In this document: positions 1 through 64,000 of the stretch, piece by piece
How the letters are laid out: every line of letters begins with the position of its first letter
Position numbering within the stretch: the stretch's first letter is position 1
NCBI GenBank assembly: GCA_965116905.1
Contig: OZ220732.1
Location: forward strand, 1,760,001 to 1,824,000
Source: Longimicrobiales bacterium
Lineage (GTDB): Bacteria; Gemmatimonadota; Gemmatimonadetes; Longimicrobiales; Gaopeijiaceae
Reading direction: 5' to 3'
Length of the DNA stretch: 64,000 nt
Made by a program: the position numbers and the translations under genes
Notes under the pieces: generated by a model
Database searches by the model: none
The model's input: only the letters and a program-made list of their open reading frames with translations
What the model was told of the DNA's origin: nothing

Positions 1-2
1 AA

Positions 3-860
3 CCGATCCGCGTGACCCGGGTCAAGCGTCACGCGGTCATGCCGGGCTTCTTCGGCGCGCGGGGGCTGCGGTTTGTGGCCGGGAGCGGGTTCCGGGACTC
101 GGATGCAATGGCGCCGGGCGAAGTGGTGATCAACCAGGCGTATGCGCGCGCTCACTTCCGCGACCCGCCGGTGCTCGGAAGGATGCTCGCCCTCAACGGT
201 CCCGAGGAAGACTGGCATGTGGTCGTGGGCGTGGTGGCGGATGTCCCCAGCGTCGGCCTGGGCGCCTCGGGCTCGCCGTATTCGGTGTACTACTCGGCGC
301 TGGAGCATCCGCCCGAGAGAATGGAGCTGGTGGTGTCGGCCGCGAGCGGCGTGGGCGCCGACGCAGAGGATGCGGAGCGGATCGTGTCCCGGGCCCTTGC
401 CTCGATTCCCGGCGACCCCGTCCTGCTGAGCGGTTTCAGAAGCGCCGGCGACGAACGCGGGCGCGTATTCGGCACGGCCAGGTGGTTCGGTAGCGGCGGC
501 CGCATGGCGGGCGTGCTCGCCGCGCTCGTGGCCGTGTTGGGCATGGTGGGCGCCCTGCGCGTTCACGTCGGGGCCCGCCTGCGTGAGATGGGGATCCGTG
601 CGGCGCTGGGAGCGGGACCCGCCAGGCTCCGCCGCCACATTGTGGGCGAGGCGCTCAGGATCGGCGCGACCGGGACCGCGATGGGGCTGTGGGGGGCGAT
701 GCTTGTCGTCGGGGTGTTCGGCCCGCCGGGGGTCGAGCCGTTCAGCGCTCCCGTGTTCCTTGTGGTGGCGGCTCTGTTTCTGGCGGCGGCGTTGTGGACG
801 GTGCTGCCGGCTGCAAGGCTTGCGGCCACGGCCGACCCGCGCTCGGTCATGGAAGGCTGA
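3..860 (+). CDS. ABC transporter permease, MacB/FtsX (ADOP-like), C-terminal part; 5' end outside window
   Basis: VVINQAYARAHF periplasmic motif; REMGIRAALGA FtsX signature; C-terminal TM helices ending PAARLAATADP. Confidence 0.85.
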   Translation, partial: PIRVTRVKRHAVMPGFFGARGLRFVAGSGFRDSDAMAPGEVVINQAYARAHFRDPPVLGRMLALNGPEEDWHVVVGVVADVPSVGLGASGSPYSVYYSALEHPPERMELVVSAASGVGADAEDAERIVSRALASIPGDPVLLSGFRSAGDERGRVFGTARWFGSGGRMAGVLAALVAVLGMVGALRVHVGARLREMGIRAALGAGPARLRRHIVGEALRIGATGTAMGLWGAMLVVGVFGPPGVEPFSAPVFLVVAALFLAAALWTVLPAARLAATADPRSVMEG

Positions 861-1024
861 CCCGCCAGAACACCTTGCCGGCACCAGCCTTCCCGCGCCG
901 TGCGCCACACATTGCCGAGCCCCTGGGCGAGCCGTAGTCTAACGTCGAGCGCCCGTGCGCTGACCGGCCGTTGCGCGGCCCAGGCGCATCCCCATGGTCC
1001 TCTCGCCATCCTGGACTCGACGCC

Positions 1025-2728
1025 ATGAACCGGACTCAGCCCCTTGCCCTCATTCTCGTGACCCTCGCGGCCGCCTCCTGTGCCGAAGGCGACCCGCGTC
1101 CCGCGCAGGACGACCCGCCTTCCGCGCAGGAATTCGAGGTGCCCCCCGCGCCCGGCGCCTCCCACGCCGAGTTCGTCTCGTTCTTCTCGGCGTGGCGCGA
1201 CTTCGAGGAGCCGCCCATGCTGGACGGCGTGCCCGACTACTCCGCCGCGACGATGGCCGCGCAACACGTCGCGCTGGCGGGGTGGATGGAGGCGCTGGCG
1301 GCCTTCGAAACCACCGGCTGGAGCGTCGAGGAGCAGATCGACTGGCACATCGTGCGGGCCGAGATGAACGGACTCGACTTCGACCATCACGTCCGCCGGC
1401 CCTGGGCACGGGATCCTGCCTACTACGCCTCCGTCTTCGCCGCGCGCAGTGACGTGCCGGCGCACGAGGGGCCGGTCGTGCACGGCTTCATCGACCTGTG
1501 GACCTACGCATATCCGCTTTCCGACAGCGACGCCGAAGAGCTCTCCGGACGCATCGGGAGGATACCGGCGCTGTTGGACCAGGCGCGCGTCAACCTTGCC
1601 GACGCCGAGGCCGCCGACCTTTGGCAGGCCGGAGTCCGATCCTTCAACGGCCAGGTGAGGGACCTCGACGATCTCGCCGTGCAGGTGCGCGGCGCGCATC
1701 CGGCGCTCGATCAGGCGATCGCCGACGCACGCGAAGCCTCGCTGGCGTTCCGGGACTGGATCGAGGCCGAAGCCCCGAGCCGCACCGGGCCGTCGGGCGT
1801 GGGAAGCGACAACTACACGTGGCTCATGCAGAACGTCCACCTGGTGCCCTACTCCTGGGAGGAGCAGGAGACGCTCATGAGCCGGGAGCTGGCCCGCTCG
1901 CACGCCACCCTGCGCTTCGAGGAGAACCGCAATCGCGCCCTGCCTGAACAGGAACGGATCGGATCCGCACAGGAGTACGATCGGCGGCTGAACGAGTCGG
2001 TGGACCGCTACATGCAGTTCCTGGCCGACGAGGAGGTGCAGAGCGTCGCCCCCTACGCGGACTCCGCGCTGCGGGCGGTGAACGGCAGCTTCACCCCGGC
2101 CGAGCCCGGCCAGATCCGCAACTTCTTCTCCGAGGTCAACTACCGCGATCCGGACGCCTTCCGTCCCCACATGCACCACTGGATCGAGCTGGCACAGATG
2201 GATCTGGAGCCGCATTCGAGCCTGATCCGGGCCACGCCGTCGCTCTTCAACATCTATGACGCCCGGTCCGAGGGCCTGGCGACCGGGGTCGAGGAGTGGT
2301 TCATGCACCTGGGCCTGCTCGAGGGCTCGCCCCGATCGCGCGAGCTCACCTGGATCATGGTCGCCCAGCGGGCGGGCCGGGCGCTGAGCGGCCTGCGGCT
2401 GCACTCCGGCGACTACGACATGGAAGAGGCCGTGGCCCACTCCATGAAGTGGACGCCGCGGGGTTGGCTGCCGGACGGCGCGCTCGTCCGGGGTGAGCAG
2501 CACCTGTACCTGAGGCAGCCGGGGTACGGCACCAGCTACCTGAGCGGCAAGGCGCAGATCGAGGAGCTGGTCGCCGAGTACGCCCTGCAGGAGGGCGACG
2601 CCTTCACCGTCAAGGGGTTCTTCGACGAGTTCTACGCCGCCGGGGTCATTCCCACGGTCCTGGTGCACTGGCAGATGACCGGCCAGATGCATCCGATCCT
2701 TATGGAGGGGGCGCTGGGTATGGAGTGA
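1025..2728 (+). CDS. DUF885-family lipoprotein (metallopeptidase-like)
   Basis: Lipobox LAAASC; EGLATGVEE and QPGYGTSYLSGK motifs resembling the DUF885 C-terminus; start set at ATG 1025. Confidence 0.75.
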   Translation: MNRTQPLALILVTLAAASCAEGDPRPAQDDPPSAQEFEVPPAPGASHAEFVSFFSAWRDFEEPPMLDGVPDYSAATMAAQHVALAGWMEALAAFETTGWSVEEQIDWHIVRAEMNGLDFDHHVRRPWARDPAYYASVFAARSDVPAHEGPVVHGFIDLWTYAYPLSDSDAEELSGRIGRIPALLDQARVNLADAEAADLWQAGVRSFNGQVRDLDDLAVQVRGAHPALDQAIADAREASLAFRDWIEAEAPSRTGPSGVGSDNYTWLMQNVHLVPYSWEEQETLMSRELARSHATLRFEENRNRALPEQERIGSAQEYDRRLNESVDRYMQFLADEEVQSVAPYADSALRAVNGSFTPAEPGQIRNFFSEVNYRDPDAFRPHMHHWIELAQMDLEPHSSLIRATPSLFNIYDARSEGLATGVEEWFMHLGLLEGSPRSRELTWIMVAQRAGRALSGLRLHSGDYDMEEAVAHSMKWTPRGWLPDGALVRGEQHLYLRQPGYGTSYLSGKAQIEELVAEYALQEGDAFTVKGFFDEFYAAGVIPTVLVHWQMTGQMHPILMEGALGME

Positions 2729-2759
2729 GTCGCTTGCCGGGCGCCGGCCCGCGCTCGCG

Positions 2760-3329
2760 TCAACGAAGGCTGAACAGCGTCCCCTGAGCGCTTCCCGCTT
2801 CCAGTTCCAGCAACCGCCGCTTCCGATCCGATCCCCCGGCGTAGCCGCCCGTTTCCCCGGAGGCGCGGATGACGCGGTGACACGGCACGACGATCGCGAC
2901 CGGGTTGCTGCCGTTGGCCTGGCCCGCGGCACGCGAGGCGCCGGGTGACCCGGCCCGGTGCGCGAGTTCGTCGTACGTGATCGTCTCGCCGAAGGGCACC
3001 CGTTGCAATTGCCGCCAGACACGCTGCTGGAAGTCCGTCCCGGCAAGGGCGAGGGAGAGGTCGAAGTGCCGGCGCGCGCCGGCGAAGTACTCCGCCAGCT
3101 GGGTTTCGAGCGCCTTCAGGTGACGAGCGGCCGGTCCGTCGTGGCCAGCGGCCGCCCGGTCGTGACCAGCGGCCACCCGGTCGGGGCCAGCGGCCAGCCG
3201 GTCGTGACCGTCGCTCCCCCCGTCCTCGAACTCGAGAAGACAGACTCCCTCGTCCGTCGCGCCCGCCGTCATTGCGCCGAGCGGCGTGTCCAGGCGGACC
3301 ATCGACTGCGGTGTCGGCCGCCTAGCCAT
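2760..3329 (-). CDS. ogt: Methylated-DNA--protein-cysteine S-methyltransferase
   Basis: PCHRV active site, GTDFQQRVW, NPVAIVV; start overlaps the alkA stop. Confidence 0.93.
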   Translation of the reverse strand: MARRPTPQSMVRLDTPLGAMTAGATDEGVCLLEFEDGGSDGHDRLAAGPDRVAAGHDRAAAGHDGPAARHLKALETQLAEYFAGARRHFDLSLALAGTDFQQRVWRQLQRVPFGETITYDELAHRAGSPGASRAAGQANGSNPVAIVVPCHRVIRASGETGGYAGGSDRKRRLLELEAGSAQGTLFSLR

Positions 3330-3954
3330 CCTTCGCCTCATCGGAAAGCCGATAGAGGATCCACGTCGCCACCGAGCGCAGCGGCCGCCAGACCTCGGCG
3401 CGCTCCAGGACGGCCGCCGGACCGGGGCGCTCGTCCAGTCCGTCGAGGAGGCGCGCGCCCTCCCGGACACCCAGGTCCCCCACGGGCATCACGTCGAGGC
3501 GGCCGAGGCGGAACATCAGGAACATCTGCGCGGTCCATTCGCCGACGCCCCACACGGACGAGAGCATTTTCACGATCTCGTCGTCCGTCATCCTGGATAC
3601 GCTGCGCAACCGAACCGAGCCGTCCTTGCACCGGGCGGCCAGATCCTTGACGGCCCGGGTCTTCGGGGCCGAGAACCCGGCGCTGCGGAACGCCTCGTCG
3701 GACAGCTCGAGACACTCCTCGATGGTCGGGAAACGCGGACCGGGGGTCAGCGCGCAGACCCGCGAGTAGATCGTGTTCGCGGCTGCGGTGGCGAGTTGCT
3801 GGAATGCGATCGACCGGGCGATGGCCTGAAAGTGCGACCCGCGCGCGAGCACCCCCGTCGGGAAGCCGGGAAACGGCGGCAGGCGGCGCATGACCGCTCC
3901 GAGCACGGGGTCGCGGCGGGCGAGTTGGCGGAGTTCCTCGGCGGTCGGCTTCAT
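3322..3954 (-). CDS. alkA: DNA-3-methyladenine glycosylase II (HhH-GPD, AlkA family)
   Basis: GVGEWTAQMFLMF HhH motif, PVGDLGV, WRPLRSVA. Confidence 0.9.
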   Translation of the reverse strand: MKPTAEELRQLARRDPVLGAVMRRLPPFPGFPTGVLARGSHFQAIARSIAFQQLATAAANTIYSRVCALTPGPRFPTIEECLELSDEAFRSAGFSAPKTRAVKDLAARCKDGSVRLRSVSRMTDDEIVKMLSSVWGVGEWTAQMFLMFRLGRLDVMPVGDLGVREGARLLDGLDERPGPAAVLERAEVWRPLRSVATWILYRLSDEAKDG

Positions 3955-3969
3955 GTGGCGGTCAATGAC

Positions 3970-5166
3970 TCATGCGCCGATCAGCGTCGGAATGTCGACC
4001 AGCGGATCGACATCGGCGTCGTAGTCCACCCCGGGGACCTCGAACCCGAACAGCTGCAGGAACGCGGTGCGGTACCCGTCGAAGTCGGCATCGCGGGCGA
4101 GGGTCCGGGTCGAGATCGAGTCCCACACGCGCATGACCTCGGTCTGCGTCTTGGGCTTCATCTCCAGGTCGTCGAGACGGATGAAGCCGTCCGCGTCCGT
4201 CTGTAGTCCCCCCGGACCGTACACCTTCCCGCCGTAGAGGCGGTGCGCCTGCTCCATGGATCCCTCGTGATCGCCGTTCTCCTTCATGATCCTGTACAGG
4301 ATGGACACATACAGGGGCACGACCGGAATCGCCGCGCTCGCCTGCGTCACCACCGCCTTCATGACCGCGATGTGCGCGCTTCCGCCACCCGCGGACAGCC
4401 TGGCGTCGAGTTCACGCGCGGTCTGGTGCAGGTCGGCCTTGGCCTGGCCAATCGCCCCGTCGCGGTAGATGGGCCACGTCAGCTCGGGTCCGATGTAGCT
4501 GTACGCGAAGGTCCGGCAGTCCGGGGCGAGCACCCCGCCGTCCGCAAGCGCGTCCATCCAGAGCCGCCAGTCCTCGCCGCCCATCACCGCGACGGTCGCG
4601 TCCACCTCTTCCTGGCTCGCGGGAGCCAGCTCCACGTCCGTCACCTCGCGGCGGTCGGTGTTGAGCGTGCGCGAGCGGTAGGTCTCGCCGATGGGCTTCA
4701 GCACCGAGTTGGAACGTTCGCCCGTGTCGGGGTGTGTCCGCCGGGGAGCGGCGATCGAATTGACCACGCAGTCCACCGGAGGGAAGTCGCGTTTGAGCGC
4801 GGCGACCACGCGTTCCCTGGCCTCGTGCGAGAACGCGTCCCCGTTGTAGCAGGCGGACTTCAGCCCCGCGCGCGCCGCGGCCGCTTCGAAGGCGGCGGTG
4901 TTGTACCAGCCGGCGGTGCCCGGCCGCCGGCCCCTGGGCGCGCGGTCGAAGAAGACGCCGAAGGTCGCGGCTCCACCGCCGAACGCGAGGGCGATCCGCG
5001 ATCCCAGCCCGTAGCTCGTCGAGGATCCGAGAACGAGGACCGAACGCGGCGGGTTCGCGATGGGCCTTGCCCGGGCGTACGCGACCTGGTTCTCGACGTT
5101 GCGTTCGCAGCCGGTGGGGTGGGTGGTGACGCAGACAAAGCCGCGAACGCGTGGGCGTATGATCAT
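3970..5166 (-). CDS. fabV: Enoyl-ACP / trans-2-enoyl-CoA reductase FabV
   Basis: MIIRPRVRGFVCVTTHPTGC N-terminus; MGGEDW; YSYIG; YRDGAIGQAK (Y-x8-K region). Confidence 0.95.
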   Translation of the reverse strand: MIIRPRVRGFVCVTTHPTGCERNVENQVAYARARPIANPPRSVLVLGSSTSYGLGSRIALAFGGGAATFGVFFDRAPRGRRPGTAGWYNTAAFEAAAARAGLKSACYNGDAFSHEARERVVAALKRDFPPVDCVVNSIAAPRRTHPDTGERSNSVLKPIGETYRSRTLNTDRREVTDVELAPASQEEVDATVAVMGGEDWRLWMDALADGGVLAPDCRTFAYSYIGPELTWPIYRDGAIGQAKADLHQTARELDARLSAGGGSAHIAVMKAVVTQASAAIPVVPLYVSILYRIMKENGDHEGSMEQAHRLYGGKVYGPGGLQTDADGFIRLDDLEMKPKTQTEVMRVWDSISTRTLARDADFDGYRTAFLQLFGFEVPGVDYDADVDPLVDIPTLIGA

Positions 5167-5169
5167 GGC

Positions 5170-6600
5170 TCAGGATTCCGTAGTGGGTCGTTCGGTGCGT
5201 CCCCACCCGGTCAGGATCGCGACGACGATCACGGCGAGGAGCGCCCAGGAATAGGGGTTCGCCAGTCCCGCGGCGAGCGCGGTCACTCGGGGAACGCCGA
5301 AGGCGGCTCCGGAGCCGGTTGCGGACGACGCAAGGAGGGTGGGGATGAAGAACGGAAAAAGGAAGGGGTATGTGCACACGGTCATGTCGAGGAGGTTGGC
5401 GCGGCGGAAGCGGCCGATGCCCGCGCGCCGCCCGGACTTCCTGACGAGGTCGCCGACCGCGAGGATGGCCATGACCGAGTGGGTGGTCGCGATCACCGCC
5501 GCGCTGGTCACCCCGAAGATACGCAACTCGGTCCGGCGCGGGGACTCGGGCCCGGTACCGTCGTCACGCACCAGGCGGTCCAGGATCCCCGCCTCCTGCA
5601 CGGCGCCTACGATGCCCATCAGCAGGATGGTGAAGACGACGATCCCCACCGCGCTCTCCATTCCGTCCAGGATGAGGCCCTGGGCGCGGAAGGCGTCGGT
5701 GTCGATGTGGATGAGGTCGGCAAATGCGACCAGATCGGACACCAATGCGACAAGAGCGGCGGCCGCGACCCCCGCGAACAGGCTCTCGACCAGGCCGCGT
5801 CCCCGCCACAGCAACAGGAACGTGGCCAGCGGCGCGAGCAGCATGGGGAGGGCGGCGGGACTGCCGGTCAGGGTGCCGGTTTGACCGGGTCCGGCGGCCG
5901 CGCCGGGAGGGGTGTCGGCACCACCCAGCACGAGCAGGAGGAGGGCGGTGACGGCCGCCGCCGGGAGGGCGTAGCGGAGCCGGCTGCGCACGACGCCGCC
6001 CATGGGCGCGCGCTGGCTGCTCGCCGAGGCAATGGTCGTATCCGACACCGGCGAGACGTTGTCGCCGAAGGTGGCGCCCGCGAGGATCGCGCCGATGAGC
6101 AGCGTCGGCTGCGCTCCCAGGACGCCGGCAGCCGGGTAGAGAAGAGGCGCGCAGATGAGAATCGTGCCCAGGCTCGTGCCCGTGGCCGTCGAGAACAGGA
6201 CCGCGATGAGGAAGGCCAGCAGCACGAATCCGCCGCCGCGCACGCCCAGCTCCCCGCCCGCCCACACCAGGGCGTGGACCAGGCCCGACTCGCGCAGCAG
6301 GACCGAGAACACCCCCGCCAGCAGCCACGCCATCACCATCAGCATGACGATGGGGCGCGACATGCCGCGGATGACCGCCGCGCCGTAGTCGGAGGCGCGC
6401 CTGGCCAGCACCAGCCCGACCCCGATGGCTGCGAGGAGCACGGGCCAGAGTCCGCGTTCGTCGGGGGCGCCGGAAAACCCCAGCCAGGCTGCGCCGGCCA
6501 CGAAGACCAGGATAGGCAGGGCCGCGGCGGGCAGCCCGCCGTGGAAGCGGAGTGGGACGGTCGGTCGGGGGTCCGGTACGGGGTCGGTTTCGCGGTTCAA
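5170..6600 (-). CDS. Na+/H+ antiporter NhaC-family transporter (start uncertain; TTG 6600 assumed)
   Basis: STATGTSLGT and GATFGDNVSPVSDTT motifs; many TM segments. Confidence 0.82.
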   Translation of the reverse strand: MNRETDPVPDPRPTVPLRFHGGLPAAALPILVFVAGAAWLGFSGAPDERGLWPVLLAAIGVGLVLARRASDYGAAVIRGMSRPIVMLMVMAWLLAGVFSVLLRESGLVHALVWAGGELGVRGGGFVLLAFLIAVLFSTATGTSLGTILICAPLLYPAAGVLGAQPTLLIGAILAGATFGDNVSPVSDTTIASASSQRAPMGGVVRSRLRYALPAAAVTALLLLVLGGADTPPGAAAGPGQTGTLTGSPAALPMLLAPLATFLLLWRGRGLVESLFAGVAAAALVALVSDLVAFADLIHIDTDAFRAQGLILDGMESAVGIVVFTILLMGIVGAVQEAGILDRLVRDDGTGPESPRRTELRIFGVTSAAVIATTHSVMAILAVGDLVRKSGRRAGIGRFRRANLLDMTVCTYPFLFPFFIPTLLASSATGSGAAFGVPRVTALAAGLANPYSWALLAVIVVAILTGWGRTERPTTES

Positions 6601-6723
6601 GATGGCTGGAGCGGGTGGGGTCCGGTCTGCGATGCGCGGTTGTCGGCCTGATGGTGTATCATCGGGGGCGGCGCCCTGCAATCCCTTCGCCGGGACGCCG
6701 GCCGCGACACACAAGGCTAACGC

Positions 6724-7149
6724 ATGAACACACGAGGTGGAGACTTGGCCGATTCCCGCGAAACCGAACGCGACGCCTTCGAGCTGTACGACCTGCGGGT
6801 GGAGGTCGTCGGGGCCGAGAAGGACATGGTCTGCAATCACCGTCCAGGGGACTACTTCGAGCTTCGCGGCGAGAACCTGTCGCTCCCGCCGGGTCAGAGC
6901 TTCCCCATCTATCCCCTCGCGGCGCTGCTGCCCCTCCTGCCCGCCAAACAGCGCCCGACCCACGCGCACGACTGGATGACGACCGACATGGAAGTCGCGT
7001 GTCCGGATCCGCTGTGCGGCGCCCGCTTCCGCATCCTGCGCACCGGGATGTCAACCTTCCGTCACAGCGAGGTGACGCGGGTGCCGCTCGCGGGTGGCGC
7101 GGGTGACGCAGTTGACGCGGGTGACCGGGGTGACACGGAAGCTTCATGA
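6724..7149 (+). CDS. TIGR04076-like small Cys-containing protein
   Basis: YDLRVEV...CNHRPGDYF...LPLLPAKQR...ACPDPLC pattern; ATGA overlap with the downstream reductase. Confidence 0.7.
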   Translation: MNTRGGDLADSRETERDAFELYDLRVEVVGAEKDMVCNHRPGDYFELRGENLSLPPGQSFPIYPLAALLPLLPAKQRPTHAHDWMTTDMEVACPDPLCGARFRILRTGMSTFRHSEVTRVPLAGGAGDAVDAGDRGDTEAS

Positions 7150-8189
7150 CACCCGCCTGGATGCCACCGTCGTCGGGCCTGATCCACGGATGCTGGCAGC
7201 TCGCACGCGGCCACGGGGAAGGCTGGGATCGCAGGACCGCCTTCGCCGCCCTCGACCGCGCGGCCGAGGGGCCCGGTCCGCTCGTCCTCGATTGCGCCGA
7301 CATCTACACGGGCGTCGAGCGGCTGTTGGGGGACTGGATGGCGGCGCGGCCCGCGCACGCCCGCAGGACCGTGGTGCACACCAAGCTCGTGCCGGACCTG
7401 GAAGTCCTTTCCCTGCTCGACCGGGCCCATGTCCGGCGTATCGCGGAACGTTCCCGGGAGCGCCTCCGCGTTGGGACGCTCGACCTCGTCCAGCTCCACT
7501 GGTGGGATCTCGGCGTTCCGGGGTGGGTCCGCGCTGCCGAGTGGCTCGCCGAATTGCAGGACGAGGGCGTCGTGCGGCACGTCGGCGTCACCAACTTCGG
7601 CAGCCGGGCGCTGTGCGCGGTGCTGGACGCGGGCATCCCGGTGGTGGCCAACCAGGTCCAGTTGTCGCTGCTGGACCGGCGGCCCCTGAAGCGGCTCGCG
7701 CGGGTCTGCCGCGAGCGCGGCGTGTCCCTCCTCTGTTACGGGACGCTCGCGGGCGGCCTCCTCGGCGACGGGCCGGGCTGCCGAGGTCCGCATGCCCGGG
7801 ACGGCTCCGGCGCGCCGGAGCCCGCCGACAACCGTTCGTTGCGCAAATACCGGCTGATCGTGGACGAGGTGGGCGGCCAGCGGGCGCTGGCACGCGCCCG
7901 TGCGGAGCTGTCCGCGGTCGCGGCGCGTGCGGGCGTGTCCATGGCCGAAGCGGCAGCCGCCTATGTGCTCGGCCAGCCGGCCGTCGGCGCGGTCATCGTC
8001 GGTCTCAGCCGCCGCGGTCCGGAGTTGGACGTTGCCGGCGTGCGACTCGGTCCCGCCGATTTCGCCCGGCTCGAGGCGGCTGTTCCGAACACGGTCGCGG
8101 GCGGGGTGTACGAAGTCGAGCGCGACCGGACCGGGCCGCACGGACGGATCATGAAGTACGACCTCAACCGGGGTGTGCGGGGTGCCTGA
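7146..8189 (+). CDS. Aldo/keto reductase
   Basis: GCWQL, DCADIYTG (D..Y), HTK, LDLVQLHWW, GVTNF. Confidence 0.9.
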   Translation: MTPAWMPPSSGLIHGCWQLARGHGEGWDRRTAFAALDRAAEGPGPLVLDCADIYTGVERLLGDWMAARPAHARRTVVHTKLVPDLEVLSLLDRAHVRRIAERSRERLRVGTLDLVQLHWWDLGVPGWVRAAEWLAELQDEGVVRHVGVTNFGSRALCAVLDAGIPVVANQVQLSLLDRRPLKRLARVCRERGVSLLCYGTLAGGLLGDGPGCRGPHARDGSGAPEPADNRSLRKYRLIVDEVGGQRALARARAELSAVAARAGVSMAEAAAAYVLGQPAVGAVIVGLSRRGPELDVAGVRLGPADFARLEAAVPNTVAGGVYEVERDRTGPHGRIMKYDLNRGVRGA

Positions 8190-9093
8190 ACTGCCTGAGG
8201 TCAACCTCTACCTTCACGCCTTGCGTCCCAGGGTCGTGGGCGAGGCGATCGAGCGCTTGCGAATACGTTCGCCCTCACTCCTCAAGACCTGGGATCCGCC
8301 GGCCAGCGAGGTGCATGGCAAGGTCGTGCGCACACTGTCCAGGCTCGGGAAGCGGGTGGTTTTCGGCCTGGACGACGATCTCTTCGCCATTGTCCACCTG
8401 ATGGTCTCGGGACGCTTTCAGTGGCGGGATGCGGGGGCGGCGATCCCGCGCAAACGGGGTCACGCGGCGTTCGATTTCGGCCACGGCAGCCTGCTTCTGA
8501 CCGAGGCGAGTTCGCACAAGCGCGCGTCTCTTCACCTGGTACGGGGGACCGACGCGCTGCTGGATCACGATCCCGGCGGTGTCGAGCCGCTGGAGGCCGG
8601 GCCCGATGAATTTGCGGCCGCGGTCCGGCGTGAGAACCGCACGCTGAAGCGGGCGCTCACCGATGCGCGCATCCTCTCGGGGATCGGCCACGCGCACTCG
8701 GACGAGATCCTGCTGCGGGCGCGTCTTTCTCCGGTGCAATTGACGTCGCGGCTCACCGACGAAGAGGTGGAGCGGCTTCGTGTGGCGACCCGCACCTCGC
8801 TCACGGAGTGGTCGGAGCGGCTGATCGAGGAGGCGGGAGAGGACTTTCCGACCAGGGTGACCGCGTTTCATCCGGCGATGGCCGCGCACGGCAAGTACGG
8901 CGAACCGTGCGACCAGTGCGGGACCCCGATTCAGAGGATCGTCTACGCGACCCGCGAGACGAACTACTGCCCGACGTGCCAGACCGGGGGGAAACTGCTG
9001 GCGGATCGTGCCCTGTCGCGGCTGTTGCGACGGGACTGGCCGCGGAGGCTGGAGGACCTGGAGTTGCGCAGACGACCGCCGGGAGGGGGCTGA
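8182..9093 (+). CDS. Fpg/Nei-family DNA glycosylase/AP lyase
   Basis: PELPEV after GTG start; HLMVSG; H2TH-like SGIGHAHSDEIL; C-terminal CDQC...CPTCQ zinc finger. Confidence 0.92.
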   Translation: MPELPEVNLYLHALRPRVVGEAIERLRIRSPSLLKTWDPPASEVHGKVVRTLSRLGKRVVFGLDDDLFAIVHLMVSGRFQWRDAGAAIPRKRGHAAFDFGHGSLLLTEASSHKRASLHLVRGTDALLDHDPGGVEPLEAGPDEFAAAVRRENRTLKRALTDARILSGIGHAHSDEILLRARLSPVQLTSRLTDEEVERLRVATRTSLTEWSERLIEEAGEDFPTRVTAFHPAMAAHGKYGEPCDQCGTPIQRIVYATRETNYCPTCQTGGKLLADRALSRLLRRDWPRRLEDLELRRRPPGGG

Positions 9094-9100
9094 AGCGTTC

Positions 9101-9748
9101 CTAAGGCGTGGCCGCGGCCTTGTGAATGACCACGGGCGGGCGGGCAGGCTTGCAGATCCTCGTGCCGCCGCTGCCCAGCGGGACCCCGAGGCGCCTCCAC
9201 CAGCTCTCCTGGTTGTCGCCCTCCTCTTCGTCGTGATCGTGGCCGGCGTGGGCATCGACCGCGTCGATGGCGTCGAGGGCGCCCGGCACGCCGCGCTGTG
9301 CGACGAACTGCGGGCGCATGGTCAGCGCGACGCTCGACTCGAGTTCGAGCGCGGCGATGAGGTCCGCGGCAGAGGGCGCGGTCGCCGGAGGGGGCGACCC
9401 GGTTGCGATGCGGGCCGGTGCGCCCTGGGCGGGTCCCGCGGGGGTCGGATCGCCGGAGGGGGCATCCGCCACCTGGTCGGGCGCCGGATCGGCCACGACG
9501 GGCTGGTCGTCGGCAATCATCGGCTCGTCGGGCACCGGCTCGATCTCCTCGATGTTCACCATTTCCATTGAAATGAACTCAACGGGAGCGTCGGCCCTCG
9601 AGCTCTCGGGGGCCCCGGCCGTGGCCTCGGGCTCGGGCACCACGAAGTCGAGGCCCGCGAGCAGCACCGCGTGGAGGGCGAGCGAGACCACGAGGCCCAC
9701 GCCGACGATTCGCTTGTGCTGGCGGTCCCTTGCTCGACGTGTGGTCAC
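9101..9748 (-). CDS. Hypothetical membrane-anchored Pro-rich protein (TonB-like anchor)
   Basis: GTG start after a purine-rich RBS; VSLALHAVLL TM helix (S-x3-H, TonB-like); Pro/acidic linker. Confidence 0.55.
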   Translation of the reverse strand: MTTRRARDRQHKRIVGVGLVVSLALHAVLLAGLDFVVPEPEATAGAPESSRADAPVEFISMEMVNIEEIEPVPDEPMIADDQPVVADPAPDQVADAPSGDPTPAGPAQGAPARIATGSPPPATAPSAADLIAALELESSVALTMRPQFVAQRGVPGALDAIDAVDAHAGHDHDEEEGDNQESWWRRLGVPLGSGGTRICKPARPPVVIHKAAATP

Positions 9749-9881
9749 GGCTGCTCTCCCTTCCGTCTCTGGCGTGCGTTTCCGGCATGCGTACGGGGAA
9801 TGTACAGACGTGTATACATCTGGCGCCACTGGAAGTTCCCATGGCGGGCGGCCAAGGGCCGGATCAGAGGTGGAAGTTCCG

Positions 9882-10661
9882 TCAGAGGTCGAAGTCCGCC
9901 ACCACCGGCGCGTGGTCCGACGGGATGTCGGTCTTCTTGCCTTTCCGCTGGTTCCGGTCCACCCATGCGCCGGTCGACGCCTCCGCCACCGGCAGCGTGG
10001 CGAAGATGTGATCGATCCGCAGGCCGTCGTTGCGGGGGAAGGCGAGGCGCCGGTAGTCCCACCAGCTGTAGAGGCCGCCCTGGGGGTGGTGCTTCCGGAC
10101 CACGTCGATCAGTCCCCAGTCCCGGATGCGCTCGAGCGCCTCGCGTGCTTCGGCGTGGCACAGGACGCTCGCCGCCCACCGCTCCGGATTCTCGGCGTCC
10201 TGGTCGTCGGGGGCGACGTTGAAGTCGCCGGTCAGCACGACCGCGTCGGCCGGGTCGTGGTGGCGCTCCAGGAGGCCCAGGAGCCGTCCCATCCATGCCA
10301 GCTTGTAGGCGTACGACTCGGAGCCGACCGTGCGTCCGTTGGGGAAGTACGCCGAATACACCGTGACCCCCTGGACGCGGCCGCCGATCAGGCGCGCCTG
10401 GGGGTCGTCCGCGTCGCCATCCATCCCCCGGCGTATCTCCGTGATCGGGTGGGGGCTCAGGAGGGCGACGCCGTTGTAGGCCCGCTGGCCGAGCACCGCC
10501 GACTCGTAGCCCTCGTCCTGCACCGCCTCCGCGGGGTAGGCCTCGTCGGTGGTCTTGAGTTCCTGGAGGCAGAGCGCGTCCGGGCGGTGGTCGCGCAGCC
10601 ACTGGATAAGCCGCGCCCGCCGGGCCTTGACCGAGTTCACGTTCCAGGTGGCGATTCGCAT
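9882..10661 (-). CDS. xth: Exodeoxyribonuclease III
   Basis: MRIATWNVNS, CLQELK, GDFNVAP, GLRIDH, SDHAPV. Confidence 0.95.
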   Translation of the reverse strand: MRIATWNVNSVKARRARLIQWLRDHRPDALCLQELKTTDEAYPAEAVQDEGYESAVLGQRAYNGVALLSPHPITEIRRGMDGDADDPQARLIGGRVQGVTVYSAYFPNGRTVGSESYAYKLAWMGRLLGLLERHHDPADAVVLTGDFNVAPDDQDAENPERWAASVLCHAEAREALERIRDWGLIDVVRKHHPQGGLYSWWDYRRLAFPRNDGLRIDHIFATLPVAEASTGAWVDRNQRKGKKTDIPSDHAPVVADFDL

Positions 10662-10668
10662 GGCTGGA

Positions 10669-10690
10669 AATGTAAACCCGGATTTACATT
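10669..10690. promoter_or_regulatory. Palindromic operator candidate AATGTAAA-N6-TTTACATT
   Basis: Perfect 8-bp inverted repeat in the AT-rich gap between divergent xth and aminoacylase genes. Confidence 0.45.
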
Positions 10691-10746
10691 GTGTAATCTC
10701 GAGCTTACGAGATCCTCGCCCACGACCAGAAATCCCGGGAGAACGC

Positions 10747-12345
10747 ATGCGATCCGCACTCGCCCTCATTCCCGCCCTGATCCTCGCCGCCGCGCCGGGG
10801 CCGCCCGCCTCGGCCCAGACCTATGACGTGCTGATCACCGGAGGCACCGTCGTGGACGGCACCGGGGCCGACCGATTCCGCGCCGATGTCGCCGTGGTCG
10901 ACGGCCGCATCGCGCTGGTGTCCCCGGAGCCCATTGACCCGTCCCTTGCGGCCACCGTAATCGATGCCACCGGCCAGGTCGTGACTCCCGGCTTCATCGA
11001 CAACCACTCCCATGTCCAGCAGACGATCGCGGAGTATCCGCTCGCCGAGAACTTCCTGCGGCAGGGGATCACGTCGCTGATCGTGTCGCTGCACTCCGGC
11101 GACCAGCCGTGGCCGCTGGAAGAGTTCGCCTCGGGGCTGACGATGGCGCCCAACGTGGGGTTCTTCGCGGGCCACACCTGGACGCGCAAGCAGGTGATGG
11201 GCATGGAGAACCGCGCGCCCACGCCGGCCGAGCTCGACGAGATGCGGGCGCTCGTCGACCAGTCGATGCGCGAGGGGGCGCTCGGCTTTTCGACGGGACT
11301 CCTGTACGTGCCCGCCAACTTTGCCGAGACCGAGGAGGTCATCGAGCTGGCCAAGGTCGCGTCGGCGCACGGCGGCATCTACGTGAGCCACATGCGCAAC
11401 GAGGCGAGCGGGCTGCTGGAGTCGGTGGCCGAAGTGATCCGGATCGCGGAGGAGGCTGACATCCCGGCCCAGATCAATCACCACAAGGCCTCCGGGGCGG
11501 GGCAGTGGGGCTGGAGCGAGAGGAGTCTGGCGATGATCGACTCGGCCAACGCGGCCGGGCTGACCGTCACGCACGACCTGTATCCGTACGCGGCCTCGAG
11601 TACGAGTTCGGCCATCCTGTTTCCGCAGTGGGCGCTGGCCGGCGGAGCCGAGGACTTCGCGGCCCGGGTTGCCGATCGCGAAACGCGGGCGCGCATGGAG
11701 GAGGATATGCGGCGCATCATCATGACCGACCGGGTCGGTGCCGACATGTCGCGGATCCAGTTCCGGGTGCTGGGCTCGGACGAGTCCTACAACGGCAGGA
11801 CGCTCGCCGACTACGCCGCCGACCGGGGCCTCCCGAACGACCTGGAGACGGGCATCCAGCTCGCGATCGAGCTGCAGCTCCAGGGCGGCTTCAGCGCCAT
11901 TTACCACGCCATGGACGAGGGGGACGTGATCCGGATCATGCAGCATCCGCTGGCGATGATCGAGACGGACGGGGACGCGGTGGGCTACGGGATCGGCTAC
12001 CCGCACCCGCGCAGCTATGGCGCGTTCCCGCGGGTGCTTGCCAGGTATGTGCGCGAACTGGGTGTGATCACGCTGGAGGAGGCCGTGATGAAGATGACCT
12101 CGATGCCGGCCCGGTGGCTGGGCCGCGAGGACATGGGGGTGATCGCCGAGGGCATGCGCGCGGACGTCGCGGTCTTCGATCCCGACGTGATCGCGGACCG
12201 CGCGACGTTTTCGGACCCGCACCAGTACAGCGTGGGGATCAACGACCTGCTGGTGAACGGGGTCCCGGTGATCCGCAGCGGCGGCCTGACCGGCGAGAAG
12301 CCGGGGCGGTGGCTGCGCGGGCCGGTGCGGAGGCCGGTGAGTTAG
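10747..12345 (+). CDS. N-acyl-D-amino-acid deacylase (D-aminoacylase) family amidohydrolase, secreted
   Basis: Signal peptide; PGFIDNHSH; STGLLY; SHMRNE; HPRSYGAFPR. Confidence 0.9.
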   Translation: MRSALALIPALILAAAPGPPASAQTYDVLITGGTVVDGTGADRFRADVAVVDGRIALVSPEPIDPSLAATVIDATGQVVTPGFIDNHSHVQQTIAEYPLAENFLRQGITSLIVSLHSGDQPWPLEEFASGLTMAPNVGFFAGHTWTRKQVMGMENRAPTPAELDEMRALVDQSMREGALGFSTGLLYVPANFAETEEVIELAKVASAHGGIYVSHMRNEASGLLESVAEVIRIAEEADIPAQINHHKASGAGQWGWSERSLAMIDSANAAGLTVTHDLYPYAASSTSSAILFPQWALAGGAEDFAARVADRETRARMEEDMRRIIMTDRVGADMSRIQFRVLGSDESYNGRTLADYAADRGLPNDLETGIQLAIELQLQGGFSAIYHAMDEGDVIRIMQHPLAMIETDGDAVGYGIGYPHPRSYGAFPRVLARYVRELGVITLEEAVMKMTSMPARWLGREDMGVIAEGMRADVAVFDPDVIADRATFSDPHQYSVGINDLLVNGVPVIRSGGLTGEKPGRWLRGPVRRPVS

Positions 12346-12381
12346 GAGGTCCGTGGACAAGGCGTAGCGGGTAATTGTCAG

Positions 12382-12408
12382 AAATTTCGGATACGCATTC
12401 CGAATTTT
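12382..12408. promoter_or_regulatory. Inverted repeat AAATTTCGGA-N7-TCCGAATTTT upstream of AAA ATPase gene
   Basis: 10-bp arms with 1 mismatch in an AT-rich region ending 16 bp before the ATG. Confidence 0.4.
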
Positions 12409-12424
12409 CACGTTATCTTACGGT

Positions 12425-13618
12425 ATGCTTGCACGCCTCGACTATCTGCGGCGGCTGGAAATCTCGACAGCGCGCGCTCCCGTCACCGCGCTGCTCGGGC
12501 CGCGACAATGCGGGAAAACCACGCTGGCACGACAGTTCGCCGCTGGGCGCAACGCCACCCGCTTCGACCTGGAGTCGGAGCCGGACATCCGCCGGCTGGC
12601 CAATCCCGAACTCGTTCTGGGATCCCTGGATGGACTGGTCGTGCTGGACGAAATCCAGCGGATGCCGAAGCTCTTTTCGGCTCTTCGGGTCTTGGTGGAC
12701 CGGCCGGATTCGCGCACGCGCTTTCTGATTCTGGGCAGTGCCGCGCCGGACCTGGTGCGCGGCGTCTCGGAATCGCTGGCCGGGCGGGTCGAACTCATCG
12801 AAATGAGTGGCTTCGGCCTGGAGGAGACCGGAGTGTCCCAGTGGCGCGACCTCTGGTTGCGCGGAGGCTTTCCCCGCTCCTATCTGGCGGCGTCGGACGA
12901 TGACAGCCGTGCCTGGCGGGATTCGTTCGTAAGCACGTTCCTGGAACGGGACGTGCCCCAGCTCGGGATTTCCATTCCGTCCGCGGCGTTGCGGCGCTTC
13001 TGGACCATGCTGGCGCATTCGCACGGCCAGACATGGAACGCGTCCAACCTGGGCCGCGCGCTGTCGCTGTCCGACAAGACGGTTCGCCGTTATCTGGATC
13101 TGCTCACCGGCACCTTCATGGTCCGGCAACTGCAGCCGTGGTTTCACAACATCGCCAAACGCCAGGTCAAGGCACCGAAGGTCTACCTGCGCGACACGGG
13201 TTTGCTTCACACCCTTCTGGGTATCCCCCACGATGCGGGGCTGCTCTCGCATCCGCGTGTGGGAGCTTCCTGGGAGGGGTTCGTGATCGAGCAGCTGCTG
13301 CGCGTCCTGCGTCCGGCCGATGCCTGGTTCTGGGCCGCGCACGGGGGCGGAGAGCTGGATTTGCTGGCCACCATCGATGGCCGGTGGACGGGATTCGAGA
13401 TCAAGTTCAGCGAGTCCCCGTCCGTTTCGCGCAGGACCAGGGCCACGGCCGATGCGCTGGAGGTCGATCACCTGTTCGTGGTCTGCCCCGCGCCGCGAGC
13501 CTATCCGGTCAGCGACCGTATCACGGTAGTCCCGCTGTGGGAGATCGACACGCTTCGCGAGCGGATCGGGGGACGCCAGATCGGGGGACGCCAGCCAGCG
13601 CCGACGGACCAGGCTTAG
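12425..13618 (+). CDS. AAA_14 + DUF4143 ATP-binding protein
   Basis: Walker A GPRQCGKT, Walker B VVLDEIQ, SESLAGR, GGFP, KVYLRDTG, C-terminal ELD...FEIK nuclease-like motif. Confidence 0.9.
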   Translation: MLARLDYLRRLEISTARAPVTALLGPRQCGKTTLARQFAAGRNATRFDLESEPDIRRLANPELVLGSLDGLVVLDEIQRMPKLFSALRVLVDRPDSRTRFLILGSAAPDLVRGVSESLAGRVELIEMSGFGLEETGVSQWRDLWLRGGFPRSYLAASDDDSRAWRDSFVSTFLERDVPQLGISIPSAALRRFWTMLAHSHGQTWNASNLGRALSLSDKTVRRYLDLLTGTFMVRQLQPWFHNIAKRQVKAPKVYLRDTGLLHTLLGIPHDAGLLSHPRVGASWEGFVIEQLLRVLRPADAWFWAAHGGGELDLLATIDGRWTGFEIKFSESPSVSRRTRATADALEVDHLFVVCPAPRAYPVSDRITVVPLWEIDTLRERIGGRQIGGRQPAPTDQA

Positions 13619-13635
13619 CCAGGTGGTTAGTCAAC

Positions 13636-15699
13636 CTACCCGTCCGCCGTCGGCCGCGGCTCCCGCAGGTACTTGTTGAACCAGACCAGGATCCGCTCCG
13701 ACACGTCCATCAGGAACTTGGGCTCGGTGGGGCCGTGCGGAGTGCGGGGATAGACGACGAACTCGGTGTCGACCCCGAGGCGGACCAGCGACGTGTAGAA
13801 CTCCTGTCCCTGCGTGAACGGCACGCGCAGGTCGAGGGCGCCGTGAATGACCTGGGTGGGAGTGGTCACGTTCTTGATGTGGTAGATCGCCGAGTGCTTC
13901 TCGTAGGTCTCGTAGTCGTTGAAGTACTCATCGCCCAGGTGGCCCACGAGGTAGTCGCCGATGTCGGTGGTCGTGACCATGCTCACCAGGTTGGGCAGGC
14001 CGGCGCCCATGGAGGCTGCGCGGAAGCGGTCGGTCTGCGTGACGGCGAACGACGTCATGTAGCCGCCGTAGCTCCAGCCCATCAGCAGCAGGCTGTCCGG
14101 GTGGGCCACGCCCATCTCGATCACTTCGTCCACGCCCGCCAGCAGGTCGGAGAGGTCGCCATATCCCCAATCCATGAAGTTCGCGTAGCGGAATTCCTTG
14201 CCGTAACCGGTGCTCCCGCGCGGGTTCGGACGCAGCACCGCCATCCCCTCCTGGGCGAAGTACTGGATCATGTAGATGCTGGGATTCCCCGTGAAGGACT
14301 GGGCGAACACGCCCGCGGGACCCCCGTGCACGTTGAGGATCAGCGGGACCTGGCTCCCCTCCTCGTATCCGACCGGATAGGTCAGCAGGCCCTCGACCGG
14401 AGTGCCGTCGGGCGCCTCCCAGGCCAGCAGTTCGGTGCGGCCCATCGGCGGACGCGGCACGTCGGCGGTGACGCTGCTCAGCTGCATGGGACGGAAGGCG
14501 TCCAGTCCCGTGACATGGACTTCGCGAGGCTCGTCGTTCGTCTCCCAGGTCACGGCCAGCCTTCCGGGGCCCGCCGCCAACGCCGTGCTGCCCACCACGC
14601 CCGCGCCTTCGGTGATCTGGCGGATCTCGCCGCCGCCGACCGGAACCGCGATCACGTGCCGGGTGGTGCCCAGCGACTCGTTCAGGAAGACCTCGTCCGA
14701 GTCGTCCGACCACCCGAGGATGAAGACGCTGCGGTTCGGGGTCTCCGGCAGGCGCCGCACGTTGCCGTCTTCGGGATCCACGACGTACAGGTCGCTGAGC
14801 CCGACGGGTTCGGGCTGATCCCCCGTCGAGGCGTAGGCGATCAGGGAACCGTCGGGCGACCAGCGGGGGGACGATTCGACGCCGGGGCCGGTGACGAGCT
14901 GGCTCACGTCGCCGCCATCGGCGGACACCAGCGCGATGTCGCCGGAAAGGCGGCCCGTGTTGATGCGGGGGTCGGCCTGGTGCGCAAAGACGAGCTGCGA
15001 CCCGTCCGGGGACCAGTCGAAGCCCGTAACGTGGAAGTCACCCTCGGTGACGCGCGCGGCCTCGGCGGCCTCGGTCGCCATGGGGTCGAAGGGGACGGTG
15101 TAGAGGTGGCCGTACTTGAAGTTCTGGTCCACCATCTCGACGTCGCGCTTCTCCTTCGCCGCCTTCTCCTCTTCCTCGGTCTGGGGGTCGCGCATGACGA
15201 AGGCAAAGGCGTCGCCCGCCGGGGACCAGCGGAACTGCCCCACTCCCGGCTTGGCGTCGGTGACCTGACGCGCCTCGCCCCCTGCCATGGCGATCACCCA
15301 GATCTGGCTCCTGCCCGAGCGGCCCGTGGAGAAGGCGAGCCACGCGCCGTCCGGCGAGAAGGCGGGGCTGCCCGCGGAGTGCTCGCCGCGCGTGAACTGG
15401 ACGTTGCGGCTGCCGTCGGCGTCGGCCACCCAGATGTGGCTCAGGTACTCGGACTTCTCGCCCTCCATGAGCGGCTCGCGAACCGTGTAGGCGACCTTCG
15501 TGCCGTCGTGCGATATCGCCAGTCCGCCGACCTGGTGGAACCGCATGCTGAGCGCGGGCGTCCAGCGGTCGTCGGCGGGGGTGGCGTCGGCGTCGGAGGT
15601 GGCGGCCGCGTCCTGGGCGACGGTGCGGGTGGGCGAGAGAATGCTGCAAAGTGCGGCGGCGGTCAGAAGAATCGGGGCGGATGCGCGAACGGTCTGCAT
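13636..15699 (-). CDS. S9 prolyl oligopeptidase/acylaminoacyl-peptidase family protein, secreted
   Basis: PD40-like WSPDG repeats, HGGP, GWSYGG, HGALDLRV, PRTPHG (S-D-H triad). Confidence 0.93.
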   Translation of the reverse strand: MQTVRASAPILLTAAALCSILSPTRTVAQDAAATSDADATPADDRWTPALSMRFHQVGGLAISHDGTKVAYTVREPLMEGEKSEYLSHIWVADADGSRNVQFTRGEHSAGSPAFSPDGAWLAFSTGRSGRSQIWVIAMAGGEARQVTDAKPGVGQFRWSPAGDAFAFVMRDPQTEEEEKAAKEKRDVEMVDQNFKYGHLYTVPFDPMATEAAEAARVTEGDFHVTGFDWSPDGSQLVFAHQADPRINTGRLSGDIALVSADGGDVSQLVTGPGVESSPRWSPDGSLIAYASTGDQPEPVGLSDLYVVDPEDGNVRRLPETPNRSVFILGWSDDSDEVFLNESLGTTRHVIAVPVGGGEIRQITEGAGVVGSTALAAGPGRLAVTWETNDEPREVHVTGLDAFRPMQLSSVTADVPRPPMGRTELLAWEAPDGTPVEGLLTYPVGYEEGSQVPLILNVHGGPAGVFAQSFTGNPSIYMIQYFAQEGMAVLRPNPRGSTGYGKEFRYANFMDWGYGDLSDLLAGVDEVIEMGVAHPDSLLLMGWSYGGYMTSFAVTQTDRFRAASMGAGLPNLVSMVTTTDIGDYLVGHLGDEYFNDYETYEKHSAIYHIKNVTTPTQVIHGALDLRVPFTQGQEFYTSLVRLGVDTEFVVYPRTPHGPTEPKFLMDVSERILVWFNKYLREPRPTADG

Positions 15700-15808
15700 G
15701 ACAATGTCCTCGGGCTGGGTCCTCGGGCTGGCTGAGCTATGCGAAGGGAGGGGCATAATGGGGCGCCAGCCGTTTGCCAACAAGCGGCCGTGGTCCCATC
15801 CTCCCCTC

Positions 15809-16639
15809 ATGACCGGTTCGCAAATGCTTTCGGGGGTGCGCATTGGCCTTCCCCCACGGGGCGAGGACGGCAACTTCCCGTTCGCGATTCCGGCGCTTCA
15901 GGGGTTGTCCGAGGTGGCCTTTCCGGGTCCCGTGACCGTTCTGGCGGGGGAGAACGGGTCCGGCAAGTCCACCCTGCTGGAAGCGCTCGCGATCGTCGGG
16001 AAACTGCCGACCGTGGGCGGTGCGGAGGCGACGGTGGACGAGTCGCTCGCGGGCTCGCGGAAGCTCGCGCGGGTGATGACCCCGATATGGAGGCAGAGAT
16101 CGCACCGCGGGTTCTTCCTGAGGGCGGAGGACTTCTTCGGTTTCGTACGGCGACTGGGGGCGATGAAGAGCGAAATGGAGGAGCGGCTGGCGGAGGTCGA
16201 CCGCGACTACGCGGACCGCTCGGACCTCGCCCGCAAGCTGGCGCGCGGTCCCGCGGCGGGCTCGCTGGCCGCCATGCGGTCGCGGTACGGGGACGATCTG
16301 GACGCCAACTCGCACGGCGAGAGCTTCCTGCGCCTGTTCCGCTCGCGGTTCGTTCCCGGCGGGCTCTACCTGCTCGACGAACCCGAGGCGGCGCTCTCGC
16401 CGCAGAGCCAGCTGGGCTTCGTGTCCATGATGAGCGACATGGTGGGCGAGGGCGGCCAGTTCGTCATCGCCACGCACTCACCGGTTCTGATGGCCGTGCC
16501 GGGTGCGACGCTGTACACCTTCGACGCCTCGCCGCTCGAGCGGGTGGAGTACGAGGCGCTGGAAGGGGTGACGCTGCTCCGGAGCTTCCTGCAGGCGCCC
16601 GAGCGCTACATGCGGCACATCTGGCGACCGCCGGCGTAG
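15809..16639 (+). CDS. Stand-alone ABC/AAA_21-type ATPase
   Basis: GENGSGKS, SHGESF signature, LLDEPEAALSP, IATHS. Confidence 0.88.
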   Translation: MTGSQMLSGVRIGLPPRGEDGNFPFAIPALQGLSEVAFPGPVTVLAGENGSGKSTLLEALAIVGKLPTVGGAEATVDESLAGSRKLARVMTPIWRQRSHRGFFLRAEDFFGFVRRLGAMKSEMEERLAEVDRDYADRSDLARKLARGPAAGSLAAMRSRYGDDLDANSHGESFLRLFRSRFVPGGLYLLDEPEAALSPQSQLGFVSMMSDMVGEGGQFVIATHSPVLMAVPGATLYTFDASPLERVEYEALEGVTLLRSFLQAPERYMRHIWRPPA

Positions 16640-16694
16640 CAGTCCGTGGATAAAGCCGCCCGAGCACCGAGAGCGGCAAGGTGCCCGGCCGAAG

Positions 16695-17321
16695 TCAGTT
16701 TGCCGCGGCGTCCTCGTTCCGTGCGGCCCGTTCCGCCTTGCCGGCGCGCCGCCGCTCCCGGGCCGCGTCCCACGCCGCGTCCATGTCCTTCACCGCCTGG
16801 TCAAGGACCGATTTCATGTCGCTGAACAGCTGCTCGTCCTCGATCCAGCCGACCGCGCCCTGGAAGGTGGTCCGCGCGAGGCGCGAGAGCTTGCGCGTCA
16901 GCTGGCTCATGTCACGTCCGAAGAGGCGGTGGCTGAACTTGGAGACACGCTCGAAGATGTGCTCGACGTGGTCGCGGTTTTCCTCCAGGTAGGCGCGGCC
17001 CGCGTCGGTGATCGAGTAGATCTTGCGCCCGCCCTGATCTCGTGACGAGACGTGGCCCTGGTCCTCGAGCAGCTGAAGGGTGGGGTACACGGAACCGGGG
17101 CTCGCCTTGTAGCAGCCCGCCGACTCCTCCTCCAGGGCCTGCATGACCTCGTAGCCGTGCATCGACTTCTCCTCGATCAGCGCGAGGATCGCGAACTTGA
17201 GATCGCCTCGCTCGAACCACTTCCAGCGCACTCGCCGCTGCCGCTGCCGCTGCCCGCGCCGCTCGGCGGAACCGAAGGGCCAGGGCCAATTGTCGAAATC
17301 GAGATAATCGTCGAATCTCAT
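16695..17321 (-). CDS. PadR-family transcriptional regulator
   Basis: RGDLKFAILALI, HGYEVM, SPGSVYPTLQLLED, RKIYSITDAG. Confidence 0.92.
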   Translation of the reverse strand: MRFDDYLDFDNWPWPFGSAERRGQRQRQRRVRWKWFERGDLKFAILALIEEKSMHGYEVMQALEEESAGCYKASPGSVYPTLQLLEDQGHVSSRDQGGRKIYSITDAGRAYLEENRDHVEHIFERVSKFSHRLFGRDMSQLTRKLSRLARTTFQGAVGWIEDEQLFSDMKSVLDQAVKDMDAAWDAARERRRAGKAERAARNEDAAAN

Positions 17322-17347
17322 TTGCTTCATCTCCCGTGGTTTGATTT

Positions 17348-17381
17348 GATGGTTTGACCAGATGGTTTGACCAGATGGTTT
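17348..17381. repeat. 13-bp tandem repeat GATGGTTTGACCA (x2.6) in PadR leader
   Basis: Copies at 17348, 17361 and partial at 17374. Confidence 0.8.
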
Positions 17382-17507
17382 AATGTGTCGCGATATATCT
17401 ACATAGACATTACGACATATCGGGACGAAAAGTGTCATATCGGCCGGCCGGTCCCCATATTGCGGGCAGGTTTCCTACCCGGCGCTCTTTCAGGAGGTCC
17501 TTCGGTC

Positions 17508-19550
17508 ATGCAGTCCCGTCACCGCCGCCCGCCCCTTGTCCAGGCCGCCCTGGCCGCGCTTGTCCTCCTTCCGCCCCTCCTTCTTCCGGGGCAGCCACTC
17601 CTTGCCCAGACCACGTGGCGGATCGAGGCCGACCCGTCCAGCCTGGTGATCGCGCGCGGAGAGAGCGCCGCCCTGGCCGTCCGGGTAGTGGACGGGGACG
17701 GACGGGTGTTGGACGAGGCCGTGCGGATGGTCGGCTCGCGGCGGGCCCTGTCCATGGGCGACGGGGTCGTGATGGGGCTGGAAGTCGGCGAGTGGGAGGT
17801 CATCGTGACGACGGCGCGGCCCGGTCCGGACGGCCGCCCCGCGCAGCTTGCCGTGCCCGTGGTGGTGGAGTGGCCGCCGGTCGTTCGGGTCGAAGTGACG
17901 GGCCCGCCCACGCTGTACGAGGGCACGACCGTGACCCATCGAGCCATTGCGCTGCACGGCGACGGCACGAACCGTCCCGGCGCCGATTTCGAGTGGCGGA
18001 CCAGCGATCCCGACCGCGCCGATGTGGACGCCTTCGGGCATGTGCGGGCCCTCGCCCCGGGCCCCGTGCGGATCGAGGCCGCGTTCGAGGGGGTGGCGGG
18101 CGCGGTGGAGCACACCGTGCGGGCATTCGCGGGGGCCTCGCTGGCGATCGTGGGTGGCGCGGACGGAGCCGTCCGCACGGGAGACGTGCAGACCTTCGCC
18201 GCGATCGTGCGTGACGCGGGCGGCGCGGTGATCGCGGATGCGCCCGTGGAGTGGAGCCACTCGTACGTGCCGGCGGTGGGGATCGTGGCACCGTCCGCGC
18301 CGGGCCAGATGGAGGACGGGCGCATCGTGGCCGACGTCCCGGGCGAGTTCACCGTGGTGGCGCGGTCGGGGGGGCTGAGGGCGACCCGCACCTTCGAGGC
18401 CGTGCAGCGGAAGGTCGTGCGCGCGATCGAGGTGGTGGGGCGGGGGCGCCAGGAGAGGGTGTACAGCACCGACTTCTGGGTGTTCGAGGGCGTGGACGGG
18501 CGCGACTACGCGCTGGTGGGCTCGAAGCAGTCCGACGGCCACGGGTTCGCGTTCGACATCACCGATCCCGAGAACGTCGTCAAGACCGACTCGGTCCAGG
18601 TGGATGCCCGTTCCGTCAACGACATCAAGGTCTCGCCGGACGGGCGCTACGCCTCGCTGACCCGCGAAGGCGCCTCGGACCGCCGCAACGGCGTGGTGAT
18701 CCTGGACCTGGCCGACCCGGCGCACCCGGTGATCGCCGCCGAATACACGGAGGGGCTGACCGGAGGCGTGCACAACGCCTTCCCCACCAACGACTACCTC
18801 TTCGCCCTGTCCAACGGGGACAAGTACGTGATTCTGGATGTCCGCGACATCTACAACCCGAAGTACGTCTCCGAGTACGATCACCCGAACAGCCGTGTCC
18901 ACGACGTGTGGGTCCATGACGGCATCGCGTATTCGGCGGAGTGGGGGACCGGGCTGGTCGTGGTCGATGTCGGCAACGGGCGCTGGGGCGGGACGATCGA
19001 ATCGCCCGTGTTCGTCACCAGCTACCCGGTACCGACCGGCGCCACGCACGCGGTGTTCCCCTACTGGTCCGAGTCGGCGGGCAAGTTCTACGTCTTCATC
19101 GGCGACGAGATCCTGACGCGCGAAGGGATGGCCTGGGAGGGAGCGGGTCCCGACTACCGCCAGAAGTACGACCCCGAAACCGGCCGCGGCGGCTACCCGC
19201 GCGCGAGCTGGGGCTATATCCAGGTCATTGATTTCGACGATCCCGAGAACCCCCGCATGGTGGCCCGCTACGAGGTCTCGGAGTTCGGCACGCACAACAT
19301 CTGGGTCGAGGACGACATCCTCTACCAGGCCTACTACGAGGGCGGCATGCGCCTTGTCGACGTCTCCGGAGAACTCATGGGGAACCTGTACACGCAGGGG
19401 CGCGAGGTTTCCGTCTACAAGGCGTTCGACCCGGTGGGGTTCATTCCCAACTCGCCCGGAGCGTGGAGCGTGATGCCCCACCGCGACCTGGTCTGGTTCG
19501 CGGACATCAACTCCGGGCTGTGGGCGCTGAGACTGTCGGAGTCGCCGTAG
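17508..19550 (+). CDS. Secreted Ig-like + LVIVD-repeat beta-propeller protein (paralog 1)
   Basis: AGGAGG RBS; signal peptide; WRTSDPDRADVD Big_2-like motif; VVILDLADP/LVVVDV repeats; HDVWV, HNIWV. Confidence 0.8.
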   Translation: MQSRHRRPPLVQAALAALVLLPPLLLPGQPLLAQTTWRIEADPSSLVIARGESAALAVRVVDGDGRVLDEAVRMVGSRRALSMGDGVVMGLEVGEWEVIVTTARPGPDGRPAQLAVPVVVEWPPVVRVEVTGPPTLYEGTTVTHRAIALHGDGTNRPGADFEWRTSDPDRADVDAFGHVRALAPGPVRIEAAFEGVAGAVEHTVRAFAGASLAIVGGADGAVRTGDVQTFAAIVRDAGGAVIADAPVEWSHSYVPAVGIVAPSAPGQMEDGRIVADVPGEFTVVARSGGLRATRTFEAVQRKVVRAIEVVGRGRQERVYSTDFWVFEGVDGRDYALVGSKQSDGHGFAFDITDPENVVKTDSVQVDARSVNDIKVSPDGRYASLTREGASDRRNGVVILDLADPAHPVIAAEYTEGLTGGVHNAFPTNDYLFALSNGDKYVILDVRDIYNPKYVSEYDHPNSRVHDVWVHDGIAYSAEWGTGLVVVDVGNGRWGGTIESPVFVTSYPVPTGATHAVFPYWSESAGKFYVFIGDEILTREGMAWEGAGPDYRQKYDPETGRGGYPRASWGYIQVIDFDDPENPRMVARYEVSEFGTHNIWVEDDILYQAYYEGGMRLVDVSGELMGNLYTQGREVSVYKAFDPVGFIPNSPGAWSVMPHRDLVWFADINSGLWALRLSESP

Positions 19551-19558
19551 CGGTCCCG

Positions 19559-20830
19559 GTGATCGACGAAGCCTGGCTGCTCGAGACGCTGGCCGGGCTG
19601 GTGGCGATCCCCTCGTGGAAGGGCGACGAAGCCCGGGCTCAGGAGTACGTGGCCGAGGTGATGGACGGGCTGGGTCTGGACGTCGATGTCTGGGAGATCG
19701 ACGAGGCCGAGGTCGGCCGTCATCCGGACTACACCACCGAACTCGAACGGGAACACCCGCTGGGAGTGGTCGGGCGCTGCCGCTTCGCGGAAGGGTCCCC
19801 GGTGGAGGGAGCCCGCGCCGACGAGGGCCCCAGGCTGGTGCTCAACGGCCACGTCGATGTCGTGCCGCCGGGCGACCTCTCGCGCTGGACCACGCCGCCG
19901 TTTCGCATGGACGTTCGCGGCGGTCGTGCGTACGGACGAGGCGTGCTGGACATGAAGGGACCGCTGGTCGCCGGACTCGCAGGGGTCAAGGCGGTGCTCG
20001 ACTCCGGCGTCGGCCTGCGGGGATCGGTTCTGGTCCAGAGCGTCATCGGAGAGGAGGACGGGGGACTGGGGACGCTGGCGTCGGTGCTGCGCGGCCACAC
20101 GGGCGACGGCGCCATCGTGATGGAGCCGACCGGTCTGCGAGTGGCCAACGCCCAGGCGGGGGCGCTCAACTTCCGGCTCACGGTCCCGGGGAAGGCCGCT
20201 CACGGGGCGCTCCGCCACGAGGGAGTGAGCGCGCTGGAGAAGTTCATGCTCGTCTACGGGCACCTGATGGACTTGGAGCGGCTGCGCAATGCCTCTGTGG
20301 GCGACTCCCGCTTCGAATCCAATCCGGTGCCCTACCCCATCTGCATCGGGACCGTGAGAGGGGGGGAGTGGGCGTCGTCGGTGCCGGAAGTGGTCAGGGC
20401 CGAGGGGCGCTTCGGCGTCGGCATACGGGAAGACGTTTACGCAGCCCGCCGGCAGTTCGAAGCCCGGGTGGCGGAGTGCTGCGCGGGGGACGACTTCCTG
20501 CGCGACAACCCGGTCCGCGTCGAGTGGTGGGGTGGCCAGTTCGCTCCCTGCGAGACGCCGGACGATGCGCGGATCGTTGCGGTGGCCCGGTCGGTGGCGC
20601 GCGACCTCGGCGTGGGCGGCGACGGGCTCGCGGCGGTTCCATACGGCTCCGACCTGCGCCACCTCGTCAATGCGGGAGGCACCCCCGGCGTTCTCTTCGG
20701 TCCCGGCGACGTCGCGAACGCGCACCGCGAGGACGAGTCCATCGGGGTGGCCGAACTGGTGGCCGGGGCGCGCGCGGTGGCGCTGGCCGTGGTGCGGTTC
20801 CTTGGGCCTGTAGCCCCGCGGGCGGCCTAG
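19559..20830 (+). CDS. M20 ArgE/DapE-family deacylase
   Basis: LNGHVDVVP, GRGVLDMKG, GEEDGG, GKAAHG, AHREDE. Confidence 0.9.
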   Translation: MIDEAWLLETLAGLVAIPSWKGDEARAQEYVAEVMDGLGLDVDVWEIDEAEVGRHPDYTTELEREHPLGVVGRCRFAEGSPVEGARADEGPRLVLNGHVDVVPPGDLSRWTTPPFRMDVRGGRAYGRGVLDMKGPLVAGLAGVKAVLDSGVGLRGSVLVQSVIGEEDGGLGTLASVLRGHTGDGAIVMEPTGLRVANAQAGALNFRLTVPGKAAHGALRHEGVSALEKFMLVYGHLMDLERLRNASVGDSRFESNPVPYPICIGTVRGGEWASSVPEVVRAEGRFGVGIREDVYAARRQFEARVAECCAGDDFLRDNPVRVEWWGGQFAPCETPDDARIVAVARSVARDLGVGGDGLAAVPYGSDLRHLVNAGGTPGVLFGPGDVANAHREDESIGVAELVAGARAVALAVVRFLGPVAPRAA

Positions 20831-21216
20831 TTCGACTTCGTCGCGGAGAAGTTGCCGCCCTGATCGCCCATCGCCCAGGTCCCGTCCAGGGTGCCCTCTA
20901 CGGCCACGAAATCGATCAGGAGTGGGCCATCCGGTCCCGAGGCCTCGATGGTCACGGCCTGGTCCACCACGGTGACCGCGTTGATCGGAATGGCCGGGAA
21001 GAAGTCGCTCATGATCTGCCCCGTGTATCCGTCCTCGGCCGCTTCGATGGTCATCGAGCCCGGGATGATCTGTCCGTCCACCTCGGCGCTGTAGGCGTAG
21101 GTGCCGACCGGGTCGAAGGGTGGCGGGCCGGAGGGGCCGGTGGCGCAGGAGGCGGCCAGCGTGGCGGCAATCAGGGCAAGGGGGACAGCGAGGGAAAGGG
21201 GGGCGCGTCGGTTCAT
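20827..21216 (-). CDS. Small hypothetical lipoprotein
   Basis: Lipobox LAASC followed by a beta-rich domain (DPVGTY...GTW). Confidence 0.65.
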   Translation of the reverse strand: MNRRAPLSLAVPLALIAATLAASCATGPSGPPPFDPVGTYAYSAEVDGQIIPGSMTIEAAEDGYTGQIMSDFFPAIPINAVTVVDQAVTIEASGPDGPLLIDFVAVEGTLDGTWAMGDQGGNFSATKSN

Positions 21217-21251
21217 GCGGGGACTCGCTTGCGTGTGGGAATGGTCTGGGT

Positions 21252-22052
21252 TCATCGGCGTCTCCAGGTCGGCACATCCGCCGGATCCACGCCGCTGCGC
21301 CGGGCGAAATCGTCGATCAGCGCCCGGGCTATGCTGTATCCGGGCGGCACCGGGGGCAAGGCGTCGGCGGTGAACCAGCCCACGTCCTCCAGCTCGCCGT
21401 CCAGGTTTTGCAGCGTGCCGTTCTCGTACGCCGCGGTAAAGCCCACCATCAGGGAGTCGGGGAAGGGCCAGGGCTGACTGCCGAAGTACCGGACATCGGT
21501 GACGCGAATCCCCGACTCCTCCTCGATTTCGCGGCGAACCGCGTCCTCCAGACTCTCGCCCGGGTCGACGAAGCCCGCGAGCACCGAGTACGAGCCGCTC
21601 GGATGGCGGCGCGAGCGTCCGAGCAGGATCTCCGTGCCACGGGTCACCTGCACGATCACGGCGGGCGACACCTTCGGGAAGATGAGATGGCGGCAGGCGG
21701 GACACCGCATCGCCTTGTGATGCTCCGCGCCGCTGGTGGCGGTTCCGCACACCCCGCAGAAGCGCGACGTCCGTCTCCACCTGGCAAGGTGAGCCGCGGT
21801 GAGCGCCAGCCACAGCTCGGGCTCGGAGAGTATCCCGAGCACCGCTCGCAACCCGACGGGGGCGACACCCGGCGGTGGTTGCCAGTCCGGCTCGGCCAGG
21901 GCGGCGGTGGCGTGCGCACCCGAGTTCGGGGCGTGCACCGGAAACCAGTCGAGGTCCCCCACCCCCCAGTCGTTCACGTCACCCACGGACGGCAGTTCGG
22001 CGGCGTCTCCGGCAAGGACGAGTCGGTCGCGGACGAACAGGCAGGCTCTCAT
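21252..22052 (-). CDS. nudC: NAD(H) diphosphatase NudC
   Basis: FCGVCG/CPAC zinc ribbon; Nudix box GFVDPGESLEDAVRREIEEESG; SQPWPFP. Confidence 0.93.
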   Translation of the reverse strand: MRACLFVRDRLVLAGDAAELPSVGDVNDWGVGDLDWFPVHAPNSGAHATAALAEPDWQPPPGVAPVGLRAVLGILSEPELWLALTAAHLARWRRTSRFCGVCGTATSGAEHHKAMRCPACRHLIFPKVSPAVIVQVTRGTEILLGRSRRHPSGSYSVLAGFVDPGESLEDAVRREIEEESGIRVTDVRYFGSQPWPFPDSLMVGFTAAYENGTLQNLDGELEDVGWFTADALPPVPPGYSIARALIDDFARRSGVDPADVPTWRRR

Positions 22053-22128
22053 GATCCACCAAACGTACGCAATCGGGGGCCGGGCGGTGTGCCTGTTCGC
22101 CGACGGGCGGCGTGTCTATTGTCAACAC

Positions 22129-23670
22129 ATGGAAACTGTTCACCTCAACTCACGTCCCGCGTGGGCCAAGGTGGTCGACCAGACCCGGTGCATCGGCTGC
22201 CACGCCTGCACCACGGCCTGCAAGTCCGAGAATGAAGTCCCCCTCTCGGTCACGCGAACGTACGTCAAATACGTCGACACCGGCCTCTTCCCCGAGGCCC
22301 GGCGGTCCTTCCAGGTCACGCGCTGCAACCAGTGCGAGGCGCCCCCGTGCGTGGACGCGTGCCCCACGGCGGCGATGTTCAAGCGGTCCGACGGGATCGT
22401 CGACTTCGACAAGAGCGCGTGCATCGGATGCAAGGCCTGCATCGCGGCCTGCCCGTACGACGCGATCTTCATCAACCCGTCCGACGGCGCGGCCGAGAAG
22501 TGCAACTTCTGCGCGCACCGGATCGACGTGGGTCTGGAGCCCGCGTGCGTGGTGGTCTGCCCGACGGAGGCCCTGCTGGTGGGCGACATGAACGACCCGT
22601 CGTCGAAGGTGGCGGCGATCATCAACCGCGATCCGGTGGCGGTGCGGCGGCCCGAGAAGGAGACGAAGCCGAAGCTGTACTACAAGGGCGGCGACCAGGT
22701 GACCCTCGACCCGCTCGCGGCACGGCGTCCGGATGGCGGCCTCTTCATGTGGAGCGAGCAGGGCGAGGTGGAGCACGGTGTGCCGTCAGGACATCCGGGG
22801 CCCTGGAACTCGTCGGCGGCCGCAGTGCTCAGCTACGACATTCCCCACCGCGCCCCCTGGGATTTCCGCGTCTCGCTGTATACCTGGACCAAGTCCATCG
22901 CGGCGGGTGCGTACCTGGTGCCGCTCCTCCTGCTCCTCACCGGTGCGCTGACGCCCGGCCATCCGCTGTGGACATTCGCGGCGCCGATCCTGGCCGGTGT
23001 CTTTCTCGCGCTCACGGGCGCCATTCTGATCTGGGATCTGGATCACCCCGAGCGCTTCCACCTCATCTTCCGCCGCCCCCAGTGGCGAAGCTGGCTGGTG
23101 CGGGGCGGTTTCATCATCGGCGGCTACGGGGCCGCGCTCGCGGGCCACTTCGCGGCGGCGCTGACCGGCGTGTCCCCGCCTTCCTGGCTCGGCTGGGTCG
23201 GGGGCGGTCTCGCGGTCCTCACAGCGGTGTACACGGCCTTCCTCTTCGGCCAGGCCAAGGCGCGCGACATGTGGCAGAACCCGCTGCTGCCGGCACACTT
23301 CCTCGTGCAGGCGGGGGTCGCCGGCGGGGCCGTGACCGCGCTTGCCGCGCTCGTGTTCGAGGGCTCGGGAGCCGTCACGGGGGCCGTCACGGAGGCCGCG
23401 CTGTCGGTCTTCGCCGTGGCCAGCGCGGCGCACGCCCTCATGATCGCCGGCGAGGTTCTCATGCCGCCGCCCACCGCGCACGCACGCCTCGCCGAACGCG
23501 AGATGACGCACGGCCGCTTCTGCGGCTGGTTCCGGGTGGGCCTCGTCGGCGCGCTGGTCGGGGCCGCGGCTCCCTGGCTCGGCTGGGTGGCGGTGCCGGT
23601 CGGGCTCGCCGCGCTGCTCGCCTATGAGCACGCCTACGTCCAGGCCGGACAGTCGGTGCCGCTGGCATGA
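22129..23670 (+). CDS. Fused 4x[4Fe-4S] electron-transfer subunit (NrfC/PsrB-like) + NrfD/PsrC-like membrane anchor
   Basis: CIGCHACTTAC, CNQCEAPPCVDACP, CIGCKACIAACP, KCNFC...CVVVCP; then TM domain with DLDHPERF, WQNPLLP. Confidence 0.9.
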   Translation: METVHLNSRPAWAKVVDQTRCIGCHACTTACKSENEVPLSVTRTYVKYVDTGLFPEARRSFQVTRCNQCEAPPCVDACPTAAMFKRSDGIVDFDKSACIGCKACIAACPYDAIFINPSDGAAEKCNFCAHRIDVGLEPACVVVCPTEALLVGDMNDPSSKVAAIINRDPVAVRRPEKETKPKLYYKGGDQVTLDPLAARRPDGGLFMWSEQGEVEHGVPSGHPGPWNSSAAAVLSYDIPHRAPWDFRVSLYTWTKSIAAGAYLVPLLLLLTGALTPGHPLWTFAAPILAGVFLALTGAILIWDLDHPERFHLIFRRPQWRSWLVRGGFIIGGYGAALAGHFAAALTGVSPPSWLGWVGGGLAVLTAVYTAFLFGQAKARDMWQNPLLPAHFLVQAGVAGGAVTALAALVFEGSGAVTGAVTEAALSVFAVASAAHALMIAGEVLMPPPTAHARLAEREMTHGRFCGWFRVGLVGALVGAAAPWLGWVAVPVGLAALLAYEHAYVQAGQSVPLA

Positions 23671-26615
23671 GCGGTGACGGTGGGGCGCGGCGCCGCACGG
23701 TCGACGACCTGAACCGCCGGGTGTCCGCCTCCCGGGCCGACGTTGAAGCCCGCGGCGAGACCTTCTACCCCGGCGCGAGCCGCGTTCACCTCGCCGCCTT
23801 TCCGCCGAAGGAGCGCTGGAGCGACTGGGTCGAACTGGATTCGAAGGCGTGGCCGGAGCGCGTGGAGCGCCGCTACATGCTCGTTCCGACGACCTGCTTC
23901 AACTGCGAGTCCGCGTGCGGTCTTCTCGCGTACGTCGACCGCGACACCCTCGAGGTGCGCAAGTTCGAGGGCAATCCGGAGCATCCGGGGTCGCGGGGGC
24001 GGAACTGCGCCAAGGGGCCCGCCACCGTAACGCAGCTCACCGATCCCGACCGGATCCTCACCCCGCTCAAGCGCGCCGGAGGCAGGGGCGAGGGGAAGTG
24101 GGAGCGGGTGGGCTGGGACGAGGCGCTGGACGACATCGCCGGACGGATCCGGGCCGCCATGGACGAGGACCGGCACCGCGAGGTGATGTACCACGTCGGA
24201 CGTCCCGGCGAAGACGGCTTCACGGAGAGGACGCTGGCGGCGTGGGGCGTGGATGGTCACAACTCTCATACAAACATCTGTTCTTCGGGCGCCCGCATGG
24301 GTTACCACCTGTGGATGGGGATGGACAGGCCCAGCCCCGACCACGAGAACGCCGACGTCATTCTGCTGGTCAGCAGTCACCTGGAGGCCGGCCACTACTT
24401 CAACCCGCACGCCCAGCGCGTGATGGAGGGCAAGAAGCGCGGGGCGAGGCTGATCGTCTTCGACACGCGGCTTTCCAACACCGCGACGCACGCGGATCAC
24501 TGGCTGTCGACCTACCCCGGTTCCGAGGCCGCGGTGCTGCTCGCGGTCGCGAACCACCTGATCCGCACCGGCCGCTACAACGAGGGCTTCGTCGAGCGCT
24601 GGTGGAACTGGCGCGAGTACCTGGAGGAGAACCATTCCGGCGAGCCGGCCACCTTCGAGGCCTTCAAGTCGGTGCTCGGCGGGCTCTACGCCGACTTCAC
24701 GTTCGAGTTCGCGGCCGCGGAGAGCGGCGTTTCAGCTGAAACGATCGAGGCGGTGGCGGAGACCGTCGCGGGCGCGGGCACCCGGCTGTCGACGCACAAC
24801 TGGCGCAGCGCCGCGGCCGGCAACCTGGGCGGCTGGCAGGTGGCGCGCGCGCTGTTCCTGCTGAACGCGCTGATGGGCGCGATCGCGGTGCCCGGCGGGA
24901 CCTATCCCAATTCGTGGAACAAGTTCGTGCCGCGGCCGATCCGCATGCCCGCGCAGCACCCGAAGCGCTGGAACGACCTGACGTGGCCGTCCGACTATCC
25001 GCTGAGCCTCATGGAGATGTCGTTCCTTCTGCCGCACCTCACGGCCGAGCGGGACGGGCGTCTCGACGTCTATTTCACCCGCGTGTACAACCCGGTGTGG
25101 ACCAATCCCGACGGCTTTTCGTGGATCGAGATGCTGACCGACCCGGAGCGGATCGGGCTGCATGTCGCGCTCACCCCGACCTGGAACGAGACCGCGTTCT
25201 TCGCCGACTACGTGCTCCCCATGGGCCACTCTTCGGAGCGCCACGACCTGACTTCGTACGAGCAGTACGACGGCTATTGGCTCGGCTTCCGGCAGCCGGT
25301 GCTGCGCGCCGCGCGCGAGCGGCTGGGCGAGGATGTGGCGTCCACGCGGGACGTGACGCCGGGGGAAGTGTGGGAGGAGAACGAGTTCTGGATCGAGCTG
25401 ACGTGGCGGATCGATCCGGACGGCTCGCGGGGGATCCGCAAGTTCTTCGAGTCGCGCAAGCGCCCGGGCGAGAAGATGACCGTGGACGAGTACTACGGCT
25501 GGATCTTCGAAAACTCGGTCCCGGGGCTGCCGGAGAAGGCCGCGCGCGAGGGCCTGACGCCGCTGGCGTACATGCGCCGGTACGGGGCGTTCGAGATCAG
25601 CCGCGGAGTGGGCGCGGTCTACGAGGGGCGGGTTCCGGAGGCGGAGCTCGAGGACGTGCATGTCGACGCGGGCGGGCGGGCGTACACGCGGGCCGCCGCG
25701 CCTCCGTCGCCGAACGTGGTGCCGCTGCCGCCGCTCGACGGCGATGCGGAAGGGCGCCGGCGAGTGGGCGTGGAAGTCGAAGGCGTGGTCCGTCGCGGGT
25801 TCCCGACGCCCACCGGCCGGCTCGAGTTCTGGTCGCGCACGCTGTCCGAGTGGGGCTGGCCGGAGATGGCCGTGCCGGGTTACGTGCGCAGCCATGTGCA
25901 CAGGGCGAACCTGGAACGGGATCAGATGTGCCTGATTTCCACGTTCCGCCTGCCGGTGCAGATTCACACGCGCAGCGCCAACGCCAAGTGGCTGAACGAA
26001 ATCGCTCACACCAACCCGTTGTGGCTGCATCCCCGCGATGCCGATCGTCTCGGGGTGGGAACGGGGGATCTGGTCCGCGTGGAGACCGGGATCGGTCACT
26101 TCGTGGTGAAGGCCTGGGTGACCGAGGGGATCCACCCCGGCGTCGTGGCGTGCTCGCACCACATGGGTCGGTGGAAGACGGGCGAAGGACCGCGCCAGAC
26201 GATGGCGACCGTCGCGCTCAGCCGTGAGGGAAGCGGATGGGGGATGAAGAGAAAGAACGGCACCGGACCCTTCCGCTCCGACGACCCCGACACATCGCGA
26301 ATCTGGTGGGCGGACGTCGGCGTGCACCAGAACATGACGTTCCCCGTGCAGCCCGATCCCATATCCGGGGCGCACTGCTGGCATCAGGCGGTCACGGTGA
26401 AGAGGGCGGAGCAGGGCGACCGCTACGGTGACATCGTGGTCGACACGGAGCGGTCGCGCCGCGCCTTCCGCCGCTGGCTGAAGCTGGCTCGCCCGGCCGG
26501 GCTCCACTCGCCGGACGGAACCCGCCGTCCCTACTGGCTGCTGCGGCCGGTGCGGCCTGAGCGGGAGGCGTTTCGGCTGCGCGGCGCGGACGAGGATCGA
26601 CAGCGCGGCGCCTGA
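23667..26615 (+). CDS. Molybdopterin (Mo/W-bisPGD) oxidoreductase catalytic subunit, substrate unknown
   Basis: CFNCESACG...NCAKG Fe-S motif; HTNICSS putative Cys ligand; ADYVLP; C-terminal WLHPRDA...GDLVRV molydop-binding domain. Confidence 0.92.
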   Translation: MSGDGGARRRTVDDLNRRVSASRADVEARGETFYPGASRVHLAAFPPKERWSDWVELDSKAWPERVERRYMLVPTTCFNCESACGLLAYVDRDTLEVRKFEGNPEHPGSRGRNCAKGPATVTQLTDPDRILTPLKRAGGRGEGKWERVGWDEALDDIAGRIRAAMDEDRHREVMYHVGRPGEDGFTERTLAAWGVDGHNSHTNICSSGARMGYHLWMGMDRPSPDHENADVILLVSSHLEAGHYFNPHAQRVMEGKKRGARLIVFDTRLSNTATHADHWLSTYPGSEAAVLLAVANHLIRTGRYNEGFVERWWNWREYLEENHSGEPATFEAFKSVLGGLYADFTFEFAAAESGVSAETIEAVAETVAGAGTRLSTHNWRSAAAGNLGGWQVARALFLLNALMGAIAVPGGTYPNSWNKFVPRPIRMPAQHPKRWNDLTWPSDYPLSLMEMSFLLPHLTAERDGRLDVYFTRVYNPVWTNPDGFSWIEMLTDPERIGLHVALTPTWNETAFFADYVLPMGHSSERHDLTSYEQYDGYWLGFRQPVLRAARERLGEDVASTRDVTPGEVWEENEFWIELTWRIDPDGSRGIRKFFESRKRPGEKMTVDEYYGWIFENSVPGLPEKAAREGLTPLAYMRRYGAFEISRGVGAVYEGRVPEAELEDVHVDAGGRAYTRAAAPPSPNVVPLPPLDGDAEGRRRVGVEVEGVVRRGFPTPTGRLEFWSRTLSEWGWPEMAVPGYVRSHVHRANLERDQMCLISTFRLPVQIHTRSANAKWLNEIAHTNPLWLHPRDADRLGVGTGDLVRVETGIGHFVVKAWVTEGIHPGVVACSHHMGRWKTGEGPRQTMATVALSREGSGWGMKRKNGTGPFRSDDPDTSRIWWADVGVHQNMTFPVQPDPISGAHCWHQAVTVKRAEQGDRYGDIVVDTERSRRAFRRWLKLARPAGLHSPDGTRRPYWLLRPVRPEREAFRLRGADEDRQRGA

Positions 26616-26622
26616 TTCCGCC

Positions 26623-27534
26623 ATGGAACTTCTCCGCGCGCTCGGCTCACTGATCGAGCCCCCCTCCCGCGAGCACGCGCGGATCGCGGAGGTCCTCGGC
26701 ATGCCTGCCCCGCCGGCTCCGGCCGTGCACGGGACGGTGGTCGCCTTCCAGCGCTACCCCTACGCGTCGGTGTACCTGGGGCCCGAGGGGATGATGGGCG
26801 GCGAAGCCCGCGACCGGGTGGCGGGGTTTCGCCGGGCGCTGGGTGTCGAAGCGGCGGCGGAGGAAGACCACCTCACCTCGCTGCTGGCGCTTCTGGCCGC
26901 GCTCGACGGATGGCAGCGGCAAGAGCGTGCCGAAGCACGGCGCGTGCTCCTGCGCCAGGCCCGCGTGACCCTGGTCTGGGAACACATGGTGTCCTGGCTC
27001 GGCCCCTACCTGGCAAGTTTCGAGGGGTGCGGCGACGCGTTCTACGAGGCGTGGGCGGCACTGCTCGGTGAGGCGCTGGACGAGGTGACGGGCGAAATGG
27101 AGCGCCCGCGCTACCTGCCGGCCGCCCTGCGCGCGGCACCGGGGCTCGCGGATCCGCGCCGGGAAGGGGGCGCCGCGTTCGTCTCGTCGCTGCTGGCGCC
27201 GGTGCGCTCCGGCGTGATCGTCGTGCGCGACGACCTGGTCCGGCTCGGGGAAGAGGTGGGGCTGGCCTGCCGCGCGGGAGAACGGCGATACGTGTTGCGG
27301 TCGTTCTTCGCGCAGGACCCGGCCGGAACGCTGCGGTGGCTGGCCAGCCACGCGAGAGGGTGGGGCGCGCGGGTCGCCGGGCGGGGACCGGAGCCGATTG
27401 CGCGCTGGTGGGCCACGAGGGCGGGGGAGTGCGCGCGGCTGCTGGCCGGGCTGGCGGCGGGGGTAGTCAAGGGGGCGGTGGCCGAGGAGGCGGTGGCCGA
27501 GGAGGAGGCCGCGGCCGGGGTGACCGGGGAGTGA
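26623..27534 (+). CDS. TorD/DmsD-family redox enzyme maturation chaperone
   Basis: PYASVY, EEDHL, EHMVSW motifs; adjacent to the Mo enzyme. Confidence 0.82.
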   Translation: MELLRALGSLIEPPSREHARIAEVLGMPAPPAPAVHGTVVAFQRYPYASVYLGPEGMMGGEARDRVAGFRRALGVEAAAEEDHLTSLLALLAALDGWQRQERAEARRVLLRQARVTLVWEHMVSWLGPYLASFEGCGDAFYEAWAALLGEALDEVTGEMERPRYLPAALRAAPGLADPRREGGAAFVSSLLAPVRSGVIVVRDDLVRLGEEVGLACRAGERRYVLRSFFAQDPAGTLRWLASHARGWGARVAGRGPEPIARWWATRAGECARLLAGLAAGVVKGAVAEEAVAEEEAAAGVTGE

Positions 27535-29105
27535 GCGTGAGGGGGGTGGGGAGGCGGGGGGGCGGGGATCCGGTCGTGGGAGCGGCGGCGTGGGCCACGC
27601 GCCGCGCGACGTCCCGGGATCTGGTCGCGGGCCTGAGCGTCACCCTTCTGATCATTCCCCAGAGCATGGCGTACGCCGAACTGGCGGGGCTGCCGAGTGT
27701 GCACGGCCTCTACGCTTCGGCACTGCCCTTGCTGGCGGCCGGGCTGTTCGCTTCCTGCCCGTACCTGCAGTCGGGTCCCGTCGCTCTCACTGCGCTGCTT
27801 ACCCACGGCGCCCTCGTCACCATTGCAACGCCCGGGAGCCCGGAGTATGTGGGCGCGGCGGCCCTTCTCGCCCTGATCGTGGGCATCACGCGGCTGGCGA
27901 TCGCGCTGGTGCATGCCGGCAAGGTCACCTACCTGATGTCACAGCCGGTGGTCAGGGGATTCACCTCCGGGGCGGCCATTCTCATCCTGTTGTCGCAGTT
28001 CCCGTCCGCGCTGGGCCTGACGGCGTCCGGAGAGAGCGGGCTCGTCGGGAACACGATCCAGGCGCTTCTCGGTCCGGGCGCGTGGAATGTCGCCGCCATC
28101 GTGCTCACGGTGCTCACGGTGCTGATTACGCTGCTGGCCCGCAGGATTCACCCGCTGTTCCCCGGAGCGCTTGTCGCCGTCCTGGGCGGCGTTCTCTTTG
28201 CCACGCTGGCCGGCTACCAGGGACCGATCGTGGGGACCATTCCCGGCTCGCTGCCCCCCATCAGCCTCGCTCTGCCCTGGAATCTGGTGCCGGCGCTGTT
28301 CGTGCCGGGCGTGGTCATCGCCCTGGTAGGCTTCGCCGAGACCACTGCGATCGCCCGCAGCTTCGCAACACACGACCGCGCGCGGTGGAGCCCCGACCGG
28401 GAGTTCCTCGCCCAGGGAGCCGCCAACGTCGTCTCCGGAGTCTGCGGGGGCATGCCCGTGGACGGCTCTCTTTCGCGCAGCAGCCTGAACCACCTTTCCG
28501 GTGCCGGCACCCGATGGTCCGGGGCCATCACCGGCGTTGCCGTACTGCTGTTCCTGCCCTTCGCAGGTGTGCTCTCGGCCCTCCCGAAGGCGGTATTGGC
28601 GGGGATCGTGATCGCGGCGGTCGGCGGCCTCGTGCGCCCGCGCCTGCTGATCAACATCTGGACGCTGTCGCGGATTCAGGCGCTGGTGGTCTGGTTCACG
28701 CTCGCCCTGTGCCTGCTGCTCGCCCCCCGGATCGAGCAGGCCCTGCTGCTGGGCATCCTGTTGTCCCTCGCGATTCACGTCTGGCGTGAGCGGCGGGCCG
28801 GATTCGACAGCTGGATCGAGGACGGCGTCCTGCACCTGGAGGTCAAGGGCATCCTCTGGTTCGCCTCCGCGCCGCGGCTGGAGGAAGCGCTGATGAGCAG
28901 ACTCACGGACGCAGGCGCGGTCTCCGAGGTGGTCATCCACCTGGAAGGCCTGGGACGCATCGATCTCACCGGGGCTCTTGTGCTCAAGCGTGTGGTAGAG
29001 GAGACTCGGGCGATGGGCATTCCCTCTTCATTGCGGGGAGTGCCGCCTCAGGCACGGGAGCTGATCGACAACATCTTCGGGATGCCGCCGGCCACATACC
29101 TGTAG
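27531..29105 (+). CDS. SulP/SLC26 anion transporter with STAS domain
   Basis: DLVAGLS...PQSMAYAELAGLP..GLY; GFTSG; SLSRS; C-terminal LWFASA...RIDLTG. Confidence 0.92.
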   Translation: MSVRGVGRRGGGDPVVGAAAWATRRATSRDLVAGLSVTLLIIPQSMAYAELAGLPSVHGLYASALPLLAAGLFASCPYLQSGPVALTALLTHGALVTIATPGSPEYVGAAALLALIVGITRLAIALVHAGKVTYLMSQPVVRGFTSGAAILILLSQFPSALGLTASGESGLVGNTIQALLGPGAWNVAAIVLTVLTVLITLLARRIHPLFPGALVAVLGGVLFATLAGYQGPIVGTIPGSLPPISLALPWNLVPALFVPGVVIALVGFAETTAIARSFATHDRARWSPDREFLAQGAANVVSGVCGGMPVDGSLSRSSLNHLSGAGTRWSGAITGVAVLLFLPFAGVLSALPKAVLAGIVIAAVGGLVRPRLLINIWTLSRIQALVVWFTLALCLLLAPRIEQALLLGILLSLAIHVWRERRAGFDSWIEDGVLHLEVKGILWFASAPRLEEALMSRLTDAGAVSEVVIHLEGLGRIDLTGALVLKRVVEETRAMGIPSSLRGVPPQARELIDNIFGMPPATYL

Positions 29106-29115
29106 GAGCCAGGAC

Positions 29116-29619
29116 ATGGACAAGCTGATTCTCGCACTGCTCGCGACCGGAGCGTTGACCCAGCATCCCGCCGGTATCCATATCTCCAGCGCGGATATTC
29201 GCGCGACAATCGACAGTGCCCCGGAGGGGAGGGTCAGCGACCAGCAGATCCGGCACATCGATGCGGGCGGACACAACGTCGGCGTCGGCGTCGTTCAGCG
29301 GCCGCCCTCCACGTCACTGGGCGCCATTCAGCACCACAACCAGACCGAGGTCTATTACGTGGTGTCGGGGCGCGGGACGCTGGTGACGGGCGGCGTACTT
29401 TCGGGGGGCCGCCGGCTGGATCCTGAAGGGACCGTGGTGCGGACGCTCACCGGCCCGAGTTCGGTGGGCGGCATCGACGGCGGGGTAAGTCGTGAGGTCG
29501 GTCCGGGGGACATGGTCATCATCCCGGCGGATTCGCCCCACGGATTCAGCGAGATCACCGAGACGATCACCTACATTGTCGTGCGGGTGGATCCCGATCA
29601 GCTGGTGGAGTTGAAATAG
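29116..29619 (+). CDS. Secreted cupin-domain protein
   Basis: Signal-like N-terminus; [16 protein letters not shown] and [14 protein letters not shown] cupin motifs. Confidence 0.82.
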
Positions 29620-29629
29620 GAGGAGCCCC

Positions 29630-30379
29630 ATGCACGATCACCGCCACGACACCGACGGCCACAAGGGTCATCGGCACGACCACGACCACCATGACGCCGG
29701 CCACGACCACCATCAGCACGACCACCATCAGCACGACCACCATCACCACGGCCATGACCACTCTCACCACGGCCACGACCACCAGGACGTTCCCGCGGAC
29801 ATCTCCCTTCGGGTCAAGGCCCTGGAGTCCCTCCTGGTCGAAAAGGGGATGGTCGACGCTGCCGCGCTCGACGACATCGTCGATTCCTTCGAGAACCGGA
29901 TCGGACCCAGGAACGGCGCTCAGGTGGTCGCGCGGGCATGGACGGATTCCGCTTTCCGGGAGCGGCTCCTGGCCGACGCCACTGCGGCGATCGGCGAGTT
30001 CGGATACCTCGGTGGCCAGGGCGAGCACATGAAGGTGGTCGCCAACACCCCGGACGTGCATAACCTCGTGGTTTGCACCCTGTGTTCGTGCTATCCGTGG
30101 CCCACACTGGGCCTGCCACCGACGTGGTACAAGTCGTCGGCGTATCGGGCGAGGGCGGTGATCGAACCGCGCGAAGTGCTGCGCGAGTTCGGCCTCCGGC
30201 TTGACGACGACGTGGAAGTGCGCGTGTGGGACAGCACCGCCGAGATACGCTACCTGGTGTTGCCGGAGCGCCCCCGTGGCACCGAGGGCATGACCGAGGA
30301 GGAACTGGCCGCACTGGTCACCCGCGACGCCATGATCGGGGTCGCGAGGGTCGCCGCACCGCGGGGGAGCGACTCGTGA
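29630..30379 (+). CDS. nthA: Cobalt-type nitrile hydratase alpha subunit with His-rich N-terminus
   Basis: VCTLCSCY metal motif (Thr/Tyr indicate Co type); [17 protein letters not shown]. Confidence 0.95.
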
Positions 30380-31026
30380 ACAGCATCCACGACATGGGCG
30401 GCATGGACGGGTTCGGCGCGGTCGTGCGCGAAGACGACGAGCCGGTGTTCCATCACCGCTGGGAGGGGCGGGTGTACGCGCTGACCCGGGTGGTCAAGCC
30501 CTGGCTGCGGGGCCGCCGGTTGCCCGGCTTTCGATTCGTGCTCGAGAGCATTCCGCCTGCGGACTACCTGCGCATGTCGTACTACGAGCGCTGGTTCCAC
30601 ATGGTAAAGACGCGCCTGGTCGCCGGAGGCCTCGTAGCCGGATCCGAGGTCGAATCCGGCCGACCCGACCCCGACGAGTCCAGCCCCCGGTTGCTTCCCC
30701 CTTCGGACGGTTCCCTCGGCTTTGCACTCCTGGGCCTGGATGTGGATGCCCGCTTTGCGCCGGGCGACCGCGTGCGCGCCCGCAACCTGAACCCGCGCGG
30801 CCACAACCGGCTCCCTCGATACGTGAAGGGTCGGCGCGGCACGGTGGTCGAGGATTACGGCGTCTATGCGCTGCAGGACAGCGACGAGGAGGGCCGACTG
30901 CCGCTGGACGATCCGCAGCACGTCTACTCGGTCCGCTTCGAGGGGCGGGAACTCTGGGGAGACCGGTCGGGCGCCCGCGACGCCGTCTACGTGGATCTGT
31001 GGGAAGAGTACCTGGAGCCGGCGTGA
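30376..31026 (+). CDS. nthB: Nitrile hydratase beta subunit
   Basis: [39 protein letters not shown]. Confidence 0.93.
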
Positions 31027-31403
31027 TGGCGGCTTCGGCACGCAGCGTTCGGGAGCGCCTCGGGGACTTGCCGCCGCTGCCCCGGGATGACGAAGGGCCC
31101 GTCTTCGAGGAGCCGTGGCAGGCCCAGGCCTTTGCGCTGGCGGTGAAGCTCTCGGAGCTGGGGTATTTCTCCTGGCAGACCTGGGCCCGGACGCTTGCGG
31201 AGGAATTGGCGGCCGCGGATGCGCGAGGCGACCCCGACGACGGGTCCGCGTACTACCATCACTGGGTCGCCGCGCTGGAGCGCCTGGTCGCCGGCCGCGA
31301 GCTTGTCGACCCGGCGGCGCTGGCCGAGCGCAAGGATGCGTGGGCGGACGCGTACCGCCGCACGCCGCACGGGCAGCCGGTGGAACTTCGCGGCCGCAGC
31401 TGA
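31026..31403 (+). CDS. Nitrile hydratase accessory/activator protein
   Basis: PVFEEPWQAQAFA, YYHHWVAALE, AYRRTPHGQPVEL. Confidence 0.9.
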   Translation: MAASARSVRERLGDLPPLPRDDEGPVFEEPWQAQAFALAVKLSELGYFSWQTWARTLAEELAAADARGDPDDGSAYYHHWVAALERLVAGRELVDPAALAERKDAWADAYRRTPHGQPVELRGRS

Positions 31404-31419
31404 ACGGCTCCTCCTCCGG

Positions 31420-33213
31420 TCAGTACGCGATTGCGTAGGCTTCGCGGCGCGGATCGGAGGCCGCGGTAAGCGTGCCGTCGCGGTCGCGCAGGATCATTTG
31501 CGCGCCGCCGAAGGTCGCGGTCCACCCCTGCACCAACTCAACCTCGTGGCCCATTGCGCCCAGGCGCTCCAGCACCGCGCCGGCGACGCGGTCCTCGAAC
31601 GCGACCCGCAGCCCGTTGTAGCTGCGGAACCGGGGCGCTTCGATCGCGGCCTGTGGGGTCATCCCGAAGTGCACGAGATTGTTCACGATCTGCAGCAGGC
31701 TCTGGGGCTGGCTGTCCCCGCCCGGCGTCCCGACGGTGAACGCGAAGCTGCCGTCGGTGCGGGTCGCCATCATGGGGGTCAGGGTGTGGTAGGGCCGCTT
31801 GCCGGGCGCGATGACGTTGGGATGGCCGGACGCCAGGTTGAACAGGGCGCCGCGGTTGTGCAGCACGACGCCCGTCTCCGGCTCAAGCAGCCCGGAGCCG
31901 AAGCCCGCGAACAGGCTCTGTATCCAGCTGACCGCGTTGCCCCACTGGTCGACGGCGGTCAGGTACACCGTGTCCCCGGAATCGTCGAGCGTTTGCCGGG
32001 CAGCCAGCACGGCCGGCGCCACGCCGGGGGTGCGCTCCTCGGCCGCCCTGTCCGGATCGACCATCCCCGCGCGCGCCTCGAGGTATGCGCCGTCCAGCAG
32101 GTCGTCGAGCGGTATCTCGGTGAAATCCGGATCCGCCGCCCACTGGTCCCGATCCGCAAAGGCCAGCTTCTTCATCTCGATCAGCGCGTGCAGGTAATCT
32201 GCGCTGTTGTGGCCCATCTCGGCGATGTCGAACGACCTGGCCATCTCGAACAGTTGCAGCTGGGCGATCCCCTGGGTGTTCGGGGGAAGGACGAGCATCG
32301 TGTAGCCCTCGAAATCGCCCCGCAGAGGCTCCACCCAGGTTGTCGCGTGTGCGGTCAGGTCGCCGGCCCGCACATAGCCGCCCTCCGCTTCGATGAAGGC
32401 CGCGAGCCGCTCGGCCACGCGCCCCTGGTAGAAGCCGTCCTTGCCGTCACGGGCGATCCCCTCAAGCGTCGAAGCCAGTGCCGGGTTGCTCAGAAGGCTC
32501 CCGACCGGCGGCGGCTCGCCGTTGGGCAGGTAGAGAGCCTGCGCATGGTCGTTCAGAGCGCCCGACTGGGCCCGGATGTCGCTGGCCAGCCGGGTGGAGA
32601 CCGGGAACCCGTCCCGTGCGTACCCGATCGCCGGAGCAAGAAGTTCCTCGACGGGCAGCGTGCCGAAGCGGTCCGTCGCATCGATCCAGGCGGCGACCGC
32701 CCCGGGTACCGTAACGGAGAGCGGTCCGTTGCCCGGCACCTCGGCCAGCTCCCGTTGCGCGAACAGCGCGGGCGTCGCCATGGCACCGGCTCGCCCACTG
32801 CCGTTGAGCGCGTGGATGCGGCCGCTCCCCGCCTCGTAGTAGAGCGCGAACGCGTCGCCGCCGACGCCGTTCATGTGAGGCCGCACGACGGCCAGCACGC
32901 CCGCCATGGCGATCGCCGCGTCCATCGCGTTGCCGCCCCGGCGCAAGACGTCGTAGCCCGCGGCCGCCGCGAGGGGATGGCCTGCCGAGACCGCACCGGT
33001 GACACCCCGCACGTCGGGGCGATTGGTGGCCGGGAAGTGGATGTCGGTGGACCGCGACGCGGCAGCGCTCGATTGGGCCGCGGAATCGGGGGTCTCGCAG
33101 CCTCCGGCCGTCACCAGGACTCCGGCGCCGAGAAGAAGGGAGAGTGCGACGGGGTTGCGTCGCGCGCGGGGACGGCCAGGCAGCGCGTGGGGGCGGCTGG
33201 GCAGTTCGGGCAT
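31420..33213 (-). CDS. ggt: Gamma-glutamyltransferase (lipoprotein)
   Basis: GGNAMDAA, GVGGD, DTVYLTAVD (catalytic Thr), PGKRPYHT, GTPGG, DPRR. Confidence 0.93.
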   Translation of the reverse strand: MPELPSRPHALPGRPRARRNPVALSLLLGAGVLVTAGGCETPDSAAQSSAAASRSTDIHFPATNRPDVRGVTGAVSAGHPLAAAAGYDVLRRGGNAMDAAIAMAGVLAVVRPHMNGVGGDAFALYYEAGSGRIHALNGSGRAGAMATPALFAQRELAEVPGNGPLSVTVPGAVAAWIDATDRFGTLPVEELLAPAIGYARDGFPVSTRLASDIRAQSGALNDHAQALYLPNGEPPPVGSLLSNPALASTLEGIARDGKDGFYQGRVAERLAAFIEAEGGYVRAGDLTAHATTWVEPLRGDFEGYTMLVLPPNTQGIAQLQLFEMARSFDIAEMGHNSADYLHALIEMKKLAFADRDQWAADPDFTEIPLDDLLDGAYLEARAGMVDPDRAAEERTPGVAPAVLAARQTLDDSGDTVYLTAVDQWGNAVSWIQSLFAGFGSGLLEPETGVVLHNRGALFNLASGHPNVIAPGKRPYHTLTPMMATRTDGSFAFTVGTPGGDSQPQSLLQIVNNLVHFGMTPQAAIEAPRFRSYNGLRVAFEDRVAGAVLERLGAMGHEVELVQGWTATFGGAQMILRDRDGTLTAASDPRREAYAIAY

Positions 33214-33469
33214 TCGGTCATGATCCTGAATCGGGGGAAGTGCTCCGTTTTGCGTTGGAGGATGGCATATGGCGGGGCTCGGCGCCAGTTCGCGTATCGG
33301 CCGGATGCTCGTCGCCGCCGGCGGGTCGGCGATGCGTGGCGGACAACCTTGCCAGCCCGGTTGCGCGTCCAATTCCAGGACCGTCCAGCGGACTGTCGAA
33401 CACGGCGGCTCGATGGGCGGGATCAAGCGATCTCAGTCCCCCATACGCACTTGCACAGAGGCACCGACA

Positions 33470-34783
33470 ATGGCCACTGCCCGCTGGCTCGCTTCACCCA
33501 CCCTCGCGCTCGCGTTCGGCGCCACCGCTCTTCAGGCCCAGGAGGTTATCGAACTGCCCGGACGGGATCGTCTGATTGAACCCGACTTCGAGGAGGTTTA
33601 CAGCGTCGGTGTCCTCGACGGCGAATCCTGGGAGATGTTCGGCCGGATACGCCGGGTGGCCTTCGATGCGGAGAGCAACCTGTATGTCTTCGACGCTTCG
33701 GACGCGCTGGGTTCCGACCTGCGGGTTCTGATATTCGATCGCGCCGGCGGCTTCGTGCGGGAGTTCGGCTCCTCGGGGGGAGGCCCCGGCGAATTCAACC
33801 GGCCGACCGGGTTTGCCGTGCTCGGCGACGGAACCACTGTGGTGAAGGATGCCGGACACGGTGCCTACCAGATCTTCGACCGCTCAGGCGTCTTCCAGCG
33901 GATGGTGCGCGCCGGTGAAGAGCCTGGCGGCTTGCCGGGGCTCTCGGGGAGGATCCAGCCCGACCCCCGCGGCGGCGCCATCTTCGTCGGAGGGTACGGT
34001 GGGGGACCGAGCTTCAGCTTCAGGAGCACCGGTGGTGGAGGTGCGGTCCCTCCGCTTACTTCCCGCCCGGTCGTGCGGGTTGGACTGGCCGAAGAGATGG
34101 CTCAGACGGACACGGTGGTCGACGGATGGCTGCCTCCACGCAACGCGCCAGACCTGCCGGCCAACGTTCCCGCTCAGCTTCGGGACATGATGGGGGGCAT
34201 GAGCCTGCCCACCGTGTTCGAACCCAGGTTCCTGGTGGGCGTCCTCCCGGATGGAGGCATCGTCCATTCGGATTCTTCCGCCTACGCGCTCAAGGTCTCT
34301 CCGGCGGGTGCAACGGAAGTCGCGCGGGTCATCCAGCGCCCTCTGGTGCCGGAGCCCCTGACGCCCGAAGGTCAGCAGGAGTACGAGGAAAGAACGGCGG
34401 CCGCCCGCGAAGAGATCGGGCGAGCCGTAGGCACGACCGGTCTCAGAATGGTGCAATTCCAGCAGCGCGGAGGAGGCGGCAATCCCACCCCGACGGCGAC
34501 CGTCCAGCTGGAGCAGAAGTACTACCACGAGATTCCCGTGCTCCGGGGCCTGGCCGTCACGAGGGACAGCCGCATCTGGGTGCAGCGCCGGGGCGAGTTG
34601 CCGGAGGACGACGGGCCCATCGATGTTGTGACGGCTTCGGGCCAGTACGTCGGCACCTACGCCGCGGACGCCGTCCAGATGCCTGACGCGTTCGGCCCGG
34701 ATGGACTCGCGGCCTTCATCGAGCTGGACGAATTCGACGTGGCTCGGGTGGTGGTGCGGAGGCTTCCGGCCGACGTTCGCTGA
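33470..34783 (+). CDS. Secreted 6-bladed beta-propeller (NHL-like) protein
   Basis: Signal peptide; [30 protein letters not shown]-like motif. Confidence 0.78.
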
Positions 34784-34803
34784 ACCTCCGTCTGGGGGCG
34801 GAC

Positions 34804-35742
34804 ATGCCCATGCTCAATGAGGACCTGCCCGTGCCCAATGAGGACCTGCCCGTGCTCAATGACCTGTCGTCCACGCGGTTCGGTGTGGGAAGCATGGTGG
34901 CGCCACTTCGCCGCGTCGCGATGCGCCGTCCCGGCCCGGCGACATTCGAGGCCGATCCGGCGCGTTGGCACTACGCCGGCCCGCTCGACGCCGACCGCCT
35001 GGCCCGTCAATACGACGCGTTGGCAGGGCTGGTCGGCGATTCGGGCGCGGAGACCGAGTGGATCCCGGACGGGTACGACGGGCTCGCCGATTCGATCTTC
35101 GTCTTCGATCCCTCGTTCATGACCCCGGCGGGCGCGATCCTGCTGCGTCCCGGCAAGGTGTTGCGGCGCCCGGAGGTCGCGTTGCACGATGCGCTGTATG
35201 CGCGGCTGCAGGTGCCCGTCATCGGCGCTCTAGAGCCGCCGGGCACGGCGGAGGGCGGCGACCTGATGTGGCTCGACGGGCACACGCTGGTGGCGGGACG
35301 GAGTTTCCGCACCAACCAGGAGGGCATCGACCAGTTGCGGGCGATCCTGGCCCCGCAGGGTGTGGAGGTACTTGCGTTCGATCTGCCCATGTGGCGGGGC
35401 AACGCCGCCTGCCTGCACCTGCTCTCGGTGATCAGCCCGCTCGACCATGACCTGGCGCTCGTCTACCCGCGGCTGTTGCCGGTCGAGCTCTTTCGGCTCC
35501 TGGGCCAGCGCGGCATCCAGTGCCTGGAAGCGGGCGACGGCGAATTCGAGGACTCGAACGGCCTCAATCTGAACGTGCTGGCGCTCGGGCCGCGGCGGTG
35601 CATTGCCGTGGGCGGGTTTCCGCAGACATTGCAGCTGATGAGGGAGGCCGGCTGCGAAGTGGCGTGCTTTGATGCGGATGCGTTATGCATGCCGTGCGAG
35701 GGAGGCCCGACCTGCCTGACGCTGCCGTTGTGGAGGGATTGA
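34804..35742 (+). CDS. Amidinotransferase / dimethylarginine dimethylaminohydrolase-like pentein enzyme
   Basis: DSIFVFD, EGGD, CLHL, GGPTCLT catalytic Cys; 21-nt repeats at the 5' end make the start uncertain. Confidence 0.85.
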   Translation: MPMLNEDLPVPNEDLPVLNDLSSTRFGVGSMVAPLRRVAMRRPGPATFEADPARWHYAGPLDADRLARQYDALAGLVGDSGAETEWIPDGYDGLADSIFVFDPSFMTPAGAILLRPGKVLRRPEVALHDALYARLQVPVIGALEPPGTAEGGDLMWLDGHTLVAGRSFRTNQEGIDQLRAILAPQGVEVLAFDLPMWRGNAACLHLLSVISPLDHDLALVYPRLLPVELFRLLGQRGIQCLEAGDGEFEDSNGLNLNVLALGPRRCIAVGGFPQTLQLMREAGCEVACFDADALCMPCEGGPTCLTLPLWRD

Positions 35743-35827
35743 AGCACCGCTCTGCGCGGGCCGCTATGGAACACAGTCCGCGGTGAGCCGTAGGGAGGGG
35801 TGGTCGTCAAACTACGGAGAACACAAC

Positions 35828-36121
35828 ATGGAATGGGAATTCGTCGCCCCCATGATCGTGTCGATCGTGCTTATCCTCACCGTGGGCGGCGTGGTGCTCC
35901 TGCGGCCGTTGGCCCGGCGACTCGGCGCGCTCCTCGACGTCATGGTGCTCGAAAAGAGCAAGACGTCCAGCGCGCAGGACCGCAGCATCGCCGATGCCAT
36001 CGACACGATGAACGACAGGCTGTCGCTTCTGGAAGAGCGCCAGGATTTCACCGAGCGGCTGATCGCGAGCGGGGAGCGGACTCAACCGGATGCCGGCAGC
36101 GCTCCCTCGGCTCCGGGGTGA
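35828..36121 (+). CDS. Small single-pass membrane protein with coiled coil
   Basis: GGAG RBS; TM helix; LEERQDFTERL. Confidence 0.7.
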   Translation: MEWEFVAPMIVSIVLILTVGGVVLLRPLARRLGALLDVMVLEKSKTSSAQDRSIADAIDTMNDRLSLLEERQDFTERLIASGERTQPDAGSAPSAPG

Positions 36122-36142
36122 GCGCCTGTCCCGCGGGACCCG

Positions 36143-37408
36143 CTACGGAATAACCCCGGCCCACCCCGCTTCGGCCACCAGCAGCAACAAGGCCCGCTGG
36201 ATGGCCAGGTGCCCGTCCACGTTGACCCAGCCCTCGCCAAGCGAGTGTGCGCCGAATCCCTTGCCGCCGCGGCCGATGGTCACCGCCGGCACACCGAGGG
36301 CGATGGGGACGTTGGTATTGGTGGACGACCGGCCGAGCGTGCCCCGCACCCCGAATTCGGCGGTGGTAGCCAGGGCTCGCTGGACAAGGGGCGCGTCGCG
36401 ATTCCCCTCGCCAGAGGGACGGTCCCCGATCCTGGCCTTTTCAACAGAAAGCGCAGGACCGGTCCGTCTCAGGGCATTCTCCTTGCGGAGCCCCTCGTCC
36501 ATCGCCTCCAGGAACACCTGCTCGATTCGAGCCAGGCTCTCCGGATCGACCGAGCGCATGTCGACTTCCATCCAGCTCTTGGCGGGGATGGCGTTGACCG
36601 CGGTGCCTCCGCCGATGCATCCCACGTTGTAGCTGGTGCGGGGTCCGCTGCGGGTCAGGGGGTCGGCGGCGTCCTGGAAGGCGCTAACCGCACGGCTCAT
36701 TGCGTGCGCCGGGTTGGCCAGCCCGAACGCGCCCCATGAATGGCCGCCGGTGCCCTTGAAGGTGACGCGGTAGCGAACCGAGCCGAGGGCGTCGACGACG
36801 AGCTGCTGCAGACCTCCGCCGTCCACCTCGATCCAGGCGTCCGGGGCCTTTTCGGGGTGGCGATACATGTGCTTCATGCCGCGCAGGTCGCCCGGACCCT
36901 CCTCCCCGACGACCCCCACGAACTGGATGTCCGCGTCCGTCCGGATGCGCGCTTCGTCCATGGCGCGCAGCACCGCCAGCACGACCACGAGCCCGCGCGT
37001 GTCGTCGCTGATCCCGGGTGCGAAAAGAGTGTCACCTCGCCGGGTGACCGTCACGTCCGTTCCCTCGGGGAAGACTGTGTCGAGGTGGGCCCCGAGACCG
37101 ACAGCGCGGTGCCTCCGACGGCCCTTGCGCAAACCGATCACGTTGCCGACCTCGTCGGTCCCCACGGTGTCCGCGCCGACCTCGGCCAGGAGTTCGGCGA
37201 AGCGCCGTCCCCGCGCCTCTTCCATGAACGGGGGTGCCGGAATCTCGGTGAGTTCGATCAGCCGCCGCAGCGCCCATTCGTCAAGTGCCTCGACAATGCG
37301 GAACGCGTTGGCGATCGCCGGATGGGCGGCGAGCCTCCGTGCCTCACGCGTGTATCTGGCCTCGCGCGTGTCTTTCGTGGAATCTGTGCCTTGGACGTTC
37401 GCGGGCAT
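36143..37408 (-). CDS. M20/M25/M40 metallopeptidase
   Basis: AHLDTVF, PGISDD, GEEG, GGHSW, GAHS. Confidence 0.9.
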   Translation of the reverse strand: MPANVQGTDSTKDTREARYTREARRLAAHPAIANAFRIVEALDEWALRRLIELTEIPAPPFMEEARGRRFAELLAEVGADTVGTDEVGNVIGLRKGRRRHRAVGLGAHLDTVFPEGTDVTVTRRGDTLFAPGISDDTRGLVVVLAVLRAMDEARIRTDADIQFVGVVGEEGPGDLRGMKHMYRHPEKAPDAWIEVDGGGLQQLVVDALGSVRYRVTFKGTGGHSWGAFGLANPAHAMSRAVSAFQDAADPLTRSGPRTSYNVGCIGGGTAVNAIPAKSWMEVDMRSVDPESLARIEQVFLEAMDEGLRKENALRRTGPALSVEKARIGDRPSGEGNRDAPLVQRALATTAEFGVRGTLGRSSTNTNVPIALGVPAVTIGRGGKGFGAHSLGEGWVNVDGHLAIQRALLLLVAEAGWAGVIP

Positions 37409-37430
37409 GGTCGCCGACCAGGGGGCGGGG

Positions 37431-38357
37431 TCAGCGGACCAGGCCGGAGCGCGAATCGGGCGCACCCGTCACGGGCTCGTCGCGGCTGACCACGCGCGTC
37501 GCCGGGCCCGCGATAAGCGGGTCGGGGCCGGTCACGACCGAGTTGTCCTTGTCCGGGTAGGAGAGTTTCGAGAGAAAGTGCTGCATGGCGGCGATGCGCG
37601 CCCTCCTCTTGTCGTCCGACTTGATCACGGTCCAGGGTGCGTCGGCGGTGTCGGTGTAGAAGAACATCGCTTCCTTGGCATGCGTGTACTCGTCCCACTT
37701 GTTCAGCGACGCGAGGTCGATCGGCGAGATCTTCCACTGCTTGAGCGGGTCGGTCTTCCTGCGGTCGAACCGGTAGGCCTGTTCCTCCTGCGAAACCGAG
37801 AACCAGAACTTGAACAGGCGAATCCCGCTGTTGACCAGCATCCGCTCCACTTCCGGACACTGGCGCAGGAACTCGAGGTATTCCTGGCCCGTGCAAAAGC
37901 CCATGACCCGTTCCACGCCGGCCCGGTTGTACCATGAACGGTCGAACAGCACCATTTCGCCGGCGGTGGGGAGGTGGTTTACATAACGCTGGAAGTACCA
38001 CTGGCCACGTTCGACGTCACTGGGCTTGTCCAGAGCGACCACGCGCGCGCCGCGCGGGTTGAGGTGTTCCATGAAGCGCTTGATTGTCCCGCCCTTGCCG
38101 GCGGCGTCTCGTCCCTCGAAGAGAATGACGACCCTGACTCCGGAGCTGCGGACCCAGCGCTGCACCTTGAGGAGTTCGACCTGCAGCAGGGCCTTTTCTC
38201 GATCGTACGCTCGGCGTGGCATCTTCTTGTCGTACGGATAGACCCCCTCGCGGAACACGCGCTCGATGGTTTCGGGCGTCTCGGTGACCTCGGGAACGCC
38301 GGACGTCCGCAGGCTGTCTTTGGCCTCGGCACTCCCCTTCGTATTCGCCGATGACAT
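37431..38357 (-). CDS. ppk2: Polyphosphate kinase 2
   Basis: FEGRDAAGKGG, FDRSWYNR, DPLKQWK. Confidence 0.95.
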   Translation of the reverse strand: MSSANTKGSAEAKDSLRTSGVPEVTETPETIERVFREGVYPYDKKMPRRAYDREKALLQVELLKVQRWVRSSGVRVVILFEGRDAAGKGGTIKRFMEHLNPRGARVVALDKPSDVERGQWYFQRYVNHLPTAGEMVLFDRSWYNRAGVERVMGFCTGQEYLEFLRQCPEVERMLVNSGIRLFKFWFSVSQEEQAYRFDRRKTDPLKQWKISPIDLASLNKWDEYTHAKEAMFFYTDTADAPWTVIKSDDKRRARIAAMQHFLSKLSYPDKDNSVVTGPDPLIAGPATRVVSRDEPVTGAPDSRSGLVR

Positions 38358-38383
38358 ATGTGCCTCCTTTGGATCGATCGTTG

Positions 38384-38896
38384 CTACTTCAGCAGTCTCG
38401 GCAGGAAGAAGTCGAGCAGCGCGCCCCCTTCGCGAGCGTCGCCCCAGGTCGCGCCCGCGATTTCGATCACGGCGACCGCGCCGGTCGGAAACTTGTACCT
38501 GAGCCGATCGATGCGCTCGGGCCGGCCGCTCTTCGAAAGGTAGGCGGCAAGCGCATGCGTCGAAGGATTGTGACCCAGGACCAGCAGTGTCCCGACATCG
38601 TCCCCGGTGTCGGCGATGATGTCGAGGACGCCTCGCGGCGAGGCACCGTACAGCTCGCGCCGGTACTCGACGACGGGCGGTTCGGGAAAGGCCGGTTCCA
38701 TCAGCGCCCAGGTTTCGCGCGTGCGGACGGACGTGCTCGAATAGGCCAGGTCGGGCACGAATCCGGCCTGGCTGAGCGCCCTGGCGACTCTTGGCGCGGC
38801 CTTGCGACCGCGAGCGTTGAGAGGCCGGTCATGATCGGACAGCGTGACGTCCCCCCAACTGGACTTCGCGTGTCTCGCCAGCATCAGTCGCCGCAT
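38384..38896 (-). CDS. SixA-like histidine phosphatase
   Basis: RHAKS, DRPLNARG, LGHNP; directly upstream of ppk2. Confidence 0.88.
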   Translation of the reverse strand: MRRLMLARHAKSSWGDVTLSDHDRPLNARGRKAAPRVARALSQAGFVPDLAYSSTSVRTRETWALMEPAFPEPPVVEYRRELYGASPRGVLDIIADTGDDVGTLLVLGHNPSTHALAAYLSKSGRPERIDRLRYKFPTGAVAVIEIAGATWGDAREGGALLDFFLPRLLK

Positions 38897-39068
38897 TTTG
38901 ACACTCGCTTGCTCTGTTGTTCGGTGCTTCTGACAGTCGGTGGATCGGCGCCGGTGCGCAATTGCACGGCGGGCCGATCAATGGCAGCTTGGGACGCAAA
39001 TGGAAACCGGGCGTCGAAGGTGACAGCGCGGGCCGCTCCAGGCACCACGCCATCCCCGAGGAAGAATC

Positions 39069-40244
39069 TTGTCAACGAAACGATTGCAGTGGAAGAGGCC
39101 GTTGCCGTGGCTCCCCGTAGTCATCGCCGCCGCCATCGTGTCGGGCTGTGCGGCCCCGGAGACCGGACAGCTCCCCTATGAATGGCGGCAGGAGCTCGAC
39201 CGCTTCGGCGCGGCGCTCGCCGCCGATGTCGAGCACGACGGCGTTGGGAGCATCGCGGCGGCGCTGGCGCGCGACGGAGAAGTCCTGTGGTGGGGTGCCT
39301 ACGGTTGGGCCGACCCGGGCGCCCAGGTGCCGGCCGGCCGGGAAACGATCTATCGCACGGGCTCGATTTCCAAGTCCGTGACGGCGGTTCTCATGGCGAT
39401 GCTGGCCGAGGAAGGCACGCTTGCGCTGGAGACCCCTCTGCAGGATCTGGTCCCCGAGATCAGCCAGCTGATGGACCGGCCTCCCGGCGCCAACCCGACG
39501 TTGCGGCAGGTGGCGAGTCATACCGCGGGCCTGGCGCGCGAGCCGGAGCTGCCCGACGCGGCTGCCGGTCCCATCGAGAACTGGACCGCGAGAATCCTCG
39601 AGTCGATTCCCACCACCGGATACCAGACGGCCCCCGGCACGGAGTATTCGTATTCCAACATCGGCTTCGGGATCCTGGGCTTCGGTCTGGAGCGTGCGGC
39701 GGGGACACCGTTCATGGACCAGGTCGAGGCGCGGATCTTCGAGCCGCTCGGTATGACAAGCAGCACCTTCATCATCGACGACCGCCTGCAACCGTCGCTG
39801 TCCGTCGGGCACGCCAATGGCCCGGACGGCGAAGTCGATACCGAGCGACCCGCGCGCGAGCACGCCGGCCGGGGCTACAAGGTCCCCAACGGGGGTGTGT
39901 ATTCGACCGTCGATGACCTCGCCGCCTTTGCCGCGGGCGTGATGGGGAGGGGGCGCCCACCTCTGTTCAGCGACGAGATGCGCGCGGAGGTGTTGTCGGT
40001 ACAGACGCCCGAGAACCCCGACTCGGGCTACGGCCTCGGCTTTTCGATCCGCACGATGGACGGCCGGGTCTTTGCGGGTCACGGCGGATCGGTCGCGGGG
40101 TACACGGCGTACCTGCTCTTCGAGCCGGCGACCGGACTGACCGCCGTGTTGCTGCGCAACTACAACCGGGGACGCACCAACCTGGGCGAAGCGGCAAGCG
40201 GCCTGCTGAGGAGTCTGTCCGCCGAAGTCGCAACACGTGACTGA
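39069..40244 (+). CDS. Serine hydrolase, beta-lactamase class C/AmpC-like lipoprotein
   Basis: Lipobox VSGC; SISK (SxxK), YSN, HGG; start approximate. Confidence 0.88.
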   Translation: MSTKRLQWKRPLPWLPVVIAAAIVSGCAAPETGQLPYEWRQELDRFGAALAADVEHDGVGSIAAALARDGEVLWWGAYGWADPGAQVPAGRETIYRTGSISKSVTAVLMAMLAEEGTLALETPLQDLVPEISQLMDRPPGANPTLRQVASHTAGLAREPELPDAAAGPIENWTARILESIPTTGYQTAPGTEYSYSNIGFGILGFGLERAAGTPFMDQVEARIFEPLGMTSSTFIIDDRLQPSLSVGHANGPDGEVDTERPAREHAGRGYKVPNGGVYSTVDDLAAFAAGVMGRGRPPLFSDEMRAEVLSVQTPENPDSGYGLGFSIRTMDGRVFAGHGGSVAGYTAYLLFEPATGLTAVLLRNYNRGRTNLGEAASGLLRSLSAEVATRD

Positions 40245-41592
40245 CCGGGCCACGCGGTTCCCTCTCGGGGCTCGCGTCACGATCGAGGCGCTGGCCGGCG
40301 ATCCCTACCCGATCTTCCACGAATTGCGGCGCTCCGAGCCGGTGACCTGGGCGCCCGCGCTCGCAATGTGGCTGCTCACGCGGCGGGACAATATCGTGGG
40401 GGTGCTCGCCGACTGGGAACGCTTCACGACCGACTCTCCGGCATCCACGATCCGCGACATCTTCGGATCGAACATGCTGACGACCGACGGCGAGGAGCAG
40501 ATCCGCTACAAGCGCCGTTTTATCGGGCCGTTCAGGCGGGGGGAACTGGAAGAGAACCTGCTGGGGACGGTTCAGGGCGTACTGGACGAACTGATGGCGG
40601 AGCTGGAGGCGGGGTCGGGGGACTCGGGTGCCGACGGAAGGCGGGCCGACCTGCGGTCCCGGTTGGCGCGTCCGCTGTCGGTGCGGAGCATCTGCCGCGT
40701 GCTGGGGTTGCCTGATGAGGATGGCCCACGGTTGCTGCACTGGTACGACCACTTCGCCGCCGCTCTTGAGAACTTTACGGGCGAGCCTGCGGTGAGGGCC
40801 GCGGGGAAGGGCGCGGCGCGCGAATTCCGCGACTACGTGACGCCGTTTCTGCGGGGCGAGCGTGCGGTGCCGCACGGTTCCATGATCGCGGCGCTGCTGA
40901 GCGAACGGGATCCATACCGGCCGGGTGGCGGTGCCCGGCGCGGCTGGGGCGACCCGCTCTCGGAGTCGGAGATGGTGGCCAACCTGCTGCTCGTCCTGTT
41001 CGGCGGAATCGAGACCACGGAGTCGATGATCGGCAACGCCTTCTGGGCGGCGCTTTCGCACCCGGAGGTGGCGGAGGGGCTGGCGGCGGAGTGCTCCCGC
41101 GAGAGGGAACCCGGGGTGGCGCGGCCCGGCACCGGCACGGGGCACCGTCAGGGCGGCTCGCTGTTGGCCGCGGTCATCGAGGAGTCGATGCGGTGGGAAC
41201 CCGCCGTGCAATCCTGCATGCGCTTCGCCACGGAGGACGTCGAAATCCGGGGCGTGCCCATCGCGCAGGGCGAGGCGGTCCACTGCCTCCTGGGCGCCGC
41301 CAACCGCGATCCGGCACATTTTCCGGACCCCGACCGCTTCGACCCGGACCGCCACAACGCACGCGACCACCTCGCCTTCGGGACGGGCCGGCATTTCTGT
41401 CTCGGCGCATCATTGGCGCGGATCGAAGCGGAGCAGGCCCTGGCCAGGGTCTTCGGGGGCCTGCACGGCCTGCGCCTGGACCCGGAGCGTCCTTCACGGC
41501 CCCACGGGCACGAGTTCCGCACGCCTCCGACCGTATGCGTGCGATGGGAGCCCCCGCAGGCTTCGATTGGCCGATCCGGCACGGGGGTTTAG
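40237..41592 (+). CDS. Cytochrome P450
   Basis: GGIETT I-helix, ESMR (ExxR), ANRDP, FGTGRHFCLG heme motif. Confidence 0.93.
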   Translation: MTDRATRFPLGARVTIEALAGDPYPIFHELRRSEPVTWAPALAMWLLTRRDNIVGVLADWERFTTDSPASTIRDIFGSNMLTTDGEEQIRYKRRFIGPFRRGELEENLLGTVQGVLDELMAELEAGSGDSGADGRRADLRSRLARPLSVRSICRVLGLPDEDGPRLLHWYDHFAAALENFTGEPAVRAAGKGAAREFRDYVTPFLRGERAVPHGSMIAALLSERDPYRPGGGARRGWGDPLSESEMVANLLLVLFGGIETTESMIGNAFWAALSHPEVAEGLAAECSREREPGVARPGTGTGHRQGGSLLAAVIEESMRWEPAVQSCMRFATEDVEIRGVPIAQGEAVHCLLGAANRDPAHFPDPDRFDPDRHNARDHLAFGTGRHFCLGASLARIEAEQALARVFGGLHGLRLDPERPSRPHGHEFRTPPTVCVRWEPPQASIGRSGTGV

Positions 41593-41640
41593 AATTCGAG
41601 GTTCGCGATAGGATGGGTGGTGGAGATACCAAGGAGAATG

Positions 41641-42402
41641 ATGATGTCCGACAAACCCCTGGGACGTTTCACGTGGCATGAACTGATGACGTCGGATCCA
41701 GACGCAGCGCGCGGTTTCTACACGCGCCTGGTGGGCTGGGGAACCAGTATCTGGGACAGCGGCAGCGACCCCTACGAGATGTGGATGAACGGCGAAATGC
41801 CGGTGGGCGGACTGATGGGCCTGCCGACGCCCGAAGTGCCGCCGTGCTGGCTTTCCTACCTGTCGACGCCCGATCTGGATGAGACGCTTGCCAGCGTCCG
41901 GCGTCTCGGTGGGACGGTCATGGAGGAAATGGCGGTGCCGGAGGTGGGTCGTTTCGCCGTGCTCCAGGATCCGCAGGGCGGAGTCTTCGCCGTCCTCGAA
42001 CCCGAGGGCGACGCAGCGGGTCACGACGGCCCGCCGCAGACGGGCGAGTTTTCCTGGCGCGACCTGGCGACCACCGACATGGACGCCGCCTGGGCCTTCT
42101 ACTCGGAGGTGTTCGGTCTTCAGGCCGCCAACAGGATGGACATGGGACCCAACGGCTTCTACCAGATGTTCCACCGGGGTGCACATCCGCTGGGCGGCAT
42201 CTACAATGCGCCCGACGGAGTGCCGACGGGTTGGCTGCTGTACATCCGCGTCCCCGACGCGCACGCGGCGGCCGAAGCGGTCAAGGAGATGGGAGGACAG
42301 GTCCTCAACGGCCCGATGGAGGTGCCGGGGGGTGACTTCATCGCGCAGTGCCTGGACGCGCAGGGAGTGCCGTTCGCGGTCCATTCCGTCACGAACGGCT
42401 GA
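41641..42402 (+). CDS. VOC/glyoxalase-family protein (tandem domains)
   Basis: FTWHELMT / FSWRDLAT duplicated domains; DPQGG. Confidence 0.88.
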   Translation: MMSDKPLGRFTWHELMTSDPDAARGFYTRLVGWGTSIWDSGSDPYEMWMNGEMPVGGLMGLPTPEVPPCWLSYLSTPDLDETLASVRRLGGTVMEEMAVPEVGRFAVLQDPQGGVFAVLEPEGDAAGHDGPPQTGEFSWRDLATTDMDAAWAFYSEVFGLQAANRMDMGPNGFYQMFHRGAHPLGGIYNAPDGVPTGWLLYIRVPDAHAAAEAVKEMGGQVLNGPMEVPGGDFIAQCLDAQGVPFAVHSVTNG

Positions 42403-42436
42403 CGTTCCGACGCCCCGCGAGGGGCAGGAGGCGACC

Positions 42437-44134
42437 ATGACGCGCCGATCCATCATCAGGCGCGCAGATCCGCACACCGGCCCCCGGCGCCGGTCTGCCG
42501 CGCTCCTGGTCGCCGCACTCCTGTTCGCCGCGTGTGCGCGGGGTGGCGAAACGGCCGACCTCATCATCCTCGGCGGCACGATCGTGGACGGCTCGGGCGA
42601 CCCGCCCCGCACCGGAACCGTCGTGATTGCGGGGCACAGCATCGTCACCGTGGGCGGTGCCGCGGCCGATGGTGGCGGCGCACAGGCCATCGACACGATC
42701 GACGCCACCGGCCTCGTGGTGGCTCCCGGCTTCATCGATGTCCACAATCACACGCCGCCGGCGATCGTACTGCCCGGCAACCACCTCAACGAGGGCTTCA
42801 TCCGGCAGGGCGTGACGACCGTGTTCGGGGGTCCCGACGGTGCTTTCGCCCCGGCGCACATCCGCCGTTTCTCGGAGCTGTACGCGGCGCAGGGGATCGG
42901 GACCAACGTGGCGTTCTATATAGGGCACAACGGCATCCGCAACGAGGTCCTCGGTGACGACCAGCAGCGGGCCCCGACGCCCGACGAGCTCGAGACCATG
43001 CGCGCCCTCGTGCGCGAAGGGATGGAGCTCGGCGCCTTCGGCCTCTCGACCGGCCTGATGTACGAGCCCGGCATGTTTTCCGGGACGGCCGAGGTGATCG
43101 CGCTCGCCATGGAAGCCGCGGAGTACGGCGGCGTGTACGATTCGCACGTCCGCAACCCCGTGCACGACTTTGTCGGATCGGACCGCGAGGTGGTCGAGAT
43201 CGCGGAGACTGCGGGACTCCCGGGCAAGATCGGTCACCTGAAGGCGGTGGGCCTGCACAACGAGGGCGTGATCGCCGACATCGTGGAACTGGTGGAGAGC
43301 GCACGCGAGCGGGGAGTCGTGGTCGTGTCCGACCAGTACCCGTACGACGGGGCGGCGACGGCCAGCCTGACCGGAATCGTCGTCGCGCCGCCGGACCTGG
43401 AGGGACTGGAGGCTTTCCGCCAGATGCAACGGCAGGGCCGGACCGACGAAGCGATGGTGCAGCTCAAGGCGGCGCTGGCGGATCCGGAATCACGCGCCAG
43501 GCTCAGGGACGCCAGCGAGAACGGGGTGGACGGGGGCTTTGCGTGGCTGAAGGCGACCGGGTACACCAGCATGAGAATCACCAGTTCGGCCGACTACCCG
43601 GAACTCGTCGGCGCGTACCTCTCGGAGATCGCGGAACGGCGGGGCCAGGACCCCTTCGACGCGGTCGCGGACCTGATCGTGGGGTCCACGCAGCCCGTCA
43701 ACCTGACCCTGGGTGCGATCAAGGAGCACGATGTGCGCCGGCTCATGATCCAGCCGTGGAACATGATCGCGAGCGACGGCGGCTATGCCGACGGCTCCGA
43801 CGCCCAGGCCGGGCACCCCCGCAGCGCCGGGACCTTTCCGCGCCTGATCGGCCACTACGCCCGGGACGAGGGGGTCCTGTCGCTGGAAGAGGCCGTGCGC
43901 AAGATCACCTCGCTCCCCGCGAGCTTTCACGGCATCGGTGACCGCGGCCGACTGGCTGCCGGAATGCGCGCGGACATCGCGATCTTCGACCCCGCCACGA
44001 TCATCGACCGTTCGGACTGGGACCACCCACAGCGCTTCGCCGAAGGGATGGTGCACGTTCTCGTGAACGGCGTGCCGGTCCTGCGCGATGCCGAAATGAC
44101 CGGCGAGGCCCCGGGCGAGGTGGTGAAACGGTAG
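42437..44134 (+). CDS. D-aminoacylase-family amidohydrolase (lipoprotein; paralog of 10747-12345)
   Basis: Lipobox FAAC; PGFIDVHNH, STGLMY, HPRSAGTFPR. Confidence 0.9.
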   Translation: MTRRSIIRRADPHTGPRRRSAALLVAALLFAACARGGETADLIILGGTIVDGSGDPPRTGTVVIAGHSIVTVGGAAADGGGAQAIDTIDATGLVVAPGFIDVHNHTPPAIVLPGNHLNEGFIRQGVTTVFGGPDGAFAPAHIRRFSELYAAQGIGTNVAFYIGHNGIRNEVLGDDQQRAPTPDELETMRALVREGMELGAFGLSTGLMYEPGMFSGTAEVIALAMEAAEYGGVYDSHVRNPVHDFVGSDREVVEIAETAGLPGKIGHLKAVGLHNEGVIADIVELVESARERGVVVVSDQYPYDGAATASLTGIVVAPPDLEGLEAFRQMQRQGRTDEAMVQLKAALADPESRARLRDASENGVDGGFAWLKATGYTSMRITSSADYPELVGAYLSEIAERRGQDPFDAVADLIVGSTQPVNLTLGAIKEHDVRRLMIQPWNMIASDGGYADGSDAQAGHPRSAGTFPRLIGHYARDEGVLSLEEAVRKITSLPASFHGIGDRGRLAAGMRADIAIFDPATIIDRSDWDHPQRFAEGMVHVLVNGVPVLRDAEMTGEAPGEVVKR

Positions 44135-44177
44135 ATGCCCGAGGAGACGGAGACGCCATCGTGATGACGCCGCCGTG

Positions 44178-44705
44178 ATGACGCCGCGTTCCCCTGAGGG
44201 TTCCCCGAAGGTGACCTTCCGCCCCATGGTTCCGGGGGATTGGCCCACCGTGGCGGAGATCTACCGGCAGGGCATCGAGTCCGGCAACGCGACCTTCGAG
44301 ACCGAAGTGCCGGACTGGGAGAGCTGGGACGCCGCGCGGCATTCCGCCTGCCGGATCGTGGCCGCGGTGGACGGCGAGACGGTCGGGTTCGCGGCGCTGA
44401 GCCCCGTGTCCGGCCGACCCGTCTATGCCGGCGTGCAGGAGGTCATGATCTACGTCGCCACGGCGGCGCGCGGCCAGGGCGTGGGCGGGCGGCTGCTCGA
44501 ACGGCTCGTTCGGGACACCGAGGCCGAGGGGATCTGGACCCTGAAGGCGGGGATCTTCCCCGAGAACCGTGCATCGATCCACGTCTTCGAGCAGGTCGGT
44601 TTCCGGATTCTGGGGACACACGACCGTCTCGGCCGCTTCCACGACGGACGCTGGCGCGACGTGGTCCTGATGGAACGGCGAAGCGCCGTCGCGGGCCTGG
44701 ACTGA
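44178..44705 (+). CDS. GNAT acetyltransferase (phosphinothricin/MddA-like)
   Basis: IYRQGI..ATFETEVP, RGQGVG, IFPENRASI, WRDVVLME. Confidence 0.88.
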   Translation: MTPRSPEGSPKVTFRPMVPGDWPTVAEIYRQGIESGNATFETEVPDWESWDAARHSACRIVAAVDGETVGFAALSPVSGRPVYAGVQEVMIYVATAARGQGVGGRLLERLVRDTEAEGIWTLKAGIFPENRASIHVFEQVGFRILGTHDRLGRFHDGRWRDVVLMERRSAVAGLD

Positions 44706-44763
44706 CGAGCCGTCAGGGAGCGGCGCCTCGCGGAGCGGCGCCTCGCACGTCGATGGTGGCCGA

Positions 44764-45816
<1,053 letters not shown>

Positions 45817-45959
45817 TTGGCGGTGCCCGGGGTTGGGGTGGGGTGGGTGACTGCCGTGGGCTCGGCCGCTTCGGGGCGGCACCATGGCAACACTATAGCA
45901 GCACTATAGCAGGGAACATTTGTGGCGCAATCGACACGGGGCGGTCTCGCAAGCCGCGG

Positions 45960-48900
45960 CTACGACACCGGCCGGCCACGCGCCCGGACACTGATCGGTT
46001 GCACACCGCTCTCTTCGAGGAATGCGTTGAACGCGTTCACCGCGTCCAGCAACTCGCCGAGCGTGCTCTCGTGGCCGGCCCATTCCTCCCGCAGGTCGGA
46101 CCAGCGCTGGCGCGCCCCGGCCGTCACCGGCGGCTCCGAACCGTCCACCGAGCCGATCAGCGCCAGGATCTGCGCGTCCAGCTTGTTGCGGAAGTTGATC
46201 ACGTCCTGGAAGGTCCGCTGCCGGCGTTGCACCAACTCTCCTTCCCACTCCGTAATGGAGCCGGTCAGCGATTCACCCGATGCCCGGATCGAGTCGGCCA
46301 ACGGATGCTCCTCCGTGCGCTCCACGATCGCGTCGACCTGTGCCGATACGTCTGCGAGTTCGTTGACCGCCCCGTACAGGTCGCGGATCACCTGCTGGGC
46401 CTCGGCCACGAAGCGCTCCTGGGTATCGTATTGGTCACGCGTTGCGCTCCATCGGGGGTCGGGCGCCAGCGAGACCGTGACCGTCCTGCTCTCTTCACCG
46501 TGCGTCAGCCGGACCTGGTAGTCCCCCGGCGCGACCACACGGCCCTGGAGGCTGCCGAATTGCTGGTACCCCTCGATGCCCGCGATCGCGTCGTGGCGGT
46601 AGTCCCATGCCAGCCGGTTCAGCCCCGCCTCGGGGACCGGCATCGAGGAGTAGTCCTCGTTCCCCGCGGCCTCGGGATCGGTGGCGAAGGTGCGGATCGC
46701 GCTCCCGTCGGCCCCCACGATCTCGATGGTGACCAGCGAGTCCGGCGCTTCCGCGAACGCGTAGAAGATCTGCGCTCCGCCCGGAGGATTGGCCCCGGTC
46801 GTGCCGGCTCCGCCCCCACCGCCGAAGCCGCCGCCGAACGAGGCCATGACCGTCTCGCGCGGGGTGAAGAGATGCATGTCGGCGGCCACCACGCTCTCGT
46901 CCAGCTGCTGCACCGGCGACAGGTCGTCGAGGATCCAGAACCCGCGGCCCTGCGTGGACGCCACCAGGTCGTTGTTGCGAATGGTGAGGTCGGTGATGGG
47001 CACGACGGGCAGGCCCAGCTGCCACTCCTCCCAGCTGTCCCCGGCGTCGCCCGACAGGAAGAGCCCCATCTCGGTGCCGGCGTAGAGGAGACCCGGGGTG
47101 ACCGGATCCTCGCGCACGACCCGCACCCAGTGTTCGTCGCCGATGCCGGCCGCCACGGCCTCCCAGCTCGCTCCGTAGTCGCGCGTCCGGAAGATCATCG
47201 GCGTGAAGTCGTTGAACTTGTAGGCGGACGCGGCCACGTAGGCGGTGGCCGGGTCGTGCGGCGAGACCTCGATCGAGTTGATCATCGCGCGGTCGACATC
47301 CGGCGGGGTGACCTCGGTCCAGGTCGTTCCGCTGTCGCGCGTGAGCTGGACCAGGCCGTCGTCGGTGCCCACCCAGAGCGTGCCGGCCTCGTGGGGTGAC
47401 TCGACCAGGGCCATGATCGTGTTGTAGTTCTCGCCCCCGGCCCCCTCGTTGGTGATCGGGGTGCCGCCGGCGCCCTGCTTGTCCTCCTCGTCACGGGTCA
47501 GGTCGGGCGAGACGGGCTCCCAGCTCTGGCCGCGGTCGCGGGTGGCGAACACCACGTTCCCGGCGTGGTAGATCGTGTTCGGGTCGTGGGGTGAAGCCAC
47601 GATCGGGGCGTTCCAGTTGAACCGGTAGCGCTGCTCACCGGCGTAGGTGCCGAGGCCGAGGAAGGGGTAGGCCATGATGGCCTTTCGCAGGCCGGTATCA
47701 CGGTTCCAGCGATCGATCAGCCCCTGGTAGCAGCCGCCGAAGATATCCACCGGGTCGTTCTCGTCGAAGGCCAGAAACGCGCTCTCGCACCCCGCCACGG
47801 AGTAGAAGTCGCCCCAGCCGATGCCGCCGGGCGCTGCCGACGGGATGCCGATCGCAGAGTTGTCCTGCTGGCCCCCGTAGACGTGATAGGGGAATTGGTT
47901 GTCCGTGATGACCCGGTAGAACTGCGCCGTCGGCTGGTTGCGCTGCGTGGACCAGCTGTCGCCCCCGTTGAAGCTGACGTTGGCGCCGCCGTCGTTGGCG
48001 TTGATCATGTTGTCCGCGTCGGCGGGGTTGATCCACAGGTCGTGGTTGTCGCCGTGCGGCACCTGCACCGGCGAGAAGGAGCGCCCCCCGTCGATCGACT
48101 TCAGGAACGGCGCGTTCATCACGTACACCGTCTCTTCGTCCTGCGGATCGGCAAAGATCTTCATGTAGTACCAGGAGCGGGTCTGGACGATGCGGTCCGA
48201 GTTCGTCTGCTGCCACGAGGCGCCCCCGTCGTCGGACCGGTACACGCCCCCCTGGTCGGGCTCGGCCTCCACGACCGCGTAGAGCCGGTCGGGATTCGCG
48301 CGCGAAACGTCGATGCCGATCTTGCCGACCAGGTCCGGCAGACCCTCGTTGATCTGCTCCCACGTGTCCCCGCTGTCCGTCGACTTCCAGATGCCGCTGC
48401 CCTCGCCACCCGACTCGACCACCCAGGGGCGCCGGAGGTGGTCCCAGAACGCCGCATAGAGAATGCGCGGGTTGGTCATGTCCATGGCGAGTGCCGAGGC
48501 GCCGACGCGAGGGGAGACGTACAGCACCTTCTCCCAGCTCCGGCCCCCGTCCATGGTCCGGTAGACGCCGCGGTCCTCCGTCTCGCCGTAGGGGGCTCCC
48601 TGGGCGGCGACGTACACGATGTCGGGGTCGCGCGGGTGGATCCGGATGCGCGAGATGGCGCGCGTGCGCTCGAGTCCCATGTGCGTCCAGCTCCTTCCCG
48701 CGTCGGTCGACAGGTAGACGCCGTCGCCGTGAGAGGTGGTCACGCCGCGCACCGCGTGCTCGCCCATGCCCACCCACACCACGTTGGGGTCCGATTCGGC
48801 GACCGCGACCGCTCCGACCGAGCCGGTCCCGAAATGCCCATCGCTCACGTTGGTCCAGGTAATGCCGGCGTCGGTGGTCTTCCACACGCCGCCCCCGGTG

Positions 48901-49220
48901 GCGCCGAAGTAGTACGTCTGGTCGTCCCCGGCCACCCCCGTGACCGTGACCGAGCGCCCGCCGCGGGTGGGGCCGATGTTCCGCCATGACATGGCCTGCG
49001 TGTATCGGGCCAGGGCGGTGGTGTCGGGGGCCTGGGCGGCTGCGAGCGCCGGGGCCAGCGCGAGCGCAGGGGCCAGCGTGGCCGCCGGGGCCAGCGTCAA
49101 CGTCGGGGCCAGCGTGGCTGCGAGGGCCAGCGTGAACGTCGGGGCCAGGGTGGCCGCGAAGGCGATCAGTCGTGCGACCGGGTTCGGGCGGCGGGTGCGC
49201 GAGCGTGGGTGGACGGACAT
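45960..49220 (-). CDS. Secreted VPS10/BNR Asp-box glycosyl hydrolase-like protein
   Basis: WRNIGPTRGGR; many S/T-x-D-x-G-x-T/S-W Asp boxes; C-terminal coiled coil. Confidence 0.88.
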   Translation of the reverse strand: MSVHPRSRTRRPNPVARLIAFAATLAPTFTLALAATLAPTLTLAPAATLAPALALAPALAAAQAPDTTALARYTQAMSWRNIGPTRGGRSVTVTGVAGDDQTYYFGATGGGVWKTTDAGITWTNVSDGHFGTGSVGAVAVAESDPNVVWVGMGEHAVRGVTTSHGDGVYLSTDAGRSWTHMGLERTRAISRIRIHPRDPDIVYVAAQGAPYGETEDRGVYRTMDGGRSWEKVLYVSPRVGASALAMDMTNPRILYAAFWDHLRRPWVVESGGEGSGIWKSTDSGDTWEQINEGLPDLVGKIGIDVSRANPDRLYAVVEAEPDQGGVYRSDDGGASWQQTNSDRIVQTRSWYYMKIFADPQDEETVYVMNAPFLKSIDGGRSFSPVQVPHGDNHDLWINPADADNMINANDGGANVSFNGGDSWSTQRNQPTAQFYRVITDNQFPYHVYGGQQDNSAIGIPSAAPGGIGWGDFYSVAGCESAFLAFDENDPVDIFGGCYQGLIDRWNRDTGLRKAIMAYPFLGLGTYAGEQRYRFNWNAPIVASPHDPNTIYHAGNVVFATRDRGQSWEPVSPDLTRDEEDKQGAGGTPITNEGAGGENYNTIMALVESPHEAGTLWVGTDDGLVQLTRDSGTTWTEVTPPDVDRAMINSIEVSPHDPATAYVAASAYKFNDFTPMIFRTRDYGASWEAVAAGIGDEHWVRVVREDPVTPGLLYAGTEMGLFLSGDAGDSWEEWQLGLPVVPITDLTIRNNDLVASTQGRGFWILDDLSPVQQLDESVVAADMHLFTPRETVMASFGGGFGGGGGAGTTGANPPGGAQIFYAFAEAPDSLVTIEIVGADGSAIRTFATDPEAAGNEDYSSMPVPEAGLNRLAWDYRHDAIAGIEGYQQFGSLQGRVVAPGDYQVRLTHGEESRTVTVSLAPDPRWSATRDQYDTQERFVAEAQQVIRDLYGAVNELADVSAQVDAIVERTEEHPLADSIRASGESLTGSITEWEGELVQRRQRTFQDVINFRNKLDAQILALIGSVDGSEPPVTAGARQRWSDLREEWAGHESTLGELLDAVNAFNAFLEESGVQPISVRARGRPVS

Positions 49221-49332
49221 GGGTGATGGATCTCCGGTTAGCGGGTGGAAACGAACGCTTCCAACCTTAGCCGCGCGCATCCGCGTTGCCTAGCGGCCGA
49301 TCGTGACACAGTTTCGCTTCCACGCACCACAC

Positions 49333-49404
49333 GGACCCACCAGGCACGGACCCGCCAGGCACGACCCGCCAGGCACCGACCTGGCAGGCACGACCCGCCG
49401 GGCG
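49333..49404. repeat. Degenerate 14-15-bp tandem repeat (CAGGCACGACCCGC-like, ~4 copies)
   Basis: caggcacggacccgc caggcacgacccgc caggcaccgacctgg caggcacgacccgc in the divergent intergenic region. Confidence 0.7.
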
Positions 49405-49431
49405 ATCCGTCATGGCCACGGGAGGAAGCAG

Positions 49432-51516
49432 ATGACCGTCAACGCGAAGCTCACGGCAATCCTCATGTTCGCCGGCGGCGCCGTTGTCGCAGGCACGTTC
49501 GCGAGTGCCGCCCCGCTCCACGCCCAGACGGAGGACGATCCCGTCGTGCGGCTTGTGGCCACGCCAGCCGAACTGACCCTGCGGGTCGGGGACGAGGCGC
49601 GGGTGACCATCGCCGGCTACACGCGTTCCGGCGCCCGCGTGGAGGATCCCGTGGTGCGCCTGGTGGGTCCGCGCGCGGCGGTGCGGGTGCGGCAGGGTGT
49701 CGTGACCGCGCTCGCCGCGGGAGACTACGCGCTGGTCGCAACGCTGGTACAGGATGGCGGTGCTCCGGCAGGCGAGCCGGTTACCGTGCGGGTGCCGGTC
49801 GGCATCGGCTGGCCCACCGTCGCCCAGGTGGTCGTCTCTGCCCCCACCAACGACCGCTTTTTCGTGGGCACCTCGATCCGCCTGGCTGTGCGGGCCGAGC
49901 ACGAGGACGGCAGCGCGCGCGCCGATCCGGACGTGGCGTGGCGCAGCGAATCGCCGGACATCGCCACCGTCGACGGCTTCGGGCGCGTCACGGGCGTCGC
50001 CCCCGGCACGGCGACCATCACCGCCACGGTCGAAGGGGTCGAGGGCACGGCGACGCTCTCCGCGGCCACCTTCACAGGCGCATCGCTCGAGATCGTCGGC
50101 GGGGCAGCGCGCGCCCGCACCGGCGACGTCATCGGCTTCGGCGCGGAGGTGAGGGACGGCGCCGGCGACCTCGTCAGCGGCGTCCCCGTCGAGTGGTCGC
50201 ACGCGTACGAAGCGGCCGAGGGAGTCATTGCGCCGCCCGCTCCGGCGCAAATGCACGGCAGCCGGTTCGTCGCGGATGTCCCCGGGGTCTACACGGTCAT
50301 CGCCGACGCGGGCCCCCTGTCCGCGCGCACGTCCTTCCGGGTCGTCGAGCGCGACGTCATCCAGAAGCTGGAGATTCACGGGCAGGGGAGGGAACAGCGG
50401 GTGCGGACCACCGACTTCTGGGTCTTCGAGGGCCGGGACGGACGGGACTACGCGCTCACCGGCGCCAAGCGCTCCGACGGCCACGGCTTCGTCTGGGACG
50501 TGACCGAGCCCGGCAACATCTTCAAGACCGATTCGATCCAGGTCGACGCGCGCTCGGTCAACGACATGAAGGTCTCGCCGGACGCGCGCTACGCCACAAT
50601 GACCCGCGAAGGCGCGTCGAACAGGCGCAACGGCGTGGTGATTCTGGATCTCGCGGACCCCGCGCACCCGGTGATCGCGTCCGAAGTGACCGACTACGGG
50701 CTCACCGGCGGTGTCCACAACGCCTTCCCCACCGAGAGTCACCTCTTTGCGCTGGCGGGCGGGGACAAGTACGTGATCCTCGACATGAGCGACCTCTACA
50801 ACCCGCGCTTCGTGGGGGAATACAACCATCCGAACAGCCGTCTGCACGATGTGTGGGTGCTGGACGGGCTCGCGTACTCGGCGGAGTGGGAGAACGGCCT
50901 GGTGGTGGTCGACGTGGGCGACGGGCGCTGGGGCGGTTCGCCCGAAAACCCGGTTCTCGTGAGTAGCTATCCGATCCCGGGCGGCGCCACGCACGCGGTC
51001 TTCCCGTACGTGTCGGAGTCGACGGGCAAGCACTACGTCTTCCTGGGCGACGAGATCATGAGCCGGCGCGGGCTGGCGTGGGAAGGGCCGGGGCAGGGGC
51101 GCGGATCGTACCAGCTGCCCTACGATCCCGAGACCGGCATGAACGGGATCCCGCTGGCGACCCGGGGCTACATCCAGATCGTCGACTTCTCCGATCCCGA
51201 GAATCCCGAGATGGTGGCGCGCTACGAGGTGCCCGAGTACGGAACGCACAACATCTGGGTGGAGGACGACATCCTGTACCAGGCGTACTACGAGGGAGGC
51301 GTGCGCATGGTGGACGTGTCGGGCGATCTGATGGGGAATCTGTACACGCAGGGACGCGAGATCGCGGTCTTCAAGGCCTACGACCCGATCGGCTACGTGC
51401 CCAACTCGCCGATGGCGTGGAGCGCGATGCCCTTCAAGGGCCGCATCTTCTTCTCGGACACGAACTCCGGGCTGTGGTCGGCGAGGCTGGTGCCAAGGAG
51501 CCGGCCGGTGAGTTGA
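49432..51516 (+). CDS. Secreted Ig-like + LVIVD-repeat protein (paralog 2)
   Basis: GGAGG RBS; C-terminal half shares long identical runs with 17508-19550 (e.g. THNIWVEDDILYQAYYEGG). Confidence 0.82.
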   Translation: MTVNAKLTAILMFAGGAVVAGTFASAAPLHAQTEDDPVVRLVATPAELTLRVGDEARVTIAGYTRSGARVEDPVVRLVGPRAAVRVRQGVVTALAAGDYALVATLVQDGGAPAGEPVTVRVPVGIGWPTVAQVVVSAPTNDRFFVGTSIRLAVRAEHEDGSARADPDVAWRSESPDIATVDGFGRVTGVAPGTATITATVEGVEGTATLSAATFTGASLEIVGGAARARTGDVIGFGAEVRDGAGDLVSGVPVEWSHAYEAAEGVIAPPAPAQMHGSRFVADVPGVYTVIADAGPLSARTSFRVVERDVIQKLEIHGQGREQRVRTTDFWVFEGRDGRDYALTGAKRSDGHGFVWDVTEPGNIFKTDSIQVDARSVNDMKVSPDARYATMTREGASNRRNGVVILDLADPAHPVIASEVTDYGLTGGVHNAFPTESHLFALAGGDKYVILDMSDLYNPRFVGEYNHPNSRLHDVWVLDGLAYSAEWENGLVVVDVGDGRWGGSPENPVLVSSYPIPGGATHAVFPYVSESTGKHYVFLGDEIMSRRGLAWEGPGQGRGSYQLPYDPETGMNGIPLATRGYIQIVDFSDPENPEMVARYEVPEYGTHNIWVEDDILYQAYYEGGVRMVDVSGDLMGNLYTQGREIAVFKAYDPIGYVPNSPMAWSAMPFKGRIFFSDTNSGLWSARLVPRSRPVS

Positions 51517-51527
51517 AAACGGTGGCG

Positions 51528-51590
51528 CGCACGACGCCTGAAACACCCGCGACGCCTGAAACCCGCGCGACGCGTGAAACACCGACGGCC
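51528..51590. repeat. 18-bp tandem repeat (CGACGCCTGAAACACCCG-like x3)
   Basis: cgacgcctgaaacacccg cgacgcctgaaacccgcg cgacgcgtgaaacaccga upstream of asd. Confidence 0.75.
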
Positions 51591-51610
51591 CCAAGGCGTA
51601 AAACCCTCTC

Positions 51611-52699
<1,089 letters not shown>

Positions 52700-52813
52700 G
52701 CAGCTCGCGTACCTCGCCGCCGAGAAAGGACGCCGTCTTGTCCCTTGGGCTCGGATGGGGATAGAATCACCGCGAACGTGCTCGGCCTGACGCGGCCCCA
52801 GTCGCTCGGTCGA

Positions 52814-52893
52814 TACGACAAAATCGGACATTTTACGACAATTTCGGACACTAACCCGTCAATTTCGGACAACTAACCCGTCAATTCCGGCGA
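52814..52893. repeat. Four ~21-bp-period copies of a CAATTTCGGACA-like motif
   Basis: Cores at 52819, 52839, 52860, 52882; AT-rich. Confidence 0.75.
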
Positions 52894-53011
52894 CGGCCAT
52901 GCTCCTGGCCCGCCTCAGCGACGGATCCATCCCGGGAGCCGACCCATCCATTCCCTCATTTCAACCCTTGTCCGCGCCCAGGAAGTCCCGGGCGGCGAGA
53001 GCTCCAACCTC

Positions 53012-53509
53012 GTGTGGATTGCGGCGGCGACCGTCGTCCTCGTGATCGTGCTGTACGCCCTGACTGCGTTGTTCTTCGCCCGGGGCCGCTGGTTCGGGCC
53101 ACGCAACATCGACATGTCGCTGGACGCGGGCGTGCGGCATCTGCTCGACGAGTTCCTGACCGAGTTCGGACGCCGCCTCCGGTGGAACCCGGCATCGAAG
53201 GAGCGGCTGCGCGCCGCCGGTGAAGAAGTGCTTCTCAGCCTCGCGGCGCATGACGGTGAAGAGGCGGCCGGGCTGCGGCGCCTGCGCGTGGCGGTGCGTC
53301 AGGACAAGGGGGTTGCCGTGCTGGAGTTCCTGGCGTCGCCCCAGGGGACCAACTTCGAGGAACAGCTGAAGCTCCTGGAGGAGCATGCGGCTCCGGCCAC
53401 CGACCAGGAACTGTCGCTACGCCTGCTCAACCACCATGCGTCGTCGGTGCGCCACCGCCACTACCACCTCAACGACCTGCTCACGGTTCGGGTGGAGGGA
53501 TCGCGGTAG
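53012..53509 (+). pseudogene. Probable 5'-truncated membrane protein (one TM helix + soluble C-terminal domain)
   Basis: No clear RBS/ATG; ELSLRLLNHHASSVRH...TVRVE resembles, from memory, C-terminal extensions of some transporters. Confidence 0.4.
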
Positions 53510-53601
53510 AACGGCCGGGGGCGCGCCGAGCGCCACCAGGGCAGGGGCGTCCGGGCACGCTGCAGGTGCCGTGTGGCTGTTAGTTTATATGTGGACGCCC
53601 C

Positions 53602-53880
53602 GTTGTGAGCAAGCCTGATTTCCGAACCGGGTCGGGGGCATGGTGGTCAGGTACGTTCATATGTCCGGCCTCTTGATGCGGCGCTCGTCGGCCGCGGGCC
53701 CGTATGGTTTTCGTGAGATCGGATCCAAATCAGTTTAACGGGCTCTCAGGCCCTCTAAACCAGGCTGGTTTTTCCGACCCCGTCTTGCTGACTGTTTGCC
53801 CTTACTCCGCTTCGTCCGTCCTGCCGCCCACGTCTCTCGGCAGCGTCTCTCTACTGTCGATTCCCCCCTTTCGGCGCCCC
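53602..53880 (-). ncRNA. Candidate bridge/seekRNA of the IS1111-type element (3' non-coding region)
   Basis: Stem GGGGUCGGA/UCCGAUCUC enclosing an internal loop that matches the AGTTTAG target; second stem-loop flanked by ACAUAUGAAC, matching the donor junction; boundaries approximate. Confidence 0.7.
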
Positions 53881-53882
53881 GT

Positions 53883-54100
53883 TCAGGCCGCAGCGCGAAC
53901 CCGGTAGACCTCCTTCCGCGTGGCCACCGCCCAGACCCGCCGCGCCGTCCGGTTGGCGAGCGCCACCGCGACCAGCTTCTTCGGCTTGCGCGCCAGCATG
54001 CCGGCCAGCCACGGGTCCGCGGCCTCGTCGCGCCGGCTCGCGTGCCGGATGACCGCCATGGCTCCCATGACCAGGAGCCGCCTCAGGTCGCGCTGGCCCA
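53883..54100 (-). pseudogene. IS110 transposase C-terminal fragment
   Basis: GQRDLRRLLVMGAMAV...VAVALANRTARRVWAV. Confidence 0.9.
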
Positions 54101-54555
54101 GCGGATCGGAAGTAGCCGAAATCCCGGCAGGAAATCGTCTAAAGTCATACAGGACTGCACGATCTGCGTTTCCTGCCGTAGTACTGGACCCTACTGGATC
54201 TTGCCACGAACGCGGGAACGCCGGACTTGAATGGCGGGAATCCCGCCCGAATCACTTCTTGATGGGCGACCATCGGGACGATAGCCTTGGCCTGGCACAT
54301 GTGAGGCTTCCTTGCGGGCGGTTAGGCCTGCCCATGCGGGTCTACGCCCTACGACTGGTGACGTCGGGCCAATACGGCCCCACCTGACCCCCTTTCGCTG
54401 GTCGGCGGTTGGAGAATGGCTCCGAATACGCCCATCAGAACGAAGCCGACGAGCTTTGCCATGGACGCACCCTCGTTTTGCACCTCGGGTGGACGCGCCG
54501 CAACCCCGGGCATAAACGGATTGCCCCCCGGCCCAGGGTTGCGGCATTCTCCTTC

Positions 54556-55119
54556 CTACCCCTCCCAAAGCACGAGCCAGAGCGCTTCATCCGGATGGTT
54601 GCGCGCATCCTCGCGAATCTCGTACCGGCGCGCCGAGTGGCAATACGGAACGCCGCAGGCCGCCCGCTGCCCCGACGCGTCCACGCTGGCTCCAGTCGCT
54701 TTGGGCGTTCTGTAGACGGAGAGGAGCCATCGGCCGCGGCGCGGCTGAAGGAGCCACGAGATGTCACCTCGGGCGACAGGCTCGCCGTTCTGGTGCAGTG
54801 CGGCGAACACGCTGACCCTCCCGTCTGCCGGCAGTTCGATCGGCGGCGAGCCCTGGTTCGCGCCGCTGAAATTGGACGCGTCGAGTATTCGCGTCTGCTC
54901 TCCGGCGACGAATACGTCGACGACGAGGCCGGCGAGGCCGGCGGAGTCGGTGAGCGAGGTGTTCACCGGCACACGCTCGCCCGACCCCACCGGCCATTCC
55001 ACCGTATAGGGGCGCGTTCTCTCCCAGCGGTCGCCGGCGTACACCTCGAGCTGCGCCGTGTCTTCCGGGGCGGTGCACGTCGCCGCCAGGGCACCGGCCA
55101 AGAGTGGTAGCGCGCGCAT
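54556..55119 (-). CDS. Hypothetical lipoprotein-like cargo protein
   Basis: MRALPLLAGALAATC signal with lipobox-like Cys; starts 1 bp after the upstream gene stop. Confidence 0.6.
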   Translation of the reverse strand: MRALPLLAGALAATCTAPEDTAQLEVYAGDRWERTRPYTVEWPVGSGERVPVNTSLTDSAGLAGLVVDVFVAGEQTRILDASNFSGANQGSPPIELPADGRVSVFAALHQNGEPVARGDISWLLQPRRGRWLLSVYRTPKATGASVDASGQRAACGVPYCHSARRYEIREDARNHPDEALWLVLWEG

Positions 55120-55120
55120 T

Positions 55121-56807
55121 TCAGTTGTTCCCCATGCTCTTGAGCCACGTCGAGCGGATGTCGTTCGCGTTCCAAGATGATGGTCGCGTGACTCTCACGC
55201 CAGACGGGGCGCTGATGCCGGGAAAGTGGTCGTCGTGCGCATCGTCGTCGACTTCTCCCTCCAAGCACCAAATGAAATCGGGAACAGAGTTCATCTGGCT
55301 GCTTGGTGTGCGGCACGTTCGAATGACCGTCATCACCTTGTCGGGATCCAGATCCGTCTTGTCGTCGCCCTCGTTGTTTTCATCGATCAGGTCCCACAGC
55401 GCTGCGGCGACGTTGCCTTCGATCTCCGCCGGCGCGCCGTCGTCGCGCTCCAACTTCGACCAGGTCTCCCAGCCGAAACGGTCGTCTGGCGATCCGATGT
55501 CGCCGCCGTAGTCGGCCAGACCTTCGGACATTGCGCAACTGTACGAGGACACCGAATCGGTGTAGTGGGGGTTGCAGTTCGACGTGCGCCAGATCCCCCC
55601 CAGCTCCTCTTCATGCAGGGCGTGGGTGAATTCGTGTGCGGATACCCAGGGCCGGTCGTAGTGGCCGCGGAACACGATCTCGTCGTCGTCGTCATCGTAG
55701 TAGCTGGCGGGCGGGGTCTCGTCGTCCTCGTTGAACTCGCGGAACCTGAACGTGCTCCGGCTCCTGTTGTAGCCGAAGTGGTCCTCGATCAGATCGATGG
55801 CATCGTCGTCGAGATAGCTCCACGGCAGGTAGAGCTGCCTCGCTCCCTCTACATTCTTCGTGCCGTCGCTGCAGTCGCTGTACCTGACCTGGAAGGAGGC
55901 GAGGCGGTGGCCGCCGTTGATGTCCGACGTGGTGGGGTTCTTCACGCTACCCCTGCCGACCTGCTCCGCGTAGCCCACGCAGGGCACGTTCAGGATCCCG
56001 CTGGAGGGCACCGTCCGAATCCAGGTGGAGATAAGCTGGCCCCGCTCGTAGTAGTCGACCCGCAGCTGCGCACCTTCCATCGCTACGTTGTCGCCGAACC
56101 GATCCTCGGTATAGGCGTAGAGCCTGAACGTGCCTGCGGAGGCCGTTGCGCTTGCCGCAGTGGTGACTCCTGTCGCCGCGGCGGCGCTGGCGCTCCCATT
56201 GATCCACGCCTCAAACGGTCCTGGCTGCGCGACGACCTCGGAAGGGAACACAGATTCGTCGAACACCCTGGTGACGAACCCGCCGCCGTCGATCACGTAC
56301 AGCCACGCCTCGTGAAGGACATCGTCGAACACGTAGGCGCTCTTGTAGCCACCGTCGGTGTCGGCGAAAGCGGTGATCTTGTAGTATCCCTTCTTGTCGA
56401 TCTCGCCGATTTCGACGATTTGTTTCCACTGCTCGCCACGCTCCATTTTCGGTAGCGTCCAGCTCTTGACCACGGGCGCCTTGCCGCCCGGGACGACGCC
56501 GTTCGCCATCGCGTTGAACGTAGGCAGCCTGACTTGCACTTCACCTCCGCTGATGTCCGCGACCGCTACGGCCTCGATGTGGACGGTGATCGGTGTACCC
56601 GGTGCCAACTCGCCGGTGACCTCGAAATCAACATCGAGGCGGGATTGATACTTCTCGGCGTTAGTGCCGTCGTCGGTCTCCTGTTGGTGCGCCGTGATCA
56701 TCGGCGCTGGATGTTCGGTGTGCTCTGCCCTAGGGGCAACCTGGATCGTCGGTGCAGGCGGCCATGAGCAGCACGCCCGCTGTCAGAAGGCATCTGTGGT
56801 GTCGCAT
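55121..56807 (-). pseudogene. Secreted HExxH zinc-metalloprotease-like lipoprotein, frameshifted after the signal peptide
   Basis: AAGGAG RBS + MRHHRCLLTAGVLLMAAC at 56807, stop at 56730; body ORF 55121-56701 (SAHEFTHALH...SEGLADY) is offset by 1 nt. Confidence 0.7.
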
Positions 56808-57001
56808 GGGATCTCTCCTTGCGTGTTTCCCTGTTTGCTTTCCGGTCGTCCGTTTGAAGCGCCCAGCGGGAGCTCCGCGGCTGATACGCCCATCGGTGGT
56901 GCCTCCTTCCAGTAGAGTTCAAGGATTGCCGCGCGACTCGTGTAGCCGTTCGCAGGGCGAGTGTTCGCACCAAAGCTGGCAACACGTATCCACCCTCACT
57001 A

Positions 57002-57060
57002 GAGGGAAAACCCTGTGATTTCGTGAGGGAAAACCCTGGACTTCATGAGGGAAAACACGG
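57002..57060. repeat. Three direct repeats GAGGGAAAACCCTG at 22-23-bp period
   Basis: Copies at 57002, 57025 and degenerate at 57047. Confidence 0.8.
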
Positions 57061-57529
57061 GGTTCGGGTGGGGGAATCCCTCTCACTCGGCCATGTCGTC
57101 GGACAGTTCCAGAGGGCTGCGAGGTGGCTGCGACGGGAGCAGATTCGTCCAAGTCGATGGCTTCGCAGTGTCCGCGAACTCCACGCCTGACTGGCTGATG
57201 GGAACCCGGACGGGGACGTTTGGGCGCGCCGCTGGTGGCAGTGTCCAGCGGCTCGCGTACCGCGCTGAACCTCCCGGAACGCAATGGGACTTGTAGGTAG
57301 TATCCGACAGGTTGACTTGCTGGCGAGCGGCTCTCCAGCGTTCGGGCATGGAGACGCCGAAGCAGTTGTTCGACACGCGGTGAACGTGTTCCCCAAGGGC
57401 CTCGCCTTCCCCGACGCCTTTCGTGACGAAGCTCTTGGACGGCTTGGGCCGGCGAGCTTGTCCGCGACTGCTCGATAGGCGTGGTTCCGGGCGATGTCCG
57501 GTGAGACGTTTTCGCGGGCGGTCCACGGG

Positions 57530-57570
57530 GCTGGCTTGGCCACGCTAAGGTGGACAAGCCAGCATACCCC
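57530..57570 (-). other. Putative oriT with ColE1-like nic site
   Basis: 14-bp IR 57530-57563 (1 mismatch); minus strand GTATGCTGG^CTTG vs ColE1 GTATACTGG^CTTA; upstream of mobC. Confidence 0.72.
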
Positions 57571-57653
57571 TTGGGGCCACACTCCGTGAGTCCCCTGCGG
57601 AGGCTGGCGGGAGGCTGCGCCCCCTCTGACCCCGCCAACGGAAACGGCGCGCC

Positions 57654-57992
57654 ATGAGCCGGGGACGCGCCGTTTGGGTGAGGGTGCGCGCCAGCGAGGC
57701 GGAGCGCGCCGAGTGGCACGCCAAGGCGCGCTCGGCAGGCCTCACGCTGTCGGATCTGGTGCGCCGGGCGGTCGGCCGGACGCACACGTGGACCGTGGCG
57801 CACGCCGAGGTCGAGCGCGAGCGCACCCGGCAGGTGGCGCGCGTCGGCAACAACCTCAACCAGATCGCTCGCTGGGCCAATGCCCACAAGGAGGGCGTCG
57901 AGGCCGTCGAGGTGATCGGCCACCTGATCGCCATCAGGCGGGCGCTCGGCGCCTTGGAGCCCGCCGAAGACCCGGACGCGGATGCACCTTAA
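57654..57992 (+). CDS. mobC: MobC/MbeC relaxosome accessory protein
   Basis: RHH-like N-terminus (VRVRAS...GLTLSDLVR); RVGNNLNQIARWAN MobC signature. Confidence 0.92.
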   Translation: MSRGRAVWVRVRASEAERAEWHAKARSAGLTLSDLVRRAVGRTHTWTVAHAEVERERTRQVARVGNNLNQIARWANAHKEGVEAVEVIGHLIAIRRALGALEPAEDPDADAP

Positions 57993-59547
57993 GTTCCTGG
58001 CGCACGGAACCGGATCGGCCCGCAAGGCGGCCAAGTACCTCCTCGGCGAGCTTGACGCGGCCGGGAAGCCGCGCGAAGGCGTCGAGGTGCTCAGGGGAGA
58101 TCCCCACCAGGTGGCCACCGTGGCCGATGCGCTTCCCTTCGAGCACAGGTACACGTCCGGCGTGATCGCGTGGGCGCCGGAGGATCAGCCGAGCGACGAG
58201 CAGATCGAGGCGGTCGTGGACGCCTTCGAGAAGACGGCCTGGGCGGGGCTGGACTTCGACCGCTACGCATGGACGGCGGTGCTGCACCGGGAGGAGGGCG
58301 GCGGTGCCCATGTCCACGTTCTGGCCGCGCGCTGCGACTTGGAGACCGGACGGAGCTTGAACATCGCCCCTCCGGGCTGGGAGAAGACCTTTGGCCCGCT
58401 CCGGGACGCCTTCAACCATGAACACGGCTGGGCTCGCCCGGACGATCCGGCGCGGGCGAGGGTGCAGCAGCCGGGCCACCGCGCCTACATCGAGGCGGCG
58501 CAACTGCGGGCGGGCCTCCGGCTCGAATCCTCCCCCCGCGACCTGATCCGCGACTACCTGCTCCAGCGCGTCGAGAACGGGACCGTGCGGAATCGCAACG
58601 AGGTCGTCGAGGCGCTACGCGAGGCGGGCCTTGAAGTGCCGCGCCAAGGCATGGACTACGTCACCGCGCTGGACCCGGCGACGGGGGACCGGTGGCGGCT
58701 GAAAGGAGAACTGTATGGAGAGAACTTCGACCGCGAACGATTTGACCGCCCGGCTCGGGAGGCGGCTGGAGACCGAACGCAGGGAGATCGAGGAGTTGAC
58801 CGCGAACGAGCTGGAGCGGCTCGGCGAGAACTCGCGGCGCGTCGCGAGGCGCGCGCTGCGTTCCATCGAGCGCGATACGGCGGAGGCGGTCGGGAAGATG
58901 CGCGAGTTGCTGGTCAAGGCGTGGATCCGGCCGCTGATCGTCGGCATGGCGCTCTGGCTCGGCATCTTCGTCGGAAGCTGGGCGACGATGCAGTGGTTGT
59001 CGAGGAGCGTTCAGGACCGGATCGAGGACATCGAACTGGCGAAGATCGAGATCGAGGGAGGGCGCGAGATGATCGCCGAGATCGAGGAGACGACCTGGGG
59101 CGTGGGGCTGCGGGAAGTGAACGGGGTGCGGTACGTGACGCTGCCGCGCGGCACGCCGGTCCTGACGGCCTTCGCCGTGGTCGGGCGGCCCTACGTCGAG
59201 CTGTCAAGAGAGTGAGGAGGCTGCATGACCGAATTGGAGAGGCAGTTGATGGAGGCCTTGAAGAGGTTGTCCGCGCAGTCCGAGACGGAACGGCGGCGGC
59301 AATCCGAGCAGGTCGAAGCCTTGCGGCGGCGCGTCGAGCGGCAAAGCGGGGAGAACGAAGCCTTGCAGCAGCGCGTCGAGCGGCTGAGCGAGGAGAACGA
59401 AGCCTTGCAGCAGCGAATCGAGCGGCTCGACGTGCTGGCGACACGCTTGGCCGAGTATTTCGGGACATCCGCCGTCGCGAGACCGCGCGGCCTCCGTATC
59501 TGATGCGGCGACCGGGACCGGATCGCGATCAGGGTCCGAGCCGCTGA
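57982..59547 (+). CDS. Relaxase, MbeA/MOB_P5-like
   Basis: YLLG motif I, VLRGDP, YTSGV motif II, HREEGGGAHVH (3H motif III), RLKGELY. Confidence 0.9.
   Translation: MHLKFLAHGTGSARKAAKYLLGELDAAGKPREGVEVLRGDPHQVATVADALPFEHRYTSGVIAWAPEDQPSDEQIEAVVDAFEKTAWAGLDFDRYAWTAVLHREEGGGAHVHVLAARCDLETGRSLNIAPPGWEKTFGPLRDAFNHEHGWARPDDPARARVQQPGHRAYIEAAQLRAGLRLESSPRDLIRDYLLQRVENGTVRNRNEVVEALREAGLEVPRQGMDYVTALDPATGDRWRLKGELYGENFDRERFDRPAREAAGDRTQGDRGVDRERAGAARRELAARREARAAFHRARYGGGGREDARVAGQGVDPAADRRHGALARHLRRKLGDDAVVVEERSGPDRGHRTGEDRDRGRARDDRRDRGDDLGRGAAGSERGAVRDAAARHAGPDGLRRGRAALRRAVKRVRRLHDRIGEAVDGGLEEVVRAVRDGTAAAIRAGRSLAAARRAAKRGERSLAAARRAAERGERSLAAANRAARRAGDTLGRVFRDIRRRETARPPYLMRRPGPDRDQGPSR
58715..59215 (+). 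CDS. mbeB: MbeB-like mobilization protein (nested in the relaxase gene, alternate frame)
   Basis: AGGAG RBS; coiled coil + TM helix + TWGV...RYVTLP, like ColE1 MbeB. Confidence 0.8.
   Translation: MERTSTANDLTARLGRRLETERREIEELTANELERLGENSRRVARRALRSIERDTAEAVGKMRELLVKAWIRPLIVGMALWLGIFVGSWATMQWLSRSVQDRIEDIELAKIEIEGGREMIAEIEETTWGVGLREVNGVRYVTLPRGTPVLTAFAVVGRPYVELSRE
59225..59503 (+). CDS. mbeD: MbeD/MobD-like coiled-coil protein (nested in the relaxase gene)
   Basis: GAGGAGG RBS; MTELERQLMEAL N-terminus and ENEALQQRVERL, typical of MbeD. Confidence 0.82.
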   Translation: MTELERQLMEALKRLSAQSETERRRQSEQVEALRRRVERQSGENEALQQRVERLSEENEALQQRIERLDVLATRLAEYFGTSAVARPRGLRI

Positions 59548-59651
59548 TGGCGTCCAGTCGCACAGCCGACCGCACGTCTAGCGGAGAAGCCATTCCGGCG
59601 CGAAGTTTGGGGCGCGCAGATCGTGCAGTCCATCGAGAGAGGAATCGAACG

Positions 59652-60812
59652 ATGGCACGCACGAAACGAAGTCGGCGCTCCTACGGCGCCGGCGAATGGG
59701 GCCGGAATCGGGTGAGGGTGTTTCCTGATCCCAAGACCGGCCGATACCAGATCGAGTGGCGAGAGAACGGGCGCAGGCTCACGAGGTCGCTCAAGCACCG
59801 TGACTGGTCGCGGGCCAAGAGGCAGGCGGACGAGGTTGCCGCTGGCCTCGCGGTCCACGAGCCCAACGGCAAGACCGAGGCCGAGCCCGAGCCACTCACG
59901 CTGACTACGCTTTTTGACATCTACGGGGAAGAGGTGACGCCCACCAAGGCGCATCGCACCCGGCGGCGGGACAGAGTCACAATGGCGATGTTCCTCAAGT
60001 TCTTCGGCAGGGACCGAAGGCCTGAAACCCTTTCCCAGCGGGACTGGGACCGCTTCATCCGAGAGCGTCGCGCGGGCAGGGTCGGCCCCAGTGGGAAGCC
60101 TGTGGGCGACCGGATGATCGAATGGGACCTGACGTTCCTGATGGCAGTGCTGAACTGGGCGGCGAGGTCGAAGGACGAGCACGGGCGCCCGCTCCTCGAA
60201 CGGAACCCGCTGAGGGGTCTCAGGAAGCCCAGGGAGAAGAACCCGACCCGCGTTGTTCTCACGGAAGAGGAATACCAAGCGCTTCTCCGGGTGTCGCGGC
60301 AGGTCGGCTGGCGATTCCACGTCGCTCTCGTGCTCGCCCACGAGACCGGGCATCGGATCGGCGCGATTCGCAACCTCCGGTGGGCGGATATCGACATCGA
60401 GGGAAGGACCATCCGGTGGCGCGCCGAACACGAGAAGAATGGGTACGAGCACCGAACGCCGCTGACCGACGAGGCCCTCGCTGTCTTGCAGGAGGCGTGC
60501 AGGATGGGTGCCGGGACTGGAAATGCCCCAGTGCTTCCTTCGTCAAGGGATGCTACGCGGTGCATTCACCGCGTTTCCGCATACCAGTGGTGGAGGAAGG
60601 CGCAGACGCTCGCGGGATTGGAGCCGAAAGCGCGACGGGGTTGGCACTCGCTGAGGCGCAAGTTCGCCAGCGACCTGATGGATCAGCCGCTGAAGGTGCT
60701 CTGCGAACTTGGAGGCTGGAAGGCGGCCAAGACCGTTCTCCGCTGCTACCAGCAACCGGACGAAGCGCAACTCCGGCAGGCGATCCTGAGCCGCCGCAGG
60801 CCGCGGGGGTGA
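59652..60812 (+). CDS. Tyrosine recombinase/integrase
   Basis: TGHRIGAI (R), HEKNG (K), HSLRR (HxxR), LGGW, LRCY (Y); basic N-terminal arm-binding-like domain. Confidence 0.92.
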   Translation: MARTKRSRRSYGAGEWGRNRVRVFPDPKTGRYQIEWRENGRRLTRSLKHRDWSRAKRQADEVAAGLAVHEPNGKTEAEPEPLTLTTLFDIYGEEVTPTKAHRTRRRDRVTMAMFLKFFGRDRRPETLSQRDWDRFIRERRAGRVGPSGKPVGDRMIEWDLTFLMAVLNWAARSKDEHGRPLLERNPLRGLRKPREKNPTRVVLTEEEYQALLRVSRQVGWRFHVALVLAHETGHRIGAIRNLRWADIDIEGRTIRWRAEHEKNGYEHRTPLTDEALAVLQEACRMGAGTGNAPVLPSSRDATRCIHRVSAYQWWRKAQTLAGLEPKARRGWHSLRRKFASDLMDQPLKVLCELGGWKAAKTVLRCYQQPDEAQLRQAILSRRRPRG

Positions 60813-60906
60813 AATCCGAATCGGCGGGAATCAAACAGCGGGAACTCGCACGCCGAATCCCGTAACGTCAATGGTCACAAACAGATCCGCACGGGATAGA
60901 GCATGA

Positions 60907-61718
60907 TGGCCCATCTTCGATATCCTGCCCAGCCTCGGCTTGCCTCCGGTCGTGTGTTGCCGGGGCACGAGACCGAGCCAGGCCGAGAAGTCGCGCCCGC
61001 GCCGGAAGCTCTCCATCGGCGGCGCGAAGGCCTGGATGGCCATGGCGGTGACCGGCCCGATGCCCGGGATCGTCATCAGCCGCGTCGTCTCCTCACTCTC
61101 CCGGGCGCTCGTCCGGATCTCCCGGTCGAGTCCGCCGATCTTCTCGTCGAGTTCCTCGATCCGCCCGAGAAGCACCGAGCCCAGCTCGACGACCGCCTCC
61201 GGCAGGCCACAGTCCCCGTCCTCGATCACCTCAGCCAGCTGCGCGATCCGGGCCCTGCCCTGCGGCGCCACCACGCCGTACTCGGCCAGGTGGCCCCGAA
61301 GCGCGTTGATCGTCTGCGTGCGCTGGCGCACCAGCAGGTCGCGCGTGTGAAAGCGCATCGCCCGCGCCTGCTGGGCTTCCGACTTGACCGCCACGAAGTG
61401 CATGGTCGGTCGCTGCGCCGCCTCCGTGATCGCCTCCGCGTCGGCCGCGTCGTTCTTGCTTCGCTTGACGAACGGCTTCACGTAGATCGGGGGAACCAGC
61501 CTCACCTCGTGGCCGAGCGCCAGGGTCTCCCGGCCCCAGTAGTGGGCGCTGGCGCACGCCTCCATCGCCACCGTACACGGCGGCTGCGATGCAAGAAAGC
61601 CCAGCAACTTCCCGCGGCTCAGCTTCTTGCGGTATGCCACCGACCCGTCCGCCCGGGCCCCGTGCACCTGAAAGCTGCGTTTTGCCAGATCGATCCCGAT
61701 GATGGTAACCTCTTCCAT
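60907..61718 (-). pseudogene. IS110 transposase N-terminal fragment (DEDD domain); reads through into the insert to a stop at 60831
   Basis: GIDLAK, MEAC, KNDAADA, TIPGIGP, WLGLVPRQ; homology ends at ISKMG. Confidence 0.92.
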
Positions 61719-61943
61719 GTGGATGCCTCCTCCCTGTGATGGTCAGACCTCTCAAGGTCGCAATCGCTTCAGTACCATCCTTGGCACATTGCGATGCCGC
61801 CGGGAGGGGGCGTCCACTCCATCAGTTTAGCGCGTAAGCTGAACCATGAGCAGGACACCGCCGGGGGATAGGCTACATATGGGGGGGATAGGCTACGTAT
61901 TGGTGCCGTTTGCGGCGGACTGTGGGAAACGGTTTTCCTTGGA

Positions 61944-63344
61944 CTAGCGCCCGGCCCCCAACGCCTGCGCCAGAAAGGCCACCGCCCGGGGAATGGCTGC
62001 GCGGAGATCAAACACGTCGTGGCCGGCCCCCTCATAAATGTACGCCTCGAACTCGGGCGGGCCCCGCCCCAGGGCCTCCATCGCCGCCATGAGCGCCTCG
62101 GCCTGGGAGACCGAGACCGTCTGGTCGAAGGAACCGTGATGAAGCTGCACCGAGGGCAGGTCCAGCGCGAAGAGGGTGGAGGAGCGCCGCACCAGCTCCA
62201 GTCGCATGTCCCCGCGGGAGTACTCGCCGCGTATGTGGGGCTGGATGAAGGTCGAGTCGAGGTGGGCGACCCCGGTAAGTTCACGCGGCGTGCGCAGGGC
62301 CGCCTCGCGCACGATCTCGCGCACCCAGTCGTCGAAGAAGTACGTCGGGCCGAAGAACGCGACGATCCGTGCGATCCGCGTGTCCCGCACCCCTGCCAGA
62401 AGGGCGACCCCCGCGCCCCGGCTGCCCCCGAAGACGTTGATCGAGTCGGCCTTCGCCTCGGGCGTGGTCTCGATGGCCACGTTCACCAGGGCCAGAAAGT
62501 CGTCCACGTCTTGGTCCCACGGGCTGGGTGGGCCCTCGGAGATCCACACGCTGTCGCCGTGAACGAGTGGCTCGGCCCGAAACGACGGGATCACGTACAC
62601 GAAGCTGTCGCGCAACTCGCCGAGCGCGAACGCCGCAATCTGCACGTCGCCGATCGACACGCCACCGTCTCCGCCGTGCAGGTAGGCCAGGACCGGCAGG
62701 CTTCCCTCGGGCGCGCCGTCGGGCACCAGGATGGCGCCGTAGTGGCGCACCCCGGCGACGCTGTGGGAGACGACGCGGAGATCGACTTCGGAGCCCGCCA
62801 GATCGAGCCGTTCGGCCAGCTCCACCCGCACCTCCGCCGCGGAGACGTCGCGTGCGGCCCAGTCGGCGCGCACGGCGTCGATCTCGGCGTCGGTCGGGGC
62901 CATGAAGAGGGTATCGAGTTCCGCCTCGAGGTCGAGAGCGACCGCCGTCACCGTGGTCGTGGCACTGGCCGCGGTGACCGTGATGGTGTGTTGCCCCGGA
63001 TCCGGCCCGAGGGTCCAGCTCGTGGCGGCCGTCCCGTCGCTGCCGGTGGTGGCCGAGGCGGGGTCGGCAGAACCCTGGCCCGCGGCGGGTGCAAACGTGA
63101 CCGCCTGGCCCGACATCGGCTGGCCCTGGGCGTCCAGAACGCGGACCACGATCGCGTCGGCGAGGGACAGCCCCTGCACGGTGCGCTGGTCGGCTCCCGA
63201 GAGGGTCTGGACGGTGGTGGGGGTGGGGGGTGCGGGTGGCTCGACGGGCGGTTCGACAGGTGGCCCGAGGGATTCGCTGCAGGCGGTGAGCGAAATGGCG
63301 GCCAGGAAAGCGACGAATGCGATGGGCCGAAGTCGTGGAGACAT
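61944..63344 (-). CDS. Lipoprotein with Ig-like (Big_1) domain and alpha/beta-hydrolase domain
   Basis: Lipobox LTAC; GQPMSGQAVTF...WTLG; HGG, GGSRG, HGSFD, GAGH. Confidence 0.82.
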   Translation of the reverse strand: MSPRLRPIAFVAFLAAISLTACSESLGPPVEPPVEPPAPPTPTTVQTLSGADQRTVQGLSLADAIVVRVLDAQGQPMSGQAVTFAPAAGQGSADPASATTGSDGTAATSWTLGPDPGQHTITVTAASATTTVTAVALDLEAELDTLFMAPTDAEIDAVRADWAARDVSAAEVRVELAERLDLAGSEVDLRVVSHSVAGVRHYGAILVPDGAPEGSLPVLAYLHGGDGGVSIGDVQIAAFALGELRDSFVYVIPSFRAEPLVHGDSVWISEGPPSPWDQDVDDFLALVNVAIETTPEAKADSINVFGGSRGAGVALLAGVRDTRIARIVAFFGPTYFFDDWVREIVREAALRTPRELTGVAHLDSTFIQPHIRGEYSRGDMRLELVRRSSTLFALDLPSVQLHHGSFDQTVSVSQAEALMAAMEALGRGPPEFEAYIYEGAGHDVFDLRAAIPRAVAFLAQALGAGR

Positions 63345-63391
63345 GCCGTGGAAGCTCACGAGGCCCGGCGGCGCGCGCAACAAGACACTAC

Positions 63392-63431
63392 TTTGACGGC
63401 CACCACGCCAGTTTGACGGCCACCACGCCAG
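63392..63431. repeat. Perfect 20-bp tandem duplication TTTGACGGCCACCACGCCAG
   Basis: Two adjacent identical copies in the divergent intergenic region. Confidence 0.85.
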
Positions 63432-63485
63432 GACACTCATGCCGGTGTCCTGGTTGCGTCTGAGCCTCCAGCCGCCTCGCGACCC

Positions 63486-64000
63486 ATGAACCCAGGCCAC
63501 GCCATTGCCCGCCGCTCTTTCCTCGCTTCGGCCGCCGGCATCGCGCTGGCGGGCGCCGGGGCCGCATGCCGGGAGTCCCGGACCGGCACGTCCGACCCCG
63601 GAGCCGACGCGCCCGATCCTCAAGCCGACCTTTTCGTCGTCAACATGCTCGGCGGGATCCGCAATCCGAACATCCCGAGGTCGGGAGGGCCGTCCGGAGC
63701 CCTTGAGGGCGAGCGGCGGACCTCTCTCGACGACCGGGCGCTTGCCGACGCCATCGCCTCCGGCACCGCCGCGGTCAATACCACAATCGGCTATGTCGCG
63801 GGTCCCCGGGAGCCCTTCGAAAGCTCCGTGGCCGACATTGCCCGCTGGAACACCATCATCCGGACGCATCCCGACGCCCTCCTGAAGGTCTGGGCGGCGA
63901 GCGACATCGAGAGGGCTGCGGACGAGGGCAAGGTCGGCATCATCCAGGGTTTCCAGAACGCCGCGATGATGGGGGACGACGCCCAGCGGGCCGGTGTCTT
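63486..64000 (+). CDS. Tat-exported membrane dipeptidase (M19)-like protein, truncated by window end
   Basis: Hand translation: MNPGHAIARRSFL (Tat motif)...GTAAVNTTIG...DIERAADEGKVGIIQGFQN. Confidence 0.75.
   Translation, partial: MNPGHAIARRSFLASAAGIALAGAGAACRESRTGTSDPGADAPDPQADLFVVNMLGGIRNPNIPRSGGPSGALEGERRTSLDDRALADAIASGTAAVNTTIGYVAGPREPFESSVADIARWNTIIRTHPDALLKVWAASDIERAADEGKVGIIQGFQNAAMMGDDAQRAGV

Follow-up and report, generated by a model that had tools for sequence, protein, structure and literature searches.

Lambda-type tyrosine integrases offer a close described comparison for the element reported here. Phage mv4 Int carries out overlap-steered recombination in vitro, and mv4 and lambda, each using one main chromosomal site, have been re-cored in the laboratory (10.1101/2023.11.06.565760). 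Shared with our system are a 7-bp overlap of free sequence that is identical between partners, degenerate core-binding flanks and an arm-binding domain, which in our integrase is a predicted one. Unlike mv4 and lambda, the natural family described here has 28 paired elements that carry 19 different cores; a single core finds ~47 eligible sites in each genome, and genomes of the genus can hold up to dozens of copies.

Mobile elements that land in other mobile elements have also been described. IME_oriT and the IMEs found in ICE genes are, like ours, mobilizable elements with a tyrosine integrase that occupy conserved sites of other mobile elements, but PMC5704250 presents them as specific for one target, whereas here many sites are used and an IS110 plays host. 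HE-PICIs are likewise integrative elements that interrupt a gene belonging to another mobile element without supplying a replacement sequence (PMC10111431), and for one PICI, EcCIDi14, the gene occupied is stated there to be that of an IS110 transposase. In that account, the HE-PICIs sharing a site form a single integrase clade and the satellite benefits from excision, whereas site use here is polyphyletic. Tn916/Tn1549, Tn5520 and MTnPi resemble our family in being multi-copy, in using many sites per genome and in relying on a single tyrosine integrase with a (here predicted) arm-binding domain, but they prefer AT-rich DNA (PMC5704250 and PMC8138268), while the cores here are GC-rich and identical at both ends. 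The group II intron RmInt1 in ISRm2011-2 also uses a multi-copy IS as its landing site, but does so by RNA-based retrohoming to one cognate site rather than DNA recombination. The host element itself resembles the IS110/IS1111 bridge recombinases (PMC11208158) in its RuvC DEDD and Tnp domains, subterminal inverted repeats and flank-matching target loop; it differs in that its gene is split 13 codons past the nucleophile position, which holds a Thr in this IS family. A search of open-access full text returned no earlier description of the integrase family or of its IS110 hot spot.

The window, the whole 64,000-nt stretch analysed, belongs to genome G000. An earlier note on this DNA had proposed an insertion within an IS110 recombinase gene, and the insertion is real: 6,813 bp lie between two plus-strand copies of TGGCCCA (54094–54100 and 60907–60913), a repeat that does not extend beyond 7 bp on either side. 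The left core sits 26 nt before a conserved AATC, an offset kept in the 28 paired relatives, and in relatives the right core lies 68–69 nt after the last GCGGGA box. Joining 53883–54093 to 60907–61718 in silico reproduces the predicted 1,023 nt, comprising 340 codons and a stop with zero internal stops. The 5′ part of the gene (60907–61718, minus strand; codons 1–270) carries D10, E53, D90 and D93 and matches DEDD_Tnp_IS110, Transposase_20 and NF033542, and the 3′ part (53883–54100, minus strand; Q271 to stop) is 77–93% identical at the DNA level to its counterpart in 16 other copies. Both the DEDD RuvC domain and the Tnp domain of this IS110 (IS1111-group) protein are present. T257 aligns with the catalytic serine S241 of IS621, and intact multi-copy relatives likewise read H-T-T-G.

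Alignment of the IS ends confirmed the ~1.42 kb estimated for the IS without its insert (1,424 bp; 8,237 bp with it) and moved its limits from 53582–61829 to 53588–61824. In a relative's contig that lacks the IS, 53587 and 61839 are separated by just 14 letters. The right end (53588–53882, minus strand), which aligns with intact relatives, holds the long stretch of non-coding DNA that follows the gene, in which a bridge-RNA target loop is predicted, as well as a subterminal inverted repeat; the left end (61719–61824, minus strand) holds the other repeat. These repeats lie 3 nt and 7 nt from the IS ends, the spacing expected of the IS1111 group. By inspection of 17 copies, two variable loop segments at the right end co-vary with the flanks of each copy, and the two segments of the window IS fit the window's own flanks. 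The right-end non-coding region had zero Rfam matches and a fold z of −1.5, and scanning the region for tRNA and Rfam elements found none.

Eleven assemblies carry an insertion at exactly this IS110 base, and the two possible orientations are both represented. Both junctions are present in G000, G009, G067 and G068, and one junction in G002, G006, G024, G046, L214, L231 and L244; for G006 the left junction alone is counted, with unrelated sequence following its N-part. Two further candidates were rejected: a distant C-part in G002 (L040), which no element end adjoins, and a 79-bp extra segment in the IS110 of G041, which is an internal duplication-like insert rather than the end of an element. 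The recurrence supports the junction structure from other assemblies. Reads give no direct confirmation of the assembly, because none of the 24 pieces listed, out of 1,770, spans either junction. That absence would fit a misassembled locus, or a single old IS110-plus-island composite inherited or moved as a unit, as would the shared orientation and 95.9% IS identity of G000 and G002. We regard this explanation as very improbable: inserts occur in both orientations (those of G067 and G068 are opposite) and in sizes of 6.1, 6.8, 10.2 and 30.4 kb, the integrases of G000 and G002 are only 75.5% identical, and the split coding parts in G067 and G068 each show 100% identity to intact copies of their own genome. 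A single clade of IS110-inserted integrases is also rejected (AU p=1.4e-6). The IS comparisons and the clade test already refute the inheritance component.

As the earlier note stated, the insert encodes a tyrosine integrase and a mob module. The integrase matches PF00589, and the module is of the ColE1 type, with mobC, an MbeA-like relaxase and MbeD. From the left, a conserved hairpin (54120–54180, plus strand) has a loop box (54152–54168) complementary to a box in the integrase leader (59615–59660, plus strand), which is predicted to fold over the start codon. Two GCGGGA boxes (54212–54242, plus strand) are matched by two at the right end (60824–60843, plus strand); both pairs are kept in relatives and are predicted, from sequence, to be arm-type integrase sites. 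Two minus-strand cargo ORFs without a family match follow: one of 187 aa (54556–55119) with a lipoprotein-like N-terminus, and one of 526 aa (55121–56701) whose HEXXH motif suggests a possible metallopeptidase and whose best Atlas match is an unnamed Gemmatimonadota cluster (score 0.94). Short direct repeats, GAGGGAAAAC (57002–57076, no strand assigned), recur at two further places in G000. A probable oriT (57545–57580, no strand assigned) lies upstream of mobC and presumably resembles the ColE1 nic site; its motif is a target for other lineages of the same integrase-element family.

The mob genes are all on the plus strand: mobC, encoding a NikA-like relaxosome protein (57654–57992; PF21983, PF05713), the MbeA-like relaxase (57982–59547; PF03432, with an NF047848 match at E 1e-26, under that model's cut-off) and, overlapping the relaxase, an mbeB-like ORF named from position only (58715–59215) and mbeD (59225–59503; PF04899). 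With a relaxase and accessory mob genes and no mating-pair system of its own, the insert has the make-up of a mobilizable element. A search of G000 (97% complete) for a mating-pair helper gave zero matches to PF02534 or PF03135, the two families searched. Among the ORFs above very small size, no excisionase or directionality-factor gene was recognised in the insert, and a sigma-70 promoter scan of 59300–62000 found nothing. With its paralogues the insert shares no more than the left end, the mob module and the integrase.

The integrase (386 aa, 59652–60812, plus strand) carries R235, K262, H332, R335, W356 and Y366, which are invariant across 26 aligned integrases. Its top fold match is lambda Int (1z1b) over the full length, at a structural identity of only 16%; the structure is an alignment-based model, the single-sequence fold being poor (pLDDT 44). 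An N-terminal arm-binding domain of three strands and a helix is predicted at residues 21–63 (pLDDT ~73).

We then compared element ends across the family, for whose integrase there are roughly 535 matches. Right ends were taken from 84 integrases; for 39 of them a left end lay no more than 45 kb away, and 28 could be paired. All 28 paired elements have an identical 7-mer at both ends, with 19 different 7-mers among them; in shuffles, identical 7-mers at the fixed offsets averaged 2.2 and never exceeded 8. The TGGCCCA repeat is thus beyond chance, because related elements carry an identical 7-mer at the same offsets in every pair, and identical 7-mers at attL and attR support the proposed 7-bp lambda-type overlap. 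A 7-bp target duplication by an element carrying no core would have the same appearance, and the two cannot be told apart in genomes. Flank constraint extends about three bases on each side of the core (H-R-H-[7 bp]-N-C-D). The other 11 of the 39 right ends showed 4–7 mismatches and are attributed to nesting or mis-anchoring, as verified for one (G013, TGGCCAG at both ends). The 28-pair set omits the other G000 paralogues, whose cores are identical in three, differ by one mismatch in one, and are unpaired in one. Tn916 leaves unmatched coupling sequences; in this family, the cores are identical and GC-rich rather than unmatched and set in AT-rich targets. Mismatch tolerance of that kind, suggested by mobC junctions, was rejected: different elements had been mis-paired, and true pairs match. 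Two identical integrases (G068 L094 and G054 L093) share the core CGCCTCG at unrelated sites, and G000 itself holds three non-IS targets (L131, L132, L134) as empty sites that fit the pattern.

Searching for ends with no IS110 letters in the query placed 7 of 38 related ends in IS110 and 31 elsewhere. The earlier suggestion that IS110 serves as attB therefore stands in part: homologues insert repeatedly and independently at its K-M-G-Q codons, but it is not the sole attB, as the spread of ends, the 19 7-mers, the scatter of IS110-inserted integrases in the tree and the non-IS site of the closest homologue (G054, 89% identity) all indicate. The same note had taken homologues at unrelated sites with variable 7-mers as the mark of a chance hit by a low-specificity integrase. 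This is borne out in part, by the many sites and variable 7-mers, but the IS110 insertions are not chance matches, because each element needs its own 7-mer and short flanks.

Could a clade instead have evolved IS110, together with its own mobC, as landing pads, with the TGG[GC]CCA core fixed by cycling through mobile DNA and other sites secondary? IS110 is the commonest single target (7/38 ends, against three in mobC and two in the element's own integrase), and ~8 of ~39 suitable IS110 copies are taken. In the integrase tree, built from the 64 of 84 ends that were near-full-length and anchored (the G013 L154 row bears a mis-anchored core label), TGG[GC]CCA-core elements group together (17 rows; SH-aLRT 96 in this quick tree and 76/91 in a more careful one), and other lineages focus on the oriT-like motif (18/64 rows). 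Yet 26 of the 38 ends lie outside IS110, mobC and integrase, several of them in genes shared with G000 at 85–90% identity; the IS110-rich genomes G051, G054 and G065 have clade members at other sites; and a different core lineage enters the same IS family at codon 212–213 (G047, G043). With no site-confined clade by the AU test above, a dedicated IS110-targeting lineage of the IME_oriT or HE-PICI type was rejected, and we consider the landing-pad explanation unlikely.

Nor do the elements have a single main specific attB, their 38 ends being spread over many sites, with 2,497 eligible sites in 53 genomes, ~39 of them in IS110. Of the 31 elements whose core is TGG[GC]CCA, IS110 nonetheless receives 7, far above its share. 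The probability of this is 4e-7 if all sites are equal, 0.025 if 15% of host sites are tolerated, and 0.12 if 10% are. At the last value, the excess is unremarkable, as would be expected if there were no preference past the minimal motif and selection had purged host-gene insertions. Such survivorship seems improbable to us, since many insertions survive in genes common with G000, and a weight matrix trained on 37 non-IS110 half-sites, albeit few and partly related, places the IS110 site 4th among the 783 occurrences of TGGCCCA in G000 (top 1%). A further factor favouring IS110 may act, because the excess is extreme with equal sites and persists at 15% tolerance.

Taken together, we think it probable that the insert is an integrative mobilizable element moved by lambda-type recombination that its own 7-bp core steers, with the IS110 K-M-G-Q codons as a near-optimal, multi-copy and harmless hot spot. 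The integrase would insert the element wherever host DNA offers the core's seven bases within the very short flank pattern, by way of a circular intermediate whose core would have to match the target. The K-M-G-Q codons of this IS110 family would be among the best sites and so be hit repeatedly; overuse would arise because the site scores near the top, is present in several copies and probably costs the host nothing. Cores may drift through rare mismatched insertions.

A wider reading is possible, though we hold it tentatively: a core-programmed integrase family with an RNA hairpin switch, in which the protein would read ~3 bases on either side and each element's 7-bp core would act as a DNA guide. 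Different lineages would have changed their aim, to IS110 genes, to the mob and integrase genes of sibling elements, or to oriT and tRNA sites, and the TGGCCCA clade would persist largely through insertion into IS110 and mobC. The left-end hairpin would pair with the integrase leader only when the ends are joined, turning integrase translation on in the circle, and, as long as the element is chromosomal, this switch would leave the split IS110 silent.

On the favoured reading of core-steered integration, precise excision would restore the IS110 ORF, as predicted from sequence. None of the 15 joints listed, out of 20, is a circle joint of the insert. In run X1, insert-unique contigs have a read depth of ~50 and the flanks one of 67–79, while runs X2 and X3 contain joints of the IS without an interruption; excision at the window locus was rejected as a conclusion from either, both being uninformative because further IS copies and other strains bring the IS depth to ~700. 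The idea that the 8.2-kb unit could be moved in trans, also raised earlier, found no support: an intact IS110 helper in G000 was sought by blastn, tblastn and PF02371 and rejected, no second or intact IS110 being found, and G067 and G068 carry identical intact helpers, yet each holds only one split copy. With no other IS110 recombinase gene found in G000, the window IS is predicted to be inert until the insert excises.

The recombination chemistry is already known, as is, from the brief precedent of PICI EcCIDi14, an island in an IS110 gene. Here, a bridge-recombinase gene proves to be a place where a second kind of mobile element lands time after time, with about one in five suitable IS110 copies in the genus knocked out at the same base. 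The locus also exposes an expanded integrase family whose target is seemingly set by a 7-bp core and minimal flanks. Its natural series of cores makes integrase target change, a long-standing question, testable, and may yield an integrase that can be re-aimed via seven attP bases.

The IS110 recombinase gene of the window is split by a 6,813-bp insert, with the same 7-mer, TGGCCCA, at both breakpoints (54094–54100 and 60907–60913); the repeat extends neither way. In-silico deletion of the 6,813 bp between these cores yields 1,023 nt, 340 codons and no internal stop, bearing out the earlier note on both the shared 7-mer and the restored in-frame ORF. The 5′ part of the split gene is an IS110 recombinase. 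Aligned at its ends with 16 other copies, the IS spans 53588–61824 (1,424 bp without the insert) and has 300 nt of non-coding sequence 3′ of the gene. Its inverted repeats are subterminal, and in both respects it resembles the IS1111 group, whose repeats are expected 3 nt and 7 nt from the ends, as seen here. The non-coding part looks intact, because two variable segments of the predicted target loop co-vary with the flanks of each copy and fit those of the window copy. Run X3 contains a related contig from which the whole IS is absent. Thr257 (60948–60950) may be the nucleophile in this IS110 family, because it aligns with Ser241, the catalytic serine of IS621, and the H-T-T-G reading is shared by intact multi-copy relatives. 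In locus L049 (genome G056) and runs X1 and X2, IS110 copies lie inside other copies, in the part of the right end that holds the target loop (joint 53731 to 53588), which suggests that the guide targets its own element.

The insert encodes two cargo ORFs, neither with a family match, a ColE1-type mobC/mbeA/mbeD module, and a 386-aa tyrosine integrase with a complete catalytic set and a predicted arm-binding domain; the integrase fold is matched best by lambda Int. One cargo protein (55121–56701) carries HEXXH and falls in no known family; the links that Atlas gave to mycolysin-like clusters were weak (14–18% of members). Iteron-like direct repeats (57002–57076) recur at two other loci of the window's genome, G000.

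Across the family, 84 right ends were collected, 39 with a left end at most 45 kb away. Eleven of the 39 were unpaired; in each of the other 28, which paired, the two ends carry one and the same 7-mer at fixed offsets, compared with 2.2 identical 7-mers on average, and 8 at most, when pairings were shuffled. Nineteen distinct 7-mers occur among the 28 cores. Constraint beyond the core reaches only about three bases to either side in these paired elements: all 28 have a purine at −2 and a C at +2, none has G at −1 or −3, and none has C at +3. Two identical integrases occupy unrelated sites that have only core and flank pattern in common.

Queries with the two gene halves recovered more split IS110 copies in the genus. 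Four genomes, G000, G009, G067 and G068, show both junctions (inserts of 6.8, 6.1, 30.4 and 10.2 kb, respectively), and a single junction was read in G002, G006, G024, G046 and three further records (L214, L231, L244). The G067 and G068 elements are oppositely oriented, with core TGGGCCA at both ends. Their insertions are independent of the window's: besides that orientation, the coding parts of each split IS are 100% identical to intact copies that its own genome holds, and the host ISs diverge from the window's IS by 4–20%. No genome examined held a split IS110 twice.

A right-end pattern without IS110 letters, used to avoid ascertainment bias, matched 37 ends in GTDB genomes (window's genome excluded) and one in metagenomes. 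Seven of these 38 ends lie at the IS110 site, three in mobC and two in a sibling integrase; the other 26 lie elsewhere, with three sites hit twice. A looser earlier pattern, applied to the genus only, gave 4/24 at the IS110 site, window included. The earlier proposal that the IS110 motif serves as attB thus holds for recurrent hits at the K-M-G-Q codons and fails for IS110 as a dedicated target, with 31/38 ends elsewhere. Another lineage, with core CGCGCCG, uses a further hot spot in the same IS110 family, at codon 212–213 (L030, G047:C38; L193, G043:C40). Separately, 18 of 64 tree rows (L003, L080, L082, L083, L084, L087, L089, L158 and others) adjoin a GCTGGC motif resembling the window's probable oriT, with mobC on the flank in 3/8 such elements examined. 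These insertions resemble IME_oriT; IMEs in oriT and ICE genes are the subject of a review (PMC5704250).

Across 53 genomes, the pattern H-R-H-TGGCCCA-N-C-D was counted 2,497 times. The IS110 copies listed with matching codons number about 37, by a pattern that misses some copies; six are occupied, and two more occupied copies were seen from the other side. Of the 31 elements with a TGG[GC]CCA core, 7 lie in IS110, where about 1.6% would be expected; P is 4e-7 with all sites equal and rises to 0.025 with 15%, and to 0.12 with 10%, of host sites tolerating insertion. These values are approximate, as part of the 31 elements lie outside the 53 genomes. In G000, a matrix built on 37 non-IS110 half-sites places the IS110 site fourth among 783 TGGCCCA sites. 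The site is therefore intrinsically good and multi-copy, and insertion there is probably harmless. The genome data are compatible both with a core that evolved to match the IS110 site and with one that did not.

Elements with TGG-N-CCA cores cluster in the integrase tree, with weaker support in a second tree, of 22 rows. In that 22-row tree, the four full-sequence IS110-inserted integrases are scattered among non-IS relatives, and a single clade of them was rejected (p-AU 1.4e-6). The closest integrase homologue (89%) occupies a non-IS site that G000 carries empty.

G000 holds five more near-full-length integrase paralogues at E < 1e-100, plus broken copies, and 44/53 genus genomes have matches at that threshold (as many as 36 scored matches in one genome). 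Of the named records with the same element end, 33/37 are titled Gemmatimonadota, Longimicrobiales or Candidatus Palauibacter; the others are three Gammaproteobacteria-binned contigs and one Acidobacteria-binned contig (L218, L223, L241, L251), reflecting either inter-phylum transfer or mis-binning. Deep nesting occurs at G000:C1 about 3,481,000–3,580,000 and in L036 and L004, where elements lie within the relaxase and integrase genes of siblings, and element ends fall within anticodon loops of tRNA-Val and tRNA-Pro. Reverse nesting, an IS110 copy within the predicted right-end arm boxes of an integrase element, is seen in L016/L053 (G060) and L026 (G009). Two elements (L005, L073) sit at the 5′ end of a gene reading S-V-N-K-I-I-L-V-G-N, which we take to be ssb-like.

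A left-end hairpin loop box (54152–54168) is complementary to a box directly 5′ of the integrase ribosome site, in a leader (59615–59660) predicted to fold over the start codon. In 26 of the 27 paired elements with the box, the 416 loop/leader positions comprise 401 Watson-Crick pairs, 14 G-U pairs stemming from only three substitution types, and 1 mismatch; there is also one compensatory change. Folding predictions gave a median unpaired probability of 0.16 in 63 elements and 0.40 with the box blocked, a rise exceeding 0.3 in 14 elements. Circularization would place the hairpin downstream of the integrase gene. These predictions suggest a possible RNA switch that would turn on integrase translation in the circle.

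Because of lambda-type chemistry and the analogy with mv4 Int, we propose that the element would excise as a circle carrying one core and then integrate where a target matches it. Excision would restore the IS110 ORF exactly, in line with the earlier idea of a recombinase switched back on. None of the contig pieces listed (24 of 1,770) reaches across either junction, and the joints listed (15 of 20) include no circle joint. Movement of the whole 8.2-kb unit in trans, raised in the earlier note, found no support: no other IS110-family gene was found in G000. Nor did G000 match two conjugation families (PF02534, PF03135). We found no published account of this integrase family in full-text searches of the open-access literature. 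Tn916-type elements have unmatched ends, unlike the window family. Their target composition also differs (PMC8138268). The window element probably acts like a lambda/mv4-type integrase system, and for mv4 Int any 7-bp overlap works provided attP and attB match (10.1101/2023.11.06.565760). Neither the single attB of lambda/mv4-type elements nor dedicated targeting was found for it. One earlier island in an IS110 gene, the PICI EcCIDi14, is mentioned in a single line of PMC10111431.

Anatomy, core identity, core diversity, minimal flanks and independent hits form the established part of this mechanism. Insertion in IS110 is real and has recurred, and the evidence for it is better than for a chance hit. 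The element is multi-site and probably core-steered, and IS110 is one of its hot spots; it is not a dedicated IS110 parasite.

Follow-up and report, generated by a model that had tools for sequence, protein, structure and literature searches.

The 3' non-coding end of a split IS1111-group insertion sequence from a Longimicrobiales genome probably encodes a guide RNA matching its insertion site and predicted circle junction

Positions 53602..53880 of the window (the whole 64,000-nucleotide stretch of Longimicrobiales DNA that was analysed) fall within the non-coding region at the 3' end of an insertion sequence (IS) of the IS1111 group, which lies on the minus strand at 61824-53588. Judging from sequence comparison, we are highly confident that this end encodes a bridge/seek guide RNA. 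Its first loop agrees with the DNA on either side of the insertion, and a later segment agrees with the predicted circle junction. In the proposed mechanism the first loop would pair with both sides of the insertion site, the 5' segment with the top strand and the 3' segment with the bottom strand, and the later segment would match the joined element ends (right end, core and left end) of the predicted circle. The RNA-guided reading of the original prediction holds, with its donor partner and its core corrected; we infer function as an RNA from co-variation together with what is known of the family. The element and its immediate surroundings consist of the following parts.

61825..61856, minus strand: left part of the interrupted ~50-bp palindromic target, ending ...GCGCTAAAC; the left target matched by the 3' guide.
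61807..61824, minus strand: IS left end, with core T (61824) and GATGGA forming a 7-bp extension, then the 11-bp subterminal inverted repeat GTGGACGCCCC (61817-61807).
60907..61718, minus strand: 5' part of the transposase gene (IS110/IS1111), with PF01548 and PF02371, residues D10, E53, D90 and D93, and the GLVP..TG motif.
54094..60913, no strand assigned: inserted integrative element of 6.8 kb, with TGGGCCA direct repeats at 60913-60907 and 54100-54094.
53883..54100, minus strand: 3' part of the transposase gene, GQRDLRRLL...RAAA stop.
53588..53601, minus strand: IS right end, with inverted repeat GGGGCGTCCAC (53601-53591) and the 3-bp extension ATA.
53570..53587, minus strand: right part of the palindromic target, TAAACTAACAGCCACAC, beginning with the shared core T.

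Once 54101-60913 is removed in silico, the IS measures 1,424 bp and comprises a 340-aa frame with 106 nt upstream and 295 nt of non-coding sequence downstream. The protein length falls inside the 330-350 aa of the IS1111 layout, and the downstream non-coding region agrees with the placing of a guide RNA downstream of the transposase gene, as originally proposed and as described in the passages of PMC11187229 drawn on here. The same source gives the rule for the ends of this group (subterminal inverted repeats of 11-13 bp, a left extension of 7 bp and a right one of 3 bp), which the element obeys with its 11-bp repeats GTGGACGCCCC and GGGGCGTCCAC and its extensions TGATGGA (7 bp) and ATA (3 bp), the left-end boundary having been set by 75 homologous insertions. 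IS110/IS1111 recombinases have an N-terminal DEDD RuvC-like domain and a C-terminal PF02371 domain with an SG/TG motif, and both domains were recognised here (PF01548, E 4.9e-15; PF02371, E 6.4e-18), with the catalytic residues and GLVP..TG located. The predicted circle junction, as computed, reads TTGCTC-17 nt-TATGAT, which is promoter-like, and circle-junction promoters are already known in the IS110/IS1111 family (PMC11187229, in part). A promoter scan of 53400-54600 returned none, and the sole terminator-like site there was at chance level. The 4.2-Mb genome holds one copy of the IS, tblastn having found no second homologue. Among the best 80 of 478 relatives, the nearest homologues lie in Longimicrobiales or Ca. 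Palauibacter records and the remoter ones in Alphaproteobacteria; a search of 72,556 plasmid records matched the RNA region weakly in 91, and among the matches listed all are alphaproteobacterial.

The transposase gene is interrupted, with its first 269 codons at 61718-60912 and its last 71 codons 6.8 kb away. The insert carries a tyrosine integrase gene (59547-60812), relaxase and MobC genes and two cargo ORFs on the minus strand (55121-56701, 526 aa; 54556-55119, 187 aa). A Pfam search of both cargo ORFs gave no match; the larger carries an HEFTH motif, which we take to recall zinc peptidases. Since the genome's only transposase gene of this IS is split in this way, the window's copy is likely inactive. 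Both halves are intact and in frame after removal of the insert in silico, and precise excision would, on the evidence of that frame, restore the gene. The recombinase had been called reconstructable, and a 340-aa frame does emerge when the insert is removed in silico, but experiments need no repaired transposase because uninterrupted homologues, ~90% identical, exist; L003 and L025 are examples of uninterrupted elements.

The TGGGCCA position in the transposase gene is a hotspot and not a dedicated target. Alignment ends inside the coding region fall at this position in 15 of 53 cases, and 13 of those 15, together with the half-element L189, come from eight genomes (G000, G002, G006, G009, G024, G025, G043 and G052). 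The core of the integrative element is TGG(G/C)CCA, and the insert was met in both orientations in the transposase gene. The idea of an element dedicated to this gene was considered and found no support, as its integrase-side end adjoins the transposase gene in 3 of 30 loci; ten other loci of the 30 end in a similar 7-mer within other sequence, and the 7-bp core also serves in many other genes, of which several look like mobC.

Within the non-coding end, the following parts of the putative RNA gene can be distinguished.

53646..53806, minus strand: conserved guide-RNA region (~160 nt), from alignment A1 and pair counts.
53792-53788 and 53650-53646, minus strand: possible closing helix GTCAG/CTGAC, weakly supported (84.7% pairing).
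53715..53781, minus strand: predicted target-binding domain, with outer stem, CCA/TGG stem, internal loop and apical GGGC/GCCC hairpin.
53754..53764, minus strand: right-target guide CCTGGTTTAGA, complementary to the top strand from the core rightwards.
53732..53739, minus strand: left-target guide GTTAAACT, of the same sense as the left flank and core; it would pair with the bottom strand.
53701..53707, minus strand: candidate right-donor guide CCATACG, nearly invariant and putative, in which CCAT complements ATGG of the left end.
53667..53700, minus strand: nested stems GGCC/GGCC and GCGGC/GCCGC, between the two donor-side segments.
53657..53664, minus strand: left-donor guide ACATATGA, the same as the predicted circle junction, in which ACATA comes from the right end, T is the core and GA belongs to the left end.

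The minus-strand strings quoted in the original prediction are all present at their positions, namely GGGGTCGGA (53781-53773), TCCGATCTC (53723-53715), TGGTTTAG (53762-53755), GTTAAACTGA (53739-53730), ACATATGAAC (53664-53655) and ACATATAAAC (53592-53583). The 76-nt domain at 53785-53710 folds into the stem, internal loop and hairpin claimed for it, with a stem, an A-rich bulge, a short stem, a loop and an apical hairpin (-30.4 kcal/mol; z -4.05, with 0/200 shuffles as stable), but in the window's own copy the predicted fold pairs both guides together, GGUUUAG with UUAAACU. The whole 279 nt (53602..53880) is not unusually stable against shuffles (z -1.22), and an Rfam search of 52000-57000 at E<=1 matched no family. 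In the consensus fold of the 42 sequences in alignment A1 every guide segment is unpaired; 96.3% of scaffold cells are paired, compared with 18-49% in slid controls, and two-sided changes occur in 9 of 30 pairs (0/500 shuffles). The region thus presents the conserved stem/internal-loop scaffold with compensatory changes by which bridge RNAs are recognised. The donor-side GGCC stem is invariant and hence uninformative on covariation.

The evidence that the loops are target-binding comes from their co-variation with the insertion targets. From the best 80 of 478 relatives, and from 65 of 101 genomes that gave matches and yielded 30 further loci, we assembled 110 loci, to which the window and four extra regions were added; of these entries, 84 were complete for both ends and the non-coding region, and removal of duplicates left 75 insertions with 40 distinct guide pairs. 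The set of 75 leaves out loci lacking one end or the 3' half and most nested loci. Three split elements were paired by hand, that in G002, whose halves are inverted on one contig, presumptively; L002 was excluded from the statistics because its right flank duplicates its own RNA gene, and L079 was kept although nested and mispaired on the left. Across the 40 guide pairs, the left-target guide (3' segment) agrees with the six bases on the left side of the core at 197/240 positions (shuffled mean 75.0, sd 7.4, max 107). For the right-target guide (5' segment), taken as its reverse complement, agreement with the seven bases on the right side of the core is 237/280 (shuffled mean 129.5, sd 6.9, max 161). 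Neither value was reached in 20,000 shuffles (0/20,000 each), a figure that overstates, as related elements are non-independent. The right-target score is the best of four registers, with the null scored likewise. Relative to the scaffold, registers of this guide are shared out as 24, 12 and 4 of 40 (alignment A1, columns 56-68), a variation of 0-2 nt, and its spacing differs between copies of one element (L040 and L041). With 12 guide-family representatives the left guide scored 55/72 (shuffled 22.0) and the right 75/84 (shuffled 40.7), again 0/20,000. For a single element, 5,000 dinucleotide shuffles of the non-coding end gave an equal left-target match 36 times, an equal right-target match 10 times and both jointly 0 times, and the 8-nt junction match arose 8 times.

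Loops that stay invariant among homologues with differing targets, named in the original prediction as the refuting outcome, were looked for among the 40 guide pairs and not seen. The left guides of L014 and L032, whose proteins are 94% identical, share 0/6 bases, and those of the window and L003 (proteins 91% identical) share 1/6; by such comparisons the family has evidently been reprogrammed very often. Natural reprogramming is known from ISEc11 and ISXne4, which are 72% identical (PMC11187229, in part). Two segments match the two target strands and vary with the target, with the top-strand complement first, which is the guide order reported for IS1111 seekRNAs in the same source. No handshake-guide pattern was evident on inspection, the base 3' of the right-target guide being mostly A whatever the donor.

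The original prediction overlooked that the target belongs to a genome-wide palindrome family. GCTAAAC-T-AAACTAAC, the empty site, forms the right arm of a ~50-bp imperfect palindrome whose core reads TRGTWYAG-N-TTA-N5-TAA-N-CTRWACYA. The relaxed pattern has 35 hits in the genome, corresponding to 17 empty copies on both strands and the window's left half, and 0 hits in two base shuffles of the genome; the exact pattern is present in 15 of 53 genomes of the genus, with 0 for the reversed control. The copies (L198-L214; G000:C1:174330, 660103, 817422, 831494 and 13 more) have a variable 5-bp centre and, on a rough ORF call, are mostly intergenic, 8/17 lying between convergent ORFs and 2 having a spanning ORF. 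Dispersed intergenic palindromes with an associated Y1 transposase characterise REP/RAYT systems; a RAYT-linked REP was rejected here, a search of the genome for the Y1 transposase (PF01797) having given no match, and the palindrome is REP-like only. Ten of 118 distinct right junctions start at the same palindrome position (in G000, G002, G025 and G033), and the target loop is visible for four of these ten, all window-type; the G025 guide is one base different from that of the window's copy. The best 20 guide-matching sites in the genome (11 of 14) comprise 6 palindrome arms and 14 sites elsewhere, so the guide match is insufficient to explain the choice of palindromes; sites may be gated by the hairpin, as in ISPpu10, or other sites may be selected against.

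The empty-site sequence comes from paralogous palindromes. An orthologous empty site was sought in four relatives (L112-L115) and rejected, since these have the two flanking genes adjacent and lack the whole ~200-bp palindrome spacer. In the window this spacer lies at 61830-61945 and 53510-53587. Because it is absent where the flanking genes abut, the palindrome segment may itself be mobile.

Whether this RNA still functions in its host is a separate matter, and we consider the chances even that the region is a dead relic, a former guide now neither transcribed nor used in the window's genome, which would be compatible with the explanation preferred here. The single copy, the split transposase, the want of a second homogenomic homologue by tblastn and the 17 empty palindrome copies all point towards a relic, but both transposase halves remain intact and in frame once the insert is removed, the scaffold retains all its helices and the guides still match the occupied site.

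For the guide RNA that we favour, the core and the donor partner needed revision. The original prediction had merged a 6-bp duplication at the empty site, where the true site, GCTAAAC-T-AAACTAAC, has a single shared base. Of the 75 insertions, 73 have one base common to both junctions (65 C, 8 T), and in 61 of 75 a G follows the core. We rejected TAAACT as a 6-bp core or duplication, given that the empty palindromes hold both TAAAC units and homologues share one base; the duplication is apparent because the target palindrome itself supplies it. In the T-core insertions, which have T at both junctions in 8/8 cases, the left guide, the donor guide and both junctions are all T, and these elements occupy three separate places on the transposase tree.

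The donor segment reads as right end (5 nt), core and left end (2 nt), with 8/8 exact agreement in 74 of 75 insertions, and so, like a bridge RNA, the region has a left donor guide that matches the circle junction including the core. Seven variants occur: ACATACGA, ACACACGA, ATAGACGA, ATAGATGA, ATACACGA, ACATATGA and ACAGATGA. Segment and junction agree exactly in 39 of 40 guide pairs (shuffled 19.1) and, in tree-separated rows picked by hand, in 9/9 (shuffled 1.5; 1/20,000). Positions 7-8 of the segment match the left end at 150/150 and the right flank at 76/150, positions 9-10 match the flank at 43/150 and the left end at 0/150, and the match thus ends after GA. The right segment had therefore been picked at the outset, but its DNA partner is the circle junction ACATATGA and not the right end plus target flank; the string does match ACATATAAAC at 9/10 positions, but the agreement of the final bases is coincidental, and a donor match to the end/target junction is rejected, that junction being untracked (76/150 and 43/150). 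On the other side, CCAT(ACG) is by its position a plausible right-donor guide. Its CCAT complements the left-end ATGG in a 4-nt perfect match only and is invariant, so co-variation is uninformative; a candidate extension over the core is consistent with L067-L070/L106 but not with L047.

This bears on an alternative that we consider improbable, in which the 67-82-nt first domain is the sole guide, the protein recognises the donor by its subterminal inverted repeats, and ACATAYGA echoes the junction either as a copy or in a regulatory role. An 82-nt ISEc11 seekRNA was sufficient, with the role of the long form left open (PMC11187229, in part), and because this short RNA sufficed for transposition the donor segment may be dispensable; the 4-nt match of the candidate right-donor guide also favours such a target-only RNA. 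Against it, the 8-mer follows the junction through 7 variants with three positions changing, even between the sister elements L061/L064 and L062/L066, whose proteins are 96-97% identical. Eight shared bases would seem short for gene conversion, and the 8-mer lies on the 3' side of a conserved nested stem, an arrangement that mirrors that of the target loop. Almost no credence can be given to the idea that the target segments are a mere stem, pairing together and resembling the target by chance: the self-pairing caveat raised originally applies to the window's copy, where the complementary run is 7 nt because the target holds a TAAAC-TAAAC repeat, but not to the other 39 guide pairs (2-5 nt), and the consensus fold leaves both segments open, each following its own flank.

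Some members of the family sit within the guide genes of siblings. A variant with left guide GCGAGGCC and right-guide complement TCGGACATACC lies between AAGAGGCC and GGACATAC, the DNA for a sibling's donor guide; these insertions are found in G037 (L245:1677, L246:1652, L247:3072 and L016) and, with a near-identical guide, in L079, and L010:2736 and L017:2739, as read at the left junction, have the identical left junction at a sibling donor guide. Wherever the inner element's guides could be read they match this site, at which the variant's own gene reads ACAGGCCGGATAGAC, three positions differing. A second variant (L061 and L064, with junctions near 1400 and 2800) lies between GGGCAAAC and GGTCAA, within the 5' portion of the RNA gene of an L080-type sibling; the L061/L064 clade itself is without the core C at this site. 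Short duplications of the right end were also observed, at L249:1608-1752 (L002) and L013:2788-2818. The right end in L002 meets, at core C, the DNA just past the left-target guide, a joint that suggests recombination with the element's own guide gene.

Family members were also observed inside elements like the window's integrative one: L039 and L048 lie in the integrase gene, L040 in a mobilisation-region gene and L035 in an attachment arm. L018 and L019 are likewise among the insertions in related integrative elements (integrase gene, mobilisation gene or attachment arm). Sibling elements use non-palindromic targets too. IS1111 members that target other mobile elements are already known, in the passages drawn on, from IS4321/IS5075 and attC-targeting elements. 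Tentatively, and with a little less than even confidence, we suggest that this IS1111 lineage runs an RNA-guided conflict, in which guides have been reprogrammed onto sibling guide genes (the donor guide and the 5' leader), their own sites differing so that they would escape self-insertion, and other members hit the integrase gene and attachment arm of the element that splits the transposase gene; the same data would be natural, seven-variant evidence of donor reading by base pairing. That the sibling insertions are adaptive and active, we infer. If this is true, then guides matching sibling guide genes would be a new form of competition between RNA-guided elements. Literature searches by listings and passages, including 10.64898/2026.08.14.744561, showed no report of IS1111 insertion into sibling guide genes or of nested IS1111; the large orthologue tables of PMC11208160 may contain the family.

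RNA-guided IS110/IS1111 recombinases are genome-editing tools, and the founding papers, as far as the passages used here go, differ on IS1111: a short target-only RNA suffices in PMC11187229, whereas PMC11208160 predicts a donor loop from three IS1111 elements inspected by hand. In the family described here a single scaffold comes with 40 natural guide pairs, 7 donor-guide variants and two cores, and these natural controls make donor recognition, core length and guide register testable.

In itself, the finding is an ordinary member of the family described in 2024, in a probably inactivated copy. The insert recalls the PICI EcCIDi14, an integrase-bearing element inside an IS110 transposase gene (PMC10111431, in part), but has relaxase and MobC genes and a 7-bp core that serves many genes. 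The target recalls that of the stem-loop-gated IS110 element ISPpu10 (10.64898/2026.03.19.712850, in part), being a repeated intergenic sequence able to form a hairpin for which the guide match alone may not explain the choice of site; unlike ISPpu10, sibling elements here use non-palindromic targets, and gating is only a possibility. A close likeness in layout is to ISEc11, ISKpn4, ISPa11 and ISPst6 (PMC11187229, in part), which share the non-coding region downstream of the transposase gene, the top-strand complement 5' of the bottom-strand match, 11-bp subterminal repeats, 7+3 extensions and a 340-aa DEDD protein with GL-P----TG; ISPa11 also targets REP palindromes, resembling the window's target. 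In contrast with the seekRNA elements of that source, the present family has a co-varying donor-junction segment beyond the short domain, its guides differ wholly between proteins up to 94% identical, and its right-target guide register varies by 0-2 nt. The bispecific plan, with a target loop followed by a donor loop and the core within the pairings, is that of IS621 and of the bridge RNAs predicted for ISPa11, ISCARN28 and ISAzs32 (PMC11208160, in part), and the predicted IS1111 bridge RNAs lie in the right end, as here. The window's protein is only weakly similar to those of IS621 and ISCro4 (E 1.6e-5 and 4.6e-9), and IS621 differs in having its RNA in the left end, the opposite guide order and a 2-nt CT core (PMC11208160, in part), where the present family has one shared base.

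Follow-up and report, generated by a model that had tools for sequence, protein, structure and literature searches.

Background

Mobilisation modules of the MOB_P5 type are usually taken as markers of small proteobacterial plasmids. The window examined here (a stretch of 64,000 nucleotides, positions 1,760,001 to 1,824,000 of the forward strand of contig OZ220732.1, assembly GCA_965116905.1, from a Longimicrobiales bacterium of the phylum Gemmatimonadota) carries such a module on a chromosome and beside a tyrosine integrase gene: an origin of transfer (oriT), an accessory gene (mobC), a relaxase gene (mobA) and two further genes, mbeB and mbeD, nested within the relaxase reading frame. This raises the question of what kind of mobile element has recruited the module and by what route such an element could be transferred. 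A first-pass annotation, made from the letters alone, had proposed that a ColE1-style module here accompanies an integrase rather than a replicon, and that its relaxase represents a divergent branch of the ColE1 mobilisation family. Here these proposals are examined through the ends and content of the element, the conservation and affiliation of its genes, and the sites that its relatives occupy.

Results and discussion

An element with precise ends

The module belongs to a 6,820-bp chromosomal element (54094-60913) consisting of an oriT, mobilisation genes, a tyrosine integrase and cargo, the features of which are as follows (coordinates are those of the window):

53588..61838, minus strand: IS110 element interrupted by the insertion (5' part 61838-60907, 3' part 54100-53588)
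54094..54100, plus strand: left attachment core TGGCCCA, 7 bp, a direct repeat of 60907-60913
54101..54245, plus strand: conserved left arm; GCGGA adjoins the core, a motif of 17 bp occupies 54152-54168, and GCGGGAA is repeated at 54212 and 54234
54556..55119, minus strand: cargo, lipoprotein-like ORF of 187 aa without a family match
55121..56701, minus strand: cargo, 526-aa ORF with an HExxH motif, without a family match
57553..57640, minus strand: oriT of pAsal1/ColE1 layout (GGGGGCGCAGCC and CGCCAGCC boxes, imperfect hairpin, GGTATGCTGG/CTT)
57654..57992, plus strand: mobC/mbeC, ribbon-helix-helix accessory protein of 112 aa
57982..59547, plus strand: mobA/mbeA, MOB_P5-type relaxase of 521 aa with a 3H motif III (Y19; H102, H110, H112)
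58715..59215, plus strand: mbeB homologue of 166 aa with a single hydrophobic segment, nested in the +1 frame of the relaxase
59225..59503, plus strand: mbeD homologue, 92-aa coiled coil, nested in the +1 frame of the relaxase
59615..59631, minus strand: the 17-bp motif of the left arm in inverted orientation, lying 20 bp before the start of the integrase and kept family-wide
59652..60812, plus strand: tyrosine integrase of 386 aa (R235, K262, H332, R335, W356, Y366)
60813..60906, plus strand: conserved right arm with two GCGGGAA repeats, at 60824 and 60838
60907..60913, plus strand: right attachment core TGGCCCA

The IS110 element is the insertion target and lies outside the element proper: the cores sit between the two halves of its transposase gene, and intact IS110 alleles at two other loci (L007 and L054) contain TGGCCCA once each. 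The empty site is seen in a contig of run X2, which joins 54093 to 60907 with seven letters shared, and loose ends in runs X1 and X3 agree with this joint; the joints of all three runs may derive from other IS110 copies, and they show the target nonetheless. A circular junction was absent from the contigs of the runs that gave the empty-site evidence (contigs drop rare forms), and a pattern search for it found none in metagenome and viral contigs and, in five genomes, one degenerate right-left join, which is ambiguous.

Between the ends lie only the two cargo ORFs, the oriT, the mobilisation genes and the integrase. No rep-like ORF was found in the element, and an Rfam search of 53500-62000 at E ≤ 1 returned no RNA match, hence no origin of the RNA I/II type; with ends at 54094 and 60913 and an integrase of its own, the element is thus integrating and 'rep-less', as had been proposed, and a ColE1-superfamily (MOB_P5-type) module is indeed joined to an integrase in place of a replicon. 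The element contains neither a recognisable excisionase gene nor mating-pair genes, and it has its own relaxase and oriT. An integrase, directly repeated attachment sites, an empty target site, and an own relaxase and oriT are among the features that characterise an integrative mobilisable element (iMOB).

The motifs and repeats of the left arm are likely to be arm sites of the integrase. The perfect 17-bp inverted repeat formed by the copies at 54152 and 59615 was also considered as an inversion switch, a reading that was rejected because these copies stay in place at left ends and in integrase leaders. The larger cargo gene is probably frameshifted, since a lipoprotein-type signal lies directly upstream of it in another frame; within the family as a whole the cargo is varied and includes secreted proteins, nucleases and restriction-modification genes. 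Three repeats of the GAGGGAAAAC type, at 57002-57076, resemble iterons; a reading of them as such is unsupported, the repeats occurring at only two other places in the same genome and being absent from relatives.

The integrase, in which R235, K262, H332, R335, W356 and Y366 presumably fill the catalytic roles expected from family motifs, had no match among 72,556 plasmids. Its phage matches are weak, its cluster representatives at E ≤ 1e-30 number 453, a sequence search of the PDB gave only weak XerA-like matches, and an intact copy directly follows the mobilisation module in 44 of 62 loci.

The mobilisation module

The oriT contains a CTGG/CTT site on the minus strand upstream of mobC, with a predicted nick between 57559 and 57558, a position that we take over from ColE1. 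This nic-like site, which the first-pass annotation had pointed out, is evidently not peculiar to the window: GTAnGCTGGCT is kept in 41 of 55 relatives, the remainder being either interrupted there by another element (7/55) or degenerate (7/55). Conservation falls off 2 nt past the predicted nick, and each of the 33 alignments reaching into the oriT ends at 57517-57562. The boxes and the GCTGG/CT site of the window are also seen in the plasmids pAsal1, pAsa3 and IN45P and in one from Halomonas. Six plasmids were compared by local oriT score: for four of them the score was equalled by at most one in 1000 random host stretches (0-1/1000); the score against ColE1 was equalled by 27, and that against a Citrobacter plasmid by 81, of 1000. 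The inverted repeat previously noted at this site (57530-57538 with 57557-57565) does occur in the window, but none of the 41 relatives has its partner arm, so that it is specific to the window and was rejected as a functional oriT repeat.

The mobC product matches the Pfam MobC (38.6 bits) and NikA-like (49.3 bits) models, both above their cut-offs, and its gene overlaps that of the relaxase by 11 nt, exactly as in ColE1. The relaxase itself matches Pfam Relaxase with 29.1 bits (cut-off 24.6) and NCBIfam MbeA with E = 1e-26, but in the latter case its 93.8 bits fall below the cut-off of 500. Its motifs I-III can be aligned with those of MbeA, Y19 and the three histidines are in place, and the relaxase domain is under purifying selection (dN/dS 0.16); a PDB sequence search with it gave no match. 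The earlier description of a MobC gene overlapping an MbeA-like relaxase gene is thereby borne out.

Within the relaxase gene, the two nested ORFs lie in the +1 frame, as they do in ColE1, and each has a GGAG/GAGG site upstream. The mbeD product scores 25.0 against Pfam MbeD_MobD (cut-off 21.6). The mbeB product as a single sequence has no Pfam match, so that of the HMM searches proposed at the outset those with Relaxase, MobC and MbeD_MobD succeeded but the one for MbeB did not; a family HMM built for mbeB, however, matches ColE1 MbeB with 23.5 bits (reversed controls ≤ 3.7), and HHalign gives a probability of 95.7% against an MbeB profile. The same family HMM fails to detect the two Actinobacillus MbeB proteins.

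Conservation of the nested genes was assessed among the best 77 of 400 loci in GTDB genomes, 67 of which had enough sequence for the count. An intact mbeB is present in 64/67 and an intact mbeD in 62/67, and the relaxase frame spans mbeB in 62/67 and mbeD in 60/67, with three loci whose relaxase start is misplaced being scored as misses. Among 52 ungapped relatives, stops interrupt the +1 frame over the relaxase domain in every case (52/52) and over mbeB in none (0/52), while the +2 frame over mbeB is closed in all 52; the open mbeB frame is therefore more than a product of chance. Where mbeB and the relaxase overlap, the mbeB frame is under purifying selection, with a dN/dS of 0.64 as compared with 0.98 for the relaxase frame; the mbeD frame is selected only weakly, its first 28 codons giving a dN/dS of 0.81. 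The module is thus intact and complete, from oriT through mobC and mobA to the nested mbeB and mbeD, and the resemblance and conservation of the nested genes hold up.

Affiliation of the relaxase

Motif III reads H102-x7-H110-x-H112 in the window, and the 3H form, rather than H-E-N, is found in 120/120 homologues among those listed. It was this departure from H-E-N, regarded as the hallmark of MOB_P5, that had suggested a new divergent branch. According to the accessible part of PMC3394729, most MOB_P5 relaxases are HEN and the subfamily MOB_P53, with pAsal1 as its prototype, is 3H. The 3H state was therefore already known: neither its novelty nor H-E-N as a feature of all MOB_P5 can be maintained, and seven plasmid relaxases that were retrieved, those of pAsal1 and pAsa3 included, have the identical H-x7-H-x-H.

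Over about 240 aligned residues, relaxase identity amounts to 64% with IN45P and 49% with pAsal1 and pAsa3; with ColE1 it is 31%. In a careful tree of 21 rows, from which RA3 and most near-identical sequences had been dropped (outgroups MOB_P1 only, with P4 in a separate comparison), the relaxase groups with those of MOB_P5 plasmids, separated from three MOB_P1 outgroups by a split of 100/100. The family is recovered at 99/98 and stands, within MOB_P5, as sister to IN45P at 81/93; the base of the tree is not resolved, and an AU test does not reject a placement of the family as sister to all MOB_P5 plasmids (p = 0.34). A clade with pAsal1 has an SH-aLRT of 86 in a quick tree, a fork that the careful tree does not settle. 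On this sequence evidence, membership of MOB_P53 in the strict sense is likely.

Hosts and spread

Most of the 77 loci (68) come from records titled Gemmatimonadota, nine of these lying on one chromosome. The relaxase family occurs in 20/41 genomes of the host family (19/40 sampled genomes), with up to 14 matches per genome, and in none of 80 genomes from two other families of the same order; many copies are on multi-megabase contigs, at unrelated sites. A relaxase 86% identical to that of the window, accompanied by the integrase, is found on a 546-kb contig of a genome titled Bryobacterales, the backbone genes of which are only 31-60% like those of the host. Run X3 is a sponge metagenome in which the flanks of the element are nearly unchanged; from this and from record titles, the host family is probably sponge-associated. 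In some relatives the mob genes are broken, and the integrase is also carried by elements that lack this relaxase.

Attachment cores

Among the relatives, 39 left and 75 of 81 right ends were collected, and ten elements were closed, their ends being paired by core match, for eight of them at a fixed offset; these ten have eight different 7-mers, each duplicated at both ends. Pairs of elements with right arms at least 94% alike that occupy unrelated sites have the same core in 4/5 cases and differ by one base in the fifth, a difference read by eye after an offset. Near-identical elements at unrelated sites thus mostly share a core and more distant ones do not, and the window core, TGGCCCA, recurs at another flank in L159. 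An independent metagenome scan yielded at least 72 distinct left junctions, with 48 different 7-mers among those listed and one 7-mer, CGCGTAG, at 7 distinct flanks. The listed junctions fall in integrase (7), oriT (6), mobC (4), relaxase/mbeD (2) and tRNA (4) genes or sites, and 49 are unassigned; at least 19 of the 72 therefore lie in modules of sibling elements, which make up 0.41% of the genome studied, with inherited insertions possibly being counted more than once.

A candidate helper

The genome also harbours a 99-kb MPF_T-like ICE at a tRNA gene, which was found via weak TrwB_AAD matches (Pfam searches of this genome with T4SS-DNA_transf and CagE_TrbE_VirB gave no match). Besides VirB2, B3, B4, B6, B8, B9, B10 and B11 it encodes a coupling protein and ArdC, its integrase has 70% identity with that of the window, and many sibling elements are nested inside it; a candidate for the helper secretion system and coupling protein for which a genome search had been advised is thus present. 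This ICE is likely to be the helper of the element, though it may be inactive, since an 18-kb island splits its trbJ-like gene. A VirB4 homologue occurs in 13/20 relaxase-positive and 5/21 relaxase-negative genomes of the host family, counts in which related genomes are not independent; it is absent from 7/20 positive genomes, and one of the positives has a 73-aa fragment only. A coupling-protein search (4/41) drew on a different sample of genomes and was left out of this co-occurrence. In the part of PMC11504919 consulted, pAsa3 and pAsal1 are reported to be mobilised most often with an MPF_T plasmid. Adjoining the coupling protein of the ICE is a 306-aa protein whose fold weakly matches those of winged-helix proteins and of nucleases of the restriction type (best E = 0.035; Z 5.4); that it might be a relaxase is, from these matches, a lead only.

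Proposed mode of transfer and its alternatives

The reading favoured here, at a probability of about 0.78, is that of an integrative mobilisable element that would use the mating channel of the co-resident ICE. The integrase would excise the element as a circle by recombination across the 7-bp core; MobC would then bind the oriT, where MobA would nick at 57559/57558. If the roles of the ColE1 proteins, as summarised in the portion of PMC5935869 available, carry over, the membrane-anchored MobB may help to link the relaxosome to the coupling protein of the helper, and MobD may act in entry exclusion. In the recipient, the integrase would insert the circle at a site matching the element's own 7-mer, a rule that would explain both the varied targets and the slow drift of the core between lineages.

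Might the locus instead be a small MOB_P53 plasmid, with a replicon that escaped recognition, that was co-integrated or misassembled into the chromosome? The nearest named relaxases are plasmid-borne and the iteron-like repeats at 57002-57076 would suit such an origin, but those repeats recur at just two other places in the genome and relatives lack them, no rep-like ORF or RNA family is present, the ends are precise within IS110 with an empty site in other data, and many copies sit on multi-megabase contigs; this explanation is accordingly very improbable. Somewhat better placed, yet still distinctly unlikely, is the view that the element moves within genomes by its integrase alone, the mob module being captured plasmid cargo that is no longer conjugative. 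The broken mob genes of some relatives, the occurrence of the integrase on elements without this relaxase and the possible interruption of the helper in the same genome all point that way; against this, relatives with as little as about 55-60% identity in mbeB and mbeD still keep the nic motif and four ORFs, of which two overlap, the relaxase dN/dS is 0.16, and a near-identical module lies in a distant host.

A further alternative bears on the last step of the favoured scheme only, and leaves the reading as an integrative mobilisable element intact: the 7-bp repeats could be target-site duplications, or the target 7-mer could replace that of the element (a mismatched exchange as in Tn916), with no core-guided targeting in either case. 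The variety of 7-mers (48 among the 72 left junctions listed) fits this, as does the finding that elements sharing an oriT or mobC site have the 7-mer of whichever allele is present there; one element of the same genome, moreover, has two ends that differ by one base. But near-identical elements keep their 7-mer at unrelated sites (4/5), CGCGTAG is found at 7 flanks among the junctions listed, and target-site duplication is at odds with an enzyme that is a tyrosine recombinase, so that 7-mers derived from the target seem unlikely, if less so than the alternatives above.

Insertion into sibling elements

Six closed members of the family have a nic-like site and an integrase and are without a relaxase, and 6/6 lie inside the mob module of a sibling, a count from loci centred on relaxases, so that sampling favours finds inside mob modules. 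In relatives, siblings insert at the position that corresponds to 57873-57879 within mobC of the window, and the window core is the 7-mer of this hot spot (one with 783 occurrences in the genome studied); because core and hot-spot 7-mer are equal, the lineage of the window may have come from the mobC hot spot. These observations tentatively suggest a three-tier chain of parasites, in which an ICE would provide the channel, elements such as this one would provide the ColE1-type relaxase, and oriT-only members would ride on it. Lineages might have specialised on particular sites in their siblings (mobC, the oriT next to the nick, the relaxase or the integrase), inasmuch as each would pick its target by its own 7-bp core. 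If this chain, which we regard as possible though doubtful, were real, then a single integrase family would have built all three tiers in these symbionts, and relatives that received an insertion would be either disabled or taken over.

Relation to known elements

The MOB_P53 plasmids pAsal1 and pAsa3 (Aeromonas) and IN45P (Methylomarinovum) resemble the element in the 3H motif, the overlap of mobC with mobA, the nested mobB and the oriT layout, and pAsa3 also shares the nested mobB and mobD arrangement; these, however, are replicating plasmids of Proteobacteria with a Rep, whereas the element has an integrase, attachment sites and no rep, and its relatives reside mostly on Gemmatimonadota chromosomes. 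ColE1 (MOB_P51/HEN) has in common with it the gene order, the 11-nt overlap, mbeB and mbeD in the +1 frame, and CTGGCTT and GGGGCGCAGCC, which in both precede mobC and lie on the same strand, and differs in that the window has a 3H relaxase of 31% identity, weak likeness over the whole oriT and no RNA-primed replicon.

Among integrative elements, NBU1, NBU2, Tn4555 and Tn4399 (MobP IMEs) and the low-specificity Tn5520 and Tn4555, in the passages of PMC5704250 that treat them, likewise combine an integrase with an own relaxase and oriT, have no mating apparatus and occur in several copies per genome. Going by such descriptions, the window element is set apart from canonical IMEs by a relaxase of the ColE1 superfamily with nested B and D genes and by targeting that appears to follow a variable 7-bp core; the word ColE1 has no occurrence in the available text of that review. 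Insertion at oriT or transfer genes and use of a borrowed relaxase are shared with what partial texts describe for IME_oriT of streptococci, for IMEs that sit within the conjugation genes of an ICE and for oriT-only islands (MGIs, iOriT), whereas in the present family the insertions hit sibling mobilisable elements, at their oriT, mobC, relaxase, mbeD or integrase, and the integrase family is shared with the ICE. MobP IMEs, low-specificity multi-copy IMEs, IMEs within ICE oriT or transfer genes, and oriT-only islands have thus all been described (PMC5704250 and PMC11389934, in part), plasmids from beyond the Gammaproteobacteria are known to carry ColE1-like mob regions (PMC3447787, in part), and PMC8683028 and PMC6160057 deal with MOB_P5 on plasmids. 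In the open-access literature searched, no description was found of a MOB_P5 module on an integrative element, or of such elements in Gemmatimonadota or sponge symbionts: the parts are known, and the combination and the sibling-targeting family are without description there.

A module regarded as a plasmid marker has, then, been recruited here by an integrative element. That it has expanded across the host family, flanks varied cargo and reaches a distant host suggests a route of gene flow among uncultured symbionts and, if targeting follows the 7-bp core, the integrase would offer a natural series in which to study both the drift of site specificity and mobile elements that prey on their kin. 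MOB-suite calls several close plasmid relatives non-mobilizable, in view of which gene callers and MOB typing will often miss such modules.

An integrative conjugative element in the same genome

The host's own genome (G000) carries a large integrative conjugative element (ICE), whose integrase belongs to the same family as that of the 6,820-bp element, and within which several of the sibling elements--that is, other members of this integrase family--are nested (loci L102-L107). One trbJ-like gene of the ICE is split by a P4-like island carrying AlpA. The features concerned are the following:

G000:C1:3481153-3580128 (L102-L107): MPF_T-like ICE of 99 kb, at a tRNA gene
L102:18584-19504: 306-aa protein lacking annotation, in the ICE, flanked by VirB8 and the coupling protein
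L109:9748-10647: the 306-aa protein again, here by itself on an element of 9 kb from the same integrase family

The 306-aa protein has 2,390 homologues, and its structure model shows a winged helix and a weak nuclease-like domain. It may possibly be a hitherto unrecognised relaxase of a MOB_C-like kind.

Variation among related elements

In the loci L011, L021, L055 and L060 (at about 10,750-12,100) elements are inserted head-on in a sibling's integrase gene near its 3' end, at the region encoding the catalytic tyrosine. In sequencing run X1, a contig at depth 80 links window position 57634 in the oriT directly with 59637 in the integrase leader, and the mob genes are missing from it; this is an oriT-only relative present in that run. 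The IS110 target (53588-61838) is itself missing from the site in the sponge metagenome (run X3), and in runs X1 and X2 a joint runs from 53731 back to 53588.

The relaxase of an Arsenophonus plasmid (L091), which forms the sister branch to the HEN clade, has H-x6-E-x-H as motif III, intermediate between 3H and HEN. Restriction-modification-like genes at G000 53894-63886, the cargo region of an own-genome element at 50-68 kb, share 83-92% identity with those at G156:C6:100001-110000 (L239), on a Bryobacterales-titled contig; cargo has probably been transferred between distant hosts.

Repeats and conserved stretches

A perfect 17-bp inverted repeat (54152-54168 in the left arm; 59615-59631 before the integrase start) is kept throughout the family. 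The leader copy of the motif found at G000 3494706 stands before a cargo gene, not before an integrase. Two sets of short direct repeats with a spacing of 20-23 bp, at 57002-57076 (a type found also at G000 2071983 and 3928596) and at 52816-52871, lie upstream of genes and are possibly binding sites of a regulator. Many relaxases are preceded, at a distance of about 1 kb, by the conserved stretch seen here at 57300-57430. It looks like what is left of a short gene, of which other elements have a longer form (L105:6374-6889).
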